Assembly: GCA_030167865.1 (NCBI GenBank) | Contig: JALAGF010004555.1 | Location: 1-54,973 of the forward strand | Direction of reading: 5' to 3' | Origin: Craspedostauros australis | Lineage: Eukaryota | DNA: 54,973 nucleotides | Shown here: one piece after another, positions 1-54,973 of the stretch | How the letters are laid out: every line of letters starts with the position of its first letter | Numbering within the stretch: position 1 is the first letter of the stretch | Made by a program: the position numbers and the translations under genes | Notes under the pieces: model-generated | Seen by the model: only the letters and a program-made list of their open reading frames with translations | Told to the model about the DNA's origin: nothing | Database searches by the model: none

Positions 1-273
1 AGCCTCCGCGAAGACCATGTGGAAGCGGCGAACAATCGAAGCAACAAGTCGACAAAACGCTCCGTTGCCTTTCGCCAGAAGCGGCGAGGAGGCAAAGTTC
101 ACGTCAGACAACAACAGCAATCCGATTTGCGAAGAAACGTGCATGGGCGGAGCGACTAGGCGAGAACAATCCAAAAACGCTCTTCGCAAATACGAGGAGA
201 ATGGCAGCACACGCGCATGAAACGCAAGCGCCTCGACCGGCGGCTGCTCGGACAAGTTGGTTGTCGACGTCAT
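1..273 (-). CDS. Possible 5' part of a gene running off the left edge (hypothetical protein)
   Basis: ATG at 273 in a CCAACAATG context; the frame stays open for 91 codons to the window edge (MTSTTNLSEQPPVEALAFHARVLPF...). No motif recognised. Confidence 0.25.
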   Translation of the reverse strand, partial: MTSTTNLSEQPPVEALAFHARVLPFSSYLRRAFLDCSRLVAPPMHVSSQIGLLLLSDVNFASSPLLAKGNGAFCRLVASIVRRFHMVFAEA

Positions 274-1383
274 TGTTGGAACAACGAAGACAACACGACT
301 TGGACGTGTCTCGGAAATAGCGATACACAAAGCTGATGGTATCATTGTACAATACATGGAGTAGTCAACAGAGTACATGTGAAGTTCTTACAAAGCGCTA
401 CGCATCATACCTGACAAATGCAATGGGACTCGTTTTTAGTCCTGGGAAATGTGCGGCATAAAATTGCGGTAAATGAGTGAATTTTCCCAGCATCGGTCAA
501 TGCTTCCACTATTTCCCCTGCTCCCTGCGTTCACAGTCAACGCATCACCACAACAAGACGACGACAACGGTTGCAACACGCGAGAACGAGTGCGAGGACG
601 AACTCCCACCATCAATGAGATCCAATCGGCTTCAGCATCGTGTCGAGTCCCAACTGAACGATCCTCGCATCTCCATACCATACAACGACACACTCGCACA
701 ATCCTCGCACAATACTTGCACCATCATCCATCTGCCGCACGAGCAGTTGTGTTGGGCGCAAGAACGAAGGAGCACTATTTTGTATAATAATAATAATAGA
801 GTAGAGCAGCTGACTCAAAGATCACTGCAGCATCGAATTGCATTGTATTGTATTGCATTGCATCGTGCAGTCCTTGTACTCGCGCAAGTGGAGAGAGTGG
901 CAAAGGAGCGCATCCGAACATAGCGCCGTGGCTCGTGCGCAACGAAACGCAAAGGAAGAGCGGATCAACCAAGAAGGAAAGAGAGGTAGACAAAGGACAG
1001 AACCCCACAACACGCCACGACACGCGCCGCCAGACACGGCAAGATACACGGCAAGAAAGGCATCAAGGGAGCAGCGAACACTTCAGGAGCCGACAATTGC
1101 GGACCGATTCTCGCGCAGCTGTTGGAAACTGGTCTGCGCAAGCATTCAACGCTGCAGTCAGTGCCGCGTTCAGCACACTCTCGAGAGAGACCAGTGCTGC
1201 ATTGAGAGTTACACTCGCATTACGTTCAGTGAATGGAACGGCGTCTGAACGAACTCCGTGAGCAACACTTCACCGACTATAGACGCTGAACTTCTGCGGT
1301 CTTCACTTTCACGCAATCACTGGCCAACGCGTAACACCACCCAGACGCACATAGCCAAGGCAGAGGCAACGGATAGGCAAGGG

Positions 1384-4300
1384 ATGGGCAAGATGAGGTC
1401 CTGGATCTTTGGCAGCCAGCGGCAGACATCAGAAGACTCGACGCAAGATGCCAGCGCTTCAGCAACGGGCAGCGGCAACGCCGCCCCTCCTCATCGATCA
1501 TCGCAAGAAGCCATTACAAACATTCCTCAAGAGACGCCAAGGTACGCATCCATCGTTTGCGACTCCATTGTGTCCAATGTCTTCATGATCTCAAGCTGTC
1601 GCAGCAATGGACAGCCCGATCCATCAACTCATATGGTCACATCCTCACAACTCATCTCCACCTCCTCTGCTTCTCTCCACTCAACTCAATTCGGCTCAAC
1701 TCAACTATTTGCGCATCTACCCACACCTACCCACCCTTTTCTCTCTCTTTCATCGATTCAACAGCCGAGGATTCAGCAGCAACAGAGACACAGGCGGCGG
1801 AATGCTGTCGGAAGGAGCTGTCGGCTTCTTCTCATCGGTCGTCGGTCGCTCTGCCGGACGATCCGCAGCGCAGGATGCAGAGATTGAGCGCAAGGTCAGC
1901 CTCGCAGCGCGCAACGTCGGCGATGGCGTGCAACGCATCGTCATGATGGCCAAGGGCAGAGGAGATTCCACAGGCGATTGGAAGTCGCAGCTGCTCAAGC
2001 TCCTCGGTGGCTCCGACAAGATGGGCGTGTCCTGCGACATGGACATCCTCCTGGCGCATCAGACCAGCGACAAGTTCGTGCAGCGGTGTCTGGAGAACGA
2101 GCTGCCACCCAACATGATACACTGCCTGCGTCTCCTCAGAGTGCTCGAGCTGCAGCATGCAACGCAGCAGCACAAGAAGGCCACCGACAAGAAGGCGCCG
2201 GTCCAATCCATCTCCTCGAAGGCCACCAGCAAGGTCAGCCAGCTCCTGTGCCGCCTTTGCAAAGACAAGGCGGTGGGAGAGCAGCTGCAGCAGCATCTCT
2301 TCGGCCTGCTCGCATTGTCCGGCGCGTCCTACCCCGCGTCCGGAGTCCACGTCGCCAGAGCGGCATCGCAGGTTATCGTCGCCTTTTCCGAAAACTGTCT
2401 CAACGAATCCCTCGTTTGGTTTCTGCACGACCGCAAGATGATCATACACATGACGGACGATATTAGGGAGCTCTGCGGCATGGCCACCAGCAACAGCGGC
2501 AGCAAGGACGCTGGCGATGGTGGAAATGGTAGTGGTAGCGGTACTAACGCAACAGCCAGCCCCCAGACGGGCAGCAAGACTGGCGCGGCCGCGCTCAGCC
2601 TGTACGGAGCGCCAGCTGAAGAGCATGGGTTGTGGGCCGTATCGTTGGCAACCGTCGTCCATCTCGTCGTTAACTCTTGCAACCACGAATGCATCGAACT
2701 CTTTCGAGATTTCACATCCGCCAAAGGCAACCAGGTGCTGCAGCATGCCATCCTCAACTCGAAATCGAAGCACGGCAAGAAGCTCATGGAGCTCATCCCT
2801 CTCCTGGCCAGCTGCCGCATCAGCGTCCAGATGGAGGACGCAGACGAATCCGACACCAACAGCGCAACCATCAATGCCATCGCCGCTTCCGGCGACAAGA
2901 TGGACAGCCTTTCCAACAGAGCAATGGAGAAGCTTGCCATGAACCCCGCAGCCTTCTCCATCATGGAGGAGATCATGTTCCATTCGATACCCATGCTGCA
3001 GGCCTACGAAAAAGAGCACCAAGGGAAACGTCCAAAGATCACAGATGACGCCGACTCCACGTCAAGCCTTGCCAGATACGCAATCGAGGTGGCAAAGAAG
3101 CAGCGCTTCGTCGCGGGCAAATCGCAAGGCGCAGGTGAGAACGAATCCTTCGATCTCGCCACCGATCTCTTGCTCGCCTGCCTGCAGCTCTACTCGGAAC
3201 ATGCCGAGAACTACGAGAGGCTGGAGGAGCACAACCGTCTCATGACCTTCTACATCCTCTCATTCCCCTCCTTCTCGGATGAGAACCTCAAGGTACTCGT
3301 CCTCAAGACTGCGGAATTCGTCATCAGCGGTGTGTCCGGTGCCGACTTCATACAATGCATCTCCGTCATGAGCGATGTCTTCGCCGCCATATGCAAGCAG
3401 CTGCTCCACGATTCCGCAAACAACGCCGTGGACACGGAGGAATTCAACGGATTCCTCGTCGATGCCAGACTCATGTGCGAAACCTTCGAAAGCTTGCTCC
3501 GATTCGACAACCGTGTCGCGCCAGCCGTCAGCCAGCGGGGCACGCTCTCGAACATCGTCGAATCTCTTGTGGGCAACGTGCTCCACGAGTGGGAGGCGTA
3601 CAAATCACAACCAGCCTGGCAACCGCGCAAGTTCGTCGTCGATGGCGTGGAGTTCGTGGAACCGCTCGCAACATCGCCATTCGATGAGGTATGCTGTGTC
3701 ATCTGCCGCGTCCTCGCCATCACCTACACGCAGAAGTCCAAGCAGAATCATCGCCTCCTCTACAATGCACACGATCAAACCGAATCCACGTCGGGGGGAA
3801 CCAACGAGAATCGTCAGCTCACGCAGTTCCTGGTGATGTGCATGGAACAGCTCGGCGGCACCGCTTCGCAATCGGCGGCAGCCGTCTTGGAATCAATCAT
3901 GGTGAACCGAAAATCGTTAGAGGCGCTCCAAGAGGACATGGGTTACTATCTGTCCGTCATTGGGTACTTCGTGGACATGTTTGGCCGTGCATCTGGAGTT
4001 CTCGAAGTCGCCAGCAAGTACGCCGATGCATCCGCCTTGCCATCCACCACTCCTGCCACGGCAGCATCTCCCGCTGCGTCCACCACACCTGGCATAACCG
4101 CATCCAGAAGTTTCGATTTGGAGACTATCGAATTCACGTCGAAGGGAAGCGTTCAAAGGAACACCCTGAGTCGCGTCATTGACTTGCTCGGTATGATCAA
4201 GCCCGTGCTCAAAGCAAGTAGCCTGGCACGTGAAGCATTCCGAATTTGCGGTGGCTTCGATTGCATCATTTGGATAATACTCAGCCTGGGAAGCTCCATG

Positions 4301-7300
4301 GAATCAGTGGATGGCGATGCCAGCACCGAAGGGAAAGAAGGGATGGAAGACCTCATCTTTTCGATGCTCGGTGCTGTGCTGGCTATCGTTGAAACTGCCA
4401 CAGCGTACCAGCTCGAGAGGGTGCAAAAGGCCAATCAGTACTCATCCCTTGCGCTTCCAGCAAACAGCCTGGTCGATCCGGTGTCGACCCAGTTCTCCCC
4501 TCCATCTTCGGGGCTGCAAAACCGATACTTCCTGCGGCTGAAGGGCTTCTACCTGGATCTTGCTGTCGCGCTGTCGAAAACAAAGCTCTTCAACTCCCCG
4601 GAAACGGCAAGGAAGGTGATCGCAATGGCAATGGCACACATCGATCCCAGCCTCGAATCGACAGTTGCAACGGGTTCAGGCAACACGCCGACGGCAGGAG
4701 CAACATCATCAGCATCCGCAGCAAGACGGAGCAAGTACCGCACCATCAAGAATCCAGATGGAGCTCGGTTGGTGCTGGGAATCGCGGCGTTGTTGCCGAA
4801 GAATGACGAAGCGATGATCCAGCTATCCAAGGCCTGCTGCGAAGAGGTCGTCAATCTTTGTCAACCGGCCAAATCAGGATCCATGCTTTCACAAATGGCA
4901 ACATGCGGGCTGACATGGAGTTTGACGAATCCCTTGGAGTTTGCACCGTTGCTCGATGACGTCCAACATCACCTCAATTCTCATTTCGTGAACCTGCTGC
5001 GTCATATTGCGTCGTTCAGCATGTCGTACGGAGACTTCGTCGCGACGCTCCGGTGCATCGCCGGCGCAATGCTGTGGGATAACTCGTCGAATCGTCGTGT
5101 GCGGCTGCCAGTTATCAGCTCATCCATCCGACAGTCCACCGCCACGGACGCAGACAACAGCAGGCACGGAGGTGAAGCTGACGAGCACGATGTTGACATT
5201 TGCAGACGGCTTGAGACGCTGTGCACACTGGCAGAGAATGAGGAACGCGTGCCGCATTGCGTGGTCGGTGGCGACTCCATCAACACCATCTCGGTACTGT
5301 TCCATGAAACGAAGGTGGAAGAGAGGCTGTACAAGGCATCCGAGGATGGGCGGTTGAACTTTCTGGAAATTTCCAGCATCGACTCGTCAACTCTAAAGCC
5401 TGGTGGGTTCCTGTCGGCGGGATCAGCCGCAACTGGTTCCTCCACAGGAGGCGAGCGTGTCTGGACGCCTCTGGCAGGCAGCGGGTTTTCCTTTTCCGTC
5501 TGGATCCGTCATCCGCATGTCAACGATGACAAGAAGGATGGCAACTTGCACATCTTCGATTTGTCAAATCCAGCAGCCGCAGCACAAGGGACGCAGGGCA
5601 CGGCAGGGTTCATCTCGGTATGGTACGACCTCAAGGAGCAGCGCTTCAACGTCTTCACATCGTCGTCTCCCAGAGGCGAGCCAACCTGCTTTCCAGTCTC
5701 GCCGTTGCTGCCAGGTGTCTGGCATCATGTCCTGCTGACTTACACGCCATTCAAGCGAACCATGATGGGTCGCAAGTCTGCGTTTCATATCTACCTCGAC
5801 GGTCGACCGCTGGAGTCCGACGTGAAGATCGAAAGCGTCAACCTCCCTCCAAATTCCAAGGTCCTCATCGGTTCTCCCTCCGTATCCATCGCGACAAGCG
5901 GCGTCGTCCGCGGAATGCTCCCAGTCTGGGATCTCGGACCAACTCTCCTGATGGCGAACGTGCTGATGGAGCTTGATGCGACTGCGCTCTTCATGTTCGG
6001 TCCTGACTTCGAGGGCGTGTTTTGGGGCGACAGACCTCAACGCCTCTCGTTGTCAGCCACAGGAACAGCAGGATTCTCCATGTTGGCCGAATCAGGTGAA
6101 CCAGGTAGCGTGGCCAGCGCTCTGAGACGGCGTGAAGTATCGCGGTTGGAGCATGCTGGATCCGTCGCACGCGAACTCGGGTTGGTTGCTGACGCGGGAG
6201 AGGACAACGACTCGCTCGCGTCGCTCGGGCTGCTCTGCACGTTGCCCCCCGATTGTGTCATCTTTGCCTACCGCGCCACTGCTGCATCGGTTGTCAAGAT
6301 AACCTCGGATACGGATGCCATGTCCCATAGCAAACGCAAACCAACAGATGTCATGGTCAACCTGGCACGGCTGAATCCAACCAACGAGGTTGTGTCAACA
6401 GACGCTGATGTGTACGGCAAAGCCGGCACGGTCATTCCACGGTGCTTTGCGGACAACGTTCAATGGGCCGGCGGTCCTGAGATTCTCATGCCGCTCATCA
6501 ACGCCGCGAAGTCCAGCAAGAGCCTCGCGTTGGCATTGCGCTTGATGCGTGCCAGCACGGATAGACATCCGCCGAATTTGGAAATGATGCAGAGCGGAGC
6601 TGGTTACCAGACGCTGGCATTGCTGCTGCAAGGCAAGAGGTTCGTCGACAGTGGCGTCATCGACCAATGCTTCGCCTTTGCCGTGCATGGATTCGATGCA
6701 AGCAAGGAAGAAGAAGTGAAGATGATCAACGAGTTCCCGTACCTGAAGTTGCCAGAAACTTCCGACAGGTGGGTGTTTTCGGACATCGATGCCATGAAGC
6801 AGCTGCTGCTGAATCACCAGGTGTGGGTACTGCGCACGGCAGGTCCACAGATCCCCCTCCGGTTGGTATCCTACATGAACTGCCTCGTCGGACAAAAATC
6901 GATGCACAAGGCCTTCAACTCAAGACGCCTGCATTTGGTCGGAATCGTACGATGGACGTTGCACCTCATGATCGAAGCGGCCGAATTGTACACTGCAGGG
7001 GAGTTCGCGCAGAAGAACGAGAAAAGGAAACGGTTTGGTTCGGAAGATAGCTTCGACGTTGATTTCCGAGAGAAGCTTGGAACCAACAAGGGCTGGTACT
7101 CCGAAGCACCCAGCGTGGAAGCGGTCTCCGTGGGAGGCGATCCAGATAATCCGCTGCTCCAAAGCTGCAAGTCGTTGCTCCGTCGTGTGCTGACGTTCAT
7201 GCTGACACCGGGAGATCTGGATGCCATTGCCGACGCTGCCATGTACACACTCTGCATCGGTCAGCACACAGGACGGACAAGCTTCGCTGACAACCGAACC

Positions 7301-10300
7301 TCTGTCTCCAAGAAGGACCCGTCGATGGGCTCTCAGCGGTTGATGCCTGGCGCAGTAGCACGCGTGTACTTGCTGCGGTTACTGGAGGAGCTCATCGTTG
7401 ATGGCGTCAACGAGATTGTTGCCATACCTGACAAGACCAACGGCAACGATGGGACTACGAAACCACCCGCCAACATCCGACCCCACGCTGGCGGCATTGG
7501 CAATCCAGGCCAAACGTACCTGGCCACCGCGCTGCTGGGTGGAGCAACCAAGGAGGGTGCCATGCATCCCAAGCACACGCAGGCGCAGAACTTTTTGGGG
7601 GCCTTCGCTCGCGTCCTGTCACCAGTCTGGTTCGCGGCGTTGTTGGAGGGATGCCACGAAGAAGCCTCTGCCTCCGCAGTGCTGCGATTGATGATCCTCA
7701 TGGTTCAGAGCTCGCCGAACTTCGCTGCGGAATTCGAAGCCTCCGGTGGATTCGCACCGCTCGTCATGAGCATCCCGAAGTACTCCACCAATTCCAGCAT
7801 CACAATTTCGTTGCTCAGCCAGCTCCTGCGAGTGTCGATCCTCCACCTTCCGTGTTTTCCCACGCTGAATGCTGCGCAATTGTGCGTGGTGTTTGACGAG
7901 GAGGATGAGCTGTCAGAGATCATGACCAGGGCACACGCACGAGCAGCGCTGATGAAGAAGATCGATCCGACAGCTGGCATCTTCGCGCTGATTGCGGAAT
8001 GCATCGGGAGGAATCTTCAGCTTGCACCATTGGACACCGAAGTTGGTCGAAAGGCCAGGGAGACAAACGATGCGATTCTGGATCTCCTCACGCATCGTCA
8101 CGTATCGTCTCCGGCATTCCAGGAGTACTGCCGCACGCCCGACTTCCTGGAGCCGCTGGCGCAGGCGCTTTGCCTTTTGTACGATGAGAGATTCCAAAGG
8201 CTGCACCTCCAGGGACTCGAGAATCATCACATGGAGAACAACCGCGAGAACGAGAAGGAGGACGAAGCAGAGGCACCGTCAGGCAAAAAGGCAACCCGAA
8301 GATCCCGAAGAGGATCGCTCGCCCAGATCCCAAAGGACACAACGCCGACGGAACGGCTGATTGGCAAGCAAGGTGAGAAGTTGTTCCATGCAGGTTCCGA
8401 TATGGTGATGATGCTCCGCATGATCGTTTCCCACGCCGCCATGTCCGGCCCGATCGCCGCTCCGCTGGTCGCTGCCCTCTTCCGTTCCTTCCCAGTCCAT
8501 GCCAGCACCGACCAAGTGGAAGCGTACCATCTGGTGCTGACCGAGATCTGCAAGTCCGTTGTCGACGATGCGATCGAATTGAGCGAGGCGACTTCGTTGG
8601 CAAGCTGCGTGGGAATTTGTTCCGTCCTGCTGGACCGACTTCTTTCTGGTTGCTTCAACTCCGAGGCCATGCTCATTTGCATGGAAGCATCCATCGCGCT
8701 GCTGCGTTGCGTGTCATCGCCAGAGTCGCAGGCGTCGAGGTCGTTGGCAACGGCAGAAGTCTCATTGATCGCAGTCGACATTGCGCACATCGCTCGGCTA
8801 TCTTGCTTGGGCGTGCTCTACAGGAGTAGATCGTTGTTCGAAGGAGACGAAGGTGACCCCGAGCTTCAGGCTCTCGCGTTGGAATGCATCGACAGCAACA
8901 TCGAGGGCCTCATGATCGTGCCCAAGAATGCTGGGCAGAATCGAAAGCTGTCAAACAACAGCATCCACCCGACGCCACCCACGAACTCCAAGCTCAATCC
9001 TCTGTGGCATTCGACCAGCGTGGCCCGTTGCTCACCGTCATGGGCTGAATTCATGTATCCTGACCTGAGTGAAATCGAGGACCCGCTGAGGATGTTCATC
9101 GTCGGGCTCATGGTGGAGATGCCGTATGCGTTGAGGGATGAGGACAACGACCTGCGAACATATGCCATCAACATCACGGTGACGCTGATCCAGCAGAGGA
9201 GAGGCATCATGTCAGGCATCCTCATCCGCGAAATCCAAGTTGGTGACAAGCTGGAGACTGTGGATGCCATGAACCGTGGTGGATTCGGTGCGCTACTGGT
9301 CGCACACGAAGCAGGCGGCAGCTCATCGAAGAAGATGTTCGGCTCGTTCTTTGACTGGCTGGAAAAGCACGGTCCGAAGATCGACATGGTCTTCGAAGGC
9401 AATCGATCCGAGAGCATGCAGCTCTTCCCCGGACTTTCCAACGGAGCAGAGTCACCGCAACAAGCCATCGAGAATGAGCAAGAGCTCATGTCGACACGAT
9501 TGAGGAATGAACAAACAGCGAATGATAGGACCGTCGTGGGTGGAATCGAACGGGCGGAGCACGCGCAGAACTGCATCGATCGGTCAGCCGAAAGTCACAT
9601 GCATTGGAAGCGTCACGGATTCGACGACCTCGCGTCGGGTGCCACCAATTGGAAATTCTTGCTGCGGAGGTTGAAGGGATCTGGATCCATCTGGGAAGGC
9701 GGACCCCGAGTCAAGTCCAACTCCGTCCTCTGCCGACAACGGCAGCTGTATGCCACACTCGTCCAATCCGTGGCAAAGACAGTTTCGGCCCCCAACGAAG
9801 ATGAGCAGATGCATCAAGACCTTGTGAAGCGGTGGAAGCTGGATCTCACGGAGGGAACCGAGCGCCAGCGCCGTCGTTTGCTCCCGAACTACGAATTCCA
9901 TGGACTCTACAACATCGATGAGAAGATAGATCTCGACGTCACGCACCAAGACACGGAAAGCCTGGCATCGACTACGAAATCGACTGACGTAGATCCCAGC
10001 TCCAAACCTGATGCGGCAGTCGACGGCGAGGGCCAGCCAGCATCTGAAATTTCCGATGGTGACGAGGTTAGCGACGATGACAATGGCGATGGCGTGAGTC
10101 GGAATGTGTCCGATTTGAAACAGCAAGCAATCATCGTGGGGAGCTCCGGCGTGGAGGCGACAGCAGAGCTGCTGAAGGAATTGAACATTAAGAAGCTCGA
10201 GACGAACGGTGACGACGATGATGACTTCGATGACGATGACGAATCGCATACCGTGGGAACGGCCGTTTCGGGCAGCAGTGCGACCGATGGCAATGCCAGC

Positions 10301-13072
10301 GTACTTGAAGGCTCATCCTCCCAGGCAGCCGACGAAGAGCCACAGCCACAACCGCAGGCACCAGAAAACGCCGATGATGCCGAAAATCGGGCAGAGACCG
10401 AGAATGCATCGAGCTATGACCTGATCACTGGATTGCTTCAGATCGGGGATTGGCCGGAGGAGTCTTACAACGTGCGTCGGTGCACAGGTTTGGAGGTTCG
10501 CAAGGCATTGCTGCTTTGGTGCAAGGAGGCGATCTACATCATCGACGGGTTCGAGTCGACGGACGGCGAGGGTCTGGAAGGGCAGATCGTGCGCGTTGAG
10601 AAGGAGCAATCGTCGTACAGCATCAACCTCCGACCAAAGGACTTCAACGCGTCAGGTGATACTTCCAGCGACGTCGGAAGCAACAGCAACCACGAAGGTA
10701 CGGGCGGTCACGGGGCAGACTCCGTGAAGGCGAACAAAATGACCGCGCAAGAATCCACTAGTGACGTGCTGTACCAGCACCGCAGCCAGCGCATCGCATT
10801 CGCCGATCTTCGATCCGTCTTCCGCCGTCGGTACCAATTGCAACAGATCGCGCTGGAGCTTTACGACATCCACAATAACGGCACGTTAGTCGCGTTCGCG
10901 TCGAACAAAATTCGCGAGGACGTGCTGGCGAAGGTCTTGGAATCGCCGCTTCCCAACAGCCTCTTCAGCTCCAACTACGGGACTTCCATCAATTACAAAA
11001 AGTTCATGAACAACCTGAAGGCGAAGATCGTCTCGCAATGGGTGAACGGCAAGATGACCAACTTTGAGTTCCTCATGCATCTCAATTCTTTCGCTGGTCG
11101 GTCGTACAACGATCTGACCCAGTACCCCGTCTTCCCTTGGGTCATCGCGGACTACGAGAGCGAAGAGATCGACCTCAACGACCCAAACACATACCGAGAC
11201 TTGTCGAAGCCAATGGGTGCGCTGGGCGACGAAAGAGCGCAGCAATTTCGAGACAGGTACGAGGCGCTGCAGGCGAACTACTTCAACGAGGATGAGCCGC
11301 CGCCGTTCCATTACGGAACTCACTACTCCTGCGCCGCCTACGTCCTCTACTATCTGATGAGGCTGGAACCATTCTCGCGTCTCGCCCTCACCCTTCAGGG
11401 TGGGCGATTCGACGTCGCTGATCGGTTGTTCCACAACATCGGGAGCAGCTGGAAGAGCGCCAGCGAGGAGAACTTACAGGATGTGCGAGAGCTGATCCCT
11501 GAATTCTTCTACCTTCCCGACTTTCTGACAAACACGAACGGTTTCGACTTTGGAACCACACAGAAGGGCAAGCCCGTGCATGATGTCACCCTGCCGAAAT
11601 GGGCGAAGGGCGACCCGAAACGCTTCATCCGAATCAACCGGATGGCGTTGGAGAGCGAGTACGTGAGCAAGAATTTGCACAAATGGGTGGATTTGGTGTT
11701 TGGCTGCAAGCAACGCGGCGAAGAGGCGGTGAAGGCCTTGAACACCTTCGTGCACGTGACATACGAAGGTTCTGTGGATTTGGACTCCATGACAGATCCA
11801 GTCCAGAGGGCGTCGACCATCGCTCAGATCCAGAACTTTGGCCAGACGCCGTCGCGATTGGAACGAAGGCCGTTCTCCCAACGTTTCGTGTACCGTCCGC
11901 TGAAGAACGACAGCATCGACTTTGGTGCGTTGCCATACCTCGCACCGCTGACCCCGCCGTTCTGCATCGTCGGAGCCGTGCAACGGTGCCAGGTGAAACG
12001 TAACGTAACGGAAACCTGCAAGATGGGCCTCGCTGGTCCCGACGATCGCGCCGTGGGGGATATGTGCCTCGTGAAGGGGCAGATTATCGGCGTGGGACGC
12101 ATGTGCGCGTTGAACATCCCATCGAAGACGTACGTTCGGTACGGTGGTGCCAACGATGGCGTCAGCGTCCACACCGCGGTTGCCAGCACGCGCAATCGCG
12201 AACTCAACAAGTTGATCAGCATGCACGACATCTTGCATCGTTCCGAGATCAGCGCGCTGAAAGTGTCGCTGGATGGTCGATGGATGATCACGGGTTGCAT
12301 CGACTCCACCGTGCGCGTATGGAAGAACTGCGAACGGTCGTTCGAGCTGTGCGCCACTCTTTGCGGTCACGAGGGGTGGAAGATCACGTCCTTGGATGTG
12401 TCCACCGAGTTTGGCACGCTGGTCACTGGATGCGCGCAGGGCAACGTGATGCTGTGGGACATCCGCACCCTCACCTTCGTCCGTCGACTGCGACACCCGT
12501 TCAAGGACGACAGCAAGAAGTTCATGCACCAGGCCACATCCGTGTCGGTGAACCATCTCAATGGCAACATCGTGACGCTCGTGGGGTCTCATCTTAGCGT
12601 GTTCGACATCAACGGTACCCTGCTAGCATCGGAGTATTCACCGGGTGCGGAGCCCACGTGTGCCGTCGCCACCGACTGTCCGGAATGGAAGGAAAAGGGT
12701 GTCGTCGCCATCACGGGGCACGTGAATGGAGAGGTGCGCTTCTGGAGTTTGGACAGCGACGTCAAAACGTTGACGGTGCGGCATCTCATGGTGGACCTGG
12801 AGCACACGTGCCAGATCACGGCGCTCCGTGCAACCGGCGTCGACCGGCAGGATACGCTGCTGGTCGGCGACGAATCGGGAAAGATGTCGGTGTTCAAGAC
12901 GGTGCAATTGGAAAACCTCAGCACGAAGGAGCTGACGGAAGTCATTTCCGAACTGAAGGCGGAGCAGCCGAAGCCCAATGCGAAGGGCGACCGCAAGGGC
13001 GCCGGAGAACTCGCAGCAGGCATCCTTGGTTTGCTGCCGGGTCAGGGCCGAGAAACTGAAGAGGCACTGTAG
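1384..13072 (+). CDS. BEACH domain-containing protein (ConA-like lectin, PH, BEACH, WD40; LvsA/SPIRRIG/WDFY3-like); exons 1384..1541 and 1765..13072
   Basis: BEACH motifs WVNGKMTNFEFLMHLNSFAGRSYNDLTQYPVFPWVIADY, HYGTHYS, DVRELIPEFFYLPDFL and FGQTP (~11040-11850). PH-BEACH RRRYQLQQIALE; ConA-like GFSFSVWI...WHHVLLTY...IYLDG (~5480-5810); C-terminal WD40 repeats. The intron 1542..1764 (AG|GTACGC ... pyrimidine tract, ACAG|) joins the MGKMRSW exon in frame (phase 2), so ORF residues from 1607-1764 are intronic. Confidence 0.95.
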
Positions 13073-14099
13073 ATCAGATCATGGCAAAGCGCAAGGATGA
13101 GTGGATATGTGCTTGCGTGCATGCGCGCACGCATGGGTACTCCAAGATACAGCAGTCCGTTACCGCAGCTTTCTTCTGCTCCGACAAGCGACTGCTTGAA
13201 TGCATCAGCAATACTCGTACATCCATGGGGAACGGAAGGAACCCATTGATGCAATGGAATAAAATCGGATGAAATCAGACAAGATGAGATGAGGCGTGAC
13301 CAAGAAACAGACCAGACATCAACGGGGATATCAACAGCGGCAGCAATAGCAGTAGCAATAGCAATAGCAGCAACAATGCCACACACAACAGAACAACAGA
13401 ACAGCAATACACGGAATCATCACGTTTGTGATGGTGATGGACAAGCAAGCGCAACACAGGAAAAGAGGGGTGCAATTCTCAAACAAACAAACAAACAATC
13501 AACCAACTAACCAACCGATAAAAAGTCGACTGATCAACAAGTTGCCTGATCGACCAAGAAGGTTGGCGAAGCCAGTATTCAGACTGAATCGATTGATGGC
13601 AAGACAATGCAGGTCTGCCCAAGTATACGACAACAACAGCAGCTGCTGCTGCTGCAGCAGGTTGATGAAGCGTTCGTTGTGCCGAGACGAAAGATGATCG
13701 CCATCGTGAGTGGATGAATTTGAAGAATAGGAGACGACCAAGGCGAACATTCGAGAGTGGATTGATTGACAAATCAACAAGGGCCAGTGGTGGTGTTGTT
13801 GTCATGAAATCAACATTGGACAAAATATGATATACTATAATAGACTACATATGTTCGTGCCATCCATGCATGGCGTCTAATAGCGTAGAGCACAGTATGG
13901 ATACTCACTATCTGCGTGAAGAAATAGATCAGGGGCAACAAGCGATCGAGCTGCCCTAGTGGTGCGCACGAGTTACACGCGCCGGTGCCCCATACGTACA
14001 GGCTCAAATCCAACGGACGTTGCACAGCATCGTCAGCATCTGAATAGATGAGCGGGGTGTCTGCCATGGTACTCATAGTCGTCGCCATCATGATGGCCA

Positions 14100-15430
14100 T
14101 CATCTGAGTATGTGTTTCAGGTGCAGATCATCGTCAATTGTCCACCAGAGATTGAAGTAGCTCTGCTTTTTCTCAACCTCCTTGAGCGTTCCGATGATGG
14201 CGTCCGGCAACGTCGGGCCTTGCTCCCACATGACCTCACGACCTGGACCCGCGTAGCCGCCTTGGCCTGCTAATCGGTATCCCGCATCTACCAACAGCCG
14301 CAGCGTCTGTCGCTGCAGCTCTTCATCGTTCTCAACCGCAACGCGACTGGTTTCGGTGAACACATTTCGGATCATGCGTGCCTGAATTAGTCGTCGTGCG
14401 CCGCTGAGGACGAAGGCTTCGTACCGTTCGACGTCCACCTTGAGGATACTGATGATCGTACCATCGCTGTTGCTGTTGGCGTTGGCGTTCGAGGATTTTG
14501 TGAGCCAACCCTTGCCTTCCGCGAATTGGTCCAAAATCATGATAGGGATGCTGACTTTTGTGTACTTGGGCGGATTCTTGCCACCGCGCTTGATGAAACT
14601 GCCAGCACCGGGATTGCGCATCTGGTAGAATGTGAGATTGCTCGAATGGTCCGACGCACCGTAAGGGTAGATCTCGACCTTGGGGGATGTTGGCAGATTG
14701 AGTTGCGCATTGCTGGCTGCCGAATCCTGCCATTCAGCTGCAGAGCTTCGCAGAATCGTATTCTATTTGCTGTGTTGGGCTCAAAGGCATGCAAGTGGAT
14801 GGAGTCGCCGCCGACGGATGCGCTGGTCAAGGAGTAGTATCCTATGTTTCCACCAACATCGAGAACATGGTATTGCTGCTGAGACTGCTGCTGTTGGAGG
14901 GCCGATGACGATGCTTGTCTGGCCAGGATATGCCGCCATATCTTCTCCAACTTCCTCTCATAGTAGATCCCCTTCTGGTAGATGACCCAGCGCGGACGAT
15001 CAAAGTACTGGTGGTGGAGGGATACCCAGAACGGTGGTTGCGATATCGTTTGACGCTGCAGCTTGGTCTTGTTGTGCTTCTTGTCGCTGTCTTCGTCATC
15101 GATGTGCTTGTTGGGGTCATAGACCTGGTCATTCTCGACTTGCTGCAGCAATCGCTGGCAGTCCTCCGGTACGATTGGCAGTGCTTGGTGTTGTTCCTGC
15201 TGCTGGTGCTGGTGCTGCGGCTGATGCTGCTGCTTTTCCTCCAGCAGCCGCATCTCCTCCTGCAGCGCATCGATGCCGATCGCAAAGCCGTCGATCACTT
15301 CATCGGTGGCAAAGAGGTAGTACAGCACCAGCATGGCGGCAAACCCGCCAACTTGGATCCAAACCACTCGCTTCGGCCCACATACTGCTCCATCCTGCTT
15401 AGTTCTGTCCATTTGCGTCATCGTCTTCAT
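14100..15430 (-). CDS. FkbM-family SAM-dependent methyltransferase with an N-terminal membrane anchor; reading frame broken near 14731
   Basis: VLDVGGNIGYYSL and HAFEPN...RFCEALQLN lie in one frame; KVEIYPYGASD...LTFY and ISILKVDVERYEAFVLSGARRLI lie in the neighbouring frame. TM segment VVWIQVGGFAAMLVLYYLFA. Start at MKTMTQ (15430) is inferred. Confidence 0.85.
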
Positions 15431-16528
15431 ACCATACGAGTTACTCGTATTGGTCACATGGTGACACGCCTCTGGTGCTCCACAGGAACTGGATGTGAAG
15501 GTTTTGCATGCAGTTGGGCCGCGAGAGCGCAACAGAAGGCACAAGAGCACTTCTCTATTGCTCTCTCTCTCTCTCTGCGGGGCGCTCGAGTCGCACGTAC
15601 GCAGGTGTGGACGCAATTGCTCTCCGTTGCCTCGTCCTCGTACTCGTTCTTCGTCCGAGGACGCTCTTGCATGAGGCCCGCAGTCGTCAAGTCGCCGGCG
15701 TTGTGGATCGCCAGCGCAACGGTCATCTTGGGTCGAGGAAAATGAGGCGTGGAACCAAGATGTCTCCATCCATCAATCATCCAAGGTACCTCATTTGTAG
15801 TACTGTTGTAGAAAGTTGGTATCGTTGACGGTATCTGTCCTGAAATCGATACCTTTCACTGGTACTGGCATTGGTCGTGGTTTTATTCGTGATTGCTTCC
15901 GAGTTTCAAACGTGTTCCAAACGTGGTATCAAACGTGGATTGGTTGGTGTGAAAAACGGGACAGACGCTGGTTTGTTGAGTCGGGGACATCGGATGGATC
16001 TTTTGGGGAGACGCGACCGTTTCGTGTGTTTTTGTGGACTTCAGTTCATCATCTCGCATGAAGGATTCAGGCGTGGTTTCTTCCACCCAAAAGGCACGTT
16101 TGGCACCTGCCATCGACGAGTTGTTGTTCACATGTGAGGAGCGAAGATGGCATTCCGACGCTTTGCGGGCGTGAATAAAAGTATGAGTGTGGCAGCTCGT
16201 ACAGCATGAATCCTTGGATTGTGGTGAGATGACATGAGATGACAAGAGATGAAGTGAAGGTCATACTCGTACCCACACCATGCAACAATCCATGCGGCTC
16301 TAGAGAGGGTCCAGCCACATCATCTCTCGTTCTCATAAGTTCGATTGTCCCACAACAACAATCACAAGCCAACAACCAACAACCACAACCACAATCACAA
16401 TTGCACCAGGCATCAACATCAACATCAACAACCAAACGCATTCAAACGTGCCCACACTCGCACCAACAATCGCAACAACAACCAAGAAATAATCAAGGAA
16501 CAAGCAAACGCACCAAACGACTGCCAAC

Positions 16529-19039
16529 ATGGACGACGGACAACCAGGCGGAGAAGGGATCGGCATTGGAGGCTTTCAGATGATGGGCATCATGAACGCC
16601 TTCAAGACTGGCGATATGCAAACGGACATGATCATCGCCATGTGCATCCCATTCATCATGCGGTTCATCTTTCGCATCGTCAACAGCACGGAACCAGCCA
16701 CGTTCCTTCAACTCTTCTTCGGCTGGTGGAAGGTGGAGAGCGATCTTCACCATCGTTACGTGACCTACAAATGCACGCGCACGACATGGGGATCCACGTA
16801 CGGCATGGACAACGACTCGAAGAATTCCATCCTCATGAAGGCCATCCGTCTCTACATCGACCAGGTCCTCAAGCTGCGCTTGGATCAGGCGGATGTCGTG
16901 CTCACCGGCACGCAATCGCCAGACGCCGGTTACCACAACTCGTACTACGAATCTGACGATGACTCTGACGGTGGCTCGCGTCGAACCATGGTCGGCATGC
17001 TCAGCCGTTACAAGATCATGCAGTCTCCACCTAACAACGAGTGGCACAGCTTGGGATACTTCCGCGCCAAGGACAGTGACGAGGATGTCGACGAGACCAT
17101 GGGCGGCTTCCGCAAGCACGGGAAGCAAGTCTACGATGGCACCATCAGCAACGGCAAGAACGACGAGAACATGGAAGATGAGGACAATCCAAGGTTGGGA
17201 GAAGTGGAGCTGAGGATCGAAACGGAGACCGAAACCGACGGTGATTCCGGGAACAACAACAATAACAACAACGGCGGCAACAACCAGCGCCCTGATGTGG
17301 AGACGACCCGATTCCACTTCACGTCGCCAAAGGAAGGCGCCATCGATGCCTTCATCGAGACGGCCTACAAGTGGTACCTCGACCAGCTCCGCAAGATGGA
17401 GGACAACGCACGTTACTTCTACGAACTCAAGGTCTCCACACCAAAGATCACCAGCGCAGAGAGCCACGGCGAAGACAGCAGCGATTCGGAAGGCGCCGTG
17501 TACAAGCGCTACAAGCTCAGCGACCAGAAGACCTTCCAGAGCCTCTTCTTCCGACAGAAGGAGTCCCTCCTCTCCCTCATTGACCATTTCACCAACCGCA
17601 CTGGCAAGTACGCCATCCCAGGATACCCGCACAAGCTGGGGGTCATGCTGCACGGACCACCAGGCACTGGCAAGACCAGCCTCATCAAGGCTTTGGCGCA
17701 CTACACCGGACGCTCCATCATCAACGTCCCGCTCTCCAAGGTCTCCACCAACGCAGAGCTCATGTCCATCTTCTTCGACAACAAGTACCAGGTTGAAGGC
17801 GGCGATGTCGCCGTCACGCTCAACTTCAAGGACGTCATCTTCGTCATGGAAGATGTCGATGCGGCATCCAAGGTCGTGCGACGACGTGATGGCATGAAGA
17901 CGGCGGACGTCGTGCAGACGGAGACGGTGGAAATGCCGCTGCCAAAGTCCATGTGGACGATGCTGTTGGAAAGCACCGACAGCAACTGTCGCGAGCTGGT
18001 CGAGGTGCTGATGGAGAAGTCAGAGCGCCTCAAGAAGGAGGCGGAGAAGCCCGAGGTCATCCGAGCCATCGCGCAGCGCATGATGGGCTTGCCAGGGCTC
18101 GGCTTGGTGGGAGAGACCGGTGACGACAAGACTTTGTCCAAGATCAGCAAGGAAGCCGTCGATGCCGCGAGTGATTTGATGAACCAGTACTCCACAGTCA
18201 ATCAGTTCGTATCCACCCACGCCGAGGCCATCAAGGCCCTCGTGGATTCCGGCACTGAAGTTGACGACAGCTTCGTCGATGACCTCCTTGGCCTCACCAC
18301 GGGTGGCCCAATCTCCATGATCAGCCCACTAAAGCCGGGCGCCCTTTCCCGCAACGTCTCCTACAACACGTACAGCGAGAACGAGGAGGTCACCTTGGGA
18401 GGCGGCACACCACCAGGCCGAGGCAAGGCCAATGGCGCCAGCATGGGACAGATCGCCCAGAAGCTGTTCCAAAGCCAAACATCTGCAGCCGCAGCCGCAG
18501 GCAACAGCACCAACGGCAGCGGCATGGCCGATGGCTTGGGACTGGACATGGACATCGGTGGTGGCAGCGGCTTTGGCACATCTTCGTTGATCGGTCCGTC
18601 GTTGGGATTCGGCAAGAAGAACAAGGACGCACTGTCCCTGGCGGGATTGCTCAACGTGCTGGATGGCGTGGTCGATTCGCCATCCCGCATGCTCATTATG
18701 ACCACCAACCATCCCGAGATGCTGGACCCTGCCTTGGTGCGTCCTGGTCGCATCGACAAGAAGATCATGCTGGGATACATGCAGGCCGAAGACGTCGTGC
18801 ACATGCTGCAGCATTACTTCCAGACGGAGCTCACGCAGGAGCACCGCGAGACTGTGGAGGGCATCTTCCGCAGCGAGGAATGCCAGCTGCAGCTCACACC
18901 CGCCCAGGTGGAGCAGATGACGGCGGAGCACGAGACGGTGGAAGAGATGATCGGTGCCCTCGCCGACATGGCGCAACCAACAGAGCACAAGAAGAAGTTC
19001 TGCAAGACGTCGGCCACGACACTGAAGTACAATGTTTGA
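16529..19039 (+). CDS. BCS1-like AAA+ ATPase with a large insertion in the ATPase domain
   Basis: Walker A GVMLHGPPGTGKTSLIKALA; Walker B VIFVMEDVD; BCS1-type LSLAGLLNVLDG...MTTNHPEMLDPALVRPGRIDK; LTPAQV; N-terminal hydrophobic segment; strong codon bias. Confidence 0.92.
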   Translation: MDDGQPGGEGIGIGGFQMMGIMNAFKTGDMQTDMIIAMCIPFIMRFIFRIVNSTEPATFLQLFFGWWKVESDLHHRYVTYKCTRTTWGSTYGMDNDSKNSILMKAIRLYIDQVLKLRLDQADVVLTGTQSPDAGYHNSYYESDDDSDGGSRRTMVGMLSRYKIMQSPPNNEWHSLGYFRAKDSDEDVDETMGGFRKHGKQVYDGTISNGKNDENMEDEDNPRLGEVELRIETETETDGDSGNNNNNNNGGNNQRPDVETTRFHFTSPKEGAIDAFIETAYKWYLDQLRKMEDNARYFYELKVSTPKITSAESHGEDSSDSEGAVYKRYKLSDQKTFQSLFFRQKESLLSLIDHFTNRTGKYAIPGYPHKLGVMLHGPPGTGKTSLIKALAHYTGRSIINVPLSKVSTNAELMSIFFDNKYQVEGGDVAVTLNFKDVIFVMEDVDAASKVVRRRDGMKTADVVQTETVEMPLPKSMWTMLLESTDSNCRELVEVLMEKSERLKKEAEKPEVIRAIAQRMMGLPGLGLVGETGDDKTLSKISKEAVDAASDLMNQYSTVNQFVSTHAEAIKALVDSGTEVDDSFVDDLLGLTTGGPISMISPLKPGALSRNVSYNTYSENEEVTLGGGTPPGRGKANGASMGQIAQKLFQSQTSAAAAAGNSTNGSGMADGLGLDMDIGGGSGFGTSSLIGPSLGFGKKNKDALSLAGLLNVLDGVVDSPSRMLIMTTNHPEMLDPALVRPGRIDKKIMLGYMQAEDVVHMLQHYFQTELTQEHRETVEGIFRSEECQLQLTPAQVEQMTAEHETVEEMIGALADMAQPTEHKKKFCKTSATTLKYNV

Positions 19040-19652
19040 GGTGCATCTCAATGAAATAAGGCATCGTGTCGTCAGCGTGGGCGTTGCAGGCTAGTGCATA
19101 GCCGTATGACACGCAGGTGCTCACCAAGTAAAGTTAGTTAAAACAACACCCCACAGTTACATCCACTTCCAAGCCATTGCTCTGCGTCTACCTGCCCTCT
19201 CCACCATCTTCGATTGAGGCTTGCCGATCCAACCATGCCACAACCCTCACATCGATACATCGTTGGCACCATGCCATGAGACATCATTGGCTTCGCCTCC
19301 GTGCCCGTGCTACTATTGTGGATTGGATTGGATCCAGAGAGCGTCACTTCGTTCTTGTTTGTGCTACTCTGTACCATGTTGTGTTGTTGTTGTTTTTTGC
19401 GTAGTGCCCCAAAGGGCTCTTCATCTAGTTCATTGTGTCGTGACTATACAGAGAAGTTGATACGGCGTGTGTCTTGCATCATCCCATCTCATCTCATCTC
19501 ACCCAATCTCATTGCGTTGTTTTCATTGCTCGCCATTTTCGTTTCGTTTCGTTCCGTTCCATCCCTTCAGGACGTGCTTCCTTTTCTTTTCCTCTTACCC
19601 ACACCGTATCATGCTATTCCGTGCCGGTGCCATGCACAACAGTGGTCTATAC

Positions 19653-21952
19653 TCATACTGCAGGAGCAGCAATCACATCCGTGGCCATCGGCACGTCGAC
19701 GGGAGCAGCAGCATCTGAATTGCCCCCCGTCAGGGCCAAGGTCGACATGCTCACGGATGCTGCGTCGGACAGGACTGCCTTGCTATCCACCAGCTTCATC
19801 AGCTGCAAAAGCTCCGGGATGGAGGTCTGCGCACTGCGCTGCTGAATGAGGCACTTGCGCTGCTCCGTTTGATCCGCAAAGCAGATGAAGCCGTCCGCGT
19901 CTTGCGTGAATGACACCCCGGATTCGCACAACAGCGCGATGATGCTGTCGTCTGTGAAGGATGCTGCGGCGGCGGCTCTTTCTTGCGCGTTGGATACCTC
20001 CGCCATCTCGTCCACCAAGGCATCCCGGAGATCGTTGAGGGAGACCACGGCGAAGATTGCTGCCAGATGGGAGATCTTCCAGTGCATGCTCTTGGTGCAC
20101 ACCTGCCCAAACAAGCCAACGTTGTTGTCTTTTTTCAGCACAGCACGGTGCGTGGTTCCGAGGTGCTTCAGCTTCTTGAAATCCTGGCTGGCGAAGGCTT
20201 GGACGATTTTGGTGTACACATGGATGGATTCGAACATGGGGTTCCGCGAATTGGCACCGGCCTGTTGTTCTTGGTGTGACATTTCACGGCCACCCTCCCC
20301 GGCGTCGCTGCGACCACCGCGTTTGGAACCTTGCTGTGGCGGCGCTTTCTTGTCGCCCTTCGCCCCGAGTCGGTGCGCGTTGAGCAAGAGAGTGAAACAG
20401 GATGGCATGCCATGGGGAGCTCTCGTGAGATGCTTCGCTCTGATCTCTACCGGGGTCTTTGCATTGCTGCGTTGACCTCCTTTTGCTTTTAGCACCAAGG
20501 ACGATTTGCCTTCGGTGATGCCGCTGCTGCCTGCTCCAGGTTTCGACTGTGATGAGCCTGCGGGTGTTGATGCAGAGGTGGCCGGTGAGGAGGCCGAGGC
20601 GCTGCCTGCGATCGCAGAAGTCCCGTCATCGACGTAGTTGGTGCCCGGCACGTACTGCAAGCACTGGACGAGGACGAGCTTCTTCCAGGCATCCAGCTGG
20701 ATGGCAGAGGCCTGCTCTGTGGGCACAGACAGGCAAGTCCAAAGGCAGGAATGGGCAGCCATCATGTCGTCGCAACCGATGTGCACCATTCCGCGAAGCA
20801 GGTAGTAGCGCATGGTAAGCTCCGTCATCTTGGCGTTCGCAGAGGACGGGACGGGCGAACCTGGGGGTGCGTTGGACACGCACATGATGCCGAACGAGGT
20901 TGGTCGCGGCCATGTGCCCTTGACGATGCGCGCCGCGTAACGATAGTGCTCAGCCAACAAACAGCATTGCAGGAACTCCACCGCAACCACGGAGAGGTGA
21001 CGCTCATGATCCGGTTCCATGTGTAGCATCGCGTGCACGAGAGCGGGGATGATCCCGGATTGGGTGATGCGCATGCGTGTGGCCTGGCTTGACCGGAGGA
21101 TGGATGCCGCCACTCCTACCGTCTGTTGTGCAAGTGGCATGGATGCCATGTATGTTCACGACGTATGTTTGTGCACGGCGCGATTGAATGGTGTGATTGA
21201 ATGGTTGAGTGGTGGGATGTAATCAGGGCAGAATGTAGCAACGTGCAGCAAAGCAAAGTCAATTGAGGACGAAATTGGAGAGGGAGTGAGAACGATACAG
21301 AGCAGCAGATAGGAGGGAAGTATTATGGGTTGAGTACTCCACTTTGCTCTACTCTGTTCCACTCCACTCTGGAACGGAGCAGCCAGTGGAGCGCAAGAAG
21401 CAAGCAGTGGCATGCGAATGAACTTACCTCAACAACGTCGCGGAGATCCTGCGATCGGCGCACGTCCTGCATTCTGGCCACTGCAGACCCATCCGTTGCG
21501 CTTCCACCCGCGATGGCCGCCATCCCTCGCAGGATGGTCTTGCCCGCGAGACCGAGGAAGGAAGCCGCGAGCAGGCAGACCTGCTCCTTCTGGCTCGGAT
21601 CCTTCAACGCATCGAAGAAGCGCAGGAGGATGGGGCAGACCACGCCGGAAACGTGTCTCACGATCTCCTCTGCCTGGTAGACCGTGGTGGCCTCCATGAG
21701 GGCAGCCGAAGTCGCGGAGACATACGCGATGGGATCATCCAGCAGCTGCTGGGGAATACTGGGTTGCACAGGCAGCGGTTGCGGCGGTGGCTGGTTCTGC
21801 TGTTGTTGCTGCTGTTGCTGTTGTTGCTGCTGCTGCGTGTCCTGCTGCGTGTCATGCTGTTGCTGTTGCTGCACGTCATGCTGCTGATGCTCCTGCGGAA
21901 CTCCTCCCGCTTCCCCGGCACCCGCAGCAGCGTCACCTGCGTCGCTCGGCAT
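19653..21952 (-). CDS. CSN3: COP9 signalosome subunit 3-like protein (PCI domain); exons 21952..21428 and 21122..19653
   Basis: RYYLLRGMVHIG...CLSVPTEQASAIQLDAWKKLVLVQCL and DNNVGLFGQVC...KISHLAAIFAVVSLNDL match the CSN3 motifs as I recall them (YYYGGMIY..TTPA..VSHIMLESYKKYILVSL; DNNMGLVKQ..IQRLTKTFLTLSL). The phase-0 intron 21123..21427 (GAG|GTAAGT ... AACAG|ACG) joins VVE-TVGVAAS. Confidence 0.82.
21797..21888 (-). repeat. CAG/CAA-rich polyglutamine-coding tract in CSN3 exon 1
   Basis: Translates as HQQHDVQQQQQHDTQQDTQQQQQQQQQQQQQNQ. Confidence 0.85.
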
Positions 21953-23644
21953 CGTGCTTGTCGTCTGCTTCCTCTTCACCTTGAATCTCCTTGTGTGGTC
22001 TGCGCCGAACTGTGCTGCTGTGCTGCTGAGTAGAGTGGAGTAGAGTGGAGTGGAGTTGAGTAGATCGTATCTGTGTTATGCTGATAGCTGTGGTGTGGAT
22101 CGCAGTGGTGTTGTGAGGTATTTTGTGCAACCAACAACAATAACAACAACAACAGCAGCGCATGAACAAGAAGCGCGACTCGACACGTGCTTTCCCACCA
22201 CAGCGACGGAACCTCACACCAAGACGACGGAGAGAGGAGCGGCAGCGTGTTTCGAAGACATCGAGAAGATCTTCCGCTTTCGGATCCCCACTTCGTTCGT
22301 TGTCGATCTGCGCTGTCTTCGAGTTCTTCGTGCCGTGTCCTGTCGTGTCCACTCCACTCCCTTTGTTCGCGACTGTCACCAACAACGCCAACAGCGCGAT
22401 CACAGCGTTGCCGCTGTTCTTCCAGTTTGCGTTCGTTTCTGCTAGAGTCCATGTGGTCGACGATTCGTCGCGATTGACTATGACGTTAAATAGTAGTTAT
22501 TTTGCGGGGAAGAATAGAAGAACAAACAGCGAACACAAATGACACTCATCCGCCTTGCATCCCATCAGTGAAGAATGAAACGATTGAATTCGTGACTCAA
22601 TGATCCACATAGTGTGTCCCGAGTACTATGTAAAAGTTGTTCTGAACCAATTGGGTGTTGCGTGGAATTACTACATCTTCACATTAAAGAACGTTGAACG
22701 AACGTTATATCAATGTCGTATTGTATGAGTCACGAACCATTAGTCACATCCAGTCTTGTGAGATTGTTTGACACGATGATGCTCGCAGATGCGAGCACAG
22801 CAAACAGGAACGCACGCGTTCGCTTGGGCATGAAATTTCAGTTTTGCTCAGCCGACGTCGTGCACCAATGGGAACGCCCATTGACATTTCGCTGACTCGT
22901 TGGTGTCTTGGTGTGACAACATGCTTCCACGAGTTCGGGATGTGCCAGCGATGAATTTGCAACGCCAAACCCGCATTTGCGAGCTGCAAGGTGACAGCCA
23001 ATCAATCAACCCACTCCGACGGATAACGAACCAACAACTTCACGCGATACACCGTCTTGTGGATGTCCCCAAAAGGCCGCTCTGCGAAAGATGTCCAGAA
23101 CAGCGACATCGACGGGAAGAGCGAACAACAACGAGGATACAGCAACTGCGCAGCGGCTGCACCACATCTCAAACAGAGACAGCGGAGAAATTGCAACAGA
23201 GCCGTATTGCCGAAAGGACACGAAGAACGGAAAAAGAACAAGGAAAGAAAATGCGTGGCATCAGCAACGCCTCCAACAGCACGTTAGATGCCTGCTGGAT
23301 ACTGTTGTCGCCTGATGTTGCTGTCGTGGTTGCCACCGTCGTGCCTCTGCCTGCCCCTCAATCTTCCAGACCTTTCGCTCTTCGCGACCACCATCATTCT
23401 CGTCTTCGTGCTCGCGGCAACGCACAATCAAAGCATCACGGCAAGCTGCCATCACCACCACCATCAACACAACAACACCAACATCTCTCACAAAATTATT
23501 TCATTTCCAGTTCGTCACAACTTGCACCAAACTTGCACTAAGCGCAAACACCACATCAATACAACACATCAATACTATACATCAGTACTATTCCATATCA
23601 ATACTCTCCGAACTAGAATATTCTATTCTATTCTATTACACACC

Positions 23645-24970
23645 ATGTCGATAGCATCAGCAGCCGCATCCGCCGTGAGCATGAGCCACGAGAAGGAAGC
23701 CGAGAACATTTCCTCCCTCCCATCGCAGCAACGCCTGTTCGCCCAGCAGCATGCATCCGCAGCAGGCTCCAGCCCAAGCAACGACAATGGCACAGGCAGC
23801 TCCCTGCAGAAATCCACCATCTACAAGCGCCACCAAGCAAGGCTCCGCAGAAGCATGTCGTTGCGCGATGATCCGCGTCCGTCCGTGGTCCGCGTGCTCT
23901 CTCTGCTTCCTGGATTCCGCATGGTCATTCCGCAGTATGATCCCTCTTTGGCGTCGGAGAAGAATTCTGCGCCAGCCGCAGCGCTGCCGCTCTCGATGGC
24001 CACTTCGGCAGCCTTCTCGGAGGACACCGTCTTCGTCTCTGGCGATGTTGGCTCATCTTCATCGTCTTCTTCATCGTCGCCCTTTGCTTCTGCTGCGGCA
24101 TCCAGCGCTTCGGCGTCAACAGTGACGCCCTTGCACACCATGGTGGCAGCCGCAGTTGCGGCAAGCGCAGCCAACGGATTCTTCCGCAACTCCGCGGCGC
24201 AGGCCAGCACGCAGCTGTTCGCTTCGGGCGGCGCCCTCTCTGCCGGCGTCAAGAGGAATCCGTTCTCTATGCCACCGGCAGCAGCAGCACCGCCAACCAC
24301 AGCTTCTCCTTTGTCATTTGCCATCACGCAGTCTGGTGTGCTCGCAGTTAATCCAACCGGCGCCGCTGCTCCGCAACCTTCCGTCGGCAACGCCCTGCAA
24401 TCGTCGGCTGCCACGAAAGCAGTCCCACGCCAATCCGCTGTGGTCCTGGCCAGATCGGTCGCGGCAACATCCGCGATCTTCACGGCCCGTGCCATGGCGC
24501 AGCAGCAAACTGGCGGCGATTCCGTGCTCTCCAACATCGCGGCTGGGCTTGTGGCAGGAGGAGCGGCGACGCTTGCCGCCAAGCCTGCCACGATACCAAC
24601 CACGCACATGATGCCATCCAACCTCAGCGCCGTGTCCTGCGTCTCGTCGGCCACTGCAACAACCACAGCAATCCCGTCCAGCACGTTGGCGGCCCGAGAA
24701 ATGGTGGCCGCCTTCCTCTACTTCCAGCTCTACGACATCACGCGCGCCACAATCGCGCCAACACACGAACAGACCATGACATCGGTTGCCACGACGTCTG
24801 CCGTGGCGGGTGCTATCGCGGGATCCCTCGCACAAGGAGTACGAAGCAGCATGCACCGCAGCGGCGGAGTGATCCGCAATGCCGCGGTCGCCGCACCCAA
24901 ACACGCGCTGCTCTTTGCCACCTACGACACTCTTCTGCATGCCATGCAGATGTCCCCAAACAACGAATAG
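23645..24970 (+). CDS. Ala/Ser-rich protein with a degenerate mitochondrial-carrier (SLC25)-like C-terminal region
   Basis: CACCATG start at 23645. C-terminal segments AAGLVAGGAATLAAKP, AREMVAAFLYFQLYD, AVAGAIAGSLAQ and AAPKHALLFATYD resemble the odd and even helices of carrier repeats. The PX[DE]XX[KR] signature is absent. Confidence 0.55.
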   Translation: MSIASAAASAVSMSHEKEAENISSLPSQQRLFAQQHASAAGSSPSNDNGTGSSLQKSTIYKRHQARLRRSMSLRDDPRPSVVRVLSLLPGFRMVIPQYDPSLASEKNSAPAAALPLSMATSAAFSEDTVFVSGDVGSSSSSSSSSPFASAAASSASASTVTPLHTMVAAAVAASAANGFFRNSAAQASTQLFASGGALSAGVKRNPFSMPPAAAAPPTTASPLSFAITQSGVLAVNPTGAAAPQPSVGNALQSSAATKAVPRQSAVVLARSVAATSAIFTARAMAQQQTGGDSVLSNIAAGLVAGGAATLAAKPATIPTTHMMPSNLSAVSCVSSATATTTAIPSSTLAAREMVAAFLYFQLYDITRATIAPTHEQTMTSVATTSAVAGAIAGSLAQGVRSSMHRSGGVIRNAAVAAPKHALLFATYDTLLHAMQMSPNNE

Positions 24971-25576
24971 ATAGACAAAAACAACAGTACCAGATAATAC
25001 AAGCGAAATCCAATTCGACCACAAACACAACTACTCCGCACTAATACATTACATAGAGAGAGAGCGCGCGAGTATTCAACACAATGATGTTGGCAGAACA
25101 TGGCGAATCTGAAAGCAAGCGCAGTTGAGGAATAGAAGAATCTCCACACGGACACTGACAATCAAATAATACAGAACAAGCAGACCTGCGAGTATCGGCG
25201 TCGTTGGATGAATGACGACACACAGCGCTCCGCTGCGGAGTGAATTTATTCCATTGTTCTCTATTATTCCATTGTATAATAGTGGTTTACGAATGAGAGA
25301 GAGAGAGAGAAGCAATAGGGCCCGCACGTATTTTTGGAAGTACCAATGTGTACGCATGTAATATGGACGCATGTCTTGCATCATAGTCGTACACCGTACC
25401 AGCACGTTCCGAAAAGAACCAAGCCACCAATGGATGCCATTGTCTTTGTCACTTGTGGTCATTCGCATTGTATTGCATTGCACTGCGTTGCATGGCGTCG
25501 TTTTGGATTTGATAGTCGACCCTCCGTATCGTACGAGCGCAACGACCATAGTATTCTTACACACATATGGTCGTTG

Positions 25577-25653
25577 TCTGTCGTTGTTCAGATGAAATCT
25601 GCTGCCCTGCTCTGTCGCAATCGAGCAGACTCCATCGTCATTCCGCACGGAGA
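25577..25653 (-). promoter_or_regulatory. SECIS-like element (selenocysteine insertion sequence) in the 3' UTR
   Basis: RNA reads AUGAC (25641-25637), GAUGGAGUCUGCU, 20-nt apex CGAUUGCGACAGAGCAGGGC, AGCAGAUUUCAUC, UGAA (25590-25587). This gives a 13-bp uninterrupted helix (2 G-U pairs) stacked on a UGAN/NGAN tandem G.A quartet, a UUGC/GCAG apical mini-helix and a weak helix I. It lacks the canonical apical AA. Confidence 0.7.
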
Positions 25654-25724
25654 TCCATTCCTATCTCAGCCTATCAAAACATTCGATAGGACGCCATGTC
25701 AAGCGCCGCAGGGAATGCAGCGCT

Positions 25725-26042
25725 CTACTTGTCAGTCTGATCTTTGTTGTCGGCATTGTCAGCCTCATCGTCGTCATCGCGAGAGAATTCGATGCCGCTC
25801 CACACGCCGGTGCCCTTGAAGGTGTCGGTCTGACCGGCTGCGTAGCCTGCCAGATCGATGGCGCTCTTGATGGATCAGTACACGACCATGGTGGGTGGTG
25901 CGAATGCGTTCAGCTGCGTCGAAGATGGAGCGCTGGTTGTGGCGACGGTGGCAGTAGTTGTGCGTGGTTGCACAACGAAGGCAGAAGTGGTGGTGGTGAG
26001 GACGGTGACGAAGTAAGCCAGCTGGAGAAGGAATTTGGACAT
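25725..26042 (-). CDS. Small plastid-targeted protein (105 aa) with an in-frame TGA at codon 56; candidate selenoprotein
   Basis: Manual translation: MSKFLLQLAYFVTVLTTTTSA-FVVQPRTTTATVATTSAPSSTQLNA-FAPPTMVVY[TGA 25877-25875]SIKSAIDLAGYAAGQTDTFKGTGVWSGIEFSRDDDDEADNADNKDQTDK[TAG]. Signal peptide plus SA-F cleavage motif plus S/T-rich transit peptide; ACCATG start context; C-ending codon bias continues after the TGA; SECIS-like hairpin downstream. Confidence 0.8.
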
Positions 26043-26067
26043 GGTCGATGTTGTTGCGCTGCGTTGC

Positions 26068-26102
26068 TTTGCTTTACTTTACTTTACTTTACTTTACTTT
26101 GC
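26068..26102. repeat. (CTTTA/CTTTG)n pentanucleotide microsatellite just upstream of the 26042 ATG
   Basis: ctttgctttactttactttactttactttactttg. Confidence 0.85.
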
Positions 26103-26788
26103 GTTGTTTGTGTTCACAACGGCGATTATGACATGAACCAACGAGTGCGCACGAAATGAACAAACCGAAGAATGCGATCGTCAACAACAATGAGGCAACT
26201 GCGATGACGTGGGAACAATCATGATTCAGCGCATCGTCTCATTCGTTGGTGATTGGAGGAATGAGTTGTCGTCACAGTGTCAGTACTAATGACTCATTGG
26301 ACTCAAGCCACCACAATGAGCGACAAAAAGCCGGCAACTCACATTTCACCGGTCTTCTAATTGCGAGATGGACATTTGCGATGTACCAACACGCAAAGTG
26401 TTCACATCTCCACCCCATCGCTCCCACAAAACACATTGCTGGACAACTCCTCAACATTCTGGTCGTAGTATTGCCTTTGTCATCGTCCTTGGCGTTGATC
26501 TTCCCGGCATTCTACAACAATCCACAACACTTTGAGACAGACGAATTCAAGGAGGAGGCGTGACATTGGGCTGTACGTATAGTACCATACGGCCTACACG
26601 GACGACTACCATACTCGCACTCTGTTCACTGCCATTATACATACACTCAAAGTGGAAGCAGACACTCCTGCTGAAGACCTGAGATTGGACTTCCAGAGTT
26701 GCACGCACTCTCTTCGCATTGCACATTGCGCATTGCAGACGGCAGCTACACTGCGGCAGTACGGAAATAGTGGGAAATAACAACAAAA

Positions 26789-29026
26789 ATGAGGACGCAT
26801 TCGCACTCATGGTCGTTGCAATGCTGGTTCCTCGCGCTCGCGGTTGCCACCGTTTGCCACCGCGCCACACTGGCATTCGTCCTGCCTTCCACAGGTACCG
26901 CACCACAGAGTCTGTTGGCAACCATCACGGACGAACCCACCACGGAAGATGACGACGCATCTTCGGTCGTTGAATTCCCACCGCCGCTTTCCCAGGTGGA
27001 TCGTCTCAAGCGTGCCGCCAAGTTCTGGTCGACGGCATTGCCCATCGTGGCCAATTACTACGGTCTCATCGGCTCTATCAAGCTTCAGGAGATTCTGGGG
27101 AATCCCGCCACCGATGAGGAGATTGAGGTGAGTGGATTGCAGTGAATTGCAGCCAGAGGAGTGCACGCATGGTTGCATTCGTCATGCTAACACTTGAAGT
27201 GCTCGTGGAATCTCAGTCCCCCCTCCACTATGAGTTTGCACGTATCACGTCCATGTTCACGACCAATCTCACGTTCACTTCCAATCTCATCTGCATGGTA
27301 TCTCTCCATGTTGTACTTATTTCATCTACATGCATGCGCTTGCAAACGCAGAGGCTCTGGAATGACAAACATGAAGATGGCGCCATCAAACTGAAAGAGC
27401 GCATCGCCGACCTCCAGGGCTTCTACGTCAAGACGGCGCAGATCATCAGCTCACGACGAGACCTCTTCCCCGAGCAGTATGCCGACGCTCTCTCCATCTT
27501 CACCGACAACGTCGACCCCATGCCCGTTTCCATCGCAAAGGCCGTCGTCATGCAGGAGCTCCTCAACGCTGACGAGACCTTCGAGGATGTCTTTGCCGAG
27601 TTCGATGACGTCCCTCTGGGAGCGGCATCCGTCGCACAGGTCCACCGCGCCGTCCTCACTCCCAAGTACGGTGGCAAGGAGGTCGCCGTCAAGATCCAAA
27701 GACCCTCCATCGAATCCAAGCTCCTAGGTGACGTCGCCAACCTCAAGGCCCTGGCCAAAGCATTCCGCAACAACGACGCTCTGCCGCTCGATTACTACAC
27801 CGTCTTTGCCGAACTCGAGACGCAGCTCGCCGACGAATTCGATTTCGTTGCCGAGGCCGTCGCCATGGATCGCATCCGCTCGGCTCTCACGCGATCGTAC
27901 GATGGCACGGAACCCACCGAAGTGCCCCTCGTCATGCCAAGACCGGTCGCAGGTCTCGTCTGCAAGCGCGTCCTCGTCATGGATTACCTCAAGGGCGTGC
28001 CGTTGTCCAGGGCGCGCGAGGAGATGCTGAAGCGCGGCGTCGACCCGGACAGTGCCGAAGCCAAGCTCTTTGGTCGCAAGCTTCTGGAGGCCTTGACGTT
28101 TTGCTTCGGGCGCAATGTTCTGGAGACAGGCTTCTTTCATGCTGGTGAGTACAACCTGTGCTGGGTGTGAGTGTTGAATGACCCATCGGTGAATGGCTGA
28201 ATCCTTGTGCTGCATGTTGCGCTGCCTTGCATTTACTAATGAAACAATGAATTCTGGTGATTGGCACCAATTGCCTTCTGTGGGGACAAACAATACCCAC
28301 CCTCCTCTCCGCATTGCTCCAACGAATCGATGAACTGATGAATCAATGGACGGTTGACTGAGCGTAGATCCGCATCCAGGAAACATTTTCGTTTTGGAAG
28401 ATGGGCAGATCGGCCTCATCGACTTCGGTCAGGTCAAGCAAATTTCAGGCCGCAACCGAGAGACCCTGTGCAAGGTAATGATCGCGATGGACGAACGCGT
28501 CGGCGATGAACGCCCAGAGGATCTGGATAAAATTGGTAAGCTGGCGTTGGAACTGGGTGTCGAACTCAACGATGATGCTGCGGACGAAGCTGCCGCCGCA
28601 GTAGCGATGTGGCTCTTCGATGGTTCCATCGAGAAACTGCCCGGCGGTTACGACTTGGGAGAGCTCAGTCCCAACTCGCCCGTTAAGGAGCTGCAATCCT
28701 TCCCGCAGGACCTCGTCCTTGTGGGACGGTCCTCCATCCTCATCAAGGGTCTCTCGAACCGATTGGGCATCACATGGAGCCTCTGCAAGGAATGGGCGCC
28801 CATCGCGCGCACCGTCCTCAACAGCGAGCCAGACGTCGTGGAAGATCGGCGAGTGCGATTCGTGGCCGTTCTGAGGACGCTGAAGCAATGGAGCAAGGGG
28901 CGGGTCACACGGCTCGTCACAAAGCTGCCAGGGCCCATTCGCTCGCGGGTGGCCAACGCGATTGTGAAGCGGGAAGAGCGCAAGTCCCGCAAGGCGCTGA
29001 AGGTGCGTGGCGGGTCGGAGGATTGA
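26789..29026 (+). CDS. ABC1/UbiB atypical protein kinase, plastid-targeted; exons 26789..27127, 27352..28144 and 28368..29026
   Basis: LQGFYVKTAQ (KxGQ-like), PLGAASVAQVHRA, VAVKIQRP, EFDFVAEA, VLVMDYLKG. Splicing restores FFHADPHPGNIFV...LIDFGQ. Both introns are GTGAGT...AG and in frame. Presequence ...HRATLA-FVLPS. Confidence 0.93.
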
Positions 29027-29475
29027 ACCGGGCCATGATATTGAATGACACAATACTCTCTCGTTCTCTACTTATCTATCTGTTGCCAACGAAGGAAAGA
29101 GGAGAATATGAGACTGTCACTATCATCGTTGCTTGAGTTCGTGCAACCACGCAAGCGCAATTCCACAGATTCGTTCGTGTTGTGCGGCCGAAGAAAGCCA
29201 ACGAGTTGTCAAGAATTCTGCAAGTATAGCATGTTGGCCAGGACCGACACAACCTTAGTGACGATCAAATCCAGAAGACACTCGCTTGAGCAATCATTCA
29301 ACGCAACCATCATCGGACGATACAGCAACACGACGAGCACAGTACGCCAATTAACAGTACAGCTATATTTTGCATGTCACACTTGGACCATGTCGTCCAC
29401 CCTCCCTTTAGTCCTACTCAAGCCTTGCAGGCGTGCATGCATGTGTGCATGGAGTACTCCCGACTCGTAGTTCAT

Positions 29476-31299
29476 CTAGTTTGCATCGTTCGTCCGCTGC
29501 TTCTCCCGAGCCCGGTGTCGTGCCATCGCTTGCAGCACCTTCGCCCGTTTCTCCTCCCTCGCTTGTTGCAAATCCACCCACGAGGGAGCTGCCACCCTCT
29601 TCTTCGAAGAAGCGCTGCCATCTATGCTCTGCTTCGAAACAAATGCCGATTTGCCATCCGCATCACCGCGCATCATGTTGTCGTACAAGGACTGTCCCAT
29701 TTGCAACGTCCAGGTCGTCCATCGACCGATGTCCACGTTCAACGGGTCCATCTCGTTGGATTGCAGAATCATGTCTTCTGCCCAAGATGGGATAGGTATC
29801 TGCAACAGGGAGTAATCGATCGACATGTACTCCAGGACTCGCACCACCGTCTGGGCAGTGTAGTACTGTGACAGTGATGCAGAGACTGCCTTTGAAGCAG
29901 AGGACGCCGTACCCTGCGGACCAGTTGGTGGCCTCCACCCCTTCTGTAGAACCTGCTGCAGCTTGACTCGATCTACCAACGCAGTAAGCCCAAACGAGAT
30001 ACCAAATTGATCCAGACTACTAGCGAAGTCCGTCATGTTGCCCACAAACTGATGCGGGCGACGGTATATCCCCCCACATTGAAAGCTCTGAGGCATGGTC
30101 CCTTCGCTCCAATGGGTTGGAAGCAAATCTACAAAGGCTGCGAATGCCCAGCGCTTGTTGTGACCTGCGGCGTCAGCGTTCAATAACTTTCGCACTTGGG
30201 CTGGACAGTTGTCGGGATACGATGTCACATCCATGCAGTCCTTCCAGAAGGCCAGCAGCACACGCTCGAGTGGGTCGCGCAAGAATACGGCGGAATGTGG
30301 ACCATCGTTGTTGTCGGTCGTCGTCGTCTTTGCGGTACTTGTGCTGAGTGATTTCGTGCCCTGACACATGTCCAAACCCAGGCTGCCGTCGCCCAGGCCG
30401 TCGAATGCTTTCTGAGAGGCACCATATCCAGGATTGTTGACCTGACACATCAAATTGGCCAAGACACGAGATTCCTCGTACTGATCGATGATGCACAATT
30501 TCACTTCGCTACCTGGTAACGACGGCAAATGAATGGATTGCGATTGAAGCAGCTGAATGCTGTCCCCGTCCAACTGGATCCGTCGATCGAGAAGAGTGTA
30601 CATCCACCAAGGCATTGAATGCGTCGTTGTTGCAGATTGCAAGAATCCACGAAGGCATGTGACGAATGACTCCTGCGGTGGACATGGCGTCGCTGTTCCC
30701 AACAGCGCGTACGATCTGGAGTACGCGTGCTGCACGAACGTTTGGGATTGGATCGTGTCAGTAGACAAAGACGATGATGCATCGACTGCCAGATCCCCGC
30801 CCGGCGTCAATGCAGCCTTCTTGGTCTTCGCTTTCACGGTGTACATGGTCAATCCCCGAAATGCTTTGACGCTGCGCTGTATCTGTTCGCAGGCAACCAG
30901 CAGCAACATCCCCAACACCGCCGTGCGAATGATCCTCCCCACACGCTTTCCGCACTTGACGACCTTGAAGATGGCCTCCATGGCCATGCGTGCCTTTTCT
31001 TCTTCATCTTCCTCACTTTCGCCGAGCTCGCTGATCTTGGAGAGGTAGCCGGGTCGCCGCGAGCCTCGTTGTGGCCTTGCCGGTCGCGATGTCCGTCTTG
31101 ATGATGACGACGATCGAGATGATGATGATGATGATGAGCGGGACGAAGATGTCAGCCTGGACATGAAGCGGGACGCCGTCGAACGTCCCGACGACCAGCC
31201 GCCCTTCTTCTCACTCGAACCTCCATTCTTCTTGTGATACGGCACCAAACTCGGTGGGAACTTGGGCTTGCGGTTCGCAGAGCGGTGCATGGGTGGCAT
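29476..31299 (-). CDS. Membrane-anchored carbohydrate-sulfotransferase-like protein (Sulfotransfer_2 type)
   Basis: 3'-phosphate-binding motif AVFLRDPLERVLLAF, PQSFQCG, and C-terminal YYTAQTVVRVLEYMSIDYSLLQIPIPSW. TM segment IIRTAVLGMLLLVAC after a basic/Ser-rich N-terminus. Confidence 0.7.
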   Translation of the reverse strand: MPPMHRSANRKPKFPPSLVPYHKKNGGSSEKKGGWSSGRSTASRFMSRLTSSSRSSSSSSSRSSSSSRRTSRPARPQRGSRRPGYLSKISELGESEEDEEEKARMAMEAIFKVVKCGKRVGRIIRTAVLGMLLLVACEQIQRSVKAFRGLTMYTVKAKTKKAALTPGGDLAVDASSSLSTDTIQSQTFVQHAYSRSYALLGTATPCPPQESFVTCLRGFLQSATTTHSMPWWMYTLLDRRIQLDGDSIQLLQSQSIHLPSLPGSEVKLCIIDQYEESRVLANLMCQVNNPGYGASQKAFDGLGDGSLGLDMCQGTKSLSTSTAKTTTTDNNDGPHSAVFLRDPLERVLLAFWKDCMDVTSYPDNCPAQVRKLLNADAAGHNKRWAFAAFVDLLPTHWSEGTMPQSFQCGGIYRRPHQFVGNMTDFASSLDQFGISFGLTALVDRVKLQQVLQKGWRPPTGPQGTASSASKAVSASLSQYYTAQTVVRVLEYMSIDYSLLQIPIPSWAEDMILQSNEMDPLNVDIGRWTTWTLQMGQSLYDNMMRGDADGKSAFVSKQSIDGSASSKKRVAAPSWVDLQQAREEKRAKVLQAMARHRAREKQRTNDAN

Positions 31300-32024
31300 G
31301 ATGGATGCAGAGTGATGAGCGTTGAGTGCTGTTCGAGAGAATGCACTGGAATGGATATTTCTCTCTCTCTCTCTCTGGAGACCTCAATGAACTTCGGGGG
31401 GAGATGGGGCACTCCGTCTGTCGATTCTCTGCGAGGATTGCTCACATCAGCATCAGCATCATCGCCACCTTCGCTGCTTTCCTTTCTCTTTCTCATTCTC
31501 ATTCTCCCCTTGTTGGCTTTGGCGAACATGACGATCCGAAAAGGTATCCATTTCGCATGGAGTTTGCTTTTCCGACTCATACGACCAACATCACTGACTC
31601 ACACGCAAAACGGAAAACGCGATTCTTCCGCAGAACACCGCGACGCAGATGATCGCGTGATGGTTTTCGACCACCACAAACATGAAGATCAACACCATCA
31701 TCGTCATAGGTCGCCAGTCCACACACGTTGTGAATTGATGAGACTTGCAAGGGCATTGCGCAACGGGAACAGCGCAGGCTTCAAAAGAAGAGGGAGAGAG
31801 CGTTGAAGGCAAGAGCGGTACAAGCACAAGCACTTGTACGTATGTACTATCATACTTGCACACTCTGAAGCAAAGAAAGAATGATGAGAAAGGCAATGGC
31901 GTGCTTGTGCTTGCGACAGAGGACGTCAACGATCGTCTCCCAGCATGGTTGGTGGGATACACGTGCTACAAGGTCGGGACATCGGCAGTCAGAATCAATT
32001 CGCAGAGCCTCCAGAAGCATCAAC

Positions 32025-32624
32025 ATGCACTCGATTGCATCATTTGGTCATATTGGACGACCCAACTGCGTCAATACCGCGTTCCCGACATCGACGACGA
32101 GGAAAAGCCGCTTGCAACAAGCCGTGCGCAGCATCACAACGCGCGAGGCCAAGACGATGCTCGGCTTCGAACGAACGGAACAGCCAACGATGAAGGAGCT
32201 GAGAGGTGCGTACTTCCAAGCCGCCAAGAAGTTCCATCCCGACATGCAGAAGCAGAGAGAAGAAGATGGCGAAGCGGATGATCCCTTAACGGACTTCAAG
32301 ACCATAACGGACGCCTACGAACGGTTGCTGCACAGCGACCAGGTACAGGCCGATGCGGACCTCGGAATCTCGGTGGAGGAGGAGGCGCACTATAGACGTG
32401 CGTGCATGCAGATACTGGGCGTTCCGGCCGAGATCGTGGAGGAGTCCAAGCAGAACCCCATGTTCCGCCATTGGCTGGGCGGCAACACGGATGGCGCCAT
32501 CTATTGGAGATCCTTCTTCACGGGCCATGGAGGGCTAGCGCAGAAACTGCGTCCACCTGCGGGGCATCTGGAGAGCGGACGACCGGCGCAGCAATCGGAG
32601 AGCAGGAGGAAGCGGAGACGGTAG
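32025..32624 (+). CDS. DnaJ-domain protein, possibly with a mitochondrial presequence
   Basis: EAKTMLG...ELRGAYFQAAKKFHPD...FKTITDAYERL J-domain with HPD. CAACATG at 32025 is the preferred start; an in-frame upstream ATG at 31881 is possible. Confidence 0.88.
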   Translation: MHSIASFGHIGRPNCVNTAFPTSTTRKSRLQQAVRSITTREAKTMLGFERTEQPTMKELRGAYFQAAKKFHPDMQKQREEDGEADDPLTDFKTITDAYERLLHSDQVQADADLGISVEEEAHYRRACMQILGVPAEIVEESKQNPMFRHWLGGNTDGAIYWRSFFTGHGGLAQKLRPPAGHLESGRPAQQSESRRKRRR

Positions 32625-33183
32625 GGTACGAACACTCGACATAAAGTATGGATGCACGTTTCATCCAACACAATAAGAGATATGGGGATAACATGAAACA
32701 TTGACGTCTCTCTCTACGAGCAGAGCGGCATATTCTACTCTATTCGGCACGTAAGGTGCCCCTCAACCTCCGACGCGAGTTTGTGGTGAAATGGCATTGT
32801 TGAAACAGAAGGAAATTCATAATTTACCGCATATCCTGGGCTGTCCATGGGAGTCGCATCAGTCATATGCATGACTCGGAGGCTTCCAGGCATCAAATTG
32901 TGTCCACCCAAAAAGTTAGGATTCTCCTTTCGGCGGATCGCATCGTGGAAACGAAGAACGAAACGGAGATCTCACGATGAACAACGGAGGAACACATCAC
33001 CACAAGGGGGTCGAAGACCCTCAATGAAGAGAGAGAGAGCATCACACAAGATCCAAGCACGCCACCAACAGAGGGTTGGCAGACTACGCGTATCACAAAT
33101 AATCCAAGGACATACACGCATACATCCCTAATCCATGCCTGACAGCGCTCTGAAATAGAAAGCGCAGAGAGCAACGGGGCAAC

Positions 33184-35373
33184 ATGAAACACGATCGTGG
33201 AAGAGGCAAGCGCCAATGGGTGGAACGGGAGGAGTTCGTCGATGATCTGGCGCATGCTGCTCAGTTTGCCATCGCGCCGCAATTCAGCGCGCCGGTGGAT
33301 TCCACCATGGCAGAAACCAGCGGCGATGATCATGATGCAGATACTGCTGCTGGGAATGAGCAGGCAAACTCGACTCTCAACATGGCGGACGATGACGAGA
33401 TTGATGTTGACGATTCTGACGATGATGACGATGATCATGATGATGGCAATCGTCATACTGATAATGGCAACGCTAAGGATACTCCTGCCAAGAAAATCAA
33501 GCAAGAGAAAAGTGGCGGGGAGTTGGAGGTGGCTGGCAAAGACAACGGCAATGGCAATACGGCATCATCTCAACCACAGGCAGACAATGGAAGCAATGCT
33601 GATGTCTCAGATGATGAGTCCGAAGTTGATTTGGCAGAAGCCCTGGCCAAGATGATCGATGAGGATGGTGGAGCGCCTTCGTATGCTGCCAGTAGCAAAG
33701 GAGCCTCGAAATTCTCAGCTTCCGCTCCAAGGACTGAGAACGAACTCATTGCAAATCCATATCAAACTCCGTTGGACGAACTGGAACAGGCCATGAAGAT
33801 CAACTTGACGGTGGCCCATCCTGTTGTTGGCAAAGCAAAGAAGACAGACGATGATGGTACCGGTGGCGATGAAAATGACAGTGGCAGTGACAGCGATGAC
33901 GATGACGATGATAGCGATGAGGAGGAGGAAGAAGATGCAGTTACGTACTCATTGGCTGGAACAGTTCGTGGTCACATGGTCCAAAATCGAACTCTCATTG
34001 TCGTCAGCTCGTGTGGGACGACCGACATTGGCTTGCACCAGGAGCCGTTGGACGAAGGGAGTCTGCTCGTGCTGCGAACTGACGAAGGCGACATCATTCC
34101 TCTCGGTAAGATCTTCGAAGTCTTTGGGCCCATCAGCCAACCACTGTACTCCGTCCGGCTTCCATCGCCACCAACAGCGCTGGAGAGATCATCAAAATCT
34201 TCACAAAAGAAAGGAGGCAGCAGCAGCAACAAAAACAAGCCAAACCAAGCTGATACGAAACAGAACGGAGATTCAGAGAAGCCCGAAGAAACCAAAGAAA
34301 TTGATGCAGAAATGGAAGATGGAAGCGCAACGGCTGGACCTCCATCATCGAGCAGCAACAGAAATGGGAACAACAGCAACGGCATCAGCGACAACGCTAG
34401 CCAAGGCGATGCAACTGCGGATACAAGTGGAACAGCGACTGAGATGAAGGACGCAAATGAAAGTGAGGGTGCACAAAAGGTTGAAAACATGTCTGATGAA
34501 TCCAAAGAGGCAGAGCCAGAAGCTGTAGACGCATGCGCGGAAACAGGGAAGGATGGAAAGGCTGAGACAACGAAACAAGAAGATGCCAACACCACAAACG
34601 CAAAGACAGGTGCAGACACAGACACAGATGCAGCGACCATGCCGGCGAAGAAGCTGGTTGACCCATGGTCCTCCACCGGAGAGTACACAATACTACTCCA
34701 AAACACTCCAAGAATACACGTGTACTTTCCACAAGGTGAAGTCAAGCGCATTGACACGAAGGCAGTCATCAAGACCAGCGGCAAGGGGTGCGACGCATCC
34801 AATATCTTCGATGAGGAGGTCGTTAACGCCAACGAGATGTACTACAGCGATGATGAAAAGGAGAGGGAAGCCAAGTCAGGCAAGAGGAAAGGGCGAGGAA
34901 AGGTTCGCAGCGGTAACCACCACAACAACAACAATGGTGGCAACAGCAATGGCGGCGGGCGTGGCCGAAGGTCGCATCCTGGAAGAGGACGACAGCGTGA
35001 TTCTGGTCCATCCCGCGGAGAACGCTTTCAGCACAATAACCGCGGCAGGCAGCACAATCGCCATCATCATCAACAGCAGCGCCAATGGCATCAGCAGCAA
35101 CAGCAACAGCCGTTTCATCAACCAAACTATCAGCAACCATATCCGCAGCGAATGCCACCACCTCCGCCACCATCGCAACAACCACATGCCATGCCTCAAG
35201 GTTTCTTCCCTCCAGGCCAATCCCTGCAACAGCAGATGCCACATATGATGGGAGCACCGCCACCCCCGCCTCCTCCGCCGCCACCTCCGAGACAACCACC
35301 ACCGCCTCCAGCGAACAACGGCAACGTTAATGTCAACGGCAGCCAGAAGCCCACGAGCTACTACCGATATTAA
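33184..35373 (+). CDS. NAF1: H/ACA RNP assembly factor NAF1
   Basis: APRTENE; Gar1/Naf1 domain PLDEGSLLVL...PLGKIFEVFGPISQPLYSVR; KGCDASNIFDEEV...YYSDDEKERE; acidic N-terminus; Pro/Gln-rich C-terminus. Confidence 0.92.
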   Translation: MKHDRGRGKRQWVEREEFVDDLAHAAQFAIAPQFSAPVDSTMAETSGDDHDADTAAGNEQANSTLNMADDDEIDVDDSDDDDDDHDDGNRHTDNGNAKDTPAKKIKQEKSGGELEVAGKDNGNGNTASSQPQADNGSNADVSDDESEVDLAEALAKMIDEDGGAPSYAASSKGASKFSASAPRTENELIANPYQTPLDELEQAMKINLTVAHPVVGKAKKTDDDGTGGDENDSGSDSDDDDDDSDEEEEEDAVTYSLAGTVRGHMVQNRTLIVVSSCGTTDIGLHQEPLDEGSLLVLRTDEGDIIPLGKIFEVFGPISQPLYSVRLPSPPTALERSSKSSQKKGGSSSNKNKPNQADTKQNGDSEKPEETKEIDAEMEDGSATAGPPSSSSNRNGNNSNGISDNASQGDATADTSGTATEMKDANESEGAQKVENMSDESKEAEPEAVDACAETGKDGKAETTKQEDANTTNAKTGADTDTDAATMPAKKLVDPWSSTGEYTILLQNTPRIHVYFPQGEVKRIDTKAVIKTSGKGCDASNIFDEEVVNANEMYYSDDEKEREAKSGKRKGRGKVRSGNHHNNNNGGNSNGGGRGRRSHPGRGRQRDSGPSRGERFQHNNRGRQHNRHHHQQQRQWHQQQQQQPFHQPNYQQPYPQRMPPPPPPSQQPHAMPQGFFPPGQSLQQQMPHMMGAPPPPPPPPPPPRQPPPPPANNGNVNVNGSQKPTSYYRY

Positions 35374-35615
35374 CTAGTATTGCTCAATACGATGACAAGC
35401 AACACAATAAAGTACTCTCCGAACGCAGTACGAGTAATGGGGAATCGCCAATGAGCAATAACCAATGGGTAGTTGCCTGTGTGCCTTGTTGTCTATTGTA
35501 CTATTATTATCATGTGAGTATACTGCGGCAAGCGTCCTGCCAGCCAGCAAGCAAGCAGAGTGTTGAACATTTGCCACACCGGAGCTCCTCCCCCCGTGTT
35601 TCCCATTTGTGAATA

Positions 35616-37418
35616 CTACGTCCAGGGCAAGAAATTGACATGTAGAATGATTCCCAATGCAATGTACAAACCGCAATAGCATTGGATGATGCGCAATCCA
35701 GCGATTCGTTGTCGGAGGCTGAGCCACGCAAGGCACCAAAACATCGCAGGTGATGACGAGCAGATGAGACGCGTGGAGATTTGAACATGCGCAATGATCA
35801 AGCCGACCAACGCGATTGCGAACAGAATCGCGTAATACGGCAGCATCGCAGGCATGCAGATCAGAGCCATGTCATCATCGCGAGCGACATCGTCATCCTT
35901 CTTTGTGGGAAGGTTCGCACGTGTTTGAATGTCCGATAATCGTAGTGCTTGCATCCCCCACGAAACGCCCCATCGGGTTGCATCCAGCGGCGATCTCGTG
36001 CGAGGAAGCGGATGGATCCTGTGAAACTGAAACATGCTCTGTCTAATCCACAAGCACACGCCAAGGAAGGATGCAATGAGCACTGGCGCTGCCAGCAGGA
36101 AGTTGGGAATCTGCTTCCACTCGTAGTATCGGAACGCTCCTACATCCCAGTGCTCTCTCTGAACGTGTTTGTACAAGGAAAAGGAATGAATATCATTGCC
36201 GGTGCACCACTCTGGCATGGAATGCTGGCTGGGCGCTCTATCCTGTGCGTTCGCCTGCAACGCCGCCATCGATCCACAATGTCGATTCCATCCCTGCACG
36301 TCGTGCAAACGTATTGGGTACATCACCAGCGCAGCACCCAACAAATGCACCATCGTATCGAGAGACGTGTGCAACGTTCGTCTTGTCGCACCATACCGCG
36401 TTCCGCTCATCAAGATTGCGACAGCTTCCAGCATGAGAAACACAGCATTGATGGACCCATTGGATCGCGTGTACGATGCTGCCATCCAGAATGGTACGGC
36501 CAGGATCCACCAAGCATATCGTGACCTTGTGCGCATTCGTAGATAAACGGCGTGTCCAACAAAGTTGAGTGCCGCAAATGTGGATTCAGAATACGACGTG
36601 AGGAAGAAGACGCTTGCGGGATTGTAAATGAAGATCAACGTGACACGTCGTGCCAGTGTCGCTGTTGCGTTGGTGTTGCGGCCAGTGTGATTCGCAAGGA
36701 TCGATTGCGTCGCGTCGTTCAGTGCCCACGTCGTGAGTAGAAAACACGTCATGTTCCACAGCAGCGCTGCCAGCACCGTCGTTCCTTCGTAGGATGGTGG
36801 CAAGAAGTGCTTTGGGATGCACCCGTATTGGTCCGAAAATTGATCCAACACGTTGGCTACGAATCGAACGCACATCGGAAACATGGGAAAGAAGGCGTGT
36901 GCTTCTTCGGAGACGCGAAACGCATTCGCCTCGCATCGTGAATCTCGATCGTCCATGTCGCGGTGATTGTCGGAACTGTGAGAGTCTTCCGCCGGTTGAC
37001 ACGCGAGATGCTCTGGATCGCGCCGGCTCGGATCGACAGCAAGATGCAGGAACCGCGCAGCGTCCCATTTCGTCATTGGAGTCAAGATGAATCTGTACGT
37101 GGCCGCCAGGAACCTGGATGGTATGGCATTCAACCGGATGGCACAATCGCCGTCACCGACGAGACCTCGCGACGTCTCTGCGCGTATCCTGACATCAGAT
37201 GCACCTGGCCGTTGCCTTGTCGCTGCACCATCGCATGCTTGCCCGACGCGGCAGTAGCACCAGCCGTCTGCGTCTGATCCTTGTGCAGGCAACCTCGGAT
37301 CAAATCGGAGCACGTCATCGCCCGGGTTGTGCTCGGGGATCCAATGGCACGATGCTGCCATTAATAGCAGCAGCGCGAGGCGGGTCAGTGCGGCATGTTG
37401 CAACAGCGAGGCTGCCAT
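35616..37418 (-). CDS. PIGV: GPI mannosyltransferase 2 (PIG-V/Gpi18)
   Basis: KWDAARFL, AFFPMFP, NPASVFFLTSYSES, TRSNG, VQREHWDVGAFRYYEWKQIPNFLLAAP, HVQISTRLICSSSP and terminal FLPWT. Start at MAASLLQ (37418) is inferred; the ORF extends to 37826. Confidence 0.93.
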   Translation of the reverse strand: MAASLLQHAALTRLALLLLMAASCHWIPEHNPGDDVLRFDPRLPAQGSDADGWCYCRVGQACDGAATRQRPGASDVRIRAETSRGLVGDGDCAIRLNAIPSRFLAATYRFILTPMTKWDAARFLHLAVDPSRRDPEHLACQPAEDSHSSDNHRDMDDRDSRCEANAFRVSEEAHAFFPMFPMCVRFVANVLDQFSDQYGCIPKHFLPPSYEGTTVLAALLWNMTCFLLTTWALNDATQSILANHTGRNTNATATLARRVTLIFIYNPASVFFLTSYSESTFAALNFVGHAVYLRMRTRSRYAWWILAVPFWMAASYTRSNGSINAVFLMLEAVAILMSGTRYGATRRTLHTSLDTMVHLLGAALVMYPIRLHDVQGWNRHCGSMAALQANAQDRAPSQHSMPEWCTGNDIHSFSLYKHVQREHWDVGAFRYYEWKQIPNFLLAAPVLIASFLGVCLWIRQSMFQFHRIHPLPRTRSPLDATRWGVSWGMQALRLSDIQTRANLPTKKDDDVARDDDMALICMPAMLPYYAILFAIALVGLIIAHVQISTRLICSSSPAMFWCLAWLSLRQRIAGLRIIQCYCGLYIALGIILHVNFLPWT

Positions 37419-37980
37419 CGTTGCATGGAGTGGTTGATGGAGTTGGATGGATGAATACGAGCTGGGTGGATGGTGGATACCGTATCTCTCTCGGATCGTG
37501 TATGAGCCGTGGCATCCCCACGCTGCACAGAGAAGTGTACGCGGAGAATGAGTTTTGGTGTTGGTCCCATCAGCGGCGTCGATTCCAATCACACATTTGA
37601 TCCATTCGAATGAAACGATCACGTTGAGCGTCTGATTCAACGGACTACGAATCTTTTCAATGCGAACAGAAACGAATCCAAAGATCCTGCCTCCAAAAAC
37701 ATGGTCGCTGCCATCTGCCAGCTGCTTGTTTGTGGCCGCAAAGAATGGCGAATGTGCTGCGAGAGCTGCCAAGTGCCGACTTCCTCCTTCCAACATCCAA
37801 GATGGAAGATCATTCAACGCCTCCACTCTGCGTCTCAGTCATTGGCATACCTCTTGGAGGAAGAGAGAGAGAGAGAGACAGAACGTGAAAGAGCATTAGG
37901 AACGCACAACTATATCCGAATCAACATCGGCACCAACAAGGACAGCATTCGACAATAGAGACAGGAGAGAAGCCGAGAAG

Positions 37981-40900
37981 ATGGTGGAGGCAGATGAAGG
38001 GGCGGAATCGGGCGCATCCGTCGGTCTTTGGACCCTGCTGATTGTCACATCAGCCATCTCCTTTTGGATTCAAGCGGTGGTCACAGAAGAACGGTACGTC
38101 TCACGAGCACAACCACGCAGAGCTGCTTCGTCGGCTTCACTTGTCGCCTTTGTTCTTCCTGTGTCATACTCACGCTGATGCTGTAGCAAGGGCTGGATTC
38201 GTGCAACGCATCCACATCTCCATCTCACCAACGTGCTTCCTTTGCTGACATCACCTGTTCCCACCGTTCGCTCCTTTTCGGTGCACAGATTCGTGCCTGC
38301 ACTCAATGTGGTGGCGGACTACTTTCGAATCCCAAACGACATCGCGGGTAAGTTGAATCTTGCTGTGCTTCATTGCGAGCGACCGCATGATCCTCTGCAT
38401 GGCGATGGGCCTTTTGATGTACCGCCTTCTGCATCATACTTCATTGGATCTGCCATCGCGCTGCATCGAGAACTCGTTCACTCACGTGTCGCATGTCTTC
38501 ATCCCATTCATTCCTTGACGTATGTCCACATATGGTACCCATTTGATCTGCCGTTCCACTAATATGATGCATCCGCCAAAACCTCCTATACCGACGTAAT
38601 ACAGGTGCAACCTTGATGGCTGCCGGGGCATCATCACCGGAACTGTTCTCTTCTATCGTGGCATTGTTCATCACACATTCTGCCTTGGGTTTGGGGACGG
38701 TACGTTCGTGACATTCATTGAAAGACAGAGTTGGATGCTTCATTGGGCTTGCGTGATCGTGACGATTGGTTATCTGCCAGTACTCAGGTCGATCGAACCT
38801 TATTCTGCTCGCGTCTAATGGGCGCGCTGGCAGGGAAGGTCAGGAGTCAACATATCCAGAATCGAGATCTCACTACATCTCTCGTCAATTGTGTGCTTGC
38901 GAAACTCTCTACTTCCTATTCTTCATACAACGCCGCCGCATTGATACAACACAAACAGATTGTCGGTTCGGAGGTCTTCAACCAGCTGATCATCTGCGCC
39001 GGTGCCGTGTACGCGTCCAAAAATGGGAACCTGCAGCTTGATCGTACGATCGTTATCCGCGAGGTCTTCTTCTACAGCTTGGCTGTCTGCCTCCTGTACA
39101 TAGCGTTGCAAGACTCGCGTCCGGTCGAAGGCGACGATGAGAATCACATCTTCATCAGCTTCGCGGAGGCCTGCATGCTCTTTTCTGGATACATTCTCTA
39201 CGTGCTGGTCTGCGCCAACATGGACTTCGTGGTCGGTGTGTTCAATTCCTCCGGGCGTTCTTTGCGCGATGGCATCTCCGGTGAGAAGGTCTCGTACGGT
39301 GCCCTCGGGAAGACAAAGAGCAAGGTACGTTGTGTCGCTGTTGCATACCGCAACTCATTCCTCTGCTCTGCAATGTATCAGCATGGCATCATTCATGGGG
39401 TTCGATTTCGTATTTGCGTATTGTAGTGTTCTGCGGGTTGCGATCATCATATTTGTCTGCTCACTGACTCCAACTCTCTCTCACTTTGACTCTCACATCT
39501 GCCTCGGCGAATACTTTTGTAACTACACGAACGCATTGCAACCCACCAGAGGATCGTGGTTCCAGAGAAGATCAAGTATGTCACCGAAAAGAAGGTCCTG
39601 TCGCATGAACCGGCTGAGAATTGGAAGGGCACCGACTTCTTCAAGTCTGCCGTTCTGTTCGACGAAGACGAAGAAGAGGATGCCGACGGATCATTCTCGC
39701 AGCGTCAGCTATCGCCAAGCCAACGACGCACTGAGAACTTTCTCGCAATGTCCCTGCGCGATCTGGACCTGATGAAACGCTCCGAGCGGCCCACAGATTT
39801 CCATGCTATGCATGACGTGGGATTCAATGCGGTACGTACTCGTACCTTTGCATCCCTGGTGTGCTCAAACTTGATGTTGAATATCCATTTGGGGTGTCGA
39901 CGAACATTGGTGACGTGCTCTACTCTACGAAAATGTGGAATCGCTGCTCGTTGGACGTTCGCATCGTGTGGTACCATCATGGCACGGATACTCGACTGCA
40001 TTATGCTCATGTTAATTATCTGTCTTTTGGTGCTTCGTGCCCGTCTCACTCTTTCTCGCTTTCCCCAATCCAACGATGCACGGCATCAATACACATCACA
40101 TCATGTGTCTGGTTAACCACACATTCTACTCTATACCAGATGTCAAGCGAGTACTCCTGCTTCATGTGGCAGCAATCCATATTTTACAACCGCGCCTACT
40201 TTGGATCGAAGGCATGGCACCTTCGTTGGTTCAGCATTTCGCCAGAAGCAATCGTTTCGGTTCCAGATCGTACCGATCCAGAAAAACACACCTTGAAGTA
40301 CCCGCGATTCCACGAGATTGAGATTGACGAAGATCATCTCCTCATCAAGATCATCAACCCCGATCCAAGCGGGAGAGCATGTGAGTCTCGTTTAACATCT
40401 GCTGATGTGGCTAGTGTCACCACTGACATCGCTTCGTGCGCACCACATTCCACGGATTCGCATGCTGCATCGTGCTTCGTATTTGAACGAAGCATGTCTC
40501 ACAATCTTTATCCTGCATTCGTGTTGCTTGCTTTGCTTCACATTCACGTCATCTCAACTCAAATCATCTCTTGTTCTTCTTTCCCTGGACAGACACCTTG
40601 ATGGCACCATCCAAGCCCATCTTCGATCAGGTGGTCGTCAAGTTCGAAGCCTTCATGGAGCATGATACCTCGAAAGATACTGCTGATCAATTGCAATCGG
40701 CAGAGGCGAGCGATGACTTCGAGAACGCTGATCCCCACGTTGGGTTGATCGAATTCCCAACCGACGCATCCAACGTCGCCATCGTGTTCTGGGTGCTGCT
40801 CTTCCCCTTCCGTTTCCTCCTTCACTGCACAGTCCCCGACGTGCGTGTGCTGGATCAGAACGGCAACCCCACGGGCAGCATCGGAATAGCTGGTGTCGCG

Positions 40901-41362
40901 TGTATGATGTGCCTGGTTTGGTTGATCATCGGTAGCTACGCCATGGTTGCATCGTTGGAGAAGATTGCGGAACTGCTGGACATCCCCGACTCGGTGGTGG
41001 GCGTGACGGTATCCGCTGCGGGAACGTCGCTCCCGAACTACATTGCCAGCAAGGTGGCGGCACAGAACGGATTCGGCAACCAGGCAGTGTCGAACGCCTT
41101 CGGATCAAACACCTTCAACATTATGATCGGACTGGGGCTTCCATGGGTGCTGTACACGTCCTTCGGCACGAACTTCGAACCGTACAGCGGACTGCGCGAC
41201 GATGGCATCGGCCAATCCATCGTCATCCTTGCTGGATTCCTGCTCCTCTTCATCGTCCTGATGCTTTGCACAGGCTTCGTGATCCACAAGTGGCACGGGC
41301 ATCTATTCATCTTCCTCTACATCGGATACTTGGGCTTTTCGATTGGGCAAGTGTACTTGTGA
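37981..41362 (+). CDS. NCKX-type Ca2+/cation antiporter (CaCA family); exons 37981..38093, 38289..38347, 38605..38699, 38959..39324, 39550..39831, 40140..40380 and 40593..41362
   Basis: Spliced alpha-1 repeat EERFVPAL...DIAGATLMAAGASSPELF...GLGTIVGSEVFN; alpha-2 repeat GVTVSAAGTSLPN...AVSNAFGSNTFNIMIGLGLPW. All six GT-AG introns keep the frame. Confidence 0.92.
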
Positions 41363-42101
41363 AAGCGCCAACATACTCGTATGGTCGTAGCTTAAAATGC
41401 GAGCATAGCATATTATATATTTCTGGATGTTACAGGCTATTTGTACTTTTGTGTAACTGTCATTGCAATGGAATGTCGGCATGGTAGTAGCTCTGTTGAT
41501 CATCGTCTCTGTGGCAAGTCGTATCCATGCAACGAGACTTGAGTTCAGCAGATGGTTCTCATTCACAGCAACGCGAACCTGACTAAACGTGACTCAGCGT
41601 ATTCATGACTCCATCGTTCGGATTATGATGGCTTCGCATCATCTGACGAATCATCATCGAAACATGAGCGCGTCACATGACAACCCATGTCAACACGCAA
41701 AGGGGAACACAATCGTGATGGCCTTCGGCGAAGCCTCTTCTTTCTGACACCTCCCCGTCATGATGCGATGATTGTCTGGGTGGAGAGAAGACATCATGAC
41801 CACCACCACCGACACCAACAACAAAGACGCGGCGATCTTCCATCGGAAGCAACCACACACCATCAAACCCAATTCCTCTTCTCCCTCTTCCTCAGTTCAA
41901 TTCATTTCATCTCATCTCATTTCAGTCCAATAGCCATACAATTGCTTGCCTTCAACAGAAGACCACAATTGCACATCATCACGCATCATCACACATCAGC
42001 AATACTCATACCAGTAATACAAGGAAGGCATTCCCAACGTCAAAGAAACCAACCAACAAACCAACCAACCAACCAACAGGCAGACAAGCAGAGAAACCAC
42101 G

Positions 42102-43771
42102 ATGTCGCTCGCATCCAAATTCATTCTCAACCAATCGCTGAAGCGATCGATCCAATATTCGCGGCCATCGCTGTCGTCATTGGGCCGTGAGTATTCAACC
42201 ACGGGCACTGCATCCGCATCGAGCTCTCCTTTTCGCAATGTCGTCGTCGTGAGCGGTATCCGTCTTCCATTCGCGCAGAGCTCGACCATCTACCAGGATG
42301 AGATGGCTGTGGATCTGCAGCGTCTTGCCATCACGGGATTGCTGACACAAACTGCGTTGCCCAAGGAAGAAATTGACTACGTCGTCTGTGGCAACGTCAT
42401 CCAGGAGGTGAAGACGTCCAACATCGCACGCGAGGCCGCGATCAACGCCGGATTGTCGAGCTCGATCGGCGCTCACACCATCGCCCAGGCCTGTATTTCG
42501 GCCAACGCCGCCATCTGCGCTGGTGCCGAAAAAATCATGACGAACCACGCCGATGTGGTGCTGGCCGGTGGCGCAGAGACCTTCTCCGATGTTCCCATCC
42601 GGCTCACACGTCCCATTCGCCAGAAGCTGATCGGCCTGCCAAAGGCCATGAAGAAGGGTGGCCCTCTCGGCGGCATGCGGCACATGCTGAAGAAATTGAA
42701 GCTCAAGGATCTCGGCTTGGAGACGCCGGCAATCGCGAACTACACGACCGGCGAAGTGATGGGCGTATCTTCCGACAAGCTGAGCGCCAAATTCGGCGTC
42801 TCGCGACAGGAGCAGGACGAATTCACGGTGCGCAGCCATTCGATGGCGCAGCAGGCCCACACCGACGGCTGGTACAACCAGGAGATCGTGCCATACAAGG
42901 GCAGCCGTGAGGAGAACGGAATCAAGGGCGACTCCACCATCGAGAGCGTCTCGAAGTTGAAGCCCGCGTTCGTGAAGCCGCATGGAACCCACACCGCCGC
43001 CAACTCCAGCTTCCTGACGGATGGCGCTGCGATGTCGCTGCTGATGTCGGAGGAGAAGGCCAAGGAGCTGGGCATGAAGCCGCTGGCGTACCTGCGCGAT
43101 TGGTCCTTCCGGGCTTGCGATCCGTGGCAGGAGCTGCTGCTGGGGCCAACCTACTGCACGTCGGAACTGTTGCAACGCAACAATATGAGCCTCAACGATC
43201 TCGGAGTGTTGGAAATCCATGAAGGTGAGCAAGCGATGCGTGCACCAACTGGTGTCTACATGGCCGTGTGTTCTGACACGGGAGCATGCTGAAAGAAATC
43301 GTTTGCCAGTCTTCTTCGTGTTTCGTGATTGAGGTTTTGACGAATGCGCAAGTACATTGTGCAACACGGCAAAATGCGACCATGCATCTCACATACTCCA
43401 TTGGACCCTTTCTCCTCTGCCCTCAATTACCTCTCATTGAACTCTTTCGCACTTCCCACATTTCGTCGTCATCGTTTGCCAAACGCGCAGCCTTTGCCGG
43501 ACAGATCCTGTCGAATTTGGTGGCGATGAACAGCGACGAATTCGCCAAGAAGAACCTGGATGGCCAGAAGATCGGCGACATCGACATGAGCAGGCTGAAT
43601 GTGAAGGGCGGCTCCCTCGCAGTTGGGCATCCATTCGGCGCCACAGGATCAAGGCTGGTGACCACCGCGAGCCGACGGTTGCAAGATGAGGATCAGCGAT
43701 TTGCGCTGGTTGCAGCCTGCGCGGATGGAGGCCTCGGACACGCCTGCTTGTTGGAGCGTTATGATGGATGA
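42102..43771 (+). CDS. HADHB: 3-ketoacyl-CoA thiolase, mitochondrial trifunctional-enzyme beta-subunit type; exons 42102..43224 and 43491..43771
   Basis: EVKTSNIAREA, catalytic QACISAN, TAANSSFLTDGA, spliced EIHEAFAGQ (HEAF subtype), GHPFGATG and AACADGG; mitochondrial-type presequence. Confidence 0.92.
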
Positions 43772-44387
43772 GGAGCGACATGATTCCTTGTGGCCGGTTG
43801 CAAGAAGATATCCCAACGCGCTGGTAGTCCGAGATGGATGAACGAACAAACAAACAAACAAATAAATAAACAATCAATGCAATACACGTACGACACGAGT
43901 GCGCGCACTCGTGTACAATTATTACACTTGATTATCTATACTAATACAGTTAGGCTAAGTCTGGAAGAGCTTAATCGACGTGGTCATGTTTCGATACAGT
44001 CATTCGAGTCGTACGTGTCCCTTCGTACAATTCGGTCATTTCACTTGGCCAATGGGAAGCGAGAATTGGATGATAAAAATTGATGTGACAAACAAGACGC
44101 TCTTTCGCTTCCTTTGTTCGTGCAGTGTTGGCGCGATTCCATGCCTGTTTGGGCTGAATGCAATCGTGGCAAGAAGGATCGCCTGTTGCATCCGCGTTCT
44201 CAGTTGGTGCGGAACGGGAAACTGACGGTGGAGGCATCTCCTCCCTTCCTGAGATCGCTCATCATCATCCTGCGTGGCACCACAGCATCTTCATAATAGT
44301 ACAATACGAGCGTTCTATTGCAAGAGTTCATCTTGGAACGACAACGACCAGCAGAGGACGCGCCCTCTCCAGATAGAAGGCTCAACA

Positions 44388-45493
44388 ATGATGGGAAACA
44401 ACGGAATCGGTCTGCTGGCCACATCCGCCGCAATGGCGCTCGTGGCTGCGCTGATGCCAGCCCAAACAGCGGCGTACGACTGGAGCTGCAACCTGTACTG
44501 CTACAACGGCGGCACCTGCACGCATGGCACCGGCAAGTTCGGCTCGTACCAGAAGATCCTGGAGGACGCCAACCAGAAGAACAAGGAGACCACCAACGGC
44601 GAGCTCGACGACGTCTTCGGAGACGACGAACCCAAGACGCACGTCGAGCGCATGTACTGCGAGTGTCCCATGTTCTACACAGGACTGCAGTGCGAGATCA
44701 AGCTCACGGAGTGCCCCGATTCGCAGAAGTGCTTCAACGGCAAGCACTGCAAGAAGGGCAAGACCAACAAGGAGAGCGAGCGTCCCTTTTTCCACTGCGA
44801 GTGCGATGCCGCCGAGACGGATTTCACCTTGCATGAGAAAGACTCACTCAAGTATTGCGATCACATATCGCGCAAGTTCTGCGATGTTCGCGATGATGCT
44901 GGTTCTTCGACGGGTGGCTCCGACTCTTACTGCACCAATGGTGCTCGTTGTCTCACCAAGAATGATCCAGAGTAAGTCATGTTGTCTGTTCCTGTCGTTG
45001 TGTGTTTGTTGTTGTTGTTTCTTCTCGGGCCACTGATTGTGCTGCTACTGCTGCCCATGATGTCCATGATGTTCGCAACGCTAACTTCAATCCCTTCCTA
45101 AAACGCATGAACACACACACACACGCACACTCTACAACTGAAACTACACATCGCAGCGCCAACCTGAATTCCGTCCGACACCATTTGGGCTGCCAGTGTC
45201 CCGAGGAATTCTACGGCGACTACTGCGAGATCATGAAGGATGAGTACAAAGCCAACGTCAAGGCGCAGTTCCTCAACATCACGGAATCCCAAAAGGAAGG
45301 CGCCAAGCTGGTGGGTCTGTGGATCGCGGGCGCCATCGTTGCGACCATCGTGCTGGCGGTCGTCGCGCGTCGTCTGCAGCAACTGCGCCGGTTCAAGAGA
45401 CGCCAAAAGAAAGCCCGCGCCAAGCGTCATTACCCGCCGCCCTCCACCACTGGCGACGTCGGGAGGATGCAAGGTGGTGCCACGTATGCTTAA
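44388..45493 (+). CDS. EGF-like repeat type I membrane protein; exons 44388..44971 and 45157..45493
   Basis: Signal peptide ending TAA-Y; CYNGGTC, CECPMFYTGLQCE, CFNGKHC, CTNGARC and CQCPEEFYGDYCE; TM segment LVGLWIAGAIVATIVLAVVA followed by a basic stretch; phase-2 GTAAGT...GCAG intron. Confidence 0.88.
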
Positions 45494-45943
45494 CAATACT
45501 CTACCCAATGGAAGTATTATATATTAATAAAGAGTGACTGAGTGAGCGACCGAGCGAGCGAAACAACGAATACAATAGTATCCTTTCTTGGGAGAGTGCA
45601 ACACAGAATAACATGGCATATTATACTAGCATGGTGGGATGAATACATGGAACAGCTATCGTTGCGGCAACTGGATCACCACGTGATTGTTTGTCACTTT
45701 GTCATGTGTCATGCACCGCAATACGGGTAGAATAATACGATCTATTCTCCTCTGCGAGCTGCTCTGCTCAAACACATCCCGCTCTAATTTACGTTTGGTC
45801 TTCGGAATGCGATGTACAAATTCGTTGAATGATTGATTGAGTGATTCACTCCTCCAAGCAATTGAGATCTGATGCCACGGGTACGTAAGGCGGTGCACAC
45901 TGAAATGGGATCGACTGTCATGCAGCACAGCATGCTCGACACT

Positions 45944-47409
45944 TCACACAATCTCCGTGACGCTGTGCACCATGTTACCGCTGCTGTTGGACGTTGGTTG
46001 TTGTTGTTGTTGTGACGACGCGCTCATTTCCACATCCGGATCATGTCTGGGTGACGACCTCCTGCAAGGACGGCAGAAACCCAGGATCTCGTCGCGCACC
46101 GATGGTGGGAAGCACACGTTGGCAAATGGCGACAGCCAATCTGCCCGGAAGCGCGTGCCCGTGTTGGCCCGGACGCTCATGCCGAAGACTTCGATGATGC
46201 CCGCGACGCCCGTGCTTTCCAGCTCTCCCTTGAGACGGTCGATGTGCGTGAGTTTGGATGCGACCACGGTGGATTGATCGATGATCATGCAGGATGTGAA
46301 GAGTCCGAACAGTATGGACTCGACCAGAAGTCCCAGGATCGTGAGGAGCTGCGAAGGATGGTCGAGACAGGTGGCGCGTGAATGCATGTGTCCGTGGTGG
46401 ACGTGCATGCAGCTGTAGAATCTGGTGCACACCAACGACAGGGAGTACACGCAGGACACGCAGGTGTAGAAGACGAAGAGTAGGAAGTATTTGTGGTTCC
46501 CGATGCCAACGCAGTTGTTCACCCATGGGCAATGATCTATCGTGAGGGTCGCGGTTGGAGGCATGCGTGAGGTGGCCGATGCGATGGATGTGAGAATGTT
46601 GGAAAATAATGAGGCGATTCAATCCAATTCAAGAATCATACTCTCTGGAGAGAGTTATCATCAACTCCATGAATATAGCCACAAGCACAATCATAGCTAT
46701 AATCATAGCCACCACCATAACCATCACCATAGCCATCACTACCATAATCAACTGCGTAAACAGAAATACAATACCAAATTCAACTTCAGCAACGACGCCA
46801 TCGAAGGAACTTACGATCCATCTTGATGATACAGCGATTGCAGATACTGCAATGATGCGCACGAGCTGGCTTGAAGCTCCTGCATCGCCGACAGCGCTTC
46901 CTGGGCCGACGAGGAAGCAGGGCGGCTGGATCAGCGTCCTTGGGGGTTTCCGGTTCGGTCTCTTCGAGCGGCGTCGCATCCGGAGGCACCGCCCCTGGAT
47001 CCGTCGTCATCGCTCGGAAGTGCGAGTAGACGGCCATAGCGGCAACAAGGGTGAATGCCAGCCGATGGAAGTGACCTGAGATCGTGAGGCTGCGCACGCC
47101 ATCATCGTCCGTGGTGCTCATCCAAGGAGGCAAAAGGACGGCGGCGACGGCGTAGACTCCGTAGCAGTGTAGAGAGTAGGTGAACGCGGCGCAGAACAGA
47201 CCGCAGCCATCCACGTTGAGCCAGTGCTCGTCGAAGGGGGCCGTGCCGAACTTCCTCCGCCGCACTGTGGCCACCTTCGCGCTGCCGTTGCTCTCCAGGA
47301 TGTTGGGCAGGGCCACAGGCGCAGGCGGATCCATCGCAACCTCGTTCATGCCATCTTGCGATCGCACGGGTCCGCCGCCCTTTCGTCGTTGCGCTGTGGT
47401 TGTGGACAT
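45944..47409 (-). CDS. DHHC palmitoyltransferase (ZDHHC3/7-like); exons 47409..46815 and 46536..45944
   Basis: [60 protein letters not shown]. The phase-1 intron 46537..46814 (GTAAGT...ATAG) splits the DHHC motif. Confidence 0.95.
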
Positions 47410-49151
47410 TGCGGCGTGGAGCAGAGCAAAGTAGAGCAGAGGGCCGTGCTGGCGTGTCCACTCGAACGAGTAGTAGTGCACTGAACTCAAGGAGATACCA
47501 GGTGGAGCAGGAGGAAGATTGTTGATGCGATTTGGGTTGTGGCGGTCACTGGATGGCCATGTTTCGTCTTCTTGTTGCTTCTCGCTCTCTTGCTTGCTTC
47601 CTCTTGTTGTCTCTTTGTTGTTCGTCTCGAATCTCGGCGGGATTCGGCCAGCTCAAACAAAGACACAGTCGAATCACGCACATCTTGTTCGTTTTGGCCT
47701 TGTTCGTACGACGATTTGCACGAACATGTTTGGCACTCTACTCGAGAATAGCCTAGAATAGAGTAGATTGATCTCGTCTCTCTCTGCAGAGAGAGGGAGA
47801 GAGAGTTCCAGCAATTGCAACTAATCTAATCGCACCCATACTTGGACATAGACGGATCATATTGAGATAGCATCAGATCAATAGTCGTCACCAAGATTCA
47901 TCACCAACTCAGGCCATACCTTGGGTCATCGCAAGACCTGTTCTCACGAGAAAGAGTCGCTTTCTTGTTCACACTCCTCAAGCCTGGCTTCGGTTGTATT
48001 CTGTTTCCACAGGAAGCTCTTCTACATCCTCCTCTGTAACACTCCTCCAGCTTTGACGTGCGCCCTGGGACTGATGGTACTTGGCCTGAAAATGATGCTG
48101 CGCAGAGTAAGACGGACAGGAAGTGTGAAATGCGTGGGCTTGCTTGGTCTTGTTAGATTTAGTTCATTCGTGTCATGTTCGGTCGAATCAGTCATTTCGC
48201 TCGTGCCAACGTCATGCGAAACCAATTTCCATTCCCGAAAACCGCATCCAAGATTCCAACAAGAAATCGCGGAAAAGATGCACAGAAAATGTGAGACCTG
48301 GCGGCTGGTGGCACACACACGTTCGCACCGAACGCACCAAAAGAGACAAACAAATTGCGTGCCTGTGCATCGAATAATAACAGAGTAGATTGGACCCCGT
48401 ACCGGAATAGATCGTACTCGACTTGCACGCCACACGAGCCAGTGCAGCTACGAGCTGCACGTTTTATGTGTTAGTTGGAGGAGAGAGAGAGAGAGAGACA
48501 GAGATCCACATCTCAATTGGCACAAGATCGCAACTCTGGAAGCAACCGCAAAGGGACAATCTGTGAGCTCCCATACTCCTGCTCTCTTGGATGCTCCTCA
48601 ACGGTATTGGCATAGTTGCACTGGTGCGAACAGAGCACGAACACTCACGTGACACAATCACGACGAAGAGGCTGCAAAACCGCTTTCGGAGAGAAAGATC
48701 AGAACTGCTCAGGATTGTGAAAGGGACAAGGACGAAGGCAAAGCGCAGACATCGCTTTCTCGCTTGGCTGCTCTCATAATCGAGACCAGCGAGCGAGCAG
48801 ACAAACGAACCAAGAGACCCACAAAACCATCAACTTGTGAACGCGAAACGTCACCGAGTCTGCAGGCTGGGTGGTAATAGGTACAGACCTTTCCGCCAAA
48901 TCGGCACAGCGCACGACCAAGTGACTCTCTCAACATTGTTCTCGTTTCCAAGCAATCGCGATTGCTTCACGACTTGGTCCGCCTTGCGCAGAGACAAGCC
49001 GCCACAGCGTAGCACACAATTCCCAACGACCAACAGCAAACAACGCCGCAATCGACAACAATCAAACTACAGCCACTCCACAGGCCCACAAATCAAAATC
49101 AACATCAACATCACCGCCAATACTAACAACGTAGACGACACAAATTGCACC

Positions 49152-49988
49152 ATGTCGCCTTCCAACGAACGCATCGTCATTGCTGACTACCCCTTCAAGT
49201 CCATCCACAGATCCGACGGGTTGGGCTGCAGCAGCGAAGACTCATCATCATCGATGATGTCCACAATCGCACGCAACGACAATTCTGCCAAACAGAAGGA
49301 GGCATCATCTCATGATGCAACACCTGCATCGCCGTCCTCGACAATGCAATCATCTACTGCAACTTCACCTCTATCGGCTGCATCATGCACGGCGGAAGAG
49401 ACTGACGATCATGGTGAGAGCAACACTGTTCAAACCACGGAGTTGGATGCAGACCCTCGTAGTCTCTTTACAACGAGTATCACCACAAACGAACGAGCGG
49501 ACAGTCAGAGTAGCACAGACAAGATTGAACAACGATCAGCACGCAAGTCTGTCCGATTCGCAGAACACAACGAAGTGCACGATACCTTGCACGTCAACGA
49601 CTTCACAGATGTCGAATTCTCCTCCTCCTGGCTCTCCGACGTCGACTTCCAAATCATCACGGAGATGGCCAGAATAACGATCGAGTTGATCGAGCTGGGA
49701 GAGTCCGAAGATGCCAGCCCGCAGCTCTGCTTCCGCGGACTGCGGTCAAGGACATGGTTTGCTGAGGAGAAGCTGCGCCGCAGACACCAGAACCTCGTGG
49801 CCGTCGTTCTGGAGGAGCAGGACTTTCAAGCATCGCGCGCCATCTGCGATCACGAGTACATTGCGGAACTGTGCAGCATGCACACCAAGGACAGCGTTCT
49901 GCGTGCTCGTGCACGTGCCGAACAGGATCATTGCGATGCTATTCAAGAGCCGAATAGCTGCCGCACGAACATGAAGCACTTTGTTTGA
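49152..49988 (+). CDS. Uncharacterised diatom-type protein (KSVRF...W....F...CFRGL family)
   Basis: CACCATG at 49152; Ser/Thr-rich N-terminus, then KSVRFAEHNEVHDTLHVNDFTDVEFSSSWLSDVDF, CFRGL, VLEEQ, IAELC...ARAEQD. I recognise this pattern from expanded diatom hypothetical-protein families. Confidence 0.8.
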   Translation: MSPSNERIVIADYPFKSIHRSDGLGCSSEDSSSSMMSTIARNDNSAKQKEASSHDATPASPSSTMQSSTATSPLSAASCTAEETDDHGESNTVQTTELDADPRSLFTTSITTNERADSQSSTDKIEQRSARKSVRFAEHNEVHDTLHVNDFTDVEFSSSWLSDVDFQIITEMARITIELIELGESEDASPQLCFRGLRSRTWFAEEKLRRRHQNLVAVVLEEQDFQASRAICDHEYIAELCSMHTKDSVLRARARAEQDHCDAIQEPNSCRTNMKHFV

Positions 49989-50669
49989 TGACACGCTGTA
50001 GCTACGATTAATGCACGAGCCACTGACACAACGCATATCATATTGCATGGAGGGCTTGATAGACTACACTTTACTCTTAACACCATGGAGTAGAGCACAC
50101 GATTTTGAAGAACAAGGACGCACATAGCAGACCATCGTACTCTGACGATACTCGTATACTAGCGCGTACCGCACATTGGAATGCTGAGTCGGGACACGAT
50201 ACAAATGCGTGTGTATTGGTGTGGCATGCTTGTGTATGAGCGAGTGCTGTCTTGTTGAGGTTGGGCCAAGAGCGGAGTCGGAGGAGATCATTTGCATCCT
50301 GGAGACTTTGATTCAGCACGAATGGCGCACTCGTAGACGACACAACAAAGATAGACCATTGAATCAACATGTTGAATCACGAATAGACATGACTCACAAT
50401 TCCCGCCAACAACACAAAATGACCCAACCCATCATTCCTTCATCAACCACCGCACCAACACAAATGAGCATAAAAAGATCCGACGTCCAATCCCACCTCA
50501 CCACTCCTTCCTCCACGGTCCTATTACGTTTGTCTTCGTATTAGTATTGGGAGTCCGAGGCCACACTCGATTGCCACTGTGCTGAGAGAAACAATCAGCA
50601 CTGGGAGTGCATTCATGCATAGAGTGACAACGCTTGCGTACGAGCTGTCCGATAACTTCAGCGATCACG

Positions 50670-52472
50670 ATGATCCGAATCAAGGAAAGAAGCTTGGCTG
50701 GTGTCTTCCTCCTGCTGATGCTGTCGCTTTCGTCTTTCCATGAGGTTGCGGAAGCATGGGCGCCAAACCCAACAACAACAACGTCGACGGCGTCGACATG
50801 GTCTCTGGCATCTTCGCGCGCAAGGCTGGGCCGTCGCAGGGTCAACTCGGCAAGAGCATGGCGATCTGACAATGCCAAGACGACAACGGCATCGTCATCA
50901 TCACGGTCATCGTCATGGGCATTGGCTGCCTCTGCAGCTGCCACTGACACAAACAATATCAGAAGCAGTGAAAACGATGAGTATGAACTGACGGACACGG
51001 GATACACCGCGTATCCACAGCAAACACCCCACTCGGGACGCCACTTCCTGCCATCTCATCCCTACTTTCGTCAGAAGGGGGAAGCGAATCCTGCATCCAA
51101 GCGCAAGCGCATCAAAGCCTTCCTGCGCAAGAGATTCGGGCGTGGCCGCAACAGCGACCCGCAGCAGAAGTTCCGTGCACCTTCCTCTCGAGATGCCAAG
51201 CAAAAACGATTCATGGAAGGTTGGTACTACCGGCTCACCATTCCGGACGAGGATGCAAGCTTCGCCTTCATCATGTCCATCGAGGATCCCGGTCGCAACG
51301 TGGCGACTGGCAAGGACGAGCAGAAGTCGTTGAAGCTGGCGGCGCTGCAAGTGATGGGACCGCACGACGAGTACTTGGTGCAGGCCGATCCCGACGACAC
51401 CAAATTCTGGGCCTACGAGTCACGTCAGGCGTTGGGCTGCACCTTCGGATGGAAGGAAGGATATGGGGAGGCTGACAGCAGCGATGGTGTGCCAGTGCCA
51501 GCATTGCATCCCGATGATTGGTTGCAGCAGGTGGAGACGGGATTTCAAATGCTGCCCAACCGCTTGCAAGGTAGGATGCAAGGCAACGACGGCACGGCAG
51601 GTGGTATTAACGATGGCGAACCGGGATACTGCGACTTCGATCTGCAGATCACGCCCATCTCCGGATGGGGAGACAGCTCCAAGCAGTTCTCCACCGCCGG
51701 TTGGCTGGCCTCGTACTCCGTCTTCGAACCGCACTGGCAGGTGACGTTGGCCGACGCACGTGCCAGCGGAAGTGTGACATGGAAGGGCAAGCAATACGAC
51801 GTAACGGATGCGCCATTCTACGCGGAGAAGAATTGGGGTGGCGCCTTCCCATCCAAATGGTATTGGATCCAATGCAATTCCTTCACGGATGGCAGCCAGC
51901 AGGAGCAAGCACGTTCGTATAGCGGTGAGGACGGCGCGTTGCCCACGCTGTCTGTGACGGCAGGCGGGGGCCGGCGCAAGCTGCCATTTTCCTTCTTAGG
52001 CTCGAACACGGAAGACCTGGGCATGGTGTCCGTGCACTACAACGGAACATTCTACGAAGCAGTGCCCTGGACCGGCACCATGCAATGGGACGTGTCGGCG
52101 TGGGGACAGTGGAAGCTGAGCGGTCGATGCACCGATGCCAAGAACGACAAGGTCTTCGAAGCCGAAGTGGTGGCCGTGTGCTCGCAGGATGCGGGAGTCG
52201 TGCTGCGGGCACCGACGCAGGATGAAGGTCTGGAGTACTTCTGCAAGGATTCCTTCTTGGCGCAGACGACGCTGTCCCTGTGGGAATTGGAGTACGATGC
52301 GACCAGCAAGGAGTACCGCCGTGGCGAAGTGATCATCGACAAGGCAGTGAGCTCGCAGGGCGCTGTGGAGGTCGGCGGAGGACCGTGGTGGAGCCCATGG
52401 CGCGGTGTGTCCAGGATGAAGCAGCCGATGAAGTTCCTGGTGGGTCTGCCGTACCGATTCTCCCGCAGGTGA
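50670..52472 (+). CDS. VTE1: Tocopherol cyclase, plastid-targeted
   Basis: QTPHSGRH, RFMEGWYYRLTIP...SFAFIMSIEDP, STAGWLA...FEPHWQV, YAEKNWGGAFPSKWYWIQCNSF and EVGGGPW; signal peptide with AEA-WAP (Trp variant of ASAFAP). Confidence 0.95.
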   Translation: MIRIKERSLAGVFLLLMLSLSSFHEVAEAWAPNPTTTTSTASTWSLASSRARLGRRRVNSARAWRSDNAKTTTASSSSRSSSWALAASAAATDTNNIRSSENDEYELTDTGYTAYPQQTPHSGRHFLPSHPYFRQKGEANPASKRKRIKAFLRKRFGRGRNSDPQQKFRAPSSRDAKQKRFMEGWYYRLTIPDEDASFAFIMSIEDPGRNVATGKDEQKSLKLAALQVMGPHDEYLVQADPDDTKFWAYESRQALGCTFGWKEGYGEADSSDGVPVPALHPDDWLQQVETGFQMLPNRLQGRMQGNDGTAGGINDGEPGYCDFDLQITPISGWGDSSKQFSTAGWLASYSVFEPHWQVTLADARASGSVTWKGKQYDVTDAPFYAEKNWGGAFPSKWYWIQCNSFTDGSQQEQARSYSGEDGALPTLSVTAGGGRRKLPFSFLGSNTEDLGMVSVHYNGTFYEAVPWTGTMQWDVSAWGQWKLSGRCTDAKNDKVFEAEVVAVCSQDAGVVLRAPTQDEGLEYFCKDSFLAQTTLSLWELEYDATSKEYRRGEVIIDKAVSSQGAVEVGGGPWWSPWRGVSRMKQPMKFLVGLPYRFSRR

Positions 52473-53500
52473 ATAGCTCGAAGCTCGTAGCCGAAGTGTG
52501 TGCAACAGCAGGGCAACGACATGGTAACTGTAGTATCCGCAGATCGCGCCGCTCTTGGTAGAATCGTGGTCGCGATAAGCGTACGCAGCATTCCAAAAAG
52601 TGGCAGCAACACCCATCACACCAGTGCTCGCCGACTGGTAGCAGGAGCAGTTGGTCCGAGCCACGTCAACGAACAATGAGAGGCGTTCCTCCTTGACGAT
52701 GGCCACCACGGAATGGGATTGCTTGCTGATACTTTTCACGGGGCCAAGAAGACGACAAGTGGTGGAGAAAGGCTCGCAGAAAGTGGAGAATTCGTGCGCT
52801 ACGAGGAGTGGTGGTTCGTGTGGTGCAGTGGAACAGACAGGAGATGGTAGTAGTAGAGGGGTTCGAGTGGCTATTTTTTGGCATGGCCGGCGACCCCAGC
52901 CAATCAAATGGCTTAGACTTTATCACTGCCACGAGCAAGCCATCCCATTGAAGGGTGAATTGAGGGGAGTTTGGGTCAATTTTCCCGAGCTTTGTTGCGC
53001 TTGGGGTTCTCATTTGGAACCATTTGACGCAGACGATCTGTTCCGTGTCGGATCGATTCTCGTTGTGAACGCTGACAGAGGCGGTGGGATTGCGTGGTCG
53101 GTTTCGCACGAGGGATTGTGGAACTTTGACACTTTCTCAGAAATCACGTATTGAGCAAATAAACTGCAATTATTTTCGTGCAGTATCTCCGTTTGAGTAT
53201 CTCTACGCGACAAACTTCATTGTCGTAACAGAACGACGATTCCGACCGATACGTTCATGATACCGTTTTGATGGTACTATATTATGCTCAGTATTGTTGT
53301 CGTTTAGTACTAGTATTACCGCAATAGTACCACGACATACGCAAAATTGACAAAATTGTTTTCTACAAAATCCCAACAAAACAAGGACAGAAGTGTTCCT
53401 TTGATGTGAACGGCGACACAGCAGTTGGCTGTTGAGATACTTCTGTCGGTAGTATCCGTTTTGGTATCATGTCGTTGGCTGTGACTTTGTGAACACAGTT

Positions 53501-53982
53501 ATGAGTGAGATTCTGGGTCTTTGTGTGACACCAGAAAGCAACAACAACAACATCGGCATCAAGATCGACAATGGCATCAGTGCTGTCACCAAGTACAAGT
53601 ACCCACAGGTCTGTGTTAGCTAGCAGGATGAGCTCACGCTACAAATGTACACAATACTTGGCACACCGGTGATATACAACACATGTGCACATCACAGCAA
53701 ACCAATAGCAAAAATGACAATGATGATTACAATGGCGTAGACACGCTGCTGTTGGTCACAGTCACCACTGTGGCCTGCAATATGGGTTGAATTCAGGATT
53801 GCAGCTTTAGCAACTTCACTGATGGGGCATCTGCTTTGGTGGTGGGCATGCCATATTGGCCGCAGCACAGGACCCACCCACCCATCTATTCATCCATGAA
53901 GATCATCCATCCTTGTACCAGTTCCGGCGTTGGCATCCAGGTTGGGATCTTTCCTCTACATTCAATGGGCAGAGATCCTTTG
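53501..53982 (+). pseudogene. Decayed coding-like sequence in a CpG-poor terminal region
   Basis: Coding-like frames interrupted by TAG (53621) and TGA (53788); visibly few CG and many TG/CA dinucleotides; no family recognised. Confidence 0.3.
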
Positions 53983-53984
53983 NN
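53983..53984. other. Ambiguous bases (NN) or assembly gap
   Basis: Literal 'nn' in the sequence. Confidence 0.99.
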
Positions 53985-54973
53985 AAGTGTATGATTGTTG
54001 GTGTTGGAAAGAGTGTTGGAGCAATGTTGTGGTGGCCTTGTGCAAGCAACAGGAAGCCTTGACACCATTGGACTCCATTCAACCCCAAGCATCCAGCTGT
54101 GTTGAGATGTACATGCGTGTATATGTCAAGATGTACATGTATATGTGCATCGTTCACCTGTTATTCTTTTTTATGTACGAATGGTACAACTACATTCGTG
54201 TCAATTGTATACTGTGATTTGTCAGAATCACAGTGGAAATGGAATACATGAAAATGAGCAGATTTTCTGGAGGAAATTTGCAATCAACGATTTCTGAGAG
54301 AATCAGGAACATCGTCCATCCATTCATCAATGGAAACGTATGGCATCGAACGAAGCTCGATGTACCTCCCAACTAAGCCCCAGATGATGATATCATCTGA
54401 CAGACCACCGCATCACTGATGGAACATGACATCTGGAGGAACAGGAAGACGACAGCTGACATAGACAGGATGTCATTGTGTCACCACGTCAACATCTGTC
54501 TCCATGTCAGAAGCAGAAGGTGAAGATTTGATGACCGAAGGGCATCAAGATCATGGATACACAAGATGGAGTTCAAGTGGCAAGCACTCGTGGAGTAGAA
54601 GTCAGTAGTGAACAAACGGAGTGTCAAATGCGGAGTATGCATTGAACACAGAGTATCATGTAGCATGAACATGCAACATTGAGAAGAGAGAGAATACAAA
54701 TAGCTGCAAGAGAGCATCTTGCGTACCAACTCATAGTCGGAGACCAATCTACGAAACACAGAGACGCGCCAAGAGCATTGGGCAAGAGAACGGAGACACA
54801 AAGAGGATCGGAGTGCTCAAGGAATGAAATAGCAAACAGAACGACTATCAACCAACACCGTCTTCCACGATCGCAAGTTATCCGTCCATGGAACTTGCCA
54901 ACATGTGTGCTCTGTTCTCTGGATACTCTGGTGTTGCAGATTTGTAGCTTGTTGGTTGTTGCTGATTGCTGAT

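Follow-up and report, generated by a model that had tools for sequence, protein, structure and literature searches.

Many diatoms and other marine algae need selenium, and part of their selenoproteome is unnamed. In eukaryotes, a UGA codon combined with a SECIS element in the 3' UTR specifies selenocysteine (Sec), with SBP2, eEFSec and Sec-tRNA(Sec) as the machinery involved. Small selenoproteins of the Rdx type carry a CxxU motif within a thioredoxin-like fold, and those of the SelK/SelS type have Sec near the C-terminus. For diatoms, 16 to 44 selenoprotein genes each have been given (PMC2375036; PMC7539508). Three selenoproteins named only as 'hypothetical protein' (1-3) are listed for both Ostreococcus species and none of them for Thalassiosira pseudonana in Table 2 of Lobanov et al. 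(2007; PMC2375036), and a 'Hypo' family is named by Jiang et al. (2020; PMC7539508), in a text without details. According to the 2007 account, SECIS elements in Ostreococcus have GUGA-type cores with long mini-stems, and O. tauri has a single ATGA-type SECIS, which is that of a hypothetical protein (PMC2375036). The consensus model of SECISearch3 is described as omitting SECIS elements peculiar to particular lineages, those of Ostreococcus among them (PMC3753652).

The gene described here lies on the minus strand of a 54,973-nucleotide stretch of DNA from Craspedostauros australis, which was analysed as a whole and is termed the window. It resembles the algal SECIS-dependent selenoprotein genes of these sources in its conserved in-frame UGA and its 3'-UTR stem-loop with an AUGA/GA quartet, and its family shares with them the lineage variants of the SECIS, with AUGA in heterokont-like loci and GUGA with a long mini-stem in Ostreococcus-like loci (PMC2375036; PMC7539508). 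Unlike the catalogued algal selenoproteins, it has no Pfam, PDB or named homologue and neither a Cys partner nor a redox box. It is very probably a nuclear gene for a small SECIS-dependent selenoprotein in which Sec is inserted at UGA56. Judged from their sequences, the members of the family are proteins of about 60 residues with a UGA-encoded Sec and a 3' SECIS, and with no Cys partner.

A small gene divided by an in-frame TGA

The original prediction had been of a minus-strand gene split by a TGA into 55 and 49 codons. When its coordinates were retraced the gene was recovered intact on the minus strand, with an ATG at 26042-26040, 55 sense codons, the TGA at 25877-25875, 49 sense codons and a TAG at 25727-25725. 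Its read-through product is identical to the one quoted and contains no Cys. The features of the locus are the following.

25725..26042, minus strand: coding sequence of 105 codons including Sec56, plus the TAG stop; homologues align over residues ~47-92
25980..26042, minus strand: signal-peptide-like N-terminus, residues 1-21, ending in TSA before F22; assigned by eye, with an AlphaFold helix at 2-22
25905..25979, minus strand: transit-peptide-like, Ser/Thr-rich segment, residues 22-46 (F22 to A46), with no acidic residues; putative role
25728..25904, minus strand: predicted mature peptide, with core M52-R88 including U56, then an acidic tail
25875..25877, minus strand: in-frame TGA read as U56; the same codon is TGA in 29/29 homologous loci
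25576..25651, minus strand: candidate SECIS element in the 3' UTR, with AUGA at 25641-25638; core, helix II and covariance-model match

A contig of public run X1 shows 0 differences over 25450-26048, the TGA included, although this run may be the window's own source and is not independent; no copy of the same stretch was found in public runs X2 and X3, and no RNA run was listed as carrying it. The 5' leader contains an (AAAGT)n/(AAAGC) microsatellite shortly before the ATG, at window positions 26049-26111, where the contigs of run X1 are broken. The idea of a tiny in-frame intron spanning the TGA was discarded, since the codons on either side are conserved as protein.

Codon 56 in proteins and in DNA

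A search of 1.84 billion representatives, run exhaustively and without a profile, returned 64 homologues (E up to 0.001), all of 40-156 residues and none of them a fused or longer form. In an alignment of 67 rows, comprising these 64, the query and two further matches, 35 rows have W in the column of residue 56, 16 have a gap, two have C and 14 have other residues. The two C entries are the query's stand-in C and P0048, and the 14 rows with other residues have N-terminal parts that are not homologous. All 20 of the clusters that were looked up derive from metagenome or SRA assemblies (JGI/IMG, ENA, Logan) and none from NCBI or UniRef; names are present for two of the 20, and they read 'hypothetical protein'.

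The codon behind this column was read from JGI metagenome contigs, which were scanned with the peptide pattern [FW][KRQ]GTGV[WY][SK][GF]. Since this motif is located downstream of codon 56, the scan treated TGA and TGG alike. The scan gave 125 pattern matches, 30 of which encode relatives (L001-L030), and the codon is TGA in 29/29 loci containing the site, L030 beginning downstream of it. These 29 loci represent about 21 distinct sequences, with a locus GC of 0.35-0.71. An earlier metagenome scan, with a pattern containing W and hence requiring TGG, gave 44 pattern matches and 0 relatives. Gene callers that switch to a Mycoplasma-type code write Trp at TGA, and the protein P0016, the one case traced in full to its DNA, matches the table-4 translation of L010 at every letter, an impossible product under table 11. 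When P0002 was compared by eye with the translation of L009, one other residue was found to differ, and the W of P0002 stands opposite the TGA. The Trp of the databases at column 56 is an artefact, a TGA translated by table 4, and it is written in the catalogues because prokaryotic gene callers switch to that table. Trp in the orthologues had been named in the original prediction as a sign against a selenoprotein; the proteins seemingly show it (W in 35/67 rows), but the DNA has TGA in 29/29 loci and TGG in none, so that the TGA and the conservation on both sides of it, proposed at the same time as marks of a recoded codon, are both found in the homologues.

In one cluster (P0048, P0074 and P0075) the protein letters are ...MVIWCSIKS..., which places C at the column. 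It could have Cys for Sec following a Trp, or a shifted Sec followed by Cys, as the W before the C may itself be a TGA. Apart from this ambiguous cluster, no clear Cys homologue at the Sec position was found in the 67 aligned rows.

The family varies in its N-terminal region. In L019-L023, L025, L026 and L028 the protein starts at the conserved Met (MPIF-U-...) and the UGA is codon 5; a Sec codon so near the start is unusual. In L022/L023 an in-frame TAA lies one codon ahead of that ATG, and the gene itself ends in TGA. A phase-0 intron follows directly after ...U-[ST]-I-K (AAG|GTA) in L003 (715-835), L006 (80-452) and L008 (1292-1377); the window lacks it. Translation through this intron, with Q as the last residue ahead of SAID, forms the beginning of many database proteins, which accounts for the non-homologous N-termini of many database entries.

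Translation beyond the TGA was assessed from the pattern of codon change. In the 29 loci, the codons flanking the TGA for Val, Ile, Ser/Thr and Lys vary synonymously (GTG/GTC/GTT/GTA, ATT/ATC, ACT/ACC/ACG/TCC/TCT, ATC/ATA/ATT, AAG/AAA), with the TGA unchanged in all of them. Close pairs of loci were also compared over the 32 codons after the TGA. Synonymous changes outnumber non-synonymous ones by 19 to 1 for L004 and L005, 19 to 2 for L019 and L022, 10 to 3 for L009 and L012, and 8 to 2 for L015 and L027. Near-invariant residues are found on both sides of U56, namely M52, V53 and Y55 before it and I58, K59, D63, Y67, G70, G77, T78, G79 and V80 after it. This shows that purifying selection acts on the frame past the TGA and that the UGA is a conserved, translated codon.

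Two other readings of the TGA have to be considered against these data. The TGA could be a nonsense allele, a young pseudogene or a base-call error at the Trp codon of an ordinary small plastid protein, as TGG and TGA are separated by a single transition and the aligned database sequences so often show W. This is very improbable, given that the W has been traced to a table-4 TGA in P0016 and lies opposite the TGA of L009 in P0002, that no locus has TGG, and that the TGA is also present in the contig of run X1, even if that run may be the window's own source. A variant nuclear code, with TGA as a sense codon throughout the organism, would likewise produce an uninterrupted protein through table 4, but it is hardly credible. 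Of the 15 window ORFs with 300 codons or more, nine terminate in TGA, although some overlap one another on opposite strands and are possibly not genes, and an ORF of 3821 codons contains no TGA. The same gene uses TGA as its terminator in L022/L023, and the loci, with their wide range of GC, come from very different genomes. TGA is an ordinary stop in this genome and no general sense codon.

The 3' hairpin and its counterparts

Downstream of the gene, 185 nt fold into three strong hairpins (z = -5.56 versus shuffles), the middle one being the SECIS candidate; the flanking ones lie on the same strand at 25702-25724, directly after the TAG, and at 25540-25577, after the SECIS. A hairpin of SECIS geometry had been predicted about 85 nt past the TAG on the strand of the gene, and its AUGA is indeed found at 25641-25638 (minus strand), 83 nt past the TAG and 236 nt past the UGA. 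After the AUGA and a C, a perfect 13-bp helix is formed by 25636-25624 with 25603-25591, closing on U-GA-A at 25590-25587, and the apical part consists of 20 nt (25623-25604, minus strand). No apical AA occurs in these 20 nt, a feature in which the element is unlike catalogued algal SECIS elements, as it also is in being unscored by the Rfam SECIS models; searches of the window and of 20 loci against Rfam, at E up to 10, gave neither a SECIS family nor any other relevant one. An AA is present 8-11 nt after the core in L003, L006, L007, L009, L012, L018, L019, L022 and L025. Functional SECIS variants without the AA occur in other selenoproteins.

With the strictest descriptor (ATGA-N, 10/10 pairs, N-GA), two sites are found on both strands of the 55-kb window, and one is the SECIS site. 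The other, at 50901 (minus strand), is a 10-bp ATGA...GA inside a 600-codon ORF (50670-52472); the descriptor sites at 50901 and 51059 (minus strand) were rejected, as both are inside this ORF and have a different fold.

Counterparts were sought in the 300 nt after the stop of 22 loci (6,044 nt; two of the 22 carry only 41 and 102 nt of 3' sequence) with a descriptor consisting of ATGA, one base, a helix, one base and GA, the background being sequence elsewhere (93,746 nt, both strands). The counts at three settings of helix II were as follows.

At least 7 perfect pairs: 8 sites in 7/22 loci (1.32 per kb); elsewhere 2 sites (0.021 per kb)
At least 8/10 pairs: 14 sites in 11/22 loci; elsewhere 26 sites (0.28 per kb)
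At least 9/10 pairs: 8 sites in 7/22 loci; elsewhere 3 sites

SECIS-like hairpins past the stop are thus 8- to 60-fold enriched over background and are present in at least 11 of the 22 loci, and all the SECIS-like cores lie 61-196 nt past the stop. Looser candidates with the same core, pairing at 6-8 of the first 10 positions, are seen in L001/2, L003, L018, L022/23, L025/26 and L028. The heterokont-type elements have in common GGAAUGAC-GAU...AUC-UGAA. Among the loci without a presequence, L022, L025 and L028 have GUGA cores with long mini-stems, and L019-L021 have an ATGA-type SECIS among these GUGA-type sister loci.

A covariance model (R1) was built from the elements of eight other loci, with that of the window excluded. 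Its best match in the 110 kb of window strand searched is 25576-25651 (minus strand), at 16.5 bits and a rough E of 0.02. The second, at 49662-49760 (plus strand), scores 15.2 bits and has neither AUGA nor UGA; this site and the descriptor site at 50901 (minus strand) are probably due to chance. R1 is a narrow model and recovered no locus outside its training set. When the window was added to the alignment, 82% of the cells of helix II pair, a percentage that is partly circular because the elements were picked partly by pairing, and in 8/10 pairs both partners have changed. The covariation score of helix II is 0.61, compared with 0.06-0.30 for slid partners, and 0/500 shuffles reach 0.61. The recurrence of a covarying SECIS-type 3' hairpin in relatives, which the original prediction had put forward as support, is observed.

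No convincing SECIS was found in six of the approximately 20 groups that could be assessed (L004, L005, L011/13, L014-17, L024 and L029), with alternative pairings examined. Long CT-rich/GA-rich palindromes occur in the 3' UTRs of L011 (2013-2143), L014 (980-1091) and L027 (1720-1827), where they come after a conserved AUGACGG(U/C)CAC half-site; in L011 a matching GUGAC-GA is located 418 nt from that half-site. This region may represent a SECIS with a very large insertion. The miRNA-like Rfam matches in the same three loci (best E ~4e-4) were set aside as generic hairpins.

Conservation of the TGA and of the frame downstream shows read-through and does not by itself give the identity of the inserted residue. 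The most serious alternative is a conserved, programmed UGA read-through in which a standard residue, Trp, Cys or Arg, is incorporated by a near-cognate tRNA and the hairpin is a stimulator or unrelated. The silence of the Rfam SECIS models, the lack of an apical AA in the window hairpin and the absence of a resolving Cys or CxxU motif are all in keeping with it. Nevertheless, we consider it improbable. What recurs in the 3' region, AUGA or GUGA with GA in fixed geometry around a covarying helix, is the specific core of a SECIS. Read-through stimulators act next to the UGA, whereas the element found here is in the 3' UTR, beyond the true stop and not beside the UGA. Furthermore, a sense codon would serve a standard residue at no cost, and a UGA kept in 29/29 loci of distant algae would be hard to explain. 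Selenocysteine insertion is thus the preferred reading. By analogy with the established eukaryotic mechanism, the kink-turn of the SECIS would recruit SBP2, eEFSec and Sec-tRNA(Sec), and the ribosome would insert selenocysteine at UGA56 and terminate at the TAG.

Predicted protein, probable plastid targeting and related selenoproteins

The signature of diatom plastid import, of the ASAFAP type, consists of a signal peptide, a Phe at +1 and an acid-free, Ser/Thr-rich transit peptide. By eye, [GAS]-F-[ATGRS] is found after the hydrophobic stretch in L001, L003-L005, L007-L009, L012, L024 and L029, and the window gene has TSA-F; in the heterokont-type loci, as in the window, a Ser/Thr-rich stretch free of acidic residues comes next. 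We infer that the heterokont-type members, that of the window included, carry a bipartite presequence of the plastid type, and import into the plastid is likely in this organism. The ER signal peptide of the precursor would be cleaved before Phe22, followed by the transit-peptide-like stretch, in which the homologues show little conservation. What reaches the secondary plastid would then be a peptide of about 55-60 residues, with its mature N-terminus predicted a few residues before ...TMVVY-U-SIKSAIDLAGY...

An AlphaFold model based on a 35-row alignment has a mean pLDDT of 67.5 and a pTM of 0.29. It includes the helix at residues 2-22 (pLDDT ~86-91), a helix at 51-69, beginning shortly ahead of the Sec, and a short hairpin in the region of the invariant GTG (pLDDT ~70-76), with a disordered tail. 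In this model the Sec is in the first turns of an amphipathic helix, beside the near-invariant Lys59. The absence of Cys, of CxxU/UxxC motifs and of a thioredoxin fold, proposed from the outset, agrees with these data, as the window protein and the conserved cores of the compared loci are free of Cys, the core of about 40 residues is too short and the model consists of a helix and a hairpin. No Pfam family was matched by four family members and no match was obtained in a PDB profile search. The best score in the ESM Atlas (0.85) was to unrelated small algal plastid proteins, which serve as a lead only. Pattern matches in GTDB prokaryote genomes numbered 14, none of them relatives; no separate N-terminal fragments were found in a short-protein search, and a search with the presequence-less form gave one weak match (E 0.19). 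As to function, a tentative guess from Sec chemistry is a single-Sec redox protein that would react with a thiol or partner outside the protein by way of a selenenylsulfide or an intermolecular diselenide.

In relation to other small selenoproteins, the family resembles SelW, SelT and SelH of the Rdx type in its size, in the hydrophobic, strand-like segment preceding the Sec and in the position of Sec at the start of a helix, but it lacks a Cys two or three residues from the Sec, its domain of about 40 residues is too short and no sequence match exists. With SelK/SelS it has in common a short length, a single Sec and a disordered, charged region, but its Sec is N-terminal in the mature or primary product, four residues past the conserved Met. 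The closest described candidates are the hypothetical proteins 1-3 of Ostreococcus and the 'Hypo' family. Compared by description only, these are likewise Mamiellales selenoproteins with no assigned function, and the ATGA-type SECIS of L019-L021 is a further likeness (PMC2375036; PMC7539508). Unlike the present family, the Ostreococcus hypotheticals are not listed for the diatom T. pseudonana, and neither a presequence nor plastid targeting is mentioned in the text of the source (PMC2375036). Since L019-L021 are of the ATGA type among GUGA-type sisters, and in O. tauri the gene with the ATGA-type SECIS encodes a hypothetical protein, the chance that the family is one of these three, again by description only, is about even.

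No description of the motif, plastid presequence or function of such a family was found in the literature, and the peptide strings GTGVWS, KGTGVW and QGTGVW were not found in the literature searched. The family is either new or at most merely catalogued, within a known kind of selenoprotein. A fuller proposal can be offered only tentatively. It would be an undescribed, widespread algal family with neither thioredoxin fold nor Cys partner and with M-x-x-x-Sec as its ancestral form, in which the bipartite presequence gained by heterokonts yielded a selenoprotein of the secondary plastid, hidden by eukaryotic gene models that stop at the UGA and by metagenome gene callers that write Trp.

If the reading as a selenoprotein is correct, a conserved protein of about 60 residues with Sec and without the usual redox box would represent a new chemical context for this amino acid. 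A check at the level of protein would wrongly dismiss it, as the catalogues list Trp at the Sec position, and 'W' columns in other short metagenome proteins may hide further selenoproteins. Apparently delivered to the plastid in heterokonts, it would be a candidate for connecting plastid function with the supply of selenium.

What the first reader, a model, noticed from the sequence alone, without database searches (positions are those of the whole stretch)
25577..25653. Non-canonical SECIS apex (CGA instead of AA) on an otherwise textbook core
Seen: the AUGAC...UGAA quartet, a 13-bp helix II and a type-II-like UUGC/GCAG mini-helix are present, but the unpaired bases after helix II are CGA rather than AA/AAR. 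An alternative register (CUGCUC with GAGCAG) is also possible. Established: most eukaryotic SECIS elements have apical AA, and exceptions exist (CC in mammalian SelM/SelO). Inference: this is a lineage-specific SECIS variant that default pattern searches would miss, which could explain why the gene was overlooked. It may also point to further hidden selenoproteins.
Basis: partly seen in the sequence, partly recalled or inferred. Interest (0 to 1): 0.7.

Follow-up and report, generated by a model that had tools for sequence, protein, structure and literature searches.

The report
Hidden algal selenoprotein with AA-less SECIS
This RNA hairpin is very probably a real selenium-insertion signal, lacking the usual pair of adenines at its tip, and it serves a small, apparently undescribed selenium-containing protein shared by diatoms and other algae that gene catalogues mistranslate or cut short.

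Summary
The element is real, on the minus strand (25641-25587): AUGAC, 13-bp helix, CGA, 4-bp mini-helix, UGAA. The alternative register is 10 kcal/mol worse. It lies 234 nt after an in-frame TGA (codon 56) of a 105-aa ORF with a plastid-type presequence. Database homologues show Trp there, but this is a gene-calling artefact: in metagenome DNA the codon is TGA in 48 of 52 distinct homologues and never another codon, while their terminal stops vary and their other Trp is TGG. One lineage has Cys. SECIS-type hairpins follow 37 of 49 homologues against 1 of 49 antisense controls. CGA is not a motif: the apex is free. 6 of 7 hairpins behind this genome's known selenoprotein genes also lack AA at the canonical place, whereas 18 of 37 orthologues keep it. 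I found the family in no Pfam, PDB or literature search, though some selenoproteome lists could not be read. Selenocysteine insertion is inferred (about 0.92), not shown. The larger finding is the protein family.

The parts
25587..25641 (-). SECIS element, type II shape: AUGAC / 13-bp helix II / CGA / 4-bp mini-helix with 6-nt loop / GGC / UGAA
   Evidence: top hit of held-out model R2 in the window, 19.9 bits, E 0.026
25637..25641 (-). 5' half of the core (AUGAC), preceded by GA as in most orthologues
   Evidence: GAATGAC in 25 of 37 orthologue elements
25621..25623 (-). unpaired CGA where AA/AAR is canonical; not conserved
25587..25590 (-). 3' half of the core (UGAA)
   Evidence: fits the UGAN/KGAW core consensus quoted in PMC3753652
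25725..26042 (-). intronless CDS, 105 aa with Sec at residue 56, ending at TAG 25727-25725
   Evidence: run X1 contig identical over 24900-26048 with no joints; one copy found in the genome
25875..25877 (-). in-frame TGA, inferred selenocysteine codon
   Evidence: TGA in 81 of 87 homologous gene copies, no other codon; Cys in P0048, P0068, P0069
25902..26042 (-). inferred bipartite presequence: hydrophobic signal to about residue 21, SA/F junction, then a Ser/Thr-rich transit-like part
   Evidence: sequence, hydropathy, same layout in homologues; plastid targeting is inferred from recalled diatom presequence rules, no predictor was run
25776..25895 (-). conserved core, residues 50-89: amphipathic helix bearing Sec, then the YxxGxxDxxxGTGV motif
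   Evidence: predicted helix 51-69; hydrophobic moment 1.0-1.2

Best explanation
The hairpin is a eukaryotic SECIS that recodes the UGA at codon 56 of the upstream gene as selenocysteine. Shown by sequence: an invariant TGA, a conserved core-closed hairpin, tRNA-Sec and SepSecS in the genome. Inferred from the established pathway: SBP2 binds the GA/GA kink-turn core and eEFSec delivers Sec-tRNA. Inferred here: in this diatom-like lineage the apex is unconstrained in sequence and length, so the apical AA is dispensable or replaced by other contacts. The product is a small selenoprotein of an apparently undescribed family. After removal of the presequence, Sec sits near the mature N-terminus at the start of an amphipathic helix. 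The protein has no Cys, so I favour a membrane-surface redox role in the plastid with a single Sec recycled by an outside reductant (about 0.4; untested).
For: TGA in 48 of 52 distinct homologue cores and no other codon at that column; terminal stops of the same genes are TAA 29, TAG 18, TGA 4; the second Trp column is TGG in 39 of 39 Trp cases. Of the 4 unscored cores, one shows the TGA in frame and two have TG|A split by an intron. All 15 database 'W' proteins whose core matched a fetched locus sit on TGA. A Cys form exists in one cluster of 3 sequences. Codons after the TGA vary freely at silent sites, and the window's ORF has no Met after the TGA. Hairpin rule: 37 of 49 sense UTRs, 1 of 49 antisense, 1 of 35 distal, 119 of 2258 background tiles. 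Model R1, built from 15 orthologue elements, returned 31 hits on 36 loci, 30 of them at the expected place. Own genome: tRNA-Sec 76.6 bits with anticodon TCA, SepSecS, and a core-closed hairpin behind 7 of 8 distinct TGA-bearing known selenoprotein genes.
Against: No experiment shows Sec insertion. Rfam SECIS models find neither this element nor any in the genome, though they also miss AA-bearing orthologues. R1 scored the window's element only 10.0 bits, rank 4 of 13; R2 gave an antisense hairpin 19.5 bits. Covariation on a sequence-only alignment was weak: 59% paired against 58% for a slide of one column; the strong result (75.7%, 0 of 500 shuffles) is on an alignment fitted to the structure. 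The hairpin rule was written. Twelve of 49 orthologues failed it, and three near-identical SelU copies in this genome had no hairpin. There is no CxxU/UxxC motif or known fold. Whether run X1 is RNA is a guess, and it may be the source sample.
Confidence: 0.9

Rival explanations
1. Programmed stop-codon read-through inserting Trp, Cys or Arg, with the hairpin as a read-through enhancer or mRNA-stability element rather than a SECIS.
For: The position lies in a hydrophobic stretch where Trp would fit; Cys homologues are rare (3 of 134 motif-bearing database proteins); possible members come from a lineage reported to lack selenoproteins (L058, L090; taxon unverified).
Against: No TGG at that column in 87 gene copies. 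The hairpin carries the invariant TGA/GA core at a SECIS-like distance, and the same core follows this genome's GPx, SelT, SelU, SelM-like and MsrA genes, while 7 of 8 paralogue loci without an evident TGA gave nothing. The only sense substitution seen within the motif is Cys.
Confidence: 0.05
2. The TGA is a true stop (recent TGG-to-TGA nonsense change, sequencing error or short peptide) and the hairpin is chance. This was my leading reading before DNA-level homologues were fetched.
For: Database homologues show W in 131 of 134 motif-bearing proteins.
Against: Those W residues are TGA in DNA in 15 of 15 checked cases. The run contig confirms TGA. The downstream frame is conserved from diatoms to Ostreococcus, where termination would leave a 4-residue peptide.
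Confidence: 0.02
3. The organisms use a nuclear code with TGA = Trp.
For: Gene callers chose such a code for these contigs.
Against: The other Trp in the same genes is always TGG (39 of 39), TGA ends 4 of the 52 genes, and TGA marks known Sec positions in this genome.
Confidence: 0.01
4. CGA is a specific, functional replacement of the AA motif, like CC in mammalian SelM/SelO.
For: CGA is unpaired at the expected place; a GA or GAA step occurs near there in some orthologues.
Against: No shared apex motif among 37 orthologue elements (interiors 25-86 nt) or among this genome's 7 other elements (28-114 nt).
Confidence: 0.1

Closest known systems
Eukaryotic SECIS, type II (Rfam RF00031 SECIS_1; SECISearch patterns)
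   Same: 3' UTR position, AUGA...GA core fitting UGAN/KGAW, 13-bp helix II, extra apical mini-helix, 234 nt from the UGA.
   Different: No AA, AR or CC at the top of helix II; weak helix I; Rfam does not score it; apex length and sequence are free in this genome (interiors 28-114 nt).
Long-mini-stem SECIS elements of Ostreococcus, Chlamydomonas and Dictyostelium (PMC2375036; section 8 and passages read)
   Same: Lineage-specific deviation in the apical part on a standard core.
   Different: Those were found with NTGA_AA_GA or NTGA_CC_GA patterns, so they keep the apical dinucleotide. The Mamiellophyceae-like orthologues of this family also mostly keep an unpaired AA (4 of 5 rows).
Ostreococcus hypothetical selenoproteins 1-3 and MSP (PMC2375036 supplement 2, passages read)
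   Same: Algal selenoproteins without a thioredoxin fold; hypothetical protein 3 also has a lone Sec with no neighbouring Cys.
   Different: The printed sequences of proteins 1-3 do not resemble this family by eye, and the GTGV[WF] motif has 0 occurrences in the 4 supplement files.
SELENOK / SELENOS small membrane selenoproteins
   Same: Small, single Sec, few Cys homologues, no thioredoxin fold (family traits recalled; near-exclusive Sec form noted in PMC7539508).
   Different: Sec is internal near the mature N-terminus, not C-terminal; plastid-type presequence; no Pfam hit below E 0.1 for any of 32 members.

Membership tests
Eukaryotic SECIS | Located in the 3' UTR of a gene with an in-frame UGA | tested here: met
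   83 nt after TAG, 234 nt after TGA, on one contig of run X1
Eukaryotic SECIS | Core RUGAN / KGAW (tandem GA pairs, kink-turn) | tested here: met
   AUGAC / UGAA; TGA invariant in orthologue alignments
Eukaryotic SECIS | Helix II of about 11-14 bp above the core | tested here: met
   13 bp, pair probabilities of 0.95 or more
Eukaryotic SECIS | Unpaired AA/AAR (rarely CC) at the top of helix II | tested here: not met
   CGA; no AA in the interior; fails the patterns. The feature is described as conserved 'with few exceptions', so this bars 'canonical SECIS', not 'works as a SECIS'.
Eukaryotic SECIS | Helix I below the internal loop | tested here: inconclusive
   only 4 bp in a constrained fold
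Eukaryotic SECIS | Structure conserved in orthologues | tested here: met
   37 of 49 against 1 of 49 antisense; many pair types per position; formal covariation weak on the unfitted alignment, strong on the fitted one
Eukaryotic SECIS | Score above the Rfam SECIS cut-off | tested here: not met
   no hit; the models also miss all 16 control loci, AA-bearing ones included
Eukaryotic SECIS | Binds SBP2 and drives Sec insertion | not testable with these tools
   needs binding and reporter assays
Selenoprotein gene | UGA conserved across orthologues with conserved flanks on both sides | tested here: met
Selenoprotein gene | Cys-containing homologues aligned to the UGA | tested here: met
   one cluster of 3 sequences; DNA not seen
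Selenoprotein gene | Sec machinery in the genome | tested here: met
   tRNA-Sec and SepSecS found; SBP2 and eEFSec were not searched
Described algal selenoprotein families | Sequence similarity to a listed family | tested here: inconclusive
   no Pfam or PDB hit; motif absent from two papers' supplements; the PMC7539508 supplement and PMC3695291 could not be read

The most novel reading that the evidence does not exclude
Diatoms decode selenocysteine with SECIS elements reduced to the kink-turn core plus a helix, with a free apex, so pattern-based algal selenoproteomes are undercounted. This gene belongs to an undescribed non-thioredoxin selenoprotein family spanning diatoms, other algae with secondary plastids and Mamiellophyceae, sent to the plastid, and possibly present in eustigmatophytes thought to have no selenoproteins.
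Probability: 0.55. Interest if true: 0.85.

Novelty: new variant of a known kind. Interest (0 to 1): 0.75.

Why it matters
New eukaryotic selenoprotein families are rare, and this one appears to have been missed although it is present in Pseudo-nitzschia and Ostreococcus. It gives a clean target for 75Se labelling and knockout in algae. The natural AA-less elements, including those behind GPx, SelT and SelU in the same genome, make the old question of what the apical adenines do directly testable by swapping apices between diatom and mammalian systems. They also imply that SECIS-first searches under-report diatom selenoproteins. The TGA-as-Trp artefact shows how metagenome protein catalogues can hide whole selenoprotein families.

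Tried and rejected
Plus-strand fold: z 0.12. Nonsense or error reading: rejected. First metagenome scan by protein: 14 pattern matches, 0 confirmed. Rfam: no SECIS in the window, the genome or 16 control loci; one chance snoRNA hit, E 8.7. The primary pattern alone is uninformative: 1193 matches genome-wide. MAFFT alignments of the elements misregister the 3' arm. Protein searches found no known relative: Pfam, NCBIfam (one chance hit, E 0.082), PDB sequences (0 hits), fold search (best Z 2.5 on a model of pLDDT 68 and pTM 0.31), protein atlas with P0002 (best 0.85, a lead only). The 39-column tree is mostly unresolved and its bootstrap had not settled. No listed run is on record as RNA; runs X2 and X3 laid nothing. 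A genome-wide scan with my own SECIS model was not possible, so the number of further hidden selenoproteins stays open. Earlier-findings look-ups by place and by sequence were empty.

Full report
1. Observation. The element is on the minus strand: AUGAC at 25641-25637, a 13-bp helix, CGA, a 4-bp mini-helix with a 6-nt loop, GGC, and UGAA at 25590-25587. RNAfold returns this structure (z -2.27, 8 of 200 shuffles; z -1.19 with wider flanks). The alternative register scores -13.1 against -23.1 kcal/mol and has negligible probability; helix I is only 4 bp. One of 5000 shuffles of the 3' region reached a 13-bp core-closed helix, and it was the only one of that length in 509,946 bases scanned.

2. 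The gene. Upstream lies an intronless ORF, 26042-25725, of 105 residues with TGA at codon 56; one copy was found in the genome. A contig of run X1 is identical over 24900-26048; the run's RNA status is a guess and it may be the source sample. The N-terminus looks like a diatom bipartite plastid presequence (recalled rule, no predictor run). The only homologue with an organism label is a Pseudo-nitzschia multiseries gene model that skips the seven residues around this position (P0029).

3. What the TGA is. Protein searches gave 2, 64 and 186 hits (120 of the 186 listed). Of 174 proteins examined, 131 show W at this column, 3 show C and 40 lack the motif. This first suggested a nonsense change. 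A DNA pattern for the downstream motif, blind to codon 56, then fetched 95 metagenome loci. Ten were dropped at a profile score under 30: eight chance-level matches, L067 (which has the TGA and a clean hairpin) and L093 (a divergent form without it). The other 85 hold 87 gene copies and 52 distinct cores. The codon is TGA in 81 of 87 copies and 48 of 52 cores, and never another codon. Of the four unscored cores, one shows the TGA in frame, two have it split by an intron and one lacks a visible first exon. The same genes end in TAA 29, TAG 18 and TGA 4 times, and their second Trp is TGG in 39 of 39 cases, which argues against both a stop and a TGA=Trp code. All 15 database W proteins whose core matched a fetched locus sit on TGA. 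The Cys form is one cluster of three sequences whose DNA I did not see. The range includes Ostreococcus: the gene next to L034 clusters with an O. mediterraneus protein, and there the ORF seems to start four codons before the TGA with no presequence. Other taxa are unverified.

4. The hairpin in orthologues. A fixed rule, written after a first look, found a core-closed hairpin within 220 nt of the stop in 37 of 49 genes (3 of 52 dropped for lack of 3' sequence), against 1 of 49 antisense, 1 of 35 distal and 119 of 2258 background tiles. Six of the 12 misses show the core on inspection: four lie further out or are imperfect and two enclose an apex of about 230 nt. Helix sequence varies while pairing holds: 5.5 of 6 pairs within an element against 3.3 for swapped arms (selection favours this). 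Formal covariation was weak on a MAFFT alignment with misregistered rows and strong on a structure-fitted one. A model from 15 short-apex elements scored the window's element poorly (10.0 bits, rank 4 of 13). The refined model, also built without it, ranked it first of 20 (19.9 bits, E 0.026); the best score in 100 kb of background was 13.2, but one antisense hairpin reached 19.5.

5. The apex. CGA is not conserved. By sequence 18 of 37 orthologue elements meet the NTGA-10-13-AA-15-39-GA pattern and none has CC. Among 32 full-core rows AA is unpaired in 8, paired in the predicted fold in 12 and absent in 12; the unpaired cases include 4 of 5 Mamiellophyceae-like rows, on a poorly resolved tree. 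In this genome, which has tRNA-Sec and SepSecS, I examined 18 loci of known selenoprotein families. Ten carry the TGA and represent 8 distinct genes. Seven have a GA-AUGAC-R...Y-UGA hairpin with interiors of 28-114 nt; three near-identical SelU copies have none. One of the 8 loci without an evident TGA gave a weak 5-bp run. Only the MsrA element has AA at 10-13 (one SelM-like gene has a second, more distant candidate with AA). So a free apex is this genome's norm. The window's element fails the printed SECISearch patterns. Rfam misses it, but also misses AA-bearing controls, so Rfam's silence is not due to the apex alone.

6. Mechanism. Established pathway: SBP2 binds the kink-turn core and eEFSec delivers Sec-tRNA. 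Inferred: this happens here without apical adenines (about 0.92 for Sec insertion). The protein has a predicted helix at 51-69 (low overall confidence) with a high hydrophobic moment, an invariant glycine-rich motif, an acidic tail and no Cys. My best guess is a plastid membrane-surface redox protein with a single Sec recycled by another reductant (about 0.4); a Sec-liganded subunit of a complex or a selenium-dependent regulator remain open.

7. Prior knowledge. No Pfam, NCBIfam, PDB-sequence or fold match. Ten paper searches listed no description of the family or of AA-less diatom SECIS elements; the motif search returned 0 papers. PMC2375036: passages, section 8 and supplement passages read; hypothetical proteins 1-3 are different and the motif is absent. 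PMC7539508: passages and sections 5, 10 and 22; no listed family obviously matches, but its supplement was unreadable. PMC3753652: passages and supplement searches, motif absent among the candidates searched, one file not searched; it states that new selenoproteins are found only if a Cys homologue exists. PMC6627142, PMC13059024 and PMC4989117: passages only. The Aureococcus paper was not held, and subscription papers are not covered, so novelty is probable but not certain.

8. Verdict. The specific apex sequence is unremarkable, while its freedom across this genome, and the hidden protein family behind it, are the real findings.

Noticed in passing
L058, L090, L015 (3' of the gene): The SECIS core halves are conserved but enclose a roughly 230-nt pyrimidine/purine hairpin. 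The CCCT-repeat introns look eustigmatophyte-like (recalled, taxon unverified); PMC7539508 reports no selenoproteins in Eustigmatophyceae.
   Followed up: partly
L140, L141, L142 (G000 C1201, C3411, C3810): Three near-identical SelU-type copies with a UxxC TGA but no core-closed hairpin in 1.5 kb downstream.
   Followed up: partly
L059/L060: Two tandem copies of the gene about 880 nt apart, each with the TGA and its own hairpin.
   Followed up: partly
L067; L093: L067 is a distant member with the TGA, a C-terminal hydrophobic helix and a clean AA-less hairpin. L093 is a divergent form without TGA fused to a long C-terminal part.
   Followed up: no
L034, L084, L021, L020, L063, L039, L100: Green-algal-type members appear to start at the conserved Met four or five codons before the TGA, without a presequence, so their location may differ.
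   Followed up: partly
protein databases: Gene callers translated these short contigs with TGA = Trp, hiding the Sec; the same artefact may hide other families.
   Followed up: yes
window 25540-25576, minus strand: An 11-bp inverted repeat directly after the SECIS, seen in the sequence.
   Followed up: no
window 23288-24970 (+): Convergent 560-codon frame with no Pfam hit; the X1 contig runs into its 3' end.
   Followed up: no
window 1589-13072 (+): A 3827-codon open frame, not examined.
   Followed up: no
window 26049-26111: Short AAAGT-type tandem repeat just upstream of the start codon.
   Followed up: no
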